From positions 430,331 through 494,330 of the forward strand of contig QPMI01000457.1 in the NCBI GenBank assembly GCA_004431415.1: 64,000 nt of DNA, given 5' to 3'. This document shows, piece after piece, positions 1 to 64,000 of the stretch. The notes under the pieces are model-generated. The model was not told where the DNA came from. It saw only the letters and a program-made list of their open reading frames with translations, and searched no databases. A program made the translations under genes and the position numbers. The stretch's first letter is position 1; the number at the start of each line of letters is the position of its first letter. Source of the DNA: Cyanophora paradoxa CCMP329 (lineage: Eukaryota; Plantae; Glaucophyta).

Positions 1-97
1 CACGAGAAGACCGTGTCCCGGATCTGCAGTGCGCTGCAGATCAAATCTTGCGCCCTGGCATTCTGTTCTCGTGGCTATACGCTGCAAAGAGAGCAAT

Positions 98-1668
98 ATG
101 TCGAACACTTCTGAACTGATCAGTTCTGAAGTCCGTAGCCGGCTGTCTGCCCTCGCGCACATCGAGCCCGCCCAGGGCTATGCTGCTGTGCATGTGCAGC
201 AACTCGCTGCTGGCTCCGCTGCGGCGGATGATGATCCCGTGCGGATCGCATTCCTGCCTGCAAATCCGCGCCTCGCCGATGGCGACCGGTTCCGGAAGGA
301 CGTGCGGAACTTCCAGTCGTCCCTGCCGACGAAGTACTTGTTTGGCCCGGATTCTGCCGGTAGCCAGGAGTACTCAAAGTCAGAGGCGCTAGCCGGAGTG
401 ATTGTCGGGCGGATCCGCCCCGGACCTCTCCGCGCTGAGATTGAGCGCAAGCGCGACCTCTATGAGGCCTCTGTCACTGCCCTCGAGCATGACCGCGCCA
501 GGCTCGCTCGTCTCGAAGCTGTCCCGGCAGACCTGCGGTCCGCCGAGGATGATGCTGCTATCCTCGCGCTGCAGCAGAGCTGCGTGCGTGATCAGGCCTC
601 AATCGTGGCCGTGCGCGACTCGTACTTGCGTGCCCCCGGGCTGCTTGACACGATCACTGCGTGGATTCACGAGACCCGCCCGCACGCGGCCCGCCGGGCT
701 CTCACTGAGCCGTACACGGGCGAGGACCCCCGCTCGTGGCATGACTGGTTCTTGCCCCTCGTACGGCACACGCTGCCGCGGGGCCAGCAGTTTGCTGCGT
801 ACTACGCGGACTGCCTGCGCACCGCGCTCGAGGCCCGCTCGACGAGCGAGGACCCTGAATATCAGAACCTTGATGTTCGGATGGCCGGGTTCGCCCAGGC
901 GAACGAGCGCACGCTGCGCGAGTTCCTCACGGCGCTGCGGCAGCGCCTCCTCGCCAATAACGGCGCTATCTCGCCGCTTGAGCTTGACAATATTTTCGTC
1001 GAGCAGTGCAAGCGCCACGGCTGCCGCGCCGTGTTCCCGCCTGCGCTGGCAGCTGCCGATCGCGAGCTGCCCGAGGCAAAACGGACCCGTATCCTGCAGG
1101 CACAGTTTGCCGAGGATGAGTCCTCGTCCGCCGGCACCCCTGCCGCTGCACGAGCCTCGAGCTCCCTTGGCCCTGCTGAGCCTCGGGATGCAAATTCCAC
1201 GGCCCAGCCCTCGATTTCTGCACGTGGGTCCTCTTGGGCCGTGCAGTCCCGCTCGCCTGCCGCTGTTGCGGAGGTGCTGCGGCGCATGTCCGAGCTCGGG
1301 TACCCGGAGTACCCCCCCTCAGACTGCTACGGGTGCTCGGATGACCCAGCGTCCCCGTTGAGGCGCGACGTCATTGGGCAAATGTGTGCCCCAAGCGCAC
1401 CCCGTTCGCCCCAGTACGCCCCTGGGTCCGCCGCGGCCAGTACTATCGGCAAAAGCGATCCCAAGAGGATGCTGCCAACAAGCACGAGTACTGGTCCGAC
1501 GAGGGAAACCAGGACCCAGACGAAGTCTGCGGTCGCTGCGGCGAGGCAGGGCACCACCACAGTGCCTGCCCCGACCCCCCCACACGGGCTGCTCGCTCGA
1601 GCTCTGCGCTTCCCGCGCCCTCTAGCTCAGCGGCTCCACCCGCGCGCCCTGCGGCGGAGCGTGAGTGA
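98..1668 (+). CDS. Gag-like protein with two zinc knuckles (1-nt frameshift near 1345)
   Basis: Long ORF from ATG 98. Adding one C at GACCC (~1345) gives CYGCSDDPSVPVEARRHWANVCP followed by the canonical C-x2-C-x4-H-x4-C knuckle CGRCGEAGHHHSAC; stop at 1668. Confidence 0.7.
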
Positions 1669-1877
1669 GCAAGTGCACCAGCTGCACTAGGGTCTGGCTG
1701 GCTTGGGCAGCCGCCAGAAAAGCCCTGCTCGTAACCGCGATCCGATTTTTCGCGGAGCCTGGGCCTCCCCTGCGAGAGCCCCATGTGTCGCTGTAATAAG
1801 CGGCCCATATACCTGCCTCTGAGCAGGGTGTATATTTGTACATTTGTACATAATTTCAGACGTCGGGGACGACGTCT

Positions 1878-2218
1878 TCCGAGAGGAGGAGTGAGCACGG
1901 GCATGCTGCACGAGCAGTGCAAGCGCTGCCGCTCGCCCTCCCGCCCCGAGGCTTGCTTGAATCTGTGGCCGCTGGCCAAGATCGAATAGCACTCGCGAAA
2001 GAAGAGCCCCAATCGCGTGCTTTCGAGCACCCTGAGCGGCCACGGGTGCCCCTCTTTCCGAGAGGAGGAGTACCTCTTTCGCTGAAGCCTGCGAAGAGGC
2101 GCCACGGCCGGTGCCGCAATTGCGAGCCCTCCTGCTTCCCTCAATTTAGATCCGTGGCCGGTGGCCGAGATCTGATCTCAAACCCCAAGCGGGTACCAGT
2201 CTTTCCGAGAGGAGGAGT
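1878..2218 (+). repeat. Three internal copies of the PPT motif TCCGAGAGGAGGAGT
   Basis: Exact 15-mer at 1878, 2057 and 2204, and again at 4215. Confidence 0.9.
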
Positions 2219-3334
2219 CCCTCCGAGACTCTCTCGTCGAAAGCCTGCGATTTCGCGCGGCGCACTGCAGTTGCTGAGTGCGGCCATGGGCCTTGCGAAA
2301 TCCAGAAATTAAAAGTGGCCTCAGGCCTTGCGGTCAGAGCTTCAAAGGCTTGAGCCTGATCATGAGCCGAGCCGCCAAGCTGCAGCTGCAGCTGGCCCTC
2401 GCGGGAGGCTTTGAGCTCGAACCCCCACACTTGAGCGAGCAAGCGGCCTTGCTGCCGTTGCGAGATGAGACGTGATCCACGGAGCCTTGAGCTCGGGATG
2501 CACCCTCAAGAGAAGCTTGATGCATATATGCCTGAGGCACGATGCCCAGCCGGCGAGCGCCTGATGGCATGCCGTGAGCTTGACAGGCGGCCCGTGAGCC
2601 CCTGCAAAAATCGTGAGCCTCCGAGCTTGAGCACAAGGTGCCCTCGAGAGCTCGAGCCCTGAAATAAAGTCCTGGCGCGCCCCGAGGCGGCCAGGCAATA
2701 GCAGGCTCTGCCATGAGCTTTGCAGTTCTTTGAACTCAAGTCCTGGTGACGCCCGCCAAGTTGGCGCCCAGGCCGCGCGGGTCTGTTCCGGGATCATCGG
2801 ATCCGGACTGAACGTTAGCGGGGCGAGGGGCCCAGTGCCCCGCCCAAAGACCTGGTGAACTGCCCGACGAGTTGGCATCCAGGCGGCACACTGTGGCTGC
2901 AGGCCGAGTGGTGCGACGGGCTGCGAGCCCTGCTCACAAGCTAAGAGCTTTGAGACCCGGCGGCCAGCCTGTTGAGGCGGCGCCAGAAGGACCCCCACGA
3001 TCGTGAGTCTCGTCTCGCATGTGGCCGGCCCGGCCCCAGGGCGCGGTCGTGACGGCGGGTGGTCCTGGCCAGGAGCGGCTTGAGAAAGCCGGCTCCAAGC
3101 CGCGTCCCGGCCCCACACGAGGGCGAGGACAAGAAGCGGCGATGCCTGCCTCCGAGCAGAGCGAGCACAAGAGGCCACCCGTGAAGGGTTGGGCTGAGAA
3201 GGGCCAAGCGCCCGCGAAATATCGCGAAAGTCCCGAGCAGAAGTGGTGCGCTGCGGGCGGCCGTTGTCCTTGAGCACAGCTCGGCACGGTGACAGGGCGG
3301 AAGACCCTTGCAAAGACCTAGCCGAGCCCTAGGA

Positions 3335-3540
3335 CGCGCCTTGCGTCTGCAGAAGGGTCGGTGGGCGGCTGTGACGCCGGGTTCTGCCCCGGGTACAGCG
3401 ACAGGGGATGACAAATTCCCCCTCCGTGTAAGACCTGGTGTGGTACCAGGGCGCGCCTTGCGCCGGCAGGGGTACACGCAGGCGGTCGTGACGCCGGGTT
3501 CCTGCCCCGGGTACGACGACGGGGAAGCAAAAATACCCCC
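3335..3540 (+). repeat. Imperfect ~116-bp tandem duplication
   Basis: GCGCCTTGCG...GTGACGCCGGGTTC(C)TGCCCCGGGTAC...AAAT(T/A)CCCCC occurs twice. Confidence 0.85.
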
Positions 3541-4229
3541 AGCAGGGCTCCGCACCAGGGACGCTTGGTGGCGGACCGCCTGAGAGGGCCACGTCCCCTT
3601 TTAATAGATGTGCACCCGCGGGTCGGGCAGGGTACCTCCCGTCGCGCAATGGCGTGGAAGGGCACCTTGTGGGCGGCGTCTAGCCTCGCCCTGGAGATTC
3701 TAGCTCCACCGCCGTCGGGGGATTCCCGATCCGACGCCGTGATAATGCAGTGAAGGCACGGTGTTTGCCTGAGCAGCGGCGCTAGTCGAGCTGCTTAGCC
3801 CTAAGTTTTGGGACGGGCATTTCGCTGTGGGCTGCTGAGCGCTGTCGCGAGCGCTGCGCCCCGCGTTGCTGTTGCAGCGTGTGCCTTTGCAGCTAACGTG
3901 CTGCACAATCGCGATGAGGGCAGGGCCCCCTCGGCTTCCGTCCCCTTCCGCTCGCCTCGTGCGGGTTGCCTGGGCCGCCGGCCCGAAGTTGGACCTCGCC
4001 CCCTGGGCACTACACGCTGGAGTCGTGCCGGCACTTGCCGGGCATCAGTCTTTTCTATTCCCGGCAGTCGACGCCGGGCATGGACATGTACATAGCCGGA
4101 CTTGGTGTCTTTTCTATTCCCGGCAGTTGCCGGCCACGGACGGACGTTGAGCCTTTTTCGATTCCGGCAGTAGCCGGTTGATATGTATTTATTTAGACCC
4201 GCGCGGACGCGGGATCCGAGAGGAGGAGT

Positions 4230-4426
4230 TGTCGCATCCGACATTATAGCGGATGCTCATTTATATGTGAGCCGCTAGGGCTCTAGATCACGTCAGCCTT
4301 CGAGCTGCTGGACCGACGGCGCCTAGGCTAGTTAGAGCGCCGCGGTCACTTGTATTCGTGTCGGGGTACGCCGTATCTGGACGGGTACACCCAGTGAGTT
4401 GGATCTTAGCGACGACAGCAGTGACA
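4230..4426 (+). repeat. Putative short 3' LTR (~190 bp)
   Basis: TG..CA termini with a TGTCG/CGACA inverted repeat, directly after the PPT; internal TTTATAT box. Confidence 0.5.
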
Positions 4427-5700
4427 CTCGCCATTCCCCGCCCTGCCGAGCTTGCACTCCGCACGGGCTTCCCGCGCGCACGATTAGGCACACTAATCTC
4501 GCACGCGACAGCCGGCTTCGAGGCCGGCGCGGTGCTGCGGAACGCACTGGAGGGCACGTACGACTCCGGCTTGACGGACGAGTGGCGCTTCCGCAAACGC
4601 CTCGTCAACCTCAATTTCGCTGCCCGCGACCCGCTCTCCACCGACGCCCTGATCGCCCTCGCCGAGCGCTGGCCCCCCGGACTCGTCACCTACGGTGGGA
4701 GGGGCCGTTCACGATCGCCAGCGCGGCTGGGGCCGGGCTCACGCCGCTGCAGACATGCTTGGACATGTGCGCTCGATAGACAACGGGCAGACGCCGCTTG
4801 AGATTGCGCTGGGCCGGCGGGACCTTCCGAGCAGCGTCCTCGCGCGCCTCCTCGTCATCGCTGCTCCGCCCCTCAGCGACCCGCTCGCCTGCGGCGCCCA
4901 GGCCCTTCAACAATTTTCCTCTTCTCCTTGCCCTCTTCGCTTTCTTATCCCCCTGCAGCTCGCATACGCGAAGGCGCATGCGGGGTGGGGGGCCCGCCGG
5001 CCGCCCTTCTCGCCCGAGGCGGAGCCGGCGGCCATCGAGGCCCGCGCTGCCTTCGAGCACCACGCCCGCCTCCTTGTACGCGTGCCCGTGTACTCTAGAT
5101 CTCCCTCCCGCGGCCGGGCCCGAGGCTTTCTGCATGCAGGACAAACTCGCGCGCGCTGCGGCCGCCCGCGCGGGGGCCACGGTCAGAGTCGAGGCTGCTG
5201 CGGGTGAGGTCGGGTACCCCGGGGCGGCGCTCGCCGGGCCGCCCCCGTTGCCTGCAGCGGTTGCGCGGCCAGCGGCGCCAGCGACGGGCTCCGACGCGGC
5301 GCCGGTGCGGGCGAAGCAGCAGGTTACGGCTCAGCGCGGGTCCGACATCCGCCGCTTCGCTGCCCGCACGGCCACCGGTGGCTCCTCCGGATCCCCACCT
5401 GGCTCCTCCGCGGCCACCGCCACCCAGCCCGCCGCCCCCTCCTCGAGTTCCGCGGGCGGCCGCGGCCTCGGCGGCTCTCTGGTCGCAGTGGCAGGGGCGG
5501 CCGCGGCCGCGGCGCCGATGCGGTGCTGCGGTGGAGCTTCGGAGAGGCGGCGGCGGGCACGGGGGCGGATGCGGCCGAGGCGCTCGCTGCGGCGGCGGCG
5601 GCCCTCGAGGCCGCCGCCCGCGCCGCGGTCGCTGCCTGGCCCGCCGCCTCCGCGAAAGAGGCGTAGGCCTCCGCGCCGCAATGCGGCATCAATGAGATGA
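4427..5700 (+). pseudogene. 3' part of a multi-exon gene with an ankyrin-like motif; 5' end probably cut by the LTR element
   Basis: Spliced reading includes DNGQTPLEIALGRRDLPSSVLARLL (TPLH-like) and an Ala/Pro-rich tail; splice sites present; no start codon after the LTR. Confidence 0.35.
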
Positions 5701-6003
5701 GCCTTGTCAGGCTGCAGAGGCCTCGAGAGGCATCAATATATTGCAAGGGGGGGTACCCCCTCCCTTGCTCCCCTGGTGAGTTGGTGCGGCGTACTTTCTG
5801 TGTTAGCAATTTTTCTAAGATGCGATTCTTTGCATGCACTCTCGTATAGGTGTGATCGCATCGTAGCCGCTGCGAGCGGCGGAAAAAAATGCAGGGGCGG
5901 GGCTGCGCAAACTTGTCTAGGTTGCGCCTCACCTGCTATTGCTATACGCGCCGGACCACGTGCTCCTGATTGCTCTCGATGCGCTCTACAAACTTTGTCA
6001 TAC

Positions 6004-7400
6004 ATGCCCGGGCTCGAGAAGCGGCGTGCGTCGCGCTAGACCGCCTCAAGTACCTGTTGTACCGGGCGCCGGAAAAAAGCGCTCCTGAGAGTTTGTGGAA
6101 TTCGCTTTGACGCACCCCCCTGCAAGTGCACCCCCCTGCCGTACCCATACTTCCGCCCGGGGCCGCGGCCGACAAATCGACGTAGCTGTACATGTGCTCG
6201 AGCTCGCGTCCGTGCTCCGACCCCCGCGGCTGCGGGAAGCACTTCACTCGGCAGGACAACCTGTACAAGCACGTTCGTCAGTGCAGAACGAAGGCGCCCG
6301 CGACGCCGCGTTCCGGTGCGCGCCGCTTGGCCGAGTGTGCGCCGATGGTTCTGATTGCCCCGCGCCCGCCGCCCGCAGATCCGAGCTTCGGCGATTGCGA
6401 TCGTTTCAGACATTCCACGCTCTTGCCAGATGGAAGGCCTAGGTGAGCTCGCGCGCCTCCCGGCAATCCCGAGCTGGGCATGCACACTCGAGCTCGCCGA
6501 CGTCGACGGCTCTAAATCTGACAAGGCCGCTCGGGTGCAGATCTTGCCATGTTGTTGAGCAACTCGTCTTGCGCATCTTCTCGATCCCATCCGGAAGGCG
6601 AGCTCGCGCGCTATAGGGCGTGCGCCGCGCGCGGCCACCTCTCTGACTGGGCGCTCGGTTGCAGATCGCGGCCTGCCGTCTGCTGTCGCTTCGAGCACTT
6701 CTTCTTCTTCTCAACCAGAAGGCGAGCTCGCGCGCCGGCCGCACAACTAGCGCCAAGAGCTCGTGTGCCGCGCGCGGCCACCTCTCTGACTGGGCGCCCG
6801 GTTGCAGATCGCGGCCTGTCGTCGAACAGCTCCTCATGCGCATCTTCTTCTCAGCCCCACGGTGAGTTGCGCTCCCACTTCTCCGGTGGGGCCTCGAGCT
6901 TGGGCCGGGCGGCGCCGGGCTAGCCCCGCCCCCGCGCCACGGCTCTCCGGGGAGAGCTGACGTCTCGGCCATGCGCAGGCTATGCGCAGGGCCCGGCGCC
7001 ACCTGCCGCTCCGAGGCTCCGCCCGCTTCCTCGCCCGCCGCCCCGCCGGCAGCTTCAGCTTCGCCGCCCCGCCGGCTGCTTCAGCTTCGTCGACTCCAGG
7101 TTCGCCCCGCCGCTGCTGCTGCGCACCTGGCCCGGCCGTCCCCGCTGGGCCCCGCCCCCGCACGGCCTCTGTCCGGGGCGAGCTGACGCCTCGGATCTGC
7201 GTATGTGCAGGCTATGCGCAGGGCCAGGCGCCACCTGTCTCTCCTCCCGCTTTACCGCCCGCCGCCGCCCTCGCCTGCCCAGCCGCCTGGTGCCGCCGCC
7301 CGCCTCGCCACCCCACCCGCCCGCCTCTCTGGACTCTCCTCCTCCCTCCCCCCCCCCTAAGTACCCTGGAATGTGTACAAGTACCCCCCCTTGCACCTCC
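6004..7400 (+). CDS. C2H2/C2HC zinc-finger gene, possibly degenerate, with duplicated exon-intron units
   Basis: PCSDPRGCGKHFTRQDNLYKHVRQC at ~6210-6284. Downstream units CTCTCTGACTGGGCGC..GGTTGCAGATCGCGGCCTG and GCAGGCTATGCGCAGGGCC each occur twice. Boundaries approximate. Confidence 0.45.
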
Positions 7401-7847
7401 GCGCGCGGCCCGGACATGCCGCACTTGCACAGGGCCGGGCGCGGTCTGCTAGTATATTTCACAGTATGGTGATTGCAATTGGTTATATGAATGCGTGTGG
7501 GTCGAGCTATAGCCAAAGCTAAAACACTTAATTTAATTTATTGTACGCGGCATCAATCGCTTTCAAGTTCCCCAGGCCGGAGGCCTAGGGAAATCGATCA
7601 GGATCTGATCAAATAATCACTAGGGCAGTGCATATGCATGCGCCTCGCGCGCGGCTCATGCCATGCTGAAATTCCCGCGAAAACGTGACCTTAATTCGAA
7701 ATTGAAGTCTTGAACTGCATGCGAAAAGAATCCAGATCCGCGAAAGAATTTTCAATTAATTCGATCACGAGCTCGAGAATCCGAAAAGCTAGCTATAGCC
7801 TAGAAGAGGCCAGGCCGAGATCAGACCGGTGTCTCATGGTCTGATGA

Positions 7848-8189
7848 TCAGCTGTAGCCGATGGCAGCGCGATCCCCGAAGTAGTGCTGCGCAATCTGCA
7901 GTACGAGGTCCATGTAGAGGCTGACGCCCTCGTACATCTTCGAGTACAAACTGATGTTGACGCCGTCGGCAGGCAGGCGCATGCAGATGACGTCGACGTC
8001 GTCGCGATCTTTGTCGGACTCTCCGTAGCCGACCGCGAAATGCAGGTCGCCGCTCGAGAGCTCCCGCACGACCGGGTCGCCGCGGAACGTTTCCTTGATG
8101 GCATCAAAGAACTGCCGCCACAGACGCATGTCTCGCTCGTCGTTAGGGCGAATGGGCGGCTGCAGACTGAAGTCGACTTCGATGCCCAT
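7848..8189 (-). CDS. Small intronless conserved-hypothetical protein (113 aa)
   Basis: MGIEVDFSLQPPI...WRQFFDAIKETFRGD...LPADG...LYSKM...QIAQHYFGDR has globular composition and GC3-biased codons. From memory it resembles an uncharacterised fungal domain (MGxDxGFDMxP...F.SKxS...AxxHFGSR). Confidence 0.7.
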   Translation of the reverse strand: MGIEVDFSLQPPIRPNDERDMRLWRQFFDAIKETFRGDPVVRELSSGDLHFAVGYGESDKDRDDVDVICMRLPADGVNISLYSKMYEGVSLYMDLVLQIAQHYFGDRAAIGYS

Positions 8190-8844
8190 TATTTTCGCGA
8201 GGTGATGGCGGGCGGACGCCTGCATGCAATAACGCTTTAGATACACACAAAGCCACCGGGGCATCCAGAGCATCGAGAACGCACCGGCCGAGGTTCAGGA
8301 GCAGCCTGAAAAATCCAAAGTTTGACTCCAGGCTGATATGTGATCATGATCATGAGGGAAATTTCAAGAGCGAAAATCAAGAGCAGCCTGCAAAAATCAA
8401 AAGCTCCGGATCGTCCTCCCCGGCCCGGTCCCGGAGTCCCTCCCCCAATATTAGCTAGGCCTCTTAGCTAATCATAATTCCGACCCCTCTTCCCTGTCCC
8501 CTCCGGGATCCCTCCCTTTATCGCATTAGCCGCCGCGCTTGCATTATTAAGCGCCGATGCCATGATGGCGGGAAACAGGTAGGGACCGTCGGACTTCGGG
8601 AGCGCTGCATGCAGCGCTAGCTAGCTATATAGCTGCCTTCATGCACGTCAGCCACGGCCGGTCAAGGCTTGAATTAAAGGTCTGATTTATTGAATCATCT
8701 CTAGACTTCTGACCGCGGCCGGCCGCGGCCCCCTTCACTAGGCCTCTCCCCTATCCTCCTCAACCCGCGCCGGCCGCTCAAAAGGTTCAAAATAGAATTT
8801 TTTAATTTTGCATGCAAGCGAAGCAGATTTTCCGAACAACAAGA

Positions 8845-9059
8845 GCTGTACGCTCGGCAGGGTAGCCGCTGACTAGAAGGCCCCTTGGGCCCGTCCTACC
8901 CAGGCGTACAGCGCCGGCGTACGGCCGAGCGGGGTGACTGTCGACGCCCTCCGGTGGAATGAAAGTTAGGCGCCAGCGTCGAAGTACCGCCCATGCCGTA
9001 CAGCCGGCTTCGGGGGCGCTCCGCCGTCCGACGGTCTGCGCAGTGCGGACGCGGGTGAG
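8845..9059. ncRNA. Candidate structured RNA (three consecutive hairpins)
   Basis: Stems GCTGTACGC/GCGTACAGC with inner GGGTAG/CTACCC; GCCGGC-GTACGGC..TCGACGC/GCGTCGA..GCCGTAC-GCCGGC; CGTCCG/CGGACG. Flanks are AT-rich. Confidence 0.4.
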
Positions 9060-9136
9060 ATGTGGAATTAATTAATTAAACGATCTCCCTATAAATTAAA
9101 GCAGATCAAGGGCAAATCATATTCGAAATTCAGACC

Positions 9137-9910
9137 TCACTCCTCGTCGCGGCAGCAAGAGGGGCAGGAGCCGAAGCCGGCGGCGCGGGCGGCCATCGCG
9201 CTGCCGAAGCGGCGGACGCCGCCGCGGAGCACGTGCACGCGGTTGCCGCGCTCGTCGATCGCGACCACGTCGGGCAGGGCGAGGTAGCCACAGGTCGCGA
9301 GGTGGAAGCGGGTCCCCGCGTGGGCGGTGATGAACCGCCCCTCCGCGTCGGCGCAGTTGACGTCCGTCACCAAAACGCCCGCGCCCACATTTCCTGCGCG
9401 CACATTTTAAGCTGGCGATGGCGCGCACAAATTCGCGCAATATCGGTATCGCGAAATTGTCTCGTGCAAAACGTTGACGCTACAGACTCACCACGGAAGT
9501 TCAGGTGCTCTGCGAATATAAATTAATTGTTTGCAGCCCGCACGACGTCGGGAAGGCTGAGCTTAGAGCATGAATAAAAAATGAACGCCGGCCTACCCGG
9601 GCGGCAGACGAGGCACGCGGTGAGGCCGGCGGCCTCGGCCTCCTGCGCATTCGCGAAAGAGCGGAGCCCCGCGCGGAGCGAGCGGCGCGGGTCGTTTTCG
9701 ACGGTCACGTGCTTGCAGTAGCGGTGGTGGTGCTTGACGCCGTAGGGGGTCTTGTAGCGCGTGGCGATGGGGTTCGCGTTCGAATTCGAAGTCTCTGCGA
9801 GCAGTTTAGAGAAAGCGCACGTTAAGCTGCCAAGAAAGTCTCGAACCACCCTGGCCAGCCCGGAGCTGAATGCGGCGGATCAGGTCGGCGAGATTTGCGA
9901 GGTCGTCGAC
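9137..9910 (-). CDS. Protein(s) with two Ada-like metal-binding (Zn) domains; start not resolved
   Basis: YKTPYGVKHHHRYC...LRSFANAQEAEAAGLTACLVCRP (~9600-9760) and FITAHAGTRFHLATC...VRRFGSAMAARAAGFGSCPSC (~9150-9335) match the Ada_Zn_binding consensus. Confidence 0.75.
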
Positions 9911-10554
9911 CTGATCAAGATCGGCGTGCGGATCAATTATATAATTACAGACGTGCGCGTACTATGACATACAAACCTCGTTGATGCCTGCTCCAGCACA
10001 AGCGCAAATTCACGACAGCGATCATGATCAGCTACACTCAAGGAGAGACGTTAACGTTCGATTGTCGACGTCGGACCGCCGGACCAGCGCATACTGTCTA
10101 TTTAGACTGTTTGAAACTAAAGGAATAGTATAAGCCGCGTCGATGTTGAGACCGATCGCGAGTGAACAGCGCAAACAGCGACCGCGCGCACGCGCAAGAT
10201 CGGCGCGAAACTGAACCAGCGCAAAACTCCGGATCCGCGAAACTTGGGCGCAGGCTCCGAATTAATCCGGGCTCGCGCACCGTAGATGGTCATCTTGCTG
10301 GTCGGAATTCTGCTTTGCGAACAAGTGAAACCGACACCGCAAAATCGACCTTATATCAGTCGGAAAATCCCCCCTCTTTTCCTCTCAGAGTACTAGTCTG
10401 ATTTCCCTATTCCGGCCTATGCTTTTCCTCTTCGTCGTCTTGATCTCCTTCATCGATCTCAATATTTTGGATTCATTATGTCCTTTCCCCTTCAGATTCT
10501 CCTTCCGCGCGCATTCTAGATCTGCAGAGTACGTGCGACTGCTCGCGTACATGC

Positions 10555-10790
10555 AGTCGATTCGCGCTCAATGAGCCAGACTAGTCGCGCAGCTGCAGGT
10601 CGCGCAGGCGCATACGGTCCGACGTCGACGTCGACGGTCTCTCCTCACGCACGCCTCAATCGAGCGCCCACTGCGTGTACTCGCGCAGTCTACTCGCGCT
10701 CAATAAAACCAGACTAGTCGCGCGCGCAGGTCGCTCTCCTCCTCGCGCGCAATCGACGGTCTCTCCTCGGGCGCCGGCACACGCACGCGT
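10555..10790. promoter_or_regulatory. Duplicated elements in the putative bidirectional promoter between the Ada-like genes
   Basis: CGCTCAAT..CCAGACTAGTCGCGC..GCAGGTCGC and TCGACGGTCTCTCCTC each occur twice about 130 bp apart. Confidence 0.4.
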
Positions 10791-10894
10791 CACTAGAGCT
10801 GCGGCTGGTAGCGACTGGTGCGGTTCACGGCTGGTTGAGTCTCCCGGCTGCAATTGTACTCTCGCAGATCTAGAGGCTGCTGCTCGCAATATTA

Positions 10895-12350
10895 ATGGAT
10901 TGCCCGGATCGGAGCTCTCAAAGCCTCTTGCTGGAGCAGCGGATTTCTCAACAGGACGCAAAAATTGACACAATTGAAAAGAAGCTCGATATAATTTTGC
11001 ACTTATTGGAGGGGCTGCAAACTCAACCGGCCTCGGCGTGCTCGCAATCGGGCTCGAGCCGCGGAATCAACCGCGAAGGCCGGCTCTCGCACCCCGAGGC
11101 CTTGATCATGAGCTCGAGCGTCTCAAACGCAGCCGCGAATTCGCAAGTGTCTACACCGCGCTCGGCGGCTTCATTGCCGTCAGGCAGCAGCTCGTCATTT
11201 GCGTAAGCGAAAGTGGCAACAATTAAGCGTTCTGCCGCTCTTACCCATCGTTGAATATCTGCTTTCGGCGCAGCTCGTCCCATGGCCATCGCGTTCCCCG
11301 GACTGTCACAGGAACTCCAGCTGGTGAAGCCAGTACCGGTGCGAAAAAGCCAGCTCTTTAAGAAGAATTTAGATGCTTGTCCAGACTATAAATTGAATAT
11401 TCAGCTGCAGGCTCGCTCGACGCGGAGCCGCGGTACGGGACCCGGACGGGAAAGAAGCACCACCGCGTCTCGTGCGAGTGGATTCGGCAGAGCCCCGAGC
11501 CGGGGGCGCCGTTCCGGCCGGGGGTCCACCGCTACGCGAGCCGCGCCGAGGCTGAGCGGGCAGGGCTGACCGAGTGCCTCGTCTGTCAGGGTATGCGCTA
11601 TTTGGACCGCCCTGGGCTCGTGGTTGCCCCCGACTCGAATTACTCGAATTTTGCGCAGAGGGCAGTGGCGGCGCGCAATGCGCCCCTCGCTCTGCCATCC
11701 GAGTGCAAGGTGCTGCGTCCTCGTGATCTGCCAAAGCTAAGGTTCAGACCTCGCGATCGAATCTTACTACAGCGCAGCTTTAGACCGCGCGGCCGCTGTC
11801 CCCGTCCGGGAGCCCACCTTCGGAGACGCGGTCGGGCGGTACGTCACCGGCGGCATCGGCAAGAAGCACCACGCCCCAAGGTAAATCGAATAATATAAGA
11901 TCTAATATTAAGCTTCAGGGTTTTGCGTCCGAGTAAATCAAGCGGGGCGGCAGCTGCGAGCACCTGCTGGAGGTGGGCGAGTACCGCCGCGGCCTCCGCC
12001 GCTTCGAGAGCGCGGCGGATGCGCGGGAGGCCGGGTTCGAGGAGTGCCTCGTCTGCCGCCCCGACTGCTACCGCGCCCCGACCGGTGCCTTCGCTCCTCG
12101 CTCTAGATCTAGAGCTAGCCCGCTGGGCCACCCTTATCCTGACTCTGCTCAGCATCTGCTCCCCTCGGCCCCTCGATCGCGAGTTCACTGGCGGTGTCGG
12201 CCTTCCCGGGCGAGATTCTCGCGCATGCACCGCCGTCGACGGTTTGCCCCTGCAGCAACCACTGCCGCATGGTCCGACTTCAGGCAGCCCCTGGATTTTA
12301 CACTGCAGCTGTTGACGGCCAGTGATTTAGGAGGGATGTCTCTGATTTAA
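10895..12350 (+). CDS. Coiled-coil protein with two Ada-like metal-binding (Zn) domains; 3' end approximate
   Basis: N-terminal heptads LEQRISQQDAKIDTIEKKLDIILHLL. Domain 1 is RYGTRTGKKHHRVSC...HRYASRAEAERAGLTECLVC (~11430-11590). Domain 2 is RYVTGGIGKKHHAPS-intron-C...RRFESAADAREAGFEECLVCRP (~11835-12065). Confidence 0.75.
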
Positions 12351-12457
12351 TGAAGACATCGTTTCGCCGGTTGAGGCGCGAAAGTATGAATTCGAATCTA
12401 GGAATGCACGGGTGCGACGCAGACGGCCGCAGGCTTGAACTTCGAGCGGCTTCGAGC

Positions 12458-15453
12458 TCAGGCGGCGAGGCAGACCTCTGCGAGCTCGGCGAGGCGCCAG
12501 GCGCCGGGCCCCAGCTCGGGGGCCGCCGCCGCCCCGCCCCGCACCCAGTCCCCCTCCCGCAGCGCGTGCTCCACCGCTAGCCCGTCCGGCACCTGGGCCC
12601 GGGGCGGGGCGTGAGACGAGGCGGGCGGGGCAGGCTCGAGGGCGGGCACCGAGATGGTGAGGGCGGGGCGGCCCCTGTACCCCTCCGACTCCAGGACGAT
12701 GCAGTAGGCCCCCCCACGCGCGTCCGACCCCTGCACCTGCTCGGCGCTGGACGTGAGCGCGCAGGCGAGGGCGGGGCGGGGCCGGGCGGGGCCGGGCGGG
12801 GGCGCGCCCGCGCGGCGAGGCCGGAGATGGGCCAGAGGGCGCCCGGGGCGTGGGGCGGGTCCTGCAGCGGGAGCGCCGGCACGGGCTCCGCCGGCCGGCG
12901 GTTCACCTGCCGCCGCTCAGCTGCGGCTCAGCTGCGGCGCGCGGCGGCCGCACCGAGATGCACTGCACGAGCGAGGCGCTCCCGCCGTCCCGCGAGATCG
13001 CGACGTACCCCTCCACGGCTTCGCCCCCGGCCAGGCCGTAGCGGGCGCGGATGGGCGACTCGATGCTGGCCGGCTCCGTCACCCCGGCTGCGGAGGCCCT
13101 CTCAGGCGAGGGAGGCGGGAGGGGGCGGGCGGGCGGGGGCGGGGGCGGGGGCGGGGGCGGGGGCGGGGCCGGGCACGGCAGGCGAGGGAGAGGGGGCCGC
13201 CTGCAAGGTCGGCCTGGACGCGCCCCGTGACGCGGGCGAGGCCCCAGACGGGCGAGCCGTTGTACGCGTACGCCCGCGCGAGCCGCGGCGGCGTCGCCCC
13301 CGCCTGCAGCGCCACCCCCTCCAGGCGGTCCCCCGTCGCCGCCGCCTCCGGCATCATCGCCACCTGCGAAGCGTGAGGGGCGGCGCCGGGGAGCTGAGGG
13401 GAGATGGGGGGCGCGCACGTCGGCGCCGTGCATGGGGGCGCCGGGCGGGCCTCGACGCGCAGGCAGATCGCCCCGGGGCCCCCGGCACGACCCGCCCCTC
13501 CACCAGAACCAGCGCGAGCCCGCCCCCGCCCCCGCCGGGCCCCCGGCGCCAGGCCCCCGCGCCCGCTTCGCCTCGGGCGGCTGCGGCCGCTCCGCTGCGC
13601 GCGCGCGGGCGCGACGTCAGAGCGACGGTGGCGAGGCGGGACGGGCCGGCCGCACCGCGGTCTCGGCGCTCCCAGGGGGCGGCCGCCTGCGGGGCCGGCG
13701 CCGCTCCCGCGGCTGCGGGTCCGTGCGCCGGGACTGGCAGAGCGGGGGCGCCCGGCGGCACGAAGGCGGGGAGGGGGGGCATTCGCCCCGGCCCCGGGGC
13801 GGCGGGCCCGGAGCCGGCACGGGGAGCGCCGGGAACGGCGCCGGTGCGGCGAGGCCGAGCGCCGGGGCGGTGTGCGCCGCGGGCGGGGCCGGCGCGGTGG
13901 GCTTCAGAGGCGGTGCGGGGTGCGCCGCAGGCGGCGCCGGCGCAACGGGGCCCGGAGCCGGCGCGAGGTACGCTGGCGCAGCGGGGCCCGGAGCTGGCGC
14001 GCCCGGAGCTGGCGCGGGTACGCTGCGGGCGGCGCTGGCGCGACCGGGCCCGGAGCCGGCGCGGGATGCCCCGCGGGAGGCGCCGGCGCGACCGGGCCCG
14101 GAGCCGGCGCGGGGTACGCCGCGGGCGCCGGCGCGACCGGGCCCGGAGCCGGAGCGCGGTGAGCCGGGAACGTGGCCGGTGTAGGAGCAGGCACGGCGGG
14201 CGTGGGAGCGGGGGGGCCGGGGGCGGTGCCGCCTCTTGCGGCTCGGGCCTGGGGCACGGGGCGGGGAGGCCGGTGGCGACTCGTCGTCGGCCAGCGGGTC
14301 GTAGGGCGACGGCGTCCGGGGCGGGGGCTGGGGCGGCCCGCCGGGGCCCGCGCCTGCTTGAGGCGCCTGCAGCTGCCGGCCGGGACCGGACGCGGGGGCC
14401 CCGTGCTGCTGCTGCTGCGGCGCCGGCGCTGGGGGCGCGTCGGCGGCCGGCGCGGGAGGTGGCGACGAGGGAGGCGGACGCTTCGCGGCAGCGGAGAGGG
14501 CCGCAGCCGCTGCCTTGGCGGCGGCGACGGCGGCCGCGGCGGCCGCGGCGGAGGGCCCCGGGCCGCCCACCGGCCCGTTGCTGGCGGCAGTCCGCCCCAA
14601 GAGCCGCGCGACGGCCTCTTGCACGTCTTTGGACGGAGGCGGAAGCGGCGCGGCGGGGGCGGAGGGGCGGCGGAGAAGCCGCCGACGCTCGGCGCGGCCG
14701 ACGCCGGCGGAGGGGCGGCGGAGAAGCCGCCGACGCTCGGCGCGGCCGATGTGCCCGGGTGGTGCGCCGACGCCGCGGACGGCTGCGGCTGCACGGATCC
14801 CGCCGGCGGGGAGCGCGGGGCCGACTTGCACGCGGGGCCCGAGGCGCGGACCAGGAGGAGGCCGCCGCGGGCATCGTCCAGGAGGGCGCGGATGGCTCGC
14901 AGGGCCTTCGACTCGGCGACCGGCCCGTTCATGCTGGCGGCCGCCGCCAGCGACTTGGCGGTGAAGAGGAAGGCCCGCGCGCTGGTGCCGGCGGACCGCA
15001 CACTCGGCACCTGCGGGGCGTGAGCGCGGGGATCGCACGCGCATTGCGTGCCGCCGGACCTTGGACCTTGCTTGCAGGCGATCCAGGTACTCTTCGAGCC
15101 ACGAGGCGTCCGCTTCGCGCATGAGGTGCAGCGCGGAGATCTCCTGCCGCCTCGCGACGTATTCCACCGCCGCTGCCGTCGACACGCGCGACTGGAACGT
15201 GATGGTGCCTTCGCTGGCGGGCCTGCGCTCGCGTCGGCCGCAGGCCATCGCGCAACGCTATCGCCGAGCATCGGCTCGGGCCAGGAGCGGCGCACCACGC
15301 GAACTGCACCAAATCATCTCCGGCGATCGGCAGGGCCGTCACGTTGCACGCTATCGGACCCCACGCCTGCTCCGGGTGGTCGCTGTGCCGGCCGCCAAAC
15401 GCGAGTCTCCTAACGCTGCACGCAGCGGTCGCGGTGCCTGGGTCGGACGCCAT
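12458..15453 (-). CDS. SPOC-like domain + Pro-rich repeat + tandem OB-fold-like protein (paralog A)
   Basis: N-terminus TITFQSRVSTAAAVEYV...WLEEYLDRLQARSK-VPSVR..RAFLF follows a SPOC-like pattern. C-terminal exons read IESPIRARYGLAGGEAVEG, CIVLESEGYR and AVEHALREGDWV. Confidence 0.55.
13900..14170 (-). repeat. Coding tandem repeat (Y/H)PAPAPGPVAPAPPAA
   Basis: GGGCCCGGAGCCGGCGCG-containing units repeated 5-6 times. Confidence 0.85.
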
Positions 15454-15576
15454 CACGAGCCAGCGCCGCCGCCTTCACCAGCGGCTGATCGACAGGGCCA
15501 AATGGCAAAGCAGCCAAAGCAGCAAAGCTCCGAGGGGGGGTAGGCGTGCAGAGTGCGGGCAGCTGCAGCGTGCGAG

Positions 15577-18455
15577 ATGGCGGGTCCGAACACCGCGGGC
15601 GCCCCGCCGGCGCTCAGCCGCAGCATCTCCATTGCAAAGAAGACGCACGGCGTGACAGTGGAGCTGCTGTCTGGGGATATGTGGAAGGAGTGGCCGCAGC
15701 TCGTGAAGGTCGAGCAGAAGGTCGGGCTCGAGGAGGTGAAGCGCGTGGGCAACCAAATGATGGACGGCTGGATCGCCGTCGTTGGCATTCGCGGGGGCGA
15801 GAAGGACTCCGGTCAGTTCGCGAAGCAGGCAGCGGACTGGAACGCTGAGGCGAAGGTGCGCGGGGCGATGGGTCTCCGCCGCGCGCCCGCGCCGCCGCCG
15901 GCCGCCGGCCGCCGCGCGCTGACCGCTCGGGTCGCAGAGCGGCTACGTCAAGCACGGCGACATGCGCATCTTCATGCTACCGTGGCAGCTCGCGACGACC
16001 GTCTTCCCGCCGCTCGCGCCGCTCCCGCCGTACGATGTCGCCGGCATCGTCTTCAAGACGCTCGCGAAGGCGCGCCTGCGCGGCCCCGCTTCGCCTTTGC
16101 CGGCTGCGGCCGCGGGGCTCATGCGGGGCGCGCAGGCCCCCTCCGCGCAGCCGCCGCCGGCGGCGGCGCAGGCGCAGGCGGTCAGCTCGCCGGACAAGCG
16201 GACGAGCACGCCGCCTCAGGGGGCCGGCGGCTCGGGCGAGCGCGACGCCAAGCGGCCGCGCGTGGAGGGCAACGGCGTCGGCTCCGGCGCCGGCGCCCCG
16301 TCGGGCAGCGGCACCTCCTCCGCCGGTGCGCGGCCGCCTCGCCGGCCGCGGGGCCGCGCCCGCCCTTCGAAGCTGAGGCGGCCGGCGCGCAGGGAAGCGG
16401 GCGGCGTCCAGGTCGCCGCCGCGGGACAAGGAGCGGGATCGGAGGGACGGGGAGAGCATGGAGCGGCGGGACCGCGAGGAGCGGGAGAGGCGCGAGCGCT
16501 CCCGCGAGCGCGAGAAGGAGCGCGAGCGCGAGCGCGGTGCGTCCGCACCCGGCCCCGGCACGCCCGCCGCCCCGCGCGAGCCGCGCATCGCAGAGCGGGA
16601 GCGGGAGAAGGAACGAGAGCGGGAACGCGAGAAAGAGCGGGAGCGGGAGCGCGAGCGCGAGCGGGAAAGGGAGCGCGAGCGGGAGCGCCGGGAGCGGGAG
16701 GAGCGCGATCGGAAGGAGCGCGAGCGCGAGCGCGAACGAGAGCGGGAGCGCGAGCGCGAACGAGAGCGGGAGCGGGAGCGGGATCGGGAGCGGCGCGAGG
16801 TGCTGGACCCTTGGGGCCGGGGCGCGTCGCTCGCTCGCCGACCGGCCCCGCAGCGGGAGCGGAGGGACCGCGACGAAAAGGACCGGCGGGACAGGGAGGA
16901 GAAGGAGCGCCGCGAGCGCGTCGAGAGGGAGTTCGAGAAGGCGCGTACCCCCTCCTCGCCCCCCCCCCTTCTCCTCCCCCGCCCCGCTCAGGCCGGCCGC
17001 AGAAAGCGCTCGACGTGCTTCCGACGCCGGGCGAGGGGGACTACATCAGAGGCGCGCTCCCGCCCCCGCCCCTGCCCCCGCCCCCCGCCCCCGGCCCGTG
17101 ACTCCCCGGCAGTGTCGGGGCGGCTGAGGGCGAAGCCGGTCCCCCCCACGGGCGCCCCGCCGGGGGCCAACGGGTCCTCGGACCTCGTCCTAGCCCCGGA
17201 CCCCGTGCGTCCCCCGCCCTCCCGGGGCCCGGGGGCCGGCCGGGCCGAGCCGAGCCGAGCCGGGCGGGCCGCCCCGGCAGGGCTCCGTCTTCTCCTGCGA
17301 CATCGCCGTCCCCCTCGCCGTCGTCGAGTGCTACAGGCGCGCGCCGACCTTTCCGTCCCGCCTCGGCCCGCCGCCCCGCCGACGCGCGCCCCGCCGCGCC
17401 CCGCCCCGCCCCGCCTCCGCAGGCTCAAGGAGGGGCAGGCGGTCATCGGCGTCGCCCTCGCCACGGACGCGGTACGCCCCCACGCCGCCGGCGCCGCCCG
17501 CCCACGCCGCCGCCCGCCGGCCGCCCTCTGAGCCGAGCGCAGAGCGGGTCGCCGCTGCAGAATAAGCCCGGGGAAGCGCCGGCCCCCCACGCAGGGGCCG
17601 TCCTTGTGGCCGTGGCGGAGGCCGGCGACCGCACCTTCAAGGCGCGCCTCCGGCGGGGCCCTCCCCCTCCCCCTCCTCCTCCTCAGGCGGGGCGGGGCCG
17701 GCAGGTGCCGACGACGAGCGCGCTGGTGCAGAAGGAGGCCGGGGGCGCCTCGAAGGTCTCCGCGGGGCTCGTCCTCCTCACCAAGACCGACAACTGGGTC
17801 ACGCTGCTCTCCGAGGGGTACAGGCCCCGCGAGGCCACCGGGCGCGACTCGATGGTCTTCATCCCCCGCTCCCTGGTAAGCGCGAGGCGAAGGAGCGGGG
17901 CGTCGGGGCGCCGCGGGGCGGCCCACGATGCCCCCGCCTGCAGCTGCTGGACCACAGCCTGAGCACCGGCGACTTCGTCGTGATCGAGTGGAAGCACATC
18001 GGTGCCCCCCGCTCGCGCCCTCCCCGTCCCGCCGGCGCCGGCGCTGAGCTGAGCTGAGCCGCGCAGGCAACGGGCGGCGGAGCGTGACGCACGTCCTGCA
18101 GAAGACGCGCTCTGCGGACCTCGTGCTCGGGTCCGGCGCCGCGGCCCCGGCCGCCCCCACGCCGCCCCCCGAGAGCATGGCCCGCCCCCGCCCCCGCCCC
18201 GGGGGCGCAGGAGGCTGACGCGGGGCGCAGGAGCCCCTCACACCGGACCTCCCCGCGCCCCAGGCGGCCGCGCCGGCGCCGCCGCGGCAGCCGGCGGGCG
18301 AGGGCGGGGACGCGAGGCCGGATGCGGGCCCGTCGGAGGCGCACGCGCAGGCGGCGGCGGTGGAGGAGGAGGGCGAGTGCCTGGAGTCGCCCCTGCGCGG
18401 CGCGGGGGAGGCCGCCGCAGCCCCGAGCCCCGTGCCTATGGCCACCGACCCCTAA
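15577..18455 (+). CDS. SPOC-like domain + RE-rich region + tandem OB-fold-like protein (paralog B)
   Basis: WPQLVKVEQKVGLEEVKRV...FAKQAADWNAEAK-SGYVKHGDMRIFMLP is SPOC-like. Long RERE tract at 16458-16940. C-terminal exons read DIAVPLAVVECYR-LKEGQAVIG, WVTLLSEGYR..VFIPRSL and LLDHSLSTGDFVVIEW. Confidence 0.6.
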
Positions 18456-19142
18456 TCCCAATACATATCTAGCAATCGCTGCTGCAGTGCGGCTGGCCGC
18501 CCGGGCCGCACGCTAGCCGTCGAATTCCGACTTCAGCGCTAGAGCTAGCCGCTGGGCATGCACGCTCGCGCCGCGGCCCCGGGCCCCCGCGCGCGCGCGC
18601 TGCGCATGCATGCGCATGCGTCCGTTCCATTCTAGCTGTATATATATAGATCTATGGAGTCGTACGCGATATCGATCGATATCAACTTGCAAATCCGCGG
18701 CCTCGACATGTACACTTCGAATTCCGGATTCTGTCAATCCCTCTGTCGCTCGAGCTATACCCCCCTGAACGCACTGGCAACTGCAAGCTGAGCGCTACGG
18801 TTGGTTGCCGGCTGTGGACGCGCTCCTGATCTGAGAAGCAGCAGTCTGCAGCTACTATCCAGAGCATCGCGGGAAGCTGGAAGCGAGAAGTTCCTTTGGT
18901 AGTTGCTGAAGTCATGGGCGGCTGGACCACGTAGGACCGAGCTCTACTAGGCTACGTCTTTCTCTCGGTCATCTCATCATCTCCTGCGGATCGGGACGCC
19001 AGAAGCGAGGCGTCCAGTGTAAGGGGCGCATCCATGGCCCATTGGACGCGGCGCGTACGCGCGCCCAGACAACCTAGCAGGCAACTGTAGGAAGCCTACG
19101 TTAGAGAGGATTCCGGACGTACGCCTCCAGCCTAGCCTCCGG

Positions 19143-22100
19143 ATGGATCCTCGCGCGTTCCTCCTCAACTCCTCGTCGGGGCCTACAGCGCCCTCGCCGT
19201 CCCACAAGGGCGGTAACAGCTGGTGGGTTCCTCCCGCCTCGCAGCAACGCCAGGCTCAAGTTGCGTCCCGCAGGTCCGCCGCCGATTGGGGCACGGTTCA
19301 TTCGGCCTTCCTCTCGTGGTCGGACGTCCCCGAGGGACGCGGCGGCGGGTGCGCCGCGCCGCCCCGTCGGGTTGCGGACACGTGCGGCCCGTTGTGCTCA
19401 GCGCGTCCGCGGCGGGGGCGGGTCGCAGGGCGTGGTGGCGGGTGCGGCGGGTCCTCCTCTCGGTGCGGACGCAGAGCCTCCTCGCCGTTTTCTTCCTCCA
19501 GCTCCTCGTCTTCGTCATAGTCGGCGCCACGATGTTCCGGTCCGGCCGTCCCCGCCCCGCCCCGCCCCGCCCCGGCGCTCGGCGCGACGCGACCCGAGCG
19601 GCGCGGCGGCGGCGCAGGATCATCCCGCCGCGCTTCGCCGACCTGGAGCGCGCCGACGCCGACGCCGCCCTCGCACGCCTCGTCAAGTCCGCCCCTTCCC
19701 GCCTTGCCCGCCCGCGCGCCCCGGGGCCTCACGCGCGGGCCGGGCGGCAGCTCCCTCAGCGACGCCGCCGGCGCCCTCAGCGAGGCTGTCGTGCGCCGCC
19801 CCGACGCGACCCCGCTCCGGCCCGCCGCTCCGGCCCGCCGGACTCAGAAGACGGCGCAGATGACGAACGCGAACTGGGACGAGCCATCACAGCTGGCCTT
19901 CGAGGGCCTGACCGAGGCCTCCTCCCCCCCCCCCCCCCAGTTCCTCGACTCGCTCGTGCGCCCTCCCCCGAAAGAGACCCCCGGCGCCCTCGCTGACGTA
20001 CCCCCCTCCCGCCCAGTACGGCAACGACGTCCTCAAGGCGATGGACATCGAGTTCGCCGCGCGTGCGCACCCGTACCCCGCCGGCGCCCGCTCCCCCTCC
20101 CCCCCTCCCTCTTCTCCCCCGCGCCTTCGATCCGACTCGCCGGGCAGACTACGACCGAGAGGGCCGGTTCCTGTTCGGACGGCGGGTCGGCGGCGCGGCG
20201 CTGCCGCCGGGGTTCCAGCGGCTGGCCCCGTCCCACCCCCTCATGGCTGCCGTCGCCGCCGGGAAGCTCTCCCGCCTCACCAGCGGCCTGTACCCCGCCG
20301 ACTTCGCGTCCCCCCCGCTCCGCCGGGTGCCGGCCGCGCCCCCGCCCCCGCCCCCGCCGCGCCGGCCGGCGCCTGACGCGCGCGGCGCGGCGGCAGACGC
20401 TCCTGACTGTGGCGGCGCCCCTCGCCTTCTCGAACTACTCCGGTGACGCAGACGGACTCAGCGCCGGCCTCCTCATCTTCGCCCGGGTACGCCCCCGCAC
20501 CCCCTCCCTCTGGGCGCCGTACCCCCCTCACGCCCCCCCGAAGGTCCTCTCGGAGAAGCAGCTCCTCAAGATCGCCCACCAGAGCCAGGTAGCCCCGTAC
20601 CCCACGTCTCTTCCATCCCCTCCTTCACCCCCCATCCCCCCCAGACGTGCGCCATGGTTGTAGACTACCCCTCCGAGGCGGGTTCGAAGGCGGGCCTACC
20701 CGCCGACCTGGCCGAGGCCGCCGTGCGCTTCGCGAGCTCGCGTGCAGCCGCCACCCCCGCCGGGTCCGCCCCACGGCCTGCCTTCCCGCCCTCCGTCCCC
20801 CCTCCCCCCTGCCGACGGCGGGCGCAGGGCGGGGCAGCACGTTTCGCCGCTGGACTTCGGCCTGGTCGTGTCCCGCCAGAACGTGTTTCTCGACGCGGCG
20901 GCGGCGGCGGTGGCGCCCCTCGGGGCCGACATGTCGCTCCCCACCGCCCGCCGCGTCTGCGCGGGGGTGCGCCCCGCGCCCCGCGCCCCCACGCACCCCC
21001 CCCCCCTCTCTCGCCCCCGGTCGGCTCCCCTGACTTTCGCGGCAGGAGTTCGCGGCCCAGGAGGGGGCGGCGCCGCAGCACCCGGGCAAGTGGGCGGAGG
21101 GGGAGGAGCGGCTCGCCTCGTACGCAGTCGTCGCGGACGGCCTGGGCGCCCCCGCGCTCCTCGTCCGGGCCGACATCGCACTCGCCATATCGGAGAAGGG
21201 CTTCTCGACCCTCTGGACGGTCATCGGCTCCTTCGCGGGCGGCTGCGGCGCCCTCGTGCTGGTGACCCTCGTCTACATCGAGGCCGTCGTGGCGCGCCCC
21301 GTCTCCCGCCTCACCCGCGCCCTCGTCGCCCTCACCGCCGACCTGGGCGAGGTCCTCCGCCCCCCGCCGGCCGCCCCCTCCTCCTCCTCGGCGCCCGGCA
21401 CGCCCTCGCTGCGCGGCCTGCCGGGCCCGGGGCTCAGCGGGCCGGCGAGCGCGGCGGCCTCGCTGCCGGCGAGCCCCGGGAGCAGCAGCCACGCCCTCGT
21501 GCTCCGCAGCAGCGAGGCGGGGCCCGCGCCCTCGGGCTCGGCCAAGCAGCCCTACCCGAGCGGCGGCTTCGGGGGCCTCGCCGCCTCCGCCGCCGCCGGC
21601 CTCGCCGCCACCGCCTCCCCCGCCCCGCACCTCCTCGCCGCCGCCTCGCCGCCGGCGCGGCCGGGCCTGGTGACGCGGCCGGTGCACTCGTGGGGCAGTC
21701 CCTGCACGCAGCAGGAGAGCAGCGTGCGCGTCCCCCGCGCCCGCCGCGGCTCCCACGCCTCCTCCGACGGCTACGGCTCCGGCCGCATCGCCCCGCTGCT
21801 TCCCCCTCCCCGGGCCCCCGCGCGCCCCGGCCCCGGCCCCGGCCCCGCTCCCGGCCCCCGCCGGCCCGCCGCCGATGCGCTCCCTGCCGGCCCCGGACGG
21901 GGAGACGGGCCGGGCGACGGAGGCGCCCACGGGGGCCTCGGGCCGCTCGCGGCGGGCGTCGGCGCACGCGAGGAACTTCCGCATCCGGAGCGTGGGCCCC
22001 TCGCTCGAGTTCCGCTTCCTCTCGTCCTCCATCAACCGCCTCCTGCGGCTCCTGCTGGATCAGAAGGCCCAGTCCGAGCGCCTCCTCTACGACCTCGTGC

Positions 22101-23807
22101 CGGCCTCCATCGCCGCCCGCATCAAGGCCGGCGAGGCCCGCATCGCCGACGCCGTGCCCGAGGCCACCGTCCTCTTCGCCGACATATGCGGTACCCCCCC
22201 CGCGCCCGGCGCGTAGTACCCCCCCCCTGTCCCGACGCCCGGCGCTTCGTTCGCAGGCTTCACGGCGATGAGCTCGCAGCTGGAGCCGCTCGCCCTCGTC
22301 TCCCTCCTCAACACCGTCTTCTCGTGCGCCGTACCCCCTTTCCGGCACCCTGCCCCCCTCCCCCCGCCCCGGTGGCGCGACGGCGCGCAGGCGGATCGAC
22401 GAGGTGATCGCGGCGCACCGGGCGGAGAAGATCAAGAACATCGGTGCCTCCCCCTCCCCCTGGGGCGGCGCCGGAGGGAGGGCCGGGGCTCACGCGGGGG
22501 CCGCCGGGCGGGCCCGGGGCGGGCTGCAGGGGACGCGGTGATGATCTGCACGGGCCTGCACGACCACGCAGGGGAGCGCGGCGAGGGCTCCGAGGCCAGC
22601 AGCGCCGACGGGTCCGCCCCATGCCCCGCTCCACGTCCGCGCCCCCGCCCCGCCCCCTCTCAGGCCCGGGCGGTCGCGCAGGGACAGCGCGGCGGCGCTC
22701 CACGCGAGGGAAGCGGTCGAAGTTTCCCTCGCCCTCCTCGACGCCATCAACGCGGTACCTTCTGTCTCACCGATGGCCCGTGTACCCCCCTGACGGGCTC
22801 GCTCGCAGCTGAACGCCGCGCACGGGCTCCGCATCAAGCTCCGCATCGGACTCTGCTCGGGGCCCCTCGTCACGGGCGTCATTGGTGAGTCACGCGGGGG
22901 GTACGGCGGCGCGAGTTGGGACCTCGCGCCCACTCCCCCCGTCCCTCGCAGGCTCCATGAAAAAAATGTACGACATCTGGGGGGTGCGCCTGGTTCCCGC
23001 ACCCCTGAAAATCCCCCGCCCCGCCTCTCCCTAACGTTCCCCCTGCAGGACACTTGCAACGTGCGGCCGGGCCCCACGCCCCTCCTGGTCCCTCCCCCCC
23101 TGCCCCGTGAACTCACTCCCCTCCCGCCTTCCTTGCCGCGTCGCACGCCGCAGGTCGCGAGGTTCGATCGTACCCCCCCCCCTCCCCCCCCCCGCGCCGA
23201 GCAGGGCCTTTCTCCGCAGCCGTATGGAGCAGCTGGCGGAGCCGGACACGATCGCCATGCCGGAGGCGACCGTTCGCCTCCTCTGCCGGGATCCCCCCGA
23301 ACCCGGGCAGGGCGTACCCCCTCTCGTGCGCCCCCCCCCCCCCCCCCTCCCCCCGGACCTTGGGCGCCGCTCGGTCTCATCCGCGCGTCCGCGCCGCAGG
23401 CGGGGCTCCCGTCCGCGCAGGAGACGTTCGTGTACCCCCTGGAGCCGGCGGGGGTACACCAGGTGAAGGGCAAGGGGGCGATGTCGGTGTGGCGGCTGCG
23501 GCCGCGGCGCCTGTGGGGCGACGCCTCGCACGACGGGCGCTCGGCCCTGGACCCCTCGCCGGGCCCCTCGCCCCACGCGTGGCCGGCCGACCCGGCGGCG
23601 GGGACGGCGCTCGAGGGCGGCTCGGCCGGCCTGCCCCCGCAGCGCTCCTCGCGGCTCAGCAGCGCCACGCGGGGCGCCTCCAGCAGCCGCCTGCCCCTCT
23701 CCTCGCTCGCCGGCGGCCTCGAGCCGATGGAGCTGCCGGCCTCGGCCGTGCCGGGCCCGCCCCCGCCCGAGCACCAGACCTCCTTCACCGTCACCCAGGC
23801 CGCCTAG
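19143..23807 (+). CDS. Membrane class III adenylate cyclase (TM - CHASE4-like - TM - HAMP - cyclase)
   Basis: TM1 LLAVFFLQLLVFVIVGA; FADLE and NANWDE (CHASE4-like); TM2 followed by ARPVSRL; catalytic motifs ATVLFADICGFT, EKIKNIGDAVM, LRIGLCSGPLVTGVIG, YDIWGDTCNVASRME and VKGKG. The K and D specificity residues indicate ATP. Confidence 0.9.
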
Positions 23808-25120
23808 CCCCGCCCGCCCGCGGCCCCAGTGCGACGCTTTTCTGAGTGCCGCGTCCCTTTCTTCTTCTCTCGGAGGTCGTTTCAGCCTCCCGCGCCCACC
23901 CCTTTCTCTTTCTCCGAAGCTACCGCCCCGGTCGCCGGCCCGGCCCCCTCTTGCTTCGGGTCCCGCGAGCACAGCTTCCCCTCCCCCCCCCTCCCCCCTC
24001 TTATTTATCGCAGTATCGTATTGCGGGCATGCCATCGCGCCATCGTAGTCAATCCGCGAGCTAGTGGGAAGATTCATTAATAGGGCAATTTTTCTATCCC
24101 ATATGGCTTGTTTTTGCGATTCGCTGAACGCTTTCAATTCGCAGGCAGACTCTCAGATCTATCTACATATAAATGTTGATTTAGTGTCAAGTCGCTATAA
24201 ACATTAAGATCTAGCTATACAGAAACTTGGTCAATTAATATTGCCAGTCAAATCGACGTCACTCACTGAGGCCGATGTTAACGTTGTCTTTCTTCAATCG
24301 TATACGTCACGGCGTACTTATACATGTAGACTTACGATTACGATCGACTCGCGACTGCGATTTGAATTCTTCCACCCGTAATAGTCATAGTTGCGTCGGC
24401 GGCCTCGCGATCAACTTGGCAATGGGACGTGTCACACAGTGTCCCGTTCTATATATATGTACAACGCAACGCGTACGGTAACTGTCGGGAAATTCGAAAG
24501 CGGCCCGCGCTGGCGTTGCGCAGGGTGCGCCTAGCCGCCTCAGCGGCTGTCCTAGGCCTCCTATATATGCATACCGTACTAACTTAGTAACCGACGTAGT
24601 ATTATGGTAGTAACCGCAGTAGTACCGGTCTACATGATCATGCATATGACATGCGCACTGGCAAATCTAGATCTTGTCACGTACCCAACGAACGTTAACG
24701 TTACCGTCACGCGTCCGGAATTCGGATATCGATCGCGATTTCGGCCGATCCGGATCCGGGCCGGCCCGGATTTCCGGGAAACGGTGGCTTGCATGCAAAT
24801 TGATGCAATTGAAATTTGATAGTAAAGGAATTTAAAGCTAGCCCGCGCCGGCCGGGCCGGCCCCGCGCGCGGGCCGCGGCCGGCGCCGCGGCCGCGCGCG
24901 GACGTCCGCCGTCCCGGTCCTCCCGGAGTCCGGCCCGGGCCGACGTCGACGGTCCCGCCGACCTATACGTATGATATACCGTACCGCCGGTACCGGTAGC
25001 CGGCGGTAGGACCATCGATCAGAACGAGTACTATATGTATATTGCGCAACAGTTAACGTATATATATATAACCATAACTTATCTGTAAATAATTAACCGT
25101 GAACACACACACATTAACCA

Positions 25121-25334
25121 TAGGCGTAGTTTTTTAGCTGTGGTAAATAATTGCCGTAAATTGCCGAGAGGCCGTATTTGGCAATTTGGCACAACGGCAT
25201 TTGCTTAATTGGGGGGTAGCAGTTTTCCTAGGCCGCCATAGAGCAAAAATTTGAATTCGGCAATTTATCGCCACGGCAATTCCGGTTTTGGGCGAATTCG
25301 GCAAATTAACTACACGGCAATTTAACTACGCCTA
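25121..25334. mobile_element. MITE (~210 bp)
   Basis: Perfect inverted termini TAGGCGTAGTT/AACTACGCCTA (the outer TA may be the TSD) and multiple subterminal ATTGCCG/CGGCAA(T) motifs in opposite orientations. Confidence 0.7.
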
Positions 25335-26737
25335 CAGTATATACAGTACTAGTATATATAACGTAACCAATGCAGCATGCGCAATGCTAATAATAATATA
25401 TATATAACCAATGTTAACCATATATATATAGGACCATGAGAAGTTGAGAACGTTCGTGCATGCGCAATTGCAACGGTTAATTATAACCATAACTTATATA
25501 TATATATAGCACCGTCCTGTTCACGGGGATATATATATACATGTAACCATAACCGTGAACACACACACATGTATATATATATCATCACAAGCTAGATCGA
25601 TATATGCATATATATATGCATGATGGACGTCGACTATTGTTTTATAATATTTCACCATATAATTACTTCAAGCGCGAGCTATATCATAGTATATATGTTA
25701 GTATGCGTAATTAACAGCCTAATAAGTTAGTAGTCACAACCGATTGGTTCAGCACTTTCGACCATTCAAAACGGTCGACGTCCGTCGGCGCCGTATACGT
25801 CCAGCCATGATGCATATGCGTGCATTTTCACGCACGTGATCATGAGCGATTCTTAACCATTTTTACCACATTAATTTTCATACCTCAAAGGTTGACTCAT
25901 GATCTCTTCCGGTTCAGCCGGCAGCGAGGGGGCACGATTCGAAATTGCGGTACCGGTACCCGCGCGGGCTTCCAGGCTCCACTGGGGCCAGCCAGGACCA
26001 GCCTCCAGCCTATAAGTTCCAGGCTCGATGAGCCTCGCCGAGTCGATCTCGACGGCGAGTCCGGGAATCCGAAATATATATCGCCGCGATATCGATATCG
26101 ATGCATGATGCAGCAATGGCAGCATTGGCAGGCTATGGCAGCTGCAGGCTGCACGGTCCTGCACCCTGCAGGCCTAGGCAATAACAACAGCAGCGCTTTT
26201 AACAGCAGCATGCCATGATCATCGGATCATGATGAAGACTCGAGCTCTGACTCAGTGAGTGAGATCTAGAGCTGCTAGCGCTTCACTGCAGGCCGCCGGG
26301 CTAGCGCTGAAGCCTTGCCAAGTTGCCAAGTTGCTGAAGCCTTTGAAGCTAAGCTTGCTAAGCGCGCACCGGGCCTGCAGCCTGGCAGTTGCAGCCCTGA
26401 GCCGTACATATGGATAGAGCATGATCAGCAGGATCACGGCGCGAGCCCCGCGCGCTGCATGCATGTGCATCGCTAGGTAGCTGAGCGAAACTTGAAAGCT
26501 GCACGCCCGCGCAGCTCCGAGCGATATTCGATCAGCCAGTCAGGCTGCCGCCTGCAGTCGCGCGCCTGCAAGAGCAGCAGCAAGTTTTGCCAGCAACCGC
26601 TGCCGGCGCTGAGCCTCGTCCCTGCCACTCCCTGGACGTCGGACGGTCTGTAGGATCTGCGGGCTGCAGCCTGCGGCGCCCTGCGCTGGCCCTACGGCAG
26701 TTCGGAAGCCCGGAGTCTTCGGTAGTGGAACCTCCAG

Positions 26738-26802
26738 CAGCTGTCACAGCCTCCCAGGTGCTCCTTGCAGCTGCTGTCACAGCCTCCCAGGTGCTCCTTG
26801 CA
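26738..26802 (+). repeat. 33-bp tandem duplication
   Basis: GCTGTCACAGCCTCCCAGGTGCTCCTTGCA occurs twice. Confidence 0.9.
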
Positions 26803-27249
26803 ATTGTCGGCGTCTAAGCTTAAGCCATGCCTAGATCTCTAAGGGTCCGAGGGTCAGGGCAAACGGCTGATGGGATTGCGAGCTCTTACTCTGCTGCACT
26901 CGAACAGCGGCAGGCCCTAGGGAGTTCGTGCGCCGGATCCGGAGCGGCCTGATCCGTCGCCATCGGCGCGAGCGCGTGGCTGGCTGTACCTTCCGAGTTC
27001 GTCAGCACGCCCCAGAGGAGAGCAGGGGATCCGGAGAGCGTCTGCACCGTCCGCGTCACCGACCAGGCTTGCCATCCACTGCAGACGCTTGAGCCCCCCA
27101 GCCTCGCGGAGCGCTGCGGCATGGCGCCGCAGGAGCGGATGGGGCTGCGGCAACAGGGGCGGCCCGCCTGCAGCCCAGCGCTGAGGCCGGGGGCTTCTCG
27201 CGGCGACACGTGCGCGCGCGCTCGCCCACTGGAGCGCCGCGGCAGCCGA

Positions 27250-28395
27250 TGACGCGCCCGCCCACTCGCCGGAGCAACGGGCGGGGCCCCGCCCGCCCCG
27301 CCCGGCCGCGGGGCCGACGTCGCGGCCCGTCGGCGGGGCCCCGGCACGCCCTCCCCAGCGGTGCCATCTTGCGGGCGTGCCTCCTAGCTGCCCTGCTCGC
27401 CTCTGCGCTCGCCGGTTTCTGGCCGACGCCGGCGCCGCTGCCGTCGCCCGATGCTGGTGGGCCCTTTCCCTAGGGCTCGCCGCCCCCTCGGGGTGCCCAC
27501 GCTGTCTCGCAGGCGGGGGCGCGGGGCCCGCGACCGAGGGGCCGGACCCGGGGGGCGGCGGACTGGGCAACCGCAGCGCGTCCCGTGGTCCCGGTGCGGG
27601 CCCGAGCCGGCCGGGAGCGGCGGGGGGTCCTCACGCGGGCGCAGAGGGCCCGGGGCCAGGCGGCGTGTGGGACCCCGGGGGCGTCCCCTCGCCCCCTGAG
27701 CCCCTCTCCGCAGCGCGGAGCCCCGCGCCGACGCCGACGCCGACGCCGACGCCGGGGGCGGGGGCGGCCCCGCCGGGGCCGGCCGGGACGGTGGGCGAGC
27801 CCGACGTGCCGGGAGACGCGCGCGACATCGTCTGGAAGGCCGGCGGCGCCGTCGTCGGCGCCCTCACCCTCGCCGGCTTCGGTGCCGGCCCCGCCCCGCC
27901 CCGCCCCGCCCCGCCCGCCCCGGCTGACGCCTTTCGTGCGTGCGCGCAGTGATGGGCGCCTTCGTGTACCTCCGGCGGCGCTTCCGGCGCGTGGTGGGCG
28001 ACGAGGACGACCGCTCGAGCCTCGACTCCTACGACCGCTTCGCGCGGGGCGAGCCCCTCGCCCTCGGCTCCCTCGCCTCCCTCGCCCCGCAGGTCGAGCT
28101 CCGCCCCGCCGGCTCCGCCGGCTACGCCGCCGCCAAGGGCGCCCTCGCCAAGCGCCGCGAGCGGGCCGCCTCGGGGGGCGAGGAGGACCCCGCGCGGGAC
28201 CGCGAACGGGACGCCGGCGCGGCCGTCGTCGTCGCCCCGGGGGTCCCCGCCCCGCCGAGCCTCCGCTCCCGCACGACCTCTCCGGAGCGCCCGACGGTCT
28301 CCACGTCGCCCTCGGCCCTGGGGGCTACCCTCCCCGCGCGGCGGCCCTCTGTCAACGGCCTCACCGCGGCCGGCATCCCCCGCTCCCAGGCGTGA
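27250..28395 (+). CDS. Single-pass membrane protein with Pro/Gly-rich ectodomain
   Basis: Hydrophobic signal ILRACLLAALLASALAGF, PT repeats, spliced TM AVVGALTLAGF-VMGAFVYL followed by RRRFRR, and a cytoplasmic tail. The 5' exon structure is uncertain. Confidence 0.6.
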
Positions 28396-29762
28396 GGCGC
28401 CCCGCGGCCCGCCCTCGGCTCGCTCGCTCGCTCGCCCTTCCGAGGCCGCTGCGGCCTGCAGGCAGCTCTACCTCTGCGCAAGCGCGGCCTTCGCCGGCGT
28501 CGTTTCATTTGACACAGCTCTAGATCTACTCATGATCAACACCTCATTTCAAGTCTGCGCAATTCAGTAACGCAGCTTTCGCTCGCCAGCTCTCGAGTGT
28601 GAGCACCTGTGTACTCTCGATTAATGTACCCCGCTTCGAATTCGTCTTTTTGATACCCAGCTCGCTTCCGCAGTAGGTTACTTTAACAGATGTCGATATC
28701 GAATCTCCATAGGGCTTGTAGTTTCACGTGCATTAGGCTCAGTCCATATTCCGTAAGTCGTCGGCATTTATATGGAAGGACCGCATTCATACTTGGCGGA
28801 TATTCTGCAAATCTAAATTTCATAGGATTGTAATATCTATTCGTATGTATTATGTATGTATTTGTAGATGAGTTTTTGCAAGTTTCTGCGTTCAGTGCTT
28901 CATGAGAATCAGTTTGTATACGTATTCGCTAGTGTCAGTACGTACGTGTTGCGTTGCTCCCCGTGCATTGTTCAGGTAAAATATTTACTGTACCAGCCTA
29001 TAGCTATACAGAAGTCAATTAAAATATAACTTATCGAATAGAAATCGATCAATGGCGAACAACCCTCTTAAAAGCTTGGGCTCAGCTGCAGCCTGCAGAG
29101 TGTGGGCACGGAACCCGACTCGGTGACGCGCGCAGGTGGTTATCAGTGGGCCTTCAACATACGCAGGCTTGCAATTGCAATTAACTTCAGTAATATTGCA
29201 ATTGAGCCCCGCGATCGGATCCGGAGGCTTTTTCAAGTTTAATTCATTTGGGCGCTCAAATGCATGACGGATCTATGGTCCAGTGGCAGGCAGAAAGCTA
29301 GCTAGCTATAGGGCAGCATGTGAAGCAGATATATATAACCATTACGGCATGCCGCACGCACAGTGATCGACTCCGTGAGTCGCATGCCGCGGCATTGCCG
29401 CCGTCCTGGTGCGCACTGCGCAGTCGAACGGGCTCGTGCAAACAGCGGCAGTAAGCGGGGCGGGTGTCCTCCGGCTCGAATTCGGCGATTGCAAGAGAGG
29501 GGCAGAGCCTGCAGGGCCCGGGGGGTTTGCGCTGGGCTCGGGGAAAGGAGGGTCGAGGGGCTCGGAGGACGACGGGCTAGCGAGGCAGGGTCGAAAGGAT
29601 CGCTGGCAGGCAGGACGGAAGCGAGAGGAGGGGCGAGCGGGGGCGGGAGGGAAGCGGCGGCGGGGGCGGCGCGGGGGCCGCGGGCCGGGGGCGCGGGTGG
29701 CAGGGGGGGGAAGCCGCGCGGGGCGGGGCCCGGGGCCCGGGGCCCGGGGCCGGGGGGGTGGG

Positions 29763-32700
29763 CTACAGGTAGAGCGAGGCGGCGAAGACAATGTCGCGCT
29801 TCAGCTTCGCGATGCCGGCCTGCGCGCGCGAGCGGCGTCAGATCAGAGGCGGCCGAACAAACACAGGGGACGCGGGCGGCCGGCGCGCCTCGAACTTGGC
29901 CACGAGCTCCTCGTTGCCGATCGCCTTCGAAGCGTCCACCATCTGCGAGCGAAGCGGGCGGGCGGGCGGGCGGGCACGGTCAGCACCCCCGCGCATCCTT
30001 CCTTCTTCGTTCGCCCTGGCGCGCCTGGCGGAGGAACTCCTCGAGGCGGCGCATGGCGCGGATGATCGACCCCTCGAAGATCTCCGTCATCTTCGCCCGC
30101 CCCCGCCCCCCGCCCGTTCAGCTCCAGCGTAAATGAACAGAATAAAACGAAGACGGCGCGCCTTGCAGACGTCGGCGAACTTGGCGCCCCTGCACCACGC
30201 GTGCACGACCTCCATCATGTCCGGCTTGAACGACTGCACGTACTCCTCGACGTCGAGCCCCAGCTTGCACTCCTGCGCCACGCTCGCGATCCGCCGCGCC
30301 GCCTCCTGCAGGATCCGCAGCGGCGCCGCCAGCTCCTCCCGCAGCCGCGTCGTCTCCTTGCTCTTCTCCTGGTACACCAGGCACGAGCAGAGCGCCACGC
30401 ACTGCTCCACCTGCGCGGCCGCGTCAGCCGCAGGAGAGCGCGTGAGCGCGGCGCGGGCGCCTGGAGTTCGTTGAAGACGCCGTTGAAGAGGAGCTCGGTG
30501 GCGAGGAGCTCGTCGGCGGTGGAGACCTCGCAGGCCACGCGGCCCTTGACCTCCACGACGCCCTCCCCCGACGCGAACCCGAGGCGCCGCAGCACGCGCC
30601 GCCGGTACCGGAGCTCCTCCTTGAAGATAATGTCCGACGACTGCTTCATCTCCTTCTTGACCGCCTTGCACTGCGCGTCCAGCTCCATCTTCCGCTCGTA
30701 CGCCGCCAGGCGCTCCTTCATGTCGGGCGCCTTGAAGGCGGCCTCGCCCCCGAGGCGCTCCTGCACGGCGTCCAGGCGCTTGTACAGCTTCTTGAAGGAG
30801 GGCTCCTGGATGTTCATGTCCGTCACGGGGTTCAGGAGCGGCAGGCCGTCCGGGAACCGCCTCATCACCTCCGCCACCGTCTTCCCTGCACGCGCCCCGC
30901 GTCGGCCGAGCGAGCGAGCGAGCCGGACGGGCGGGGGCGGACCGAGGTTGGCGCGGGCCTCGGCGGGCCGCAGGTCCTTGGGGACCATGACGCGTACCTG
31001 GCTGAAGTCCGCCACGAGGGCGAGCAGGAGGGGCACCACCTGCCAGTCCCCCGCCTCCCCGGCCGGGCACGGCCGCGGCCGCGCGTTCGCCGCCACCGCC
31101 GACGACCCCTGCACCGCGCACTGCCGCCCGCCCCGCTCAAGACAGAGAAGCGAACGAACGAACGAGCAAGGCGCCGGCCGGGCGGCACCTTGAGGAGGGC
31201 GTCGACGACGTAGACGGCGTCGCGTGCGGCGTCCTTCTCGGCCCCCGCGTCGCCCTTCTTCGTGAAATTGATGACGACGCCCCAGCCCCAGTCGTTGCGC
31301 GCGTCCTTCACCCGCACCAGCCGCCCCGGCTGCAGGAACGGCAGCGCGTACAGCGGCTTCGTCGTCCACTCCCGGATCTGCGCACGCGACGGCGCCCCGC
31401 CGACCCGGTCAGGCAGGCGGCGCCGCGCCCGACCGGCTCGCTCGGCAGAGCGGAGAGAGGGCGCTGGGGCCCGGGCTCGCCTCGGCGGCGATGTCGGCGA
31501 ACTGCTTCAGAACGGCCGCGTACTCGGCCACCGTCTCCTCCCTGAGGCACGCTCAGAACTCAGAGAGAAGGCGGGAAGGCGCGGCGCGGCGCGGCGCACC
31601 CCGGGACGACCACCGCGTCCCGCTCAGCCTCCAGCTCCGACAACTCTGCGCCGGGCGGCGCTCGCAGGCCGGTCGCCCTCCCGCGGGGCGGGCGGCGCAC
31701 TGGACTGGAGCTGGGGGATCTGCCGGTCGGACTGGAACTGCCCGAAGGAGCGCCGGATCACGTAGTCGGGGTCCGCCTCCTCCACCTGGCTCAGATGAGA
31801 TCAGAACGGATCAGGTCGGATCGGATCTGAGCCGGGCCGGGCGGGGCGCACCCTCATCAGATTCAGGAGCATGTTGTACCCCAGGTGGAAGGAGCTCGTG
31901 AGCGGGTCCGCCTGGCCCTGCGCCCCGCCGGCCCCGCCCCGGGTCGGACCGGACCGAAGGAGGCCGAGCCCGCAGCCGGGCCGGGCCGGGGGTACGGCAG
32001 GGCGCGAACCATGAGCATGCCCTTAGCCACCGCCGGCTCCATTTTCTCGTCCACCTGCGGGCGGGCGTGCGGGCCGGGCCGGCGGCGTCAGCAGTCGGCC
32101 GAGGCGAACCGGCGCGAGCGCGAGAGGTCGAGCGGGGCGCGCCATGAGGATGACGATGCCGCGGTCGTCGAGGCCTCGCCGCCCCGCACGCCCGCTCATC
32201 TGAATGTACTCGCCCCCGGAGACCTGCGCGGCGCCCGCTCATGATCAGACGCGGCCCGAGCCGCCAGAAAGGCAGCCGCGCTCGCTCGCTCGCGCGGGCG
32301 CGCCCATCGGAAGTTCTCGCCGTCGAACTTGCGGACGGAGGTGAAGACGACGGTCTTGGCGGGCATGTTGAGGCCGATCGAGAACGTCTCCGTCGCGAAG
32401 AGGGCCTTCAGGAGGCCCTCCTGGAACAGGATCTCGATCACCTGCGCCCTCCCTTAGCCTCGGCGACTACTCGGCGAGGCGAGGCGAGGCGAGGCGAGGC
32501 GAGGCGAGGCGAGGGACCTCCTTGAGGATGGGGAGGAGGCCGGAGTGGTGGATCCCGATCCCCCGCTTCAGCAGCGGCAGGATGTGCTCCACCTGCGCTG
32601 AGGCTCAGGCTCGGGCTTAGGCTTAGGCTCAGCTTTCTCGCCTGGGGGATGTGCTTGTCGTCCTCGGAGAGGGAGTCGATGGCGTTGTTGAAGACCGTCT

Positions 32701-35189
32701 CCACCAGCTTCTTCTCGTCCTCTGCCGGGAGACTCAGGGGGGGATGAGAGGGGGGGGGGGGGGGGAGGGGGGGCACCGTCGTTGAAGTCGAGCTTGGCCA
32801 TCTGGAGCGCGAGCGCCTCGCACTCCTTCTTGCTGAAGCTGAACACGATCACCCTGCCCGCCCCGAAGCTCGGCTCGGCTCGGCTCGGAGCGGCGGGGGG
32901 GCGGAGAGGGGGGGATGGAGTGGGAGGGGGGGGCCGCACGGCTGGTAGCTACGCTCCATGATCATTTTCACGATCTGCGGGGGGCGGGGGGGCGTCAGGG
33001 GCGCGGCCCCGGGAAGAGGCGGGGCGGGGGCGGTCGCGCCTTGTAGATGTCCGACCCGCTGGGGCCCGGGCCTGCCGGCGGCGGCGTCGGCGCGGCGGGG
33101 GCGGCGAGGCGAGAGGCGGGAAGCGTGCGGGGCGGGGCGGGGCGTGCACCGCCGCCCTTGCGGCCCTTCTTGAAGCCGGGCTTCTGCGAGGGCTCCTGAA
33201 GGGACGCCAGCGCCTTCTGGAAGTTGTCCTCCTGCGCCCCGCGCGCAGTGAGAAGGGGGCGGCGGTCGGCCGGCCGGGCGGGGCCCAAACCGCGCACCCG
33301 GAAGTTGCTCTTCTCGTCGACGACGAGGAAGAGGCCGTCACCGCCGGCGGGGAAGATGTAGTGCTGGAGCGGCGTCGGGCGGTAGTCGGTGTACACGACG
33401 TGGCACGGCTGCCCAAAGAGAAATTCAAAGAAATTCAAAGAGAGAAAGAGGAAGAGATGGGACCCTACCTGGTAGTGGACCTTGGCGATCCAGTCGGCGA
33501 ACTCCTTCGCGTTGGGGATCGTCGCGGACAGGAAGACGAACCGGACCTGCGGGGACCAGCGGGCGGGCGCGGGCCGTCGGATCGTGGGGCCGGGGCGGCG
33601 GGCGCGGGGGCGGGAGGGCGCGCCTTGTCCGGCACGAGGATGATCGACTCCTCCCACACGACGCCTCGCTCTGCGAGCGCGCGCGCCCGGCCGTCGGCGG
33701 GGGGCGGGGCGGCGGGGACGCATGCATGCGGGACGGCGAGAGCGAGAAGAGGAGGAGGAGGCGGGCGGGTGAGCGGGCGCCGGGGGCCCGGACGGCGCGC
33801 ACCGCGGTCGCGCATGTAGTGGATCTCGTCGAAGATGATCCACGCCACCTCCCGCATCACCTCCGAGCCCCGGTACAGCATGCTCCGCAGAATCTGAGGC
33901 GGAGAGAGGGAGGGAGAGAGGCCTTAGGGGATCATCTTCTTCGGTCTGGGGCGGGCCTGCAGGCGGGGCGGGGGACCTCGGTGGTCATCACGAGGCAGCC
34001 GGCGTTCGGGTTGATGGTCACGTCCCCCGTCATGAGGCCCACGTCCTGCGCGCGGGCTTAGGAGAGAGAGGGAAGGAAAGCGATGCATCCAAAAGAAAGG
34101 ACCTGGAACTCCTCGAAGAGCTCCCGGTACTTCTGGTTCGAGAGGGCCTGCGCGGGAAGCGGGAAGGTTCGAGGGGGAGGAAGGAAGGAAAAGGAAGGGA
34201 AGGAAGGAAGGAGGGGGGACCTTGATGGGCGACGTGTAGATGACGCGCTGCTTTGCGCGGAGGGACATCGCGACCGCGTACTGCCGGCGCGGCGTCGGCC
34301 TCGGCGGCGGGGAAAGGCGGGCGCGAGCACGCGGACCTGCGCGACGACAGTCTTTCCTGCGGACGTGTGCGCGGAGACCAGGACGGACTCTCCCCGCTGC
34401 CGCACGGAGGAGATCACGCGGGCGCCGGGTCGGACGGGCGGCGGAGAGCGCGGGGCGCCCCGCACCTCAAGACACTTGATGGACTCGATCTGGAACGCAT
34501 CGACTGGGAACGGATACGTCTTCGCTGGCTCCGTGAATCGCTGCGTCTCCCGCGGCGGCTCCTTGTCCGCCGTGCGGCGGTCCTTCGCGAAGACATCCAC
34601 CTCGGGCGGCTTGCTAACTTCGTGGATACACCGCGAGCTGGGGTTCACAGGGATCTTCTTGACTGCGCACACGGGGCGCGGTCAGCGCTTGCGCGTCGAG
34701 AGCGGCGGGCGGCGCTCTGCTGGACGGCCCCCGCCGCGCTCCCCGCACACTGCATCCTCTTCAAGCTAAAGCCTAGCGTGCGTGCGCCCACGCAGCGATC
34801 GCTGGCTGCCCGCCCTGCGCTCAGCTGCTGGCTAAGGCTCCGCGCACCGGGGTCGCTCTCGTCGAGCTGCGAGAGATCGACTGCTGTCTCTGGGGCCTGA
34901 AGACCGGCAGGAACTGAAGACTTGAACACGGGGCGGGTCGGCGGCTTCAAGGGCCCCTCCGCGGCGTCGATCTCGTCGTTATCGCTGCGCTCGAGCATTA
35001 GCTGCGGAAGGCGCGAGGCGAAAGTATGCCTGGAACACAAGCCAGAGAGAGCATGCGCTTCCGTACGCGCACTGACCCGTTCGCCTGAGTGCGCGCCCGC
35101 TTGCCAACACCATCCTCGGGCCCACTTACGGCTCGCTTCCCTTTGCGGCTGGAGCCCTCGTGGAACACATCGAACGCATCTTCATCCAT
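29763..35189 (-). CDS. MTR4: Nuclear exosome RNA helicase MTR4 (SKIV2L2/DOB1)
   Basis: [86 protein letters not shown] and C-terminal [12 protein letters not shown]. Confidence 0.97.
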
Positions 35190-35314
35190 CGCCGTTTGCT
35201 TCCTCGCGTCAAGGCTGACTCTTTGGGGGTACGTGGTCAGCGCAGGTTGACAGCGCTTGTGTTGCGCCTCGCCTCGCCTGCCCCCCGGAGCTCGCCCTCG
35301 TGTCGCCACCGACG

Positions 35315-36634
35315 ATGGCCCGGCCCTCGGGCGCTGTCGAGTTCGACCTCAGCGTTGTGAGGCCGTACAGGGAACGCACGAGCGGGATCAAGGAGTCCGA
35401 CCAGTTCCTGAACGCCGTGTGCGCTAAAGTACAGCAGCACGCGTGCCAGCGCTTCGGGAGCGCCTTCCGATGTATACAGGTGCGTCGCGAGCTGAGCGCT
35501 CGGCCTCGGGTTGCAGCGACTGACGCCGCGCCGCAGGAGGGCCGCTTCGTGTGGCCGCGTATGTCCATGCATCCGGACTACAGGTGATCGGCACCCGGGT
35601 CACGGCCGGATCCCGCGCCGCGAACTTCCCACGCCGGCGCCGTGAACTTCCTATATATGATCGAGCGGCATGGCCTCCCGCGCAGTCGCGTCCTCGAGGA
35701 GCTGCGGAAGGATACTACGCCGCCGCCGCTTCTACTCGACGTCGGCTGCTGCACGGGCACCGACCTGCGGAAGCTGGTCCTGGACGGCGTGCCGGCCTCT
35801 GCGCTCGTCGGCATCGAGCTCGACGACCGCTTCCTCGAGCTCGGCTACGAGCTCTTCCAGGAGTGCGCGGCTCGCCGCTTTTCAAATTCGAATCTTCAGC
35901 TGTAGCTTCCGCCCGCGCGCGCTCGAGCTGACGGTCTCCCGCAGCCGTGGCAACGCGAACGCGCCCCGGTTCTACGCGATGGACTTCCTCGCGACGAGGC
36001 CGCCGGCCAACCTCCTCGGCGCCGCCTCGCACGTGTACGCCGGAAGCGTCCTGCATTTGCTCAGCGAGACCGCCGTCGAGGCCTTCGTCTTTCGCGCGCG
36101 CTCCGCCCTCCGGCCCGGCGGGGTCTTCTTCGGTACCCCCCTTCCCGTCCCGGCGTCGCCCTCCTTCGCTGACGGCTTGCGCGCGCGCAGGGCGGAACCT
36201 GATATGCGACGAGCCCGGGCAGAAGGACTGGGCGGGCAGGAGGCGGGGCGCTGGGGGGTGCCAGCAGTGCCTCAGCGGCATCGTACCCCGGCTGCTCGGC
36301 CTCCCCGCCGCGGAGGAGGAACCCAGGCGCGCCACGCCGTGGTACCCCCCCATCCCGCCCCCGCCCCGAGCTGAACTGCTAGTGCTGCCAGGCTGCGGTA
36401 CCTCCACTCGCAGGAGACCCTAACGGACCTCCTCAAGCGGAAGGGCTTCCGGAACGTGCGGGTGTTCCCCGCCGAGGCCCCGGTACCCCCCCCCCCGCTT
36501 TTTCCCCCCGCGATGTTAGCTCGCCCCCTCTAGATCTGAAGCCCCGCGCGCAGGACATGCACGCGAACGAGAAGTTCCAGGGAATGGAGAGCAAGCCGTA
36601 CCCGGCGGCCTTCTGGGCAGAAAAGGCCACGTAG
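35315..36634 (+). CDS. Class I SAM-dependent methyltransferase (fungal AusD/Trt5-like family)
   Basis: LLLDVGCCTGTDLRKLVLDGVP..LVGIELDDRFLELGYELF, YAGSVLHLL and LRPGGVFFG. Confidence 0.85.
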
Positions 36635-36860
36635 CGTGCGGGGCGCGGCCGGGCCGGGCGCTTCGGGCATCTCGGCTCGCCTTTGAAACAAAAAGCTAAA
36701 CTAGCGATCGCATCCAAATAAATCCTAGAGCTGTCACGCCAGCGCCTGCCTGCTAGCTACGGCTCGACCTCAAAAAGCTGCCTGCCTGAATTCGAATGAG
36801 GAATCTGACTGCCATTTGCGAAAAAGCAGAGGGGATCGAGAGGGGACCGAGAGGCGGGCC

Positions 36861-39800
36861 CTAGTGGCGGGGCCGGCCGGGGGCGCCGTGCCCGGGGCCG
36901 TGGGCGTGGGCGTACGACTTGAGGCGGCCGGCCAAGGCGGCGGCCCTGGCCCTGGACTCCCACAGGCGGATCTCGCCGGGGTCGGCGCCCTCGTCAGCAA
37001 GCGCGTCCGCGATCCCCTGCAGCGTGTTCTGCGCGCCGGCCCGGGGGCGTGAGCCGAGATGAGCCAAGCTAAGATAGAAAAGCGGGGGCACCGGGGAGAG
37101 GGCGACGCCGTGGCGGCGCGCGCGCCCGTGGACGCGGCGGGCGTCCTCGACGCGCCCCTCGGAGAGGAACGAGGCGACGAAGGCGCGGTACGAGTTGCGG
37201 TCGGGCGGGGGCAGCCCCGAGGCGTCGCCCTCGGCGGGGGCCCCCGCCCCGGCGCGCTCCATCGCCGCCAGCAGCGCCCACGCGGCGGACTTGTCGTCGG
37301 CCGCGAGGAGGGCCTCCAGGCGGGCGTTCACGAGGAAGGGCTCCGGGGCGAGGCCCTCGGGCGCCAGCGCCAGCGCCGCGTCGGCGCGGCCGGCCCGCGT
37401 GAGGGAGCGCATCACGGCCGCGTAGCTCGCGGCGTCCGGCGAGGGGACCTGGGAGAGGGCGGCTACGGCCTCGTCGGCGGGGAGGGCCGCCAGGCGCGGG
37501 TTCCAGGCGGCCGAGCGGGCCTCCTCGGGGGGCAGGCAGCGCGCGGCGAGGGCAAAGGCCGCAAGGTACTCCTCCCCGTCGGGCCCGTCCTCGTGGAGCA
37601 GGCGCCGCAGCCAGCGCCCGAAGAGGGGCGCGTCCAGGGGCCAGCCGGCGGCCGCCGCCGCCTCGGCCGCCTCCCGCACGAGCGCGTACTGCCGCGCCTC
37701 GGCGAGGGCCCAGAGGAGGGAGCGGAGCTGGGGCCACTCGGGGCGGGCGTCGCCCTCGAGGCGGGCCATGCGGACGACCCACGCGGAAGCCTCCGCGAAG
37801 CGCCCCGCGCGCAGGTGCGCCCGCGCCAGGATGTCCATCGAGACGCGCCCCAGGGGCACCCCCAGCTCCCCCTCCTGCGCCCGCGGCGTCGGCGGGGGGC
37901 TAGAGGGGCGCACGGGCGGGGCGGCGGACCGCGCGCTCGGCCCAGGCGAGGCCCTCGAGGAGGCACTGGGCGCGCCGGCTGCGCGGGTGGCGCGCGCGGA
38001 GGGGGGCGGCGACGGGGAGCGGGCGGCCGGCGCCGGGGACGGGGACGGGGAGGTGGGGCGGCCGGGGGAGGGCGAGCGGGGCCGGGCGGGGCCCTCGGCG
38101 GCGTCCAGGACGGCCTTGAGGCAGGCGTTGAAGACGCGGGCGCGCGACTCGGCGGCCCCCGGCGCCTCCGGCGCCGTGCACTGGGGGTACAGCGCCTCCG
38201 CCAGGGCGAAGAGGCGCGCGGCGTGCTCCGAGGTCTCGGGGCGCCCGCCCGTGCCGATCCACGCTACGAACTGGCCCATCGGGGGCTTGAAGCCCGATCC
38301 CGCCAGGTACGCGCTCAGCTGCCCGAAGTCCTGCGCCGGCGTCGGCGAGGGCGGCGCGGCGCAGCGGGGCGGCGGCGGGAGCACCTCGGTGCGGCCGGCG
38401 CGGAGGGCCGCGCTCGCCGTCGCCAGGATCGCCTCCGCGGCCTCCCCCGCGTGCCCCGCGTCCACCAGGGCCCTAAGGAAGTGCGCCGCCGCCTGGGGGC
38501 CCGGCTCAGCCGCAGCGGAGGGGCGGGCGGAGGGGGAAAGAGGGGGAGGGGGGTACGTGGAAGTCGAGGAGGGCGAGGTGCCCCCGGGCGAAAGTGGAGA
38601 GGAGGCCGCGGTCGGGCTTGAGGCCCTCGCCCGCCGCCGCCTGCGCCGCCGCCCGCGCCGCGCTGTCGGCCCCCGCCAGCGCCTCCCGCCCCGTGTGGCC
38701 CATGACCCAGAGCCAGTGGTGCGCCCGCTCCGCGTCGCCCCTGCGCATCCAATACCTGCGGCCGCCGCGCCCGCCCGCGAGCTCGCTCGTAGGCCGCGGG
38801 GCGGGAGGCCTCGGGATAGCGCGCCTGCAGAGGAGGGTGTAGGTGATGAGGTCTGGGGGCACGCCGGCGGCCGGCATGGCGCCCGCGACGGCCTCCGCCA
38901 CCTCGGCGCGGCCCTCCGCCAGCAGCGATTTGATCGCCTCGTTGAAGACCAGCCCGGAGCGCAGCCCCTCATCCTGCGCCCGCGTCAGCTCGGCGTCGGC
39001 GGCGGCGGCGGAGGCTCGGGACGCGCATGGATGGCGGCAGCGACGGGCGCGAGCGCCTCGGCGGACTGTTCGGGCGTCTCCGCGGCGCCGACGGCCTCGA
39101 CGATGCGGTGCGTCCAGCGGCCGAGGCGGGCGCGGAAGGACGAGGGCCCGCCCTCCCGCAGCGCGCCGGAGGTCGAGGCGCCGTTCGAGGACGTCTCCTT
39201 GGGCCGCATGGCTTCGAGGAACGCGTCCACCGCCGAGAACGCTGGCACCGCGTGCCGCCTCCGGCCCCGCCCGCCGGCCCGCTGCCGGGGTCTCGACGGC
39301 CCTGCAACGGCATCTTCCGGAGACGCGTCGCGCCTATGCCGCTCGTCGGAGCCCGACTCGAGGGATGCATGCGCAGCCGGCGCTTGGAGGACGGACGATG
39401 GAACCGGCGCGTGGCTGAAGCGGGGCGCAGCCGAGAAGGACCGCGCTGCTACGTGCTTTCGTGCGCTAGAAGATGGCATCTGAACGGATCCCCGCGCCCA
39501 GGGGGAACGCAGCTGAGGGTCTGCAAGGAGGGGTTGGTAGGCACAGATTTGATCATTTGGCGCCGCGTGCGCGAGAGGCGCAGGGGCGCAGGGCGGCGGC
39601 TGACCCCGATTTGCAGCGGAAGCATGCGTGCCGATACAGGCTCCGGATGTCGCCGAGGAAAGCGCCGCAGGGACGCGGAGCGCCACGAAACCCGCCGCCG
39701 CATGGCCGTCCCCTGCGACGCATCTGCAGCCGCTCCTGTCTGTTTCTATCATGCTGCCTTTCGCCTACAAATCGGAAGGCTGCGGCTCGGGCAGGCGCGC

Positions 39801-40136
39801 GCGGCCGAACGTCCAAATCAGCTGATGGAGGCGGGTTCCGAAGAGCTGAGGTCGAGAATCCAGTACGTCGCTGCTGACGCCGGCGCGCTGGACGGCTTCC
39901 ACTGCCGATTTGTGCGATTGTTTCCGGTAACCCGCTCTTTATCGCGACGTACCCCGGATCTCGCAACTCGCTTCTGATTTGGGCGCCCGGCAGCTGCAGG
40001 AACGTAGCTCGCGCGAACGGAAAGCTCGAATCCAGCGTTTGCGGCCCGCTGCATCATCAGCATCCGTCGCATCGTTTCCTGTCGTCGTCGGCAGCCGAAC
40101 GCCGAGCTCCGCGAACGTACGCCGACTGTACGTCAT
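36861..40136 (-). CDS. Pentatricopeptide repeat (PPR) protein; 5' exons approximate
   Basis: VFNEAIKSLLAEGRAEVAEAVAGAMPAAGVPPDLITYTLL, PDAASYAAVMRSLTRAGRADAALAL and PDRNSYRAFVASFLSEGRVEDARRV. Confidence 0.85.
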
Positions 40137-40208
40137 CCCAGCAACATACGCGAGCGCAGGCCTTCTGCCAGCTGAGACCTTTCGGCGACGCCCCGGCTTC
40201 TAGATCTC

Positions 40209-40675
40209 ATGAAGGGATTCGCGCTTGGTTTGGCCGTTGGCGCCGCGATTACCACGGTGCGAGAGAATGCGCATGCGCATTCCATCATTGCTACGCCTCT
40301 GTGCTCGCCCGGTCTTCCAAGCCAGTTCTGACAGCTCGCCCAGCCTGACGAGCAGTCGCTCCGGCGGTATCTCGCGGAAAGTGCTGCGCAGCAGGCGGCG
40401 GCGGAGACGGGCTCGCGCATCGTCGGCACGGCCGTGAACTGGCTCAGCGGCGCGCTCCTCCCCGACGCCGTGGTGCGCATTCCTCCCGCGGCCGGCCGGG
40501 GCCCCGCCGATGGCCCAGCCCGGCCCGCGCCGCGCTGGCGCAACCGAGCCGCCGCGCGCTCGCGCAGATACACATCGCGAATTACGGGGTGTTCGTGAAG
40601 GCGACGGTGGTGATTCCGGGCGGGCAGGTCCGGCAGTTCATCGGCGCCTTCGGGCGCTGGTTCCCCCTCCCCTGA
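40209..40675 (+). CDS. Small DUF4359-like protein (3 exons)
   Basis: Spliced product MKGFALGLAVGAAITT-LAQPDEQSLRRYL...-IHIANYGVFVKATV..QFIGAFGRWFPLP resembles the (TN)P..Y / NY.vFS / iG.fg.F pattern. Confidence 0.6.
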
Positions 40676-40935
40676 GCTCGAGCCCGCCCCGGCGTCCACC
40701 TTTCGAATAGCCGTAGAGTAACCTTTAACGCTGTGCGTGATCATGATCAGTTAGACTGCGTCCCGGCCCCGGTCTGGGCGCCCCGCAGCGCCGGCTTCGC
40801 GAGACCGTGCACCTGTGCATTCATGTTGGGCAGCAAGCACTGCCAGGCAGATCTAGTCTTTGAGAATGAGAAAAAGAGAGAGACAGAGCGCGGGCGCAGA
40901 AAGAGGGAGAAAGAGAGAGCGGAGCGCAGCTGCAG

Positions 40936-43838
40936 CTAGCCCTGGGTCTCGGCGAGCTCCTTCTCGACGACCTTGGCGCGGCGCAGCGCCGCCATCGCCT
41001 TCGCCTTGTCCCCCGCCGCGCTCCACTTCGCCGCCAGCGACTTGAAGGCCGCCAGCGCCCCCCGCACGCGCACCTCGTACCCCTCCGGCGTCAGCTGCGC
41101 CCCCGTCAGGGGCTCGCCTAAAAGAGACTCGAGAGAGGGGGAGGGTGGGCGGGCGCGCCTTGCCGGACTGGACCTCGGTGACGAGGACCTGCATGCGCAT
41201 CTCGGTCTCCATGATGCGCGCCGTGAGCTCGTCCGGCACCAGCCCCCGCAGGCCGCCTCCTTCGCCCGCGCCTGCTCCAGCTCCCACTCCAGCAGCCCGT
41301 TCGTCGTCGCCAGCGTCAGGCTGCCCCGCGCGTCAGGGGTAGCGGAGGGGGTAGAAGGGTACGGCGCGCCTCTCGGGGTCCTCGAGGTCATCATCATCGG
41401 CGGCGGCGGCGGAGGGGCGCCCGCCGGCGCCCGTCGAGGGGCGGGAGGCCCCCGTCGATGGCCGCGAGGCGGCCGGGGAGCCCGCCGCGCCCGCCGACGG
41501 CCACCCCGCCGCGGCCGGCCCCGCCGCCCCGCCGGCGAGAGGGCGGCGGGCGACGGGGGCTGGGGGTGCCGCGGGGCGGCGGCGGCCGCGGCTGTGGCCT
41601 GGGCGGAGGCTACGATGCCCTCCGCCGCGGCCGCCAGGGTCGGGAACGACGACCCGACGATCAGCACCTGCCGCGGCGCCCGCGTTCGCCCGAAGGGGGT
41701 ACGGGGGCCGAGCGGGGGGGGTACGGCACCTCCTCTGTGACCTCGCGCTGGTCCTTTCCCCCCGCGATCGGATCCCGTACCCGCGCGCGGAACTCCGCTG
41801 CAGAGGGGTACACGAGTCGGCGGGGCCGGGCGGCGGGCGCGGGCGGCCGTACCGAAGGCGCCGTTTGCGCGGCGGCCGCCCTCGTCCTTCAGCTGAGTGC
41901 AGCGGCGTCTCGGCCGAGGAGCTTTAATCGGGAGGGGGGAAGGAGCGGGGGGTACCGGGACGCGCTCGTTGAAGTCGGAGCGCGTGAGGAGGGCCTTCAG
42001 GGGGAGCTCCCCCACCCCCAGGACGAGGGGGGTAGAGGACCCGAAGATCCCCAGGATCTTGGCCGGCGCCTGCTGGATCTAGGGGGAGGGCGGGGAGGGG
42101 GGTAAGGCTCGGGGTACGGGAATTCAAGAAATGTTGGGGGGTACCTCGAAATCGACGCGCTTCTTCTCGAGAAAACGCGCCAGCGCGCTCCGCTTCCGTT
42201 CGATTCGAATCTTGTGCAGTACCCCGGGCTCTGCGGCGCACCCTGTCAAAGGGGCACGGGGAGAGGTCGCGGGCAGGAGCGCACGGGCGGAGCCCGTGGG
42301 GGGTACGTTGAAGGGCGGGCCGGTCCATTCGGTGGCGGCATCGGACGAGGGGTAGGGGTACGAGAGGCGGAGCTGGCAGGGCTCCTTCCCCTTGAGGGGT
42401 ATGCCCTCGACCGAGACGAGGGCGATCTGCGCGGGGCGCCGGCCGGTTCGAGCTCGGGCGTACGCGCGGCGTGCAGGGGGGTGCGGGGCGGGGGCGCGCC
42501 TCGAGGTCAGCCTCGGAGAGGTCGCGGTGGTAGACCTCCTCGCGGCGGGTGCGGAGGGCGTAGTGGTGGGGCGGGATGCCGGCCCCGGGGCTCCGGCGCG
42601 CCTCCGAGACGGCGAGGAGGCCCTGGGCGTGCCGGTTCTTCTCGCGCACGACCTCGGCGGCGGCCTCGCGGTCGCCCCGGCGCAGGCACTCCTTCGCCGC
42701 CTCGTGCGCCGCGTCGATCTGCCGCTGCAGCTGCGCCTCCATCGCCTCCAGCAGCTCCTCCCGCGACCGGCCCCGCGACGGCGACGGCGACGACGAGGAG
42801 GAGGAGCCCGCCGGCGGCCGCAGCGACGGCCCAGCCGCCTCGGGCGTCCGCGGGGCGTCTGCGCCGCCGCCGGCGGCCCCGGCGCCGCGCCGGAGGCGCG
42901 CCGCTGCTGCGGGCGCCCGACGCCGCCGGGGAGAGCGGCTGCGGGGCCGCCGCCGCCGCCGACCGCGCTGGGGCCGCTGCCGGCGGCGCGGCTTGCCGGG
43001 GCGCGGGCGCCGCAGGCTGCGCTGCGGTGGGCCTCGCTGCGGCGGCGGCGGCGGCAGCGGGCGGGGCAGCCGCGCCGCCGCCCTCGAGCTGCTTGGCCTG
43101 CCTCAGGAGGGACATCGCCGTCTGCTTGTCCCCGCGCGCGCTGGCCTCCATCGCCGCCTTCTTCAGCCGCTGCACCTCCGCCGCCCGTGGGTCCCCGCCG
43201 CCGCCGCCGCCGGGGGCGCTTGGGGCGCTGCGGGCGCCGCAGGCGCCGCGGGCCTCGCCTGCGGTGCCGGCGGCATCGCCGTGGGCGCTGCGCATGCGAG
43301 TGAGCCGATATGCGGTTTCGAGTTGCCTTGGAGGCGCCATCGCACGGCCGCATCCGCGCGAAGCTAGAGTCAAGTGACCGGTTCATGCGCACCGGTTTGC
43401 GGCCTCTGTTGCTGTTGCGCGAAGGGGTTTGTGGAAGCCATCGGAGCCGCGTAGGCCGCGGTCGGCTGCGGCTGGGCGGGCCGTGGCAGGGCATGCCGGG
43501 CTTGCGGCTCGGGCGCGAGACCGAGCGCTGCTTCTGCCGCTGCAAGTTCCGCGAGGAGGTCCGAGTCATGCAGGTCGCTCTGCAGGTGCGGTCAGCGCTC
43601 AGCGGGAGCTGCGCGGGGCGGGCGTATACGTGTCGCGCGCCTCCGTCAGCTGCACATTTTCGATGTCGCCCATGCCGTGCGCCGCCGCCATCATCCTTGC
43701 GAGGTCTTCGTGCTCCGCGGCCGCCATCGCGTCGAGCTGCGCCAGTTCGGGCGGCAGGAACGAGTCTTCGGCACGCCGCGACTCAGGCGAGCGCCGCTCA
43801 TTCTTCTCCTTCTTCTTGCCGAAGCCGAAGAAGTCCAT
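40936..43838 (-). CDS. CC2D1/Lethal-giant-discs-like protein (DM14-like repeat + C2 domain)
   Basis: DSDLLAEL motif; DM14-like EVQRLKKAAMEASARGDKQTAMSLLRQAKQLE; C2-like LSYPYP, KIRIERKRSALARFLEKKRVDFE and LGVGELPLKALLT. Confidence 0.8.
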
Positions 43839-44200
43839 CCGCTGGCGCCCTAGCTGCTTCTGCAGCTGAGACAAGAAAGTCAAGACTTGTCGGCGGGGTA
43901 CGCGTTGCGACGAGCCAAGGCCATGGTCCTCCGAAGTGCCGCAAGGACTCAAACGTGACTCTTTGACCGTTTGTTGCCTTGCAGTTCAGCTAAGGGGTCC
44001 TTCCGCCCAGCATCATACGCCGCTCCTTCCAATAAGCACCCCAGAGCCGCAGACCAGCTGCAGAGTCAGTGCAGACCAGCCGCGGTCGCACCCAGCCGCT
44101 GAGCGGGCGGGGCAGCGCGCGTGCGCCCATTCACACATCGCACCAACTGGCAATGCAGTAGCGGCGGCGCTGCTGCGCCACAGCCGCAGCGTGCGCAACG

Positions 44201-45419
44201 ATGGGCGCCGGCTCGTCCGCGCGGTCGCGCTATCCCGCCGCCGAGATCGTGGGTGAGGTGGAAGTGACGCCCCCGCCGAAGAAGGGGCCCAGGCCTCCGC
44301 CCCCGCGCGCCCCGCCCGCCCCGATGCCCCCGCTCGTCGAGGTCCGCTTCCTCACGTGCACTCGTAGTTCAGATCTAAATCTGTCGCCCGTGCCGCTGAG
44401 CTTCGAGCTGAGCGCGGTGCCGCCGCAGCCGCTGCCGCCGGCGCCGCCGGTGCTGTACGCGTTCGAGGCGTGCCCGGAGTGCGCCCGCCTGGAGCTGAGC
44501 CTGCGCCACTGCAAGATCCGCTACGAGCGCCGCGAGGAGGAGCCGCTCGAGCTCCGCCTCCCCTGGTGCGCCCACGACCGCCGCGCCCGAGCCGGTTCGG
44601 GGTCCAGCCGGCCTGGCCTGCCCGCAGCACATTCCTAGAGCCAGCTCCCATCGCTTCTCTAAAACGAATGCCCGCCCCCTTCTAGGTACGTCGTGACGAC
44701 GGAGCGCCCCGTCCCGCGGCTGCACCACGGCCGCCACGTCCTCGAGGACCTCCCCTCTATCCTCCAGCACATCGCGCGTACCCCTCCCCAGCGCCGGCTC
44801 GACGTACCCCCTTCCCGACTGACTTCGCCCCCGCAGGAGAAGCTCCCCGGCGCCGCTGCCCTGCTGCCCATCGTTCGCCCATCTACCCCCCCCCCCCCCC
44901 CCCCCTCCGGATTCGAACGCGGGCCGCAGGACTTCGAGGCGCGGGCGCGCGTGCGCGTGTTCCTCCTGTCGGCCTCGAACCGCCTCACGGCCCTCGTCCG
45001 CGGCGCCGTCGCCGCCGCCGCCGCCGCGATTGCGAGCGCCGAGGGCGGGGACGGGGCGGCGGAGGCGGCGGCGGCGCCCGCTGCGCGCCCCGTGGGGGAG
45101 CTGGCCTCAGAGATCGGGCGGCGCTGGGCGAGCTGGCGGCGCAGGCGGACCCTATGGGCGCGCCCCTCTTCGCGTTCCTGCCCTCCGCCGCCGACTTCTG
45201 CCTGCTGCCCTCGTCTGGGAGCTCCGCGCCGCCCTCGCCGCCGCCGGCGGGCCGCCTCTGCCCCTCCCGCCCCGCCTCCAGGCCTGGCTCCCCGCCGCCG
45301 AGGCCGCCGCCGCCGCCCTGGGCGTCCGCGAGCCGCCCGCGGGGCCCCTGCTTCAGCTCGCCGCCGCCCGCCTCAAGAAGGCCCCGCGCCCCGGCCCCGC
45401 GGCCCCGCGCGCCCCTTAG
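44201..45419 (+). CDS. Glutathione S-transferase-like protein with CxxC, possibly N-myristoylated
   Basis: MGAGSS; VLYAFEACPECARLELSL; VPRL..G..LEDLPSILQHI; PSAADFCLLPLV. Two 1-nt homopolymer deletions (~45117, ~45209) are restored in the duplicate copy. Confidence 0.7.
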
Positions 45420-48030
45420 CAGCCCCGCTCGTCCACACGTTGACGTTGCTGCTACAGCCAAACGCGATTCATTCGACCCCAGGCCCCTCGAGCTCTAGAT
45501 CTAGATCAGATCTCGATCTATTGATCATGATCATCGATACTGCTGCCGTGCGCGCCCCGTACACGTGCACGCTAGTAAAAAGGGGCCGACTCGGCGAACT
45601 GATCTAATTACGACCTAGCTGAGACCTGTTATATTTGATCGGCCACCGCTCTAATATTTCTTCGTGTCTGTCATCCCCTGTCACTAGATCTGCTCAGTCT
45701 GGTTCGTTTATTATCTCTTCTCGATCTGTCTCCGTGTCTTTCCTTTTTTATAGTCGATTTTGGCTCTTTGTCCAGTCTTTCTGCGTGCTCTTGTCTTAGT
45801 TCTTTTGCTTTTTTTGCCCCTGTGCCCCCTGGGCAGCCCCCGCAGTGCTGGTGCCTAGAGACTGTGGCCGGTAATTCACCAAAAAAATAATTCCGTCGAC
45901 CTAATTGCGATCTAACTGCGATCTAATTCAAATAGGTCTCAGTTAGATCGCAATTCGATCGCCGCTGCCCGCGGCCGGCCCGGCGGGGGCTGCCCCGCGC
46001 TCCCCCGCCGCCCGGCCAGCCCCCACCCCCGCCCCAACCTCTTCTAGCCTCGAGCTCCTCTTTCGAATTCTAGCCGATCGCGAGCGCCTCGAAAACAGCT
46101 CGCGATCGCCTTTAGCTATAGCTAGGCCTGGCGCCAGCCTGGCGCCGGCGTCTGACGGCTAGCGCTCGCCCGGCCGCGGGCCACCCGGTGACCGCCTTCA
46201 AGGCTTCTGGAGCTCTGCTTTTCTTCCATTTGAACGGACGCAACGTTTTCAAGGCTTCTGGAGCTCTGCTTTTCTTCCATTTGAACGGGCGCAACGTTAA
46301 CGGTCCTTCAAGTTTGCTCCTTTCCCTGACCTCTAGATCCCCGGATTAATGATCAAGCCATTGATATTGCCCCGAAATGGAACGTGAATTTCCCTTCCCC
46401 CGACCCCGCGCGCAGCAGCGTGCACGATATCGATCTAGCACGACCCCTTACGAGCGCGCGCCGCAGCGGGCCCTTCATCTATTCCAGTCTTTCCTTTCCC
46501 ACCTTCGCCCCGCGGCCGGGCCCCCAATTGCAACCCACCGCCCCCCCCCCCCCCCCCCCACCGCCCCCCCCCACCCCCACCCCCCCCCTCAGAGATCGGG
46601 GCGGCGCTGGGCGAGCTGGCGGCGCAGGCGGACCCTATGGGCGCGCCCCTCTTCGCGTTCCTGCCCTCCGCCGCCGACTTCTGCCTGCTGCCCCTCGTCT
46701 GGGAGCTCCGCGCCGCCCTCGCCGCCGCCGGCGGGCCGCCTCTGCCCCTCCCGCCCCGCCTCCAGGCCTGGCTCCCCGCCGCCGAGGCCGCCGCCGCCGC
46801 CCTGGGCGTCCGCGAGCCGCCCGCGGGGCCCCTGCTTCAGCTCGCCGCCGCCCGCCTCAAGAAGGCCCCGCGCCCCGGCCCCGCGGCCCCGCGCGCCCCT
46901 TAGCAGCCCCGCTCGTCCACACGTTGACGTTGCTGCTACAGCCAAACGCGATTCATTCGACCCCAGGCCCCTCGAGCTCTAGATCTAGATCAGATCTCGA
47001 TCTATTGATCATGATCATCGATACTGCTGCCGTGCGCGCCCCGTACACGTGCACGCTAGTAAAAAGGGGCCGACTCGGCGAACTGATCTAATTACGACCT
47101 AGCTGAGACCTGTTATATTTGATCGGCCACCGCTCTAATATTTCTTCGTGTCTGTCATCCCCTGTCACTAGATCTGCTCAGTCTGGTTCGTTTATTATCT
47201 CTTCTCGATCTGTCTCCGTGTCTTTCCTTTTTTATAGTCGATTTTGGCTCTTTGTCCAGTCTTTCTGCGTGCTCTTGTCTTAGTTCTTTTGCTTTTTTTG
47301 CCCCTGTGCCCCCTGGGCAGCCCCCGCAGTGCTGGTGCCTAGAGACTGTGGCCGGTAATTCACCAAAAAAATAATTCCGTCGACCTAATTGCGATCTAAC
47401 TGCGATCTAATTCAAATAGGTCTCAGTTAGATCGCAATTCGATCGCCGCTGCCCGCGGCCGGCCCGGCGGGGGCTGCCCCGCGCTCCCCCGCCGCCCCGG
47501 CCAGCCCCCACCCCCCGCCCCAACCTCTTCTAGCCTCGAGCTCCTCTTTCGAATTCTAGCCGATCGCGAGCGCCTCGAAAACAGCTCGCGATCGCCTTTA
47601 GCTATAGCTAGGCCTGGCGCCAGCCTGGCGCCGGCGTCTGACGGCTAGCGCTCGCCCGGCCGCGGGCCACCCGGTGACCGCCTTCAAGGCTTCTGGAGCT
47701 CTGCTTTTCTTCCATTTGAACGGACGCAACGTTTTCAAGGCTTCTGGAGCTCTGCTTTTCTTCCATTTGAACGGGCGCAACGTTAACGGTCCTTCAAGTT
47801 TGCTCCTTTCCCTGACCTCTAGATCCCCGGATTAATGATCAAGCCATTGATATTGCCCCGAAATGGAACGTGAATTTCCCTTCCCCCGACCCCGCGCGCA
47901 GCAGCGTGCACGATATCGATCTAGCACGACCCCTTACGAGCGCGCGCCGCAGCGGGCCCTTCATCTATTCCAGTCTTTCCTTTCCCACCTTCGCCCCCGC
48001 GGCCGGGCCCCCAATTGCAACCCACCGCCC
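45106..48030 (+). repeat. Near-identical ~1.485-kb tandem duplication (GST 3' exon plus flank)
   Basis: Identical ORFs offset by 1484-1486 nt (46112/47598, 46377/47863); the junction lies in a poly-C tract. Confidence 0.95.
45601..45960. mobile_element. MITE-like foldback (second copy at 47085-47444)
   Basis: About 30-bp imperfect inverted repeats GATCTAATTACGACCTAGCTGAGACCTGTT / AATAGGTCTCAGTTAGATCGCAATTCGATC around a pyrimidine-rich core. Confidence 0.5.
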
Positions 48031-48207
48031 CCCCCCCCCCCACCGCCCCCCCCCCACCCCCCCCCCCCCCACCCCCACCCCCCACCCCACCCCCACCCCC
48101 ACAATTGCAACCCCCTGCTGTACATATATTCATATTATATATTATATTAGCTTCACACACACACACATATATATATAGCAGTGCACGCCGGCGCGCGCGC
48201 GCGCGCG

Positions 48208-49980
48208 TCAGGCGTCGGCGAGGAGGGCGGCCTCGGCGTCGGCGGCGAGCTCCGCCTGCACCGCGTCGATGGCCGTCTCGTCCTCCAGCTCCAGCTCGGG
48301 GCCCGCCCCCGCCTGCCGCGGCGCTCAGGATCATGATCAGCGGAGGGGCGGGCGGGCGGGCGTGCGCGCACTCGTACCTCGAGGGCGGCGAGGTCCACGG
48401 CCCCGGCGGTCTCGTCCAGGTGGCTGGACACGTAGTCGGCAAAGGCTTCCCGGACCCTACCCCAGGCGGCCGCCCGCCCCGATCAGACCCCGCTCAAGAA
48501 TGGTTCAAGACCAACTGAGCAACTGCGCAGGACTCACCTATTATCACCAATGAATTCCCCCGGGGCTTTATAGTCACGAATATTTCCGCTAGAGTAGATG
48601 TCGTAGCAAGTTCCACTCTTCAGAGGTTCGCCATCAGCTGTCTTGTTTTGGATCGCCAGCGACGCCTTTCGAGACTCTCGAGGTCCGCCTGCATACTCCA
48701 TAGCATACTGCGGGTCACGATCATGATGATCATGACGAATTTGAACTTGAAGAACCCCAGAACGTTAACTATTACCTTATGGCAAAACTTGGCGAATTCG
48801 CCATAGGGCCCTTCAATGCCCGTTGTTATGAAGCGCGGGTCCCCGCCGCAGTCCCAGTCCTGTACGTACGGGTGCAGGCACAGATTAATATCAAGACCGT
48901 CGGACTCGGCGGCGTTTCTAGATCTGGCGCCGCGGGCCGGCCCGGGGCCGGGCCGGCCGGGCCCGGCCCGGCCGCGGCTCGAGTACTAGTCGTCAGGACC
49001 AACTCGGCCGGCCGCGGGTCGCAAAGATCTAGATCCAGACCAACTCTGCATAGATGGGCACAATTTGACGCACGGTAAAGCACATCATGGTCTCCTCGCC
49101 TGCCGCATGGTGTCATACGAAGTCACTGAGTCGGGACTAATTCATTTATAATTAGACTCATGATCAGTGACTAATATACTCTGATATATATAGTTAGGTC
49201 GATGCGAATTCGAACGCACCCTTCATCACCCAGGTTTTGATGTACTTTCCGGAGCTCGAGGTCAAGTTGCTCCCAACCTCGATGGCCGTCTGACCGTCGC
49301 GATCGGAAAGATAAGTCGGAGACGGGGGGCCGCGGGCCAGGTCGTGCAACTTCTAAATCAAATTTCGGCTTGTATATGTGAGATCGATTCGATTGCACGA
49401 ATGCGACACGCGCGGCAGGCCTAGAGCGCCCGCCTGCATGGGGTGACCTAGGCCTGTTGGGGATCCCAAACATGGGCTCGCACGCGCGCGGCCACTCACC
49501 CCAAGCGATAGGCACTCGTCGCCTCCATTGAACTGGATATGCGTTCCGCCAGCGGACTTGCACCTGCGTGTTCGAGCGCGCTTGTAATTAGCGAGAGCGA
49601 TGCGGTCAGCGCCAAATGCAGAATTCCGATATCGATCGTGATTCACTCCATCTCATGCATATGATCATGTATATATAGGCGCGGCATCGCGTGCGCAAAA
49701 ACTTGCCAACGGCGGCAGATCTGCAAACGGAATGATCCTTGCATCAACACGTTCACGCGCACCACTCTTCATAGTAAGCCTTGGCGTCCTCAAGGTTTCC
49801 CGCGTTGATCTTCGACTTCGTAAACCCATCCGCTTGACCCGGGGAAAGGATGCCCTCCTTCACGTTGTCCGATGTGACGAGTTCGGCCGAGTCGCAGGGG
49901 CCTTTCGGGGGCTGCAGGGGATCGTGTTTCACGGGGGCGATCGGCAAGGTGTAGCATCTGCTGCTCTTTGCGTTGCCCAT
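48208..49980 (-). CDS. Multi-exon hypothetical protein, possibly N-myristoylated
   Basis: MGNAKSSRC... with exons ...DAKAYYEEW-CKSAGGTHIQFNGGDECLSLG-TAIEVGSN...KTWVMKG, ...KSGTCYDIYSSGNIRDYK and an acidic tail; canonical splice sites. Confidence 0.55.
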
Positions 49981-50189
49981 GCTGCTGCTGCTGCTGCTCA
50001 GCGGCTACTGCTGCTGCTGCTGCTGCTCTCCACTGAGTCTCCAGACGCACGCGCGCGTTAACTAGACACTCTCCTGAGAGTCACTGAGAGTGCGCGCGAG
50101 AGTCTTGGCATGGACTCTTAGCTGTATCATAGTACCGGTAGTATACCGCAGTGCACCGGTACCTGCACATGGTACCGGTATTGCACTGC

Positions 50190-50300
50190 GCACGTGCAGA
50201 GTCACTGCAGACTCATGATCACACTGCAGAGTCACTGCAGACTCTGATGAGAGTCACTGCAGACTCAGTGCAGAGTCAGTGCAGAGTCACTGCAGACGGT
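50190..50300. repeat. Palindromic tandem repeat TGCAGAGTCACTGCAGACTC
   Basis: 4-5 units visible. Confidence 0.85.
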
Positions 50301-50693
50301 GCAGTGCTGCCAGTGCACTGCGCGCATGCGGGCCCGTCTGCGGCACGTGCGCGGTCACCGCCGGTCACACGTGCACGCCGCGCGCGGTGCACGTCCGCCG
50401 TCCGGTACTGTAATTTCAGTCTGTAAATTGCAAATTACTGGTAGTACGTATACGCTGCGATCATGAATGAATCATGATGCATGTACGTATACGCCGCGAT
50501 CGATCGACCGTCGGACGTACGGTATACGTACGTACGTCGCGAATCGCGATCGCGACTCGCGAGTCGCGACTCGCGACTCGGCGACTCACTGAGGCTGTTT
50601 TCCGGTTGCAGGTCAAGTCTTACATATCAATGGCGAAATGGAGGACTTGCCGGGCCGAGTTCGGTACTTTCCGCGAACCGGTGGTACTTTTCG

Positions 50694-52393
50694 CCAACCG
50701 ACAGTCCGGTAGACTTAAGTCTTTGGCGCGGTTTTCCCAAACACAGCACGCCGGCCCGAGTCAGCTCCTGCCGGCGGCTGCCTATATTTAACAAATATAT
50801 GCAGTTAACCGTATATACCCAAATATATAATTCTTTTACTCAAGACTTGCGTGACCTCACGCTCTTGGTGATTGGCCAGGCGCACGTGTGCCTCACGTGT
50901 GCCGCCCATCAGCACTACCCCTCGCCTTCGTGCGCACCAACTTTCCGCCCGGCTAGCTCGCTCCGCTCGCTCCAGCGCTCGGCCTTCGCGCGCTCCACGT
51001 GCTCGGGACGCATGTGCGACGCTCTCCCTCGCTTGTCGCCGCCCGCCGCAGACAAACGCTCATCGAAGGCGATCCTGCGGCGCGCGTCTTCCGTCAACGC
51101 TCTCCCCGTGCTTAAGATGCATGTAACAAGCTCTAGACGTGCCGGTGCGCCAGGCCTGCCGCTGGATCGGTCCCGGTTGTTCGAATCGCGGTTTTCGCCC
51201 ATCCGGCGCGGTTTCGCCGCCCCGGTGCCGCCCGTGTCCCCGGGTGTGTTTCCCCATCCTTGTGCATGCTTTAGAACACCGCTGCATGCCCAGAAAGAGT
51301 GCCGCACTCGTGAAAGAAAGTTCGAGGTGCCTTGGACACGGGCCACACGGGCGAGCGCTACATCGAAGGGGGGGCCGGGCGAGCGGTGCCAGAAGCTAGT
51401 AAACATGCCTACGTACGCCTCGGAATGGCGCTGCGTGCGATTCCGGCCCGGGGCCGCCGCCAAGGTGAAGGACTGCGCCTGGGTGGCGGTGGTGGTCCAT
51501 CAGCCGGCGGCGAACTGGTCGAAGAAGAGAACGGAAAGGAAGTATAGCACCTATACATCATGAAACGACGATGCGCGACCGGCGGGCGAGCCCCCCGTCG
51601 TCGGGCGGTCAAGGACTCCGCGGTGCTGCGCACGCGGAGGCAGTCAGGTTGGCTGCCCTACGTGCAGGCAGCGCGCTGGCTTACGAGTCGTTTCTATATC
51701 CTTAGATGCATCGTTTGTGTGTCTCGGAGCCGAATGGCGCGCGGCATTGTCTCGGTCTGCACATGGCGGGAGGCGACATGTCTCAGGGTTCGGAGGCGAC
51801 GCAGGCGATCTGCTCACGCACCGACATGATGTAGAGCATCTAGAGATGCCTGGGAAGTGTCGCTGCCAGCGCCCGCGATGGGCGCAGCGGACTCCGACGT
51901 CCCTCCCGCGGCATTTCCTTCTGCGCCTTGGTTAGCCTACGTGCGGTAGGGGCGTGACTGCGAGCAATAGGCATGAAAGCATACCATAAGTGGATGTAGC
52001 TGGGTGCGGCTGGGCTGGCACGTGGGCAGAAGAAGATGACTTTCGAACTGCGGCCACCGCCATGCCTAGCCTCCTCTTTGGCCATTGCTAGAGCTGCCTA
52101 GCGTGCGTAGGAGGCGGATCGCTGTCGCTTATGCAGCTAGGCTGCTCAGGCCGCTCGCTGCCACGCACGAGGTCGCGGGGGTACGAGCGCGAAGGAAAGT
52201 TTGCCGTACCCACAAAGTTGAGTTGGAATTTGCATACTACTGCGAGTCGAGTCAAAAAGTCCGAGTCAAAAACTCGGGCGTTTTGCCTGATTGGTCAAAT
52301 AAACTCAATCCACCGGCGCAGGTACCGGTCCTGTTGGACCGGCGTGCTGTGAAAATCGCGCCAAAGACTTAAGTCTACCGGACTGTCGGTTGG
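50694..52393. mobile_element. Non-autonomous DNA transposon with long TIRs
   Basis: CCAACCGACAGTCCGGTAGACTTAAGTCTTTGGCGCG(G/A)TTTTC..CAGCACGCCGG is inverted at 50694 and 52393. No transposase or TSD recognised. Confidence 0.8.
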
Positions 52394-55136
52394 GACTGTT
52401 GGTTCGTGTTATCGAGCTTCATAGCTAGCGAGATCTAGAGGGGTACCGGTAGGTATACACAGACTACAGCGCTAGCGCTAGCACTAGCCATATGCATAGT
52501 GCACTGCCGCCTAGTCCCTAGGCCCTATAGCTACGTATACTAGCCTACGTATACTAGCCCTATAGCTAGGCCCTACGTATACTAGCTATAGCTAGTCCAA
52601 GTCCTAGGCCCTAGCTAGCTATATAGCGCTAGTTGTATGCCGGCAGCTGGGCCGGCGCCATGTACATAAGACATAGCTAGCGGTAACATGCATATATATG
52701 TACATACTACATAGCTAGCGGTGGCTAGCGCTACCGTGGCACCGCGGTACCCCCCAGGGCGCCAGGCCAGTCTTCAGGCAAACACTGCGGCAAACGGGCT
52801 GTTCCGGTTGAGCCTCCTAGGCAAGACTTGACCGGCGTCCTAGGACCCGAACAAATAGCCACCACCGGCGAAGCGACAGCCCCGGTAAAGTCCAAGTCCG
52901 CCGCCTGTGTTCAGCATCCGGAAAACAGCCTGAGTCATCATCGCGAATCGCCGAGTCGATGGCCAGTCCCGGGTCGACGTCGGTGACGGTCGGTCCGACG
53001 GTCACGAAAAAAATGCCCGCGCACGAGGGTGGTTGGAGCCTACTTAGAGGCTTGGAGCCTTGTTGGAGCGTTGGAGCCTAGTTGGAGGGCAATGGAGGCT
53101 GGCCTCTTCGAATTCCAACTTACAAGTTCATGCAGAAAAAACGCGAAGTACCGCCGAAACTTGCAAGTTGCATGAAAAAAAACGCGAAGTACTGCAAAAA
53201 AAACAATTGCATGCGCAAACTCCAATGTTACGGTGTTACCCCAATGTAACCCCATGCGCATGCATGGCGCGGGCGCCGGGCCGGCGCCGCCCGGCGGGGC
53301 CGCCGCCGGCCCCGCCGCCGGCGCCGGGCGCCGCCGGCGGGCGGCCTACTAGTACTAGGCTAGCCTACAGCTGCCTATAGCTATTAGCTACTAGTAGCCT
53401 ACTACCGCGGGCCCGGCCCGCGGCGCGCCGGCGGCCCGGCGGCGCCCGGCGCCGGCGCGGCGGCGCCAGGCGGGCCTGTGAGCGGCAGTCACTGAGTGAG
53501 CCTGGCCCTGACTCCTGAGAGTCCATGATGCTGAGACAACCCAGGTCGACGTCACTGTCACCGTGGCACCGCCGAGTCGGCGCCGACTCACCGGTACCCA
53601 TGGCCAGCCTCCCAGGCCGAGCCACTGATCCCCGGCCGGGCCGCCGAGCGCGCGAGCCGAGCGCGCGGCCGAACGCGTCGCTGCGCGCTCGCCTTTCAAG
53701 CTTGAATCTCTGCGCGCTCTCACTTCCGAAGCTCAGCGGCTAGTTCTGTGCGCTTCTATCCGACGCAGCCGGGCCGCGCGCCCGCCTCGAGCTCACAGTC
53801 CACGCCGCGGCGCACGTATATACTCCACCGACGATATATATACTCGAGCTCCACCGACGAGATGGGCCGCCGTGGTCCTCCCCGGCTATATATGTTCCGT
53901 GCGCGGGCCCCGCCTGGTTCCCTGTCTGTTGCTTGCATGAATTGTTAACGTTGCTTCAAGGCTTGCTGACTGCCTGGGGATCCGGAAGATGTCTACTGCT
54001 ACACGCTAGTTTAACACATCTGGAAATCGCAATAACTAGCGATCGTGAGCGTTGAGTAGGCCGAGGCGGAGCTCGCCATGGACGGATTCGGGTTCCTGGC
54101 CCATCGCATCTAATTGCGGATTGATTGCAGGTTTAACTTTACATCGTTACTCGGATTCCGACCGCAGAGCTCAAGATCGCATATCCTGCATGCTGGCCTC
54201 GCTGCAGCGGGTATGGTCGAGCTGTCTTTCAAGTTTCGACAACTTCGTGAAGAAAGTTTTCCGGTGCGCATTGAAATAGCAATGAAAGCCTCGTGTTGCG
54301 CACATCCTCGAGCAGCTGCAGGCAGCTGGGGGTGTTCTCGTCATTCCTTCCCGGGTTCCACCTGAGCTCAAGAATGCCGCACCGGAAGGGCAGCCTAGTG
54401 GCAGGTTGGACGACAGCTCGCAGCTCTTGATGCTCCTGCTGCGGACGACAGCTCGCAGCTCTTGTCAAAAATTGCGTCTTTGGACCGGATTGCCCTCATT
54501 TAAATTTCCATTTGCAACGAACTTCGGAACGAGCTCCCTAACTAACCTAAGGAATATTCAATGCGGTATGGCTAGCTATTGGCCAAGACGCTGTGGTTGC
54601 CGCGACTTGATGTTTATGATTGGCTATGGGGCGAGTGAATCCAGATCTGGTGCCCCACCGGTATCTCTTATTGCTTGCAATTGCGTATGCACGGTCTCCG
54701 CTTTCTCTCCTCTCGAGGCCAGACGTGCTCTCTCATGCATATGATCGTGGCTTCCACTGGAGCCAGGAATTAAGTTTACCACATGGTAAACTTGCAACTT
54801 CACTCACTTAGGGCTGACTTACCACACCTGTCTTTACCCCACCTAGGAAAGCCGCGCGGGGAGCACTGCTGCCGTGCTAAATGTGCTTAGCTAGGCATAA
54901 GTGCATGGGATCCATTGAGCGCCGATGGCCCGGTAGCTTCTGTGGTCCGTCGTGGATGCGAGCACAACTCGTCAAGAGAGCGACGCATGCGGGCTGCCTT
55001 GACTGGTTCAAGTGTTCTAAAAGGTCGTTTAGAGACGATTTGCAGCTTTTAAGGGGAGGTTGTTGGGCGGCCCGACCTCGGCCAACTTCACCCAGGCCCG
55101 ACCATTATGAGCTGGGCGCAGCGCACAGCGCTTTGA

Positions 55137-55620
55137 ATGCGGTAAGCATTGATTTCAGCTACGTTACAACCGAAGTACGGCTGCCACATCGGTGCTCTTG
55201 AGACCGATGGCTGCCAATGGTTGCGTACCGAACGCTCAGACCGAGCGCCGCCGAGGTAGCCGGCGGTGCTAACGCCTCAGCTAGCTAGATCGCGTGCTCT
55301 AGCTAGTTCTCCGACCGCCGGGTGCCGCCGTTGAGCCTTGCTGGTGCGGTGGTCGGACGGGTACCCCTGCGAGTAGTTCCCCCGGGCAAAGTCGCCGGGG
55401 CAAAGTCGCCGGGGCAAACTTGCGGGGCGAAGTCGCGGTTTCCGGAGCGCAGGATCTGGAGCTGTGTTCTGCTAGCGTCCAAGTGCTGTCGGCGTGGCAA
55501 GCGGTCAAAGTGCTGTCGGCGTGGAAGCGTGGCACGTGGCGCTCGAAAAGGTGCGCCGGAGGCCTTCTTTCCGCACCCATAGCGGCCTTGCGCGTGCGTC
55601 CGTGCGGCCTCCCTTGACAG
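55137..55620. repeat. Repeated promoter/5'UTR-like cassette, copy 1
   Basis: GGGCAAAGTCGCCG x2-3, AAGTGCTGTCGGCGTGG x2, ending in the acceptor CCCTTGACAG. Confidence 0.9.
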
Positions 55621-55829
55621 GAGCGTCTCTCGCGCGGGGCAGCTCCGACAGCGGAGTAGGCAGTCGGCTGCTTCTTCAGGCGCGGCGGTCTCGGCGATCG
55701 CTACTGCGATGTCGCGGAGCCAAACCGCTCCGTCGAGGTGAGCGTTTCGCGGACTTGCGGTACTACCCGTGGGCATCCAGGACCCTGAAGAGACGCAAGG
55801 TACTTGTCGCTTTTGCGACCAGGATGCCA

Positions 55830-56710
55830 TACCATAGAAAACCCTGTGCAGTTCCTGTGCGAGGCATGGCTGTGCGATTCACGATCAATGTTCGGAGTCG
55901 TGGCCGAAGCGTTAGTGGCCGATGTGTGCCGTGAGTATTTCGTGCCCAAATCCAATGTAGCGCTGTATTGGTACAACCCAGAAACCAATGGATTCGAGCG
56001 GCCGGTGCGAAAGTTCCTTGCGTCTGACGATGATTTCTGATGCGGCTTCCGCGAATTCACGCGTCGCGTGCATGCGCACAGACATCGAAACCACAGGGAC
56101 CATCTCCAGGCGATCTCTTCTACCTCACGGCGACCAATTTCCGCCGGGCGGAGCCCGCACGATACCTGGCAAGATTGGCCGCCCGTTTCTCAAAGGCACC
56201 AGCGACGGCAGCGACGCAGAACAGCGATGCCTAGATATAACTTCGCTCGTGCCGCCACCAGCTCGACACGCGCGACTCCTTTGTCTGCGCGCGACGCACC
56301 AGTCGAGAATATTAATGAAGGAAACAGCTCCGTAGCGGTGCATGTTGTAGCGACGATTGGAGAATTATGTCAGGTGCCCATTAATCCCGTTTCAGAGACA
56401 TTTCTTACAGAATTAATGGGCCTGTGCAGATCTTGTGCAAGTCAATGATCCGGATTCGGGGTCGTGGCCGACGCGCTGCTGGCGCGGGCGTGCAGCGAGT
56501 TTCTCGTACCGAAAAACAATGTAGCGCTGTATTGGTTCAACCCAGAAACCAGTGGATTCGAGCGCCCGGTGCAAGCTTTCTTTGCGTCTGACGATGATTT
56601 CTGATGCGGCTTCCGGATCCGCGAATTCACGCGTGCGCGTGCATGTGCACAGACATCGAAACCTCAGGGACCATACCGGGTGATTTCTTCTACCTCGCGG
56701 GCGACCAGTT
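55830..56710 (+). pseudogene. Two tandem copies of the orphan LYWxxP domain (no H3 tail)
   Basis: NVALYWYNPETNGFERP-intron-TSKPQGPSPGDLFY and NVALYWFNPETSGFERP-intron-TSKPQGP; same intron position as the minus-strand copies. Confidence 0.6.
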
Positions 56711-57132
56711 CCGCGGGATCCGGAGAACGAGCGCAGGCCTCGAACTACCTGTGCGCGAATGCGAGCCATGATTGCTCTGGAAAACATCCGCTCAATGGCG
56801 ACGTATAGTGCTAGCTAGCTTCATTATTCCTGATGCACTACGCGTACGGCGCCGGCTTTCGTCCGAATACGAATTCGACCAGCATGTATATTCTCTAGTG
56901 GTTTTCGCATACATGGCTCTCTAGAGAATTCGAACTCTTCGATTTATGCGACCGCTAGCGCCCGGCAGCGTTGTCCCAAGGCCGATACGCTCATTTGCGC
57001 AAAGGATTCGAATTAAGAAAAAATACAGCAATCTCTGCGCAGACGAATTCGAATCTCTGTTCCGCTCAGCGGCTAGCTATAGCGTGCATGCGCCGGCGGC
57101 CACGACTTCGAATAAGATGCAGCTGTCGGCCG

Positions 57133-57802
57133 CTAGGGGCCTTGAAACGGGCAATAGCTAGATCCGAAAACGGTCGCCAGGAAGGGCGCTGTCTCGACTT
57201 CTGGGATCACCGAATCCCTCGCGACGTAGTACAGATCATCCGGGGATGGCCCTGGACTCGACCTCTGTGCACGCGCAAGCGGAATTCGCGAATGCCGCAT
57301 CATGATCAGAAATCGAGGGAAGACGGAAAGATATCTTGCACCGGCTCGAAGTACTCGGCAAAGAACTCGAGGTAAATGAAGCACCGACTTGCTGGGTCGT
57401 ATCGATACATCATCAGCGCATCAGGGTGCGCGTGGTATGTGCTGCGGACGAGTTCACGGTACGCAGCTCCAGAAGATCTGTCTGCCACGTCTCTGAAACA
57501 TAGATCTTCAATCTAAACAGGCCCTGCGCTGTTTAGATTAGGGCACAAGCTTAAGGCATCGATGCAACCGTGGTCGCACCTGTCATATCATGATGCCCAC
57601 CGAAGGGGCCGGCAGTCCCGAGAAGCGCCACCTCGACAGAGCTGCCCGCGTTCTCGAGCCGCGATCGCGGCGCGTACAGAGCAATCACGCTTTCCGACTC
57701 GGCGACGCTGCTCTTCTGTTGGCTCTGGTACTGGTGCGCCGACCGCGGCTTCCGTGAAGTAACGAGCTGTTTTCGAATACGTTTTCCCCATGCGGTAAGC
57801 AT
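57133..57802 (-). pseudogene. Degenerate paralog of the H3-tail-mimic gene
   Basis: GKRIRKQLVTSRK...VAESESVIALYAPRSRLENAGSSVE; WQTDLL; YRYDPASRCF; GPSPDDLYYVAR; frameshifts in exon 2. Confidence 0.7.
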
Positions 57803-58361
57803 CGATCTCAGCTACTTTAAAACGAACTACGAGCAGCCAAGTGGTGGTCCTCGAGCTCGAGACCGATGGCCGCGTACCGAACGCTCAGACCGAGCGCCGC
57901 CGAGGTAGCCGGCGGTGCTAAAGCTCTAGCTAGCTAGATCGCGTGCTCTAGCTAGTTCTCCGACCGCGGGTGCCGCCGTTGGAGCCTTGCTAGTGTGGTG
58001 GTCGGACGGGTACCCCCCTGCGCGTAGTTCCCCCCGGGCAAAGTCGCCGGGCAAAGTCGCCGGGGCAAACTTGCCGGGCGAAGTCGCGGTTTCCGGAGCG
58101 CCGGATCTGGAGCTGTGTTCTGCTAGCGTCCGAAGTGCTGTCGGCGTGGCAAGCGGTCAAAGTGCTGTCGGCGTGGAAGCGTGGCACGTGGCGCTCGAAA
58201 AGGTGCGCCGGATGCCTTCTTTCCGCATCCATGGCCATGGCGGGGTTAGCTGCGCGTGCGTCCGTGCGGCCTCCCTTGACAGATGCGTCTCTCAGGGATG
58301 GATGCAACACGAGGAGACGAAACGCGAGTTCGAAGAGAGCGGCCAGGAGCGTGCGGAGAAA
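57789..58361. repeat. Repeated cassette, copy 2
   Basis: Same blocks as 55137-55620. The segment 56834-58361 also aligns with 60555-61870. Confidence 0.9.
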
Positions 58362-58416
58362 CGCCAGCTGGAGACTTTCCAAGACGCCGGGGCGAACTTT
58401 CCGGAGCGAAGTCGCA

Positions 58417-60300
58417 TGAGCGCTATTAAGCGCCCGCGTGCCGGAGATGCGTATGATGCGAAGGACGCAAAGGATGAAGTACGCGCGGTCACACTTCATA
58501 TCGCTACATCCAGCGTGCGTCTGCTCGCTCGCGCTTCGAATTCTTTGCTCGCTCGGCCACAAATTTAACCACGCGCGCAGGAGATGCCCGTGTCACTCTC
58601 GAAATCTCCAGCCCGCCTGCATCGTCGTGCGGCCCGCCCGCCGGCGCCCTCTTGCTCGTTTTCTCAGACCAGCCGGCTTGCCATTGGCACAGGACCCGGA
58701 GCAGAGCACCTCAAGCCCAAGCAGCGGCTGCCGGCAGAGGGCTGGCCATCATCGAGGCCACCCTGCGTGCCCACCAGCCCCGCACGGTCGCATTGCGGCT
58801 TGAGAAGTGCGCGCGGCTCCCGAGCGCCGCCTCGTGCACAAGTGCAGCCCGCAGCGCCCGCCTCGAGGACATTCCGGCATCGCTGCAGGATATCCTCGTC
58901 GAGAGGTTGCGCACATCCACCTCGTCGGCGAGACCACGCGCACCCGTTCCAGAGGAGAACGCAGAGTCGCCCTCGTCTATGCTACTATGTCGGACCTTCG
59001 CAAGCGTGGGCTGCTCACGATGACCATGTCGCCCGAGTGCGGCACGGCCATGGCCAGCTAGCGCCCTCCCTTTCCTCGACCCCGCCCATCTGCAACCAGG
59101 TACCCTGGCTCGTGGACCCCTCAAGTTCGTTTGCGGCGAGTTGCCACCCTACAAAAGATTTTTCCAACGGTTTAACACCTTCATGGAGCACATCTACGGC
59201 CCCTTCTGTGAAATCAATCAGGCAGGCACTCGTTATGCACTACGGCGCGACATGTAATGCGCTACCTCAGTAGCTCTGAACCCTGACTTCAATTAAATAG
59301 TGCACGCCTCCGCTCGCCTATCGCCGAGTCGACATTAGCAGTTGACGACGCTCAAATGGCAGGCGCGCGCTTTAGGCGAGAAAGCGCCATCGCTGAGCTA
59401 CATGAAGCTCTCCACGCGTACATTCATGGTTGCCGCTGCCACAAGGGAGCCGACAAGTCGACAACGGCATCTTCGATGACAGGTGCATGCACATGCAGTT
59501 TGCGGTCAAACCAGAATTGAGGAGAAACAGATCAAAAACCAAACCAGAACCAAGCTCGCCAAGATGTTCGAACCAGGGTGAAAGTGTCCAAATGGATTCC
59601 TGGTGCGAGGGTATCCGGATTAGCTATGTGTCACTTGCAGTGATGTGTTCGCATCGATACCGGTATATTCGGATCCAGGGTATTGATTGAGTTCCAAGCT
59701 CAATCGCGAGCGTCTGCAGCTGGCATGGCTTATGTGAAGGCAGCACAGAAAACCCATCGTGACATTCTTGTGCATGGTACACTCAAGATCTAAATATCGC
59801 GCGCAGTGATGTGTTCGGCATCGATACGGTATATTCGGATCCAGGGTATTGATTGAGTTTCCAGCTAAATCGTGCGCACACATACATATGTTATTGAGTC
59901 CGTTCTGCTAATCCTTATAATCTCTGCGAAATGCACTTGCAGTTTGCGAAATGCCGAGAAGCGCAATCCCAAGTTCTTCGAGAGCCTTGAAACAAAGTAG
60001 TTTGAATTACACAGCTCTCTCGTCAAGAACTGCTCCCACGTGCACCAGCACAAAGACGAGAAGCACATGTTGGTGTCGCATGCAGGTAAAAACCATTGCA
60101 CGTTAATCAACACATGAATAATTGAATGTATACGCAGGTTTCTATTCGCTGTTCCCTCTTATGCAGTACGTACACTACCAGGAATCTCGATAAATATAGC
60201 CAGCGAACAGATCTAGAGCGAAGCTTACAGACGGTATATTTTCCAATAGACTATTACCATCCGGACTTAAGCATTTCCTTGCCTCCCCAAAACTCTATTG
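58417..60300 (+). pseudogene. Degenerate multi-exon gene remnant downstream of cassette 2
   Basis: MSAIKRPRAGDAYDAKDAKDE followed by a GT-AG intron and frameshifted coding-like fragments; family not determined. Confidence 0.3.
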
Positions 60301-60772
60301 CTAGAATAGTTATAGCAATCAGAAGGTCAGGTACATATGCACGCAGACATGCAGCTTGTTAAAGATCCGGCCGCGGAGGTAAGGCTCCTAGGAAACGGTA
60401 CAGGTAGAATTTGTAATGTAGAACTTAGGTAAGGCTTGGTAGCCCGAGTGTATACGTAGTGGTATCCTGTTCGTGTCGTAGATTTGTTGTGTAATATGAT
60501 GTGTTAAATATATTTGAATCGTTGTGTAAAGTTTCGGATTTCCAAAATTCGTGCTGCACTACGGCGCCGGCTTCGACTTGGATCCGAGACGAATGCGACC
60601 AGCATGACTACTATATAGTTCACGTCTCCTGCTACTCAGAATTCGAATTCGAGAAAACAATACAGCAATCTCTGTGCAGAAGAATCTGTGTTTGGCTAGT
60701 GCGCATGGCGTCGGCGACCACGAATAAGATGCAGCTGCGGACCCGTACTAGGTCCTAGGGGATTTGCACTGG

Positions 60773-61402
60773 CTAGGATCCGGAAACGGTCGCCAGGAAG
60801 GGCACGTGCTCGATTTTCGGGACCACCTCATGCCTCGCGACGTAGAACAAATCATCCGGGAATGGCCCTGTACTCGACGCCTGTGCACATGCACGCGTGA
60901 ATTCGGGAATGCCGCATCAGAAATCAAGGTAAGAAGCAAAGATCGCTTGCACCGGCGGCTCGAAGCAACGGCTTTCTGGATCGTACCAATAGAGCGCAAG
61001 CCCGCTAACATTGCCTACAGAGTTGCATTCGCAGTCCAGGTCGAAGTAAGCCTGGATCAGAAGGTCTGTCTGCCACGACATAGAAACATCTATCCTGACG
61101 CGCACTGGCCCTGCCTGTTGAGATCAGGGCACACAATCAGGGGCAACGATGCCGGGTTGCAATTGCACGTGTGCACCCGTCTTTTCAGTGACGCGTAGCG
61201 GGGAAGGCCGGCAGTCACCGAGAACCCGCACCTCGACTGAGCTGCCCCCGTGCACGAGCCGCGGTCGTGGCGCGTATAGAGCAATCAGCACTTCCGACTC
61301 TGCGATCTGCTCTGCTGTCGGCGGCATGCGCAGCTGTCCCGCTGTCACTCCTGACTTCCTTGCAGCTTTGGTAGCGAGCTGTTTTCGAGGTACTTTCTGC
61401 AT
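60773..61402 (-). CDS. 146-aa protein with an N-terminal histone H3 tail mimic and an orphan (possibly ubiquitin-like) domain
   Basis: Exons 61402-61232, 61114-60953 and 60880-60773 are joined by GT-AG introns, all phase 0, with no stops. The protein starts MQKVPRKQLATKAARKSG. Confidence 0.75.
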
Positions 61403-61429
61403 TCTGGAACGCAGTCCGACAGCGAGCGA

Positions 61430-61870
61430 ACCGAGCGCCGCCGTCTTTGGAGCCTTGCTGGTGCGTGGTCGAACGAGTACCCCCCGGCAGGAAGTTCCCC
61501 CCGGGCAAAGCCGCCGGGGCAAAGTCGCCGGGGCAAAGTCGCCGGAGCACTGTCGCGGTTTCCGGAGCGCCGGATCTGGAGCTGTGTTCTGCTAGCGTCC
61601 GAAGTGCTGTCGGCGGGGCAAGCGGTCAAAGTGCTGTCGGCGTGGAAGCGTGGCACGTGGCGCTCGAAAAGGTGCGCCGGATGCCTTCTTTCCGCATGCG
61701 CACCCATATATAGCGGCCTTGCGCGTGCGTCCGTGCGGCCTCCCTTGACAGTAGCGTCTCTCAGGGATGAATGCACACGAGGAGACGAAACGCAAACTCG
61801 AAGAGAGCGAACAGGAGGTTGATTATGAGCTTGAGACGGAGGAAAGCGGCCCGGCGCGTGCGGAGAAACG
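61430..61870. repeat. Repeated cassette, copy 3 (right-hand cargo truncated by the AT-rich insertion)
   Basis: Same blocks as copies 1 and 2. Confidence 0.9.
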
Positions 61871-63360
61871 TGCGCGAGACACATAGTAAAATGCGGAGTT
61901 TTAACCCTCGGCTTAATCTTAATTGATTTTGTTGATATATCTCGTATATTCTATTTCAATCAATCGATAATCTGTGTATATCTTATCGAATATTCAATTA
62001 TTTCGATTATTTTGTATTCTTTTCGATATTTTATCGTAAATTTCTCTTATTTTCCGATTAGTCTTACTGAGTTAATCGATAATCTGTATATATTTCCGAA
62101 TAATATAACTGAATCTCAATTAGATCTTGCCTCTGGTTAAAACTCCGCATTTTACTATGTGTGATTGGTCTAAAAGTTAATTGATTTAATCGATATTATA
62201 TTCATGTACTTTCTCGATTAAATTTAATTAAATTTAAATTCATTTAATCGGAAATATATCGCTTAACTCGATTAAGATCCATATTAGATTCATTTGTTTA
62301 ATAAAACAAATAGATCTCTTATTGAATCCAATCGTAATTATACATGAAACTTATATGATTTTATCATTGTTTTATTGAGTCTAAGGGGGGACCCTTAGGA
62401 ATTTAATGAATAATTGGGTGTCACAGGTGTCACAGGTCCATCCCATCGAAAGGGAAAATCACTCTTTATAGGGCTTGAGCTGGGATAAACCTGTGACACC
62501 TGTGACACATACCATATTCAGTAAGGACCTCTTATATTGTGAAAATCTCAGTGTTAGTTGGTGTAGTTGATTCAAAAAATGCATTTTATACTCTGATTCA
62601 TTGTTATTTCCTGTGAAATTTGAGTCAACTCAACCCACTTAGTCAACCCTTGCATTGAATTCGTAACAAAATCCATATACTATTACTACTTTTACGATTA
62701 ATATGAGTCAACCTTGAGTCCACTTTAATATAAATATTATATAATAGGGGGAATCAAGGGAGATGCTTACTAAATGCAGTGTTAGATTGATGGGATCATA
62801 GATGGGATCACAGTTATCGAAGCAATATAATATAGTTGAATATTCGATATCATAAGTTGATCGAAACGATAAGTATATGGTTATAAATCGCGATTTTTGA
62901 GTTATAATCGAATTTAATCGAATTAATTTTGAATTTCAAAACTCGCTTTAATCGTAATAGCGATCTATACACATTGAGATTCGTATATGTGATTGCAAGT
63001 TATTGTTATGTATGATATATGTGATTATATTCGACCGTCAGTGCATCGATTTGATAACTTGCTAGTGATCTATATTAAAAACTCACGTTTAATGGATTTT
63101 AATCGAATTTATAATCAAAATTCAAAATCGGTTTCATCGCGATTTGGAGTTACAGTTAGTGAAATTCCGATATGGCTCATAAGCGCTGTGACCGCCTTGA
63201 AATGCTCGATTTTATGACGTTTTAAGCGCATCGATTTGATAAGTTGGTGTTGAGATATCGTAGCAAACGTTAATATTGATTTTCTAGACGGGTACAGCAT
63301 TAATCTAGAAAAAACCGCGTTTTTTTTTTACTTTTCAAGTTTCACGGCGAACGAAGTAAA

Positions 63361-63431
63361 GGTTCCCGAGCGGATTTGAACCGCGTAGTTTTGAGTCAGA
63401 AATCAAGCTCTCTATTCTCTGAGCCAAAAAC
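63361..63431 (-). tRNA. Degenerate tRNA-like gene
   Basis: TGGCTCAG..TAGAG A-box, GCGG-TTCAAAT-CCGC T-arm, GU-rich acceptor GTTTTTG/CGGGAAC and a TTGA/TCAA anticodon stem with an 8-nt loop. Confidence 0.45.
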
Positions 63432-63465
63432 GGCTTACCACCAAGTCGACTCCTGGGCTAGTGTT

Positions 63466-63960
63466 TCACAAGTCTACTATGGCAAGTGACTTTTGCATCT
63501 TCAAACTGTTATATCTCATCACCAGATCATCAAAACGCAACGTTCTGCATATCGCTGTGAAGCGCTTGATAAGATCTACAAGACTATGTGTATATCATGT
63601 GCATATATGTATATCAGTCATACATATATTTGGAAAAAACGAGTTTTTGCCTAGCAAACTAGCTAGTTTTTGGTCCTTTCTCTTAGTTTGTTCTCTGAGG
63701 TTTAGGGCTGTATATGACTCCTTAGTAGTCTGAAAGTCATTATACCATCTCTGGCTATTAACCTCAGAAAGTTTCTGTGTCCCTGCTATAGTGAGCTTTT
63801 TGAGTTCCCTGTTAACTTTCCCAGCCTTCTCCTTTCTAGCCTCTATCAAAGGCTTATCTGGGACTTCATTAGCAGCTTCTATGCCTTCTCTCCTTATAGC
63901 AGCATCAGCCCTGGCTTCCTCTTTAGCTTGCTCCAAGGCATCCACTGTAGGGTTTCTAGA
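63466..63960 (-). CDS. 3' exons of a helical hypothetical protein in the AT-rich element
   Basis: Open AT-codon frame DALEQAKEEARADAAIRRE...KLASLL and a probable last exon LVDLIKRFTAICRTLRFDDLVMRYNSLK; the 5' end is outside the window. Confidence 0.45.
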
Positions 63961-64000
63961 TATTCAACTGCATTCACAGGCAACAGCTCATGGAAAGCAA

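Follow-up and report, generated by a model that had tools for sequence, protein, structure and literature searches.

A histone H3 tail fragment set before an orphan domain in Cyanophora paradoxa and its possible role as a chromatin-enzyme decoy

Within the 64,000-nucleotide stretch of the Cyanophora paradoxa genome that we analysed (the window), a small minus-strand gene candidate, copy A, is predicted to carry a fragment of the histone H3 tail on an orphan domain that is not a histone, the combination of tail motif and non-histone protein that characterises histone mimics. Copy A is best read as a member of a young, repeat-associated and lineage-restricted family, and we tentatively suggest that its tail serves as a decoy for chromatin enzymes. 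This suggestion draws on the observed tail identity, the paralogy, the constraint in a domain core and the lack of outside relatives in our searches, together with a presumed splicing pattern, translation, fold and target. The parts of copy A are as follows.

61232..61402, minus strand: exon 1 of copy A, 57 codons holding the start codon, the H3 tail fragment, a linker and the first predicted strand; donor at 61231 is GT in 4/4 copies
61352..61396, minus strand: H3 tail fragment K14-S28 of copy A, 14/15 identical, A15V
61115..61231, minus strand: proposed intron 1, 117 nt, GT-AG, length divisible by 3, one TGA in frame, alternative boundaries possible
60953..61114, minus strand: exon 2 of copy A, 54 codons with a predicted strand, helix and two strands; the last 16 codons are the conserved family core
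60881..60952, minus strand: proposed intron 2, GT-AG, 72 nt long and in frame; a TGA occupies 60919-60917, the same position in 4/4 copies
60773..60880, minus strand: proposed exon 3, 35 codons plus TAG, open frame

Judged from the alignment, the match to the H3 tail is real. The minus-strand frame from 61402 starts with the 18 residues given in the original prediction, and residues 3-27 of the predicted protein align with H3 K14-P38 (best E 1.6e-4 with a 34-aa query). Residues 3-17 correspond to K14-S28 with the single change A15V, and the stretch P16-S28 is identical at 13/13 positions, a 13-mer whose chance expectation within the window is 3.5e-11, which bears out the earlier claim of 13 residues identical to H3 plus K14. 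The tail holds K14, K18, K23 and K27, which are K3, K7, K12 and K16 of the copy A protein, as well as S28, and is without K4 and K9. Beyond S28 the residues are altered and a decayed similarity to H3 runs on to P38 at about 61322. No remnant of H3 residues 1-13 was found in the 40 in-frame codons upstream of the copy A start, and no exon of copy A gave a histone-fold match in Pfam or the PDB, so that the alignment, the upstream frame and the exon-wise searches agree with what had been predicted about the residues present and the residues and fold absent. The tail also differs in codon usage, with a GC3 of 0.33 compared with 0.63-0.74 in the remaining gene and 1.0 in a conserved helicase domain of the same genome. 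This low GC3 would reflect either many silent changes tolerated while the residues were held or an AT-richer donor, such as an element-borne H3.

Exact 17-nt matches to the DNA that codes for the tail (codons P16-A21, preceded by an Ala codon), with no start codon, were observed at two further places in the window (chance 0.0002), one in each unit of a 1.49-kb tandem duplication at 45105-48076 with 99% identity, which could be an assembly duplication.

46087..46103, plus strand: relic of tail-coding DNA, 17-nt exact match
47573..47589, plus strand: second relic copy, within the 1.49-kb 99% tandem duplicate

The copy A exons (61402-61232, 61114-60953 and 60880-60773) join into 146 codons plus TAG with no internal stop. 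The intact three-exon reading frame of the original prediction therefore stands as far as the frame is concerned, which is open over 146 aa, but not for the exon structure, since at least 12 GT-AG models retain the same three motifs and neither splice appears in RNA contigs. Both introns begin with GTGC and end with ACAG, matching the RNA-verified introns of the neighbouring gene, GT is found at both donor sites in 4/4 copies (A, B, C and D), and a branch-like CTGAT at 61127-61123 precedes acceptor 1 in copy A, where paralog B has CTAAT. The mean intron in C. paradoxa measures 86 bp (PMC6704402), and the window as a whole has high GC, short introns and micro-exons. A DNA-run contig showed 0 differences from copy A over 60902-61212.

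Intron 2 is the best-conserved DNA of the family, with 82-89% identity to the paralogs, above that of exon 2, and a peak at 60875-60934. In A, C and D its first 11 codons align without gaps and run into a TGA at an identical position; B has the same stop, preceded by a 9-codon insertion. Because intron 2 is the best-conserved part and an RNA-type contig crosses it unspliced, a two-exon protein of 122 aa, ending at this in-frame TGA after 11 more codons, is a plausible alternative. A structured RNA was considered for intron 2 and discarded, with z about +0.3 to +1.2 and no match in Rfam. Read-through of TGA at both in-frame stops was judged unlikely because the first of these stops is TAA in paralog B, a difference that a branch-point CTRAT allows.

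The original prediction had named RNA sequencing across the two introns as a check, and among contigs of three RNA-type runs, which cannot show the absence of RNA, we saw neither the intron 1 nor the intron 2 splice. A single RNA-type contig lies on copy A (60811-61005, 195 nt, depth 3); it is identical to A and unspliced through intron 2, and as contigs carry no strand it may represent DNA, read-through from the neighbour, pre-mRNA or a genuine unspliced message. In the same run, the plus-strand neighbour extending from 58049 to about 60678 showed nine joints at depth 50-75. This expressed neighbour has several exons, among them micro-exons of 11-20 nt, and assembly indels break its frames; it converges with copy A, has a possible short poly(A) end at 60678 and gave no Pfam match in the pieces scanned.

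With short exon queries, to which all searches for relatives were confined and which limit their reach, no relative of the orphan domain was found outside the C. paradoxa genome. The exon 1 and exon 2 ORFs, searched separately, gave no match in a set of 5.8 billion entries, nor did exon pieces and exact DNA patterns in viral and metagenome contigs and phage genomes. In the ESM Atlas the exon pieces stayed below threshold, and an exact-protein look-up was blank. A profile of exon 2 pieces returned 7 matches among 1.84 billion proteins; the 5 examined were tandem-repeat proteins that had scored by summed short stretches, and the matches were rejected. Exon-wise searches of Pfam, the PDB, the Atlas and the 1.84 billion proteins, which have low power on split exons, yielded no ubiquitin-like or beta-grasp profile match. 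The beta-alpha-beta pattern of the original prediction fared unevenly: of two AlphaFold models of exon 2 pieces (pLDDT 51 and 48), the one with pLDDT 48 shows strand-helix-strand-strand, but a Foldseek search with this low-confidence, exon-only model found no match. A beta-grasp fold would thus be a guess from pattern, namely the order of the elements and a spacing judged by eye in paralog C. The C-terminal Gly-Gly of ubiquitin-like modifiers is absent from the copy A model, which ends in Ser-Gly-Ser.

Self-comparison of the window at the DNA level revealed three paralogs of copy A within 6 kb, along with three copies of a promoter/first-exon cassette.

57140..57791, minus strand: paralog B, whole-gene copy with 68.5% DNA identity and a drifted tail
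55643..56150, plus strand: paralog C, which holds the domain without a tail and is transcribed from the cassette upstream of it
56320..56720, plus strand: paralog D, a tandem, incomplete copy of the domain that lacks a tail
61431..61817, no strand assigned: cassette copy adjoining the start of A, 30 nt from the ATG
57972..58349, no strand assigned: second cassette copy, lying between B and the expressed neighbour; RNA shows a splice at 58202
55318..55631, no strand assigned: third cassette copy, upstream of C

The tail is unchanged in A, drifted in B and absent from C and D. With one homopolymer base discounted, the tail of B keeps G13, K14, R17-L20, T22, R26 and K27 in frame with the domain, and its basic stretch (K14, R15, R17, K18, R26, K27) is retained, whereas P16, A21, K23, A24, A25 and S28 are gone and the ARKS motif is lost. 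The A and B tails derive from the same DNA, and the tail must predate the A/B split because B carries it. Conservation of the tail in other copies, which the original prediction had looked for, accordingly holds in part at best; its placement of a multi-copy gene in a duplicated, repeat-rich zone was confirmed by the self-comparison and the adjoining repeats. In another run, an RNA-type contig joins the cassette exon end at 55550 to 55643 (GT-AG), and a tail-less family member is therefore transcribed, at low level. A variant at 61290 is seen in five more contigs of a DNA run, from which it follows that more family copies exist elsewhere. Over paralog B, contigs of the DNA run show 5 and 8 gaps, and indels of long-read origin probably disturb its frames. 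Between 55900 and 60100 the assembly disagrees with short-read contigs at many one-base indels, as many as 8 within 284 nt. Since indels against the short-read run occur in B, C and D and none in A over 60902-61212, it may be the assembly that breaks the frames of B-D, and apparent pseudogenes in this C. paradoxa assembly need polishing before being called broken.

The cassette is about 350 bp long with a core identity of 92-97% among its copies, and by sequence comparison its duplication is younger than the gene duplications. Its exon is spliced to two unrelated genes, namely the neighbour and paralog C; its other side adjoins the starts of A and B, and it may be a mobile bidirectional promoter. 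The other copies fire on the plus strand, and copy A would need reverse cassette activity. The cassette upstream of copy A is cut by a MITE-like element (61879-62162, with 41-nt terminal inverted repeats) that lies at the edge of AT-rich DNA (GC 0.30-0.39 to the end of the window); a second inverted repeat, of 35 nt, is found at 62418-62508. The description of copy A as repeat-borne is a reading of these surroundings: a duplicated cassette and a MITE-like repeat adjoin it, and a scan of flanking ORFs turned up no transposase or any further gene of a mobile element.

The final 16 codons of exon 2 are the only part with clear coding constraint; their substitution pattern points to purifying selection, with a pN/pS of 0.38 against each paralog and a pooled value of 0.46 (0.27-1.01), compared with 0.93 and 3.0 in the other frames. 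Elsewhere pN/pS was 0.80 for the whole of exon 2, 0.84 for the domain part of exon 1, 1.02 for exon 3, 1.16 for intron 1 and 0.65 for the first 14 codons of exon 3, none of them different from 1, and 1.14 for the tail against paralog B; misalignment at indels shifts such family values toward 1. On the A branch, 0 amino-acid changes occurred in P16-S28 where 2.2-5.5 would be expected under drift (P 0.004-0.11), a probability biased by the choice of copy A for its H3 match. The probability that copy A would have survived free of nonsense changes over this branch is about 0.12. CpG depletion does not mark the copy A region.

In the reading that we tentatively prefer, an ancestor would have captured DNA for the middle of the H3 tail and set it before a small orphan domain, and the family would have spread by local duplication. 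The protein would enter the nucleus and offer a free, nucleosome-independent K14-S28 peptide, which would compete with real H3 for the enzymes and readers of silent chromatin and so ease the silencing of the surrounding repeat-rich DNA. The tail-less or drifted B, C and D would then be decaying or repurposed members. The tail kept unchanged on the A branch, its AT-rich codons and the constraint in the exon 2 core suggest such a role; against it stand the unspliced state of the one RNA-type contig on A, the drifted tail of B, the tail-less C and D and the whole-exon pN/pS values that do not differ from 1.

The target of such a decoy would more plausibly be K14/K18/K23, through ubiquitin-linked DNMT1/SUV39 silencing, than K27. 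If the domain were ubiquitin-like, as its strand-helix pattern hints, the fusion would resemble an H3 tail ubiquitylated at K14/K18/K23, to which the DNMT1 RFTS domain and SUV39-type SET domains bind. A ubiquitylated lysine, however, has an isopeptide geometry that a linear fusion of tail and domain lacks, and the copy A tail has no K9, a residue on which RFTS and SUV39 likewise draw. A survey of the Cyanophora draft proteome also detected no Su(var) proteins (PMC5725981), which speaks against this reading. In known systems, K14, K18 and K23 are the lysines dual-ubiquitylated for DNMT1 recruitment, a signal of which PAF15 is a natural non-histone mimic (PMC7060239), and H3K14ub stimulates Clr4/SUV39 (PMC8443253). 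C. paradoxa has DNMT1/DNMT3, 32% CpG methylation and methylated repeats (PMC12344493). K27 and PRC2 are the less likely target because E(z) was not detected in the draft proteome of this organism and a host that silences repeats through DNMT1/DNMT3 CpG methylation fits a ubiquitin-type decoy better. In its full form the idea is quite unlikely: a gene would encode, in one chain, the K14-S28 peptide and a ubiquitin-like domain as a stand-in for the ubiquitylated H3 tail, would have been amplified in repeat-rich DNA so as to titrate DNMT1- or SUV39-type silencing machinery, and its copies would display different parts of the tail.

Two other accounts are nearly as likely as the decoy. It is possible, though somewhat unlikely, that function resides in the domain and that the captured basic piece of H3 is a nuclear-import or nucleic-acid-binding tag, for which any basic version would suffice. 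H3 tails contain import signals. Paralog B kept a basic stretch and lost P16, A21, K23, A24, A25 and S28, and its tail shares the reading frame of the domain provided that one homopolymer base is wrong; the domain core shows the clearest selection, and the tail-less C is transcribed. All of this would suit a tag; copy A, however, keeps P16, Q19, L20, A21, T22, A24, A25 and S28 unchanged, and none of these is needed for import. Similarly doubtful, and to be taken as seriously, is the account in which copy A is a duplicate that fell silent recently or drifts neutrally, its H3-tail DNA captured by chance by mobile DNA and its frame not yet hit. Consistent with drift, copy A lacks RNA support where its neighbour is spliced at depth 50-75 in the same run, its introns are conserved as much as its exons, survival free of nonsense changes has the appreciable probability given above, and non-coding relics of the tail DNA lie at 46087 and 47573. 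The cassette at A, moreover, is a younger insertion in the opposite direction and is cut by the MITE-like element, and roughly 21% of Cyanophora genes carry methylation and are for the most part silent (PMC12344493). Yet an open frame, an unchanged tail, conserved splice signals and a core pN/pS of 0.38 are jointly unlikely under drift, and the evidence on RNA comes from contigs of only three RNA-type runs, which cannot show its absence.

The emphasis of the original prediction, a K27 decoy or inhibitor of PRC2, now appears doubtful and, as an explanation of the tail, decidedly improbable. ARKS at K27 is intact with the 13 residues upstream of it, and an E(z)-like SET domain is known from another glaucophyte, but that domain models better with K9 than with K27 (PMC9018016), the residues past S28 are changed, ARKS is lost in B, and the survey of the Cyanophora draft proteome detected no E(z) (PMC5725981). 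That copy A is the remnant of a true H3 or H3-variant gene is scarcely credible: the register with H3 does continue weakly to P38, but the part downstream is common to the tail-less paralogs and has no histone-fold match in any exon, so the decayed H3 gene that the original prediction had named as its alternative is not upheld.

Copy A may work as histone mimics such as PAF15 and the viral ARKS proteins do but would not be an H3: it shares with H3 and its variants a nearly identical K14-S28 and the weak trace to P38, and differs in having neither residues 1-13 nor the histone fold. Arabidopsis VANC is a transposon anti-silencing factor that acts by sequence-specific DNA binding and involves no histone mimic; the likeness lies in the proposed role only, that of a repeat-associated protein relieving silencing. 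With the ubiquitin-like/beta-grasp superfamily copy A would share the order of predicted strands and helix, with the by-eye spacing in C, but it differs in giving no sequence or structure match with exon pieces and in having no C-terminal Gly-Gly. PAF15 (PCLAF; PMC7060239) is, like copy A, a non-histone protein with an N-terminal H3-like segment, and in both the spaced lysines could carry or replace the dual-ubiquitin signal read by the DNMT1 RFTS. PAF15 differs in being conserved and single-copy and in acting as an activator that depends on UHRF1 and binds PCNA, whereas copy A is a literal capture of K14-S28 that lacks the ARTK start and is joined to a multi-copy orphan domain, and homology between the two is not expected. 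The viral mimics (influenza NS1 ARSK and SARS-CoV-2 ORF8 ARKS; PMC11738798) likewise place an H3-tail motif on a non-histone protein and are proposed to divert chromatin enzymes. Theirs, however, are convergent motifs of 4-6 residues, in contrast to the captured 15-residue segment of copy A in a predicted intron-bearing nuclear gene, for which the viral contig, metagenome and phage searches with exon pieces found no viral relative.

Most histone mimics described so far are short motifs that arose convergently in viral proteins or in single-copy proteins of the host, and our literature search found no report of a fusion between an H3 tail and a ubiquitin-like domain. If the decoy reading is true, a gene family built from captured H3-tail DNA and an orphan domain would be a new anti-silencing route, in an early-branching relative of plants with CpG-methylated repeats. 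Should the tail be only a nuclear tag or drifting debris, copy A would still document repeated capture of histone-tail DNA in this genome, with far less consequence.

Two further features were observed elsewhere in the window. Inverted repeats of 46 nt (96%) at 50694-52393 enclose 1.6 kb with a 360-codon ORF that has no Pfam match, possibly a non-autonomous DNA transposon. On the minus strand at 30090-31121, an ORF piece contains a DSHCT domain, the C-terminal domain of Ski2-like helicases (E 2e-21).
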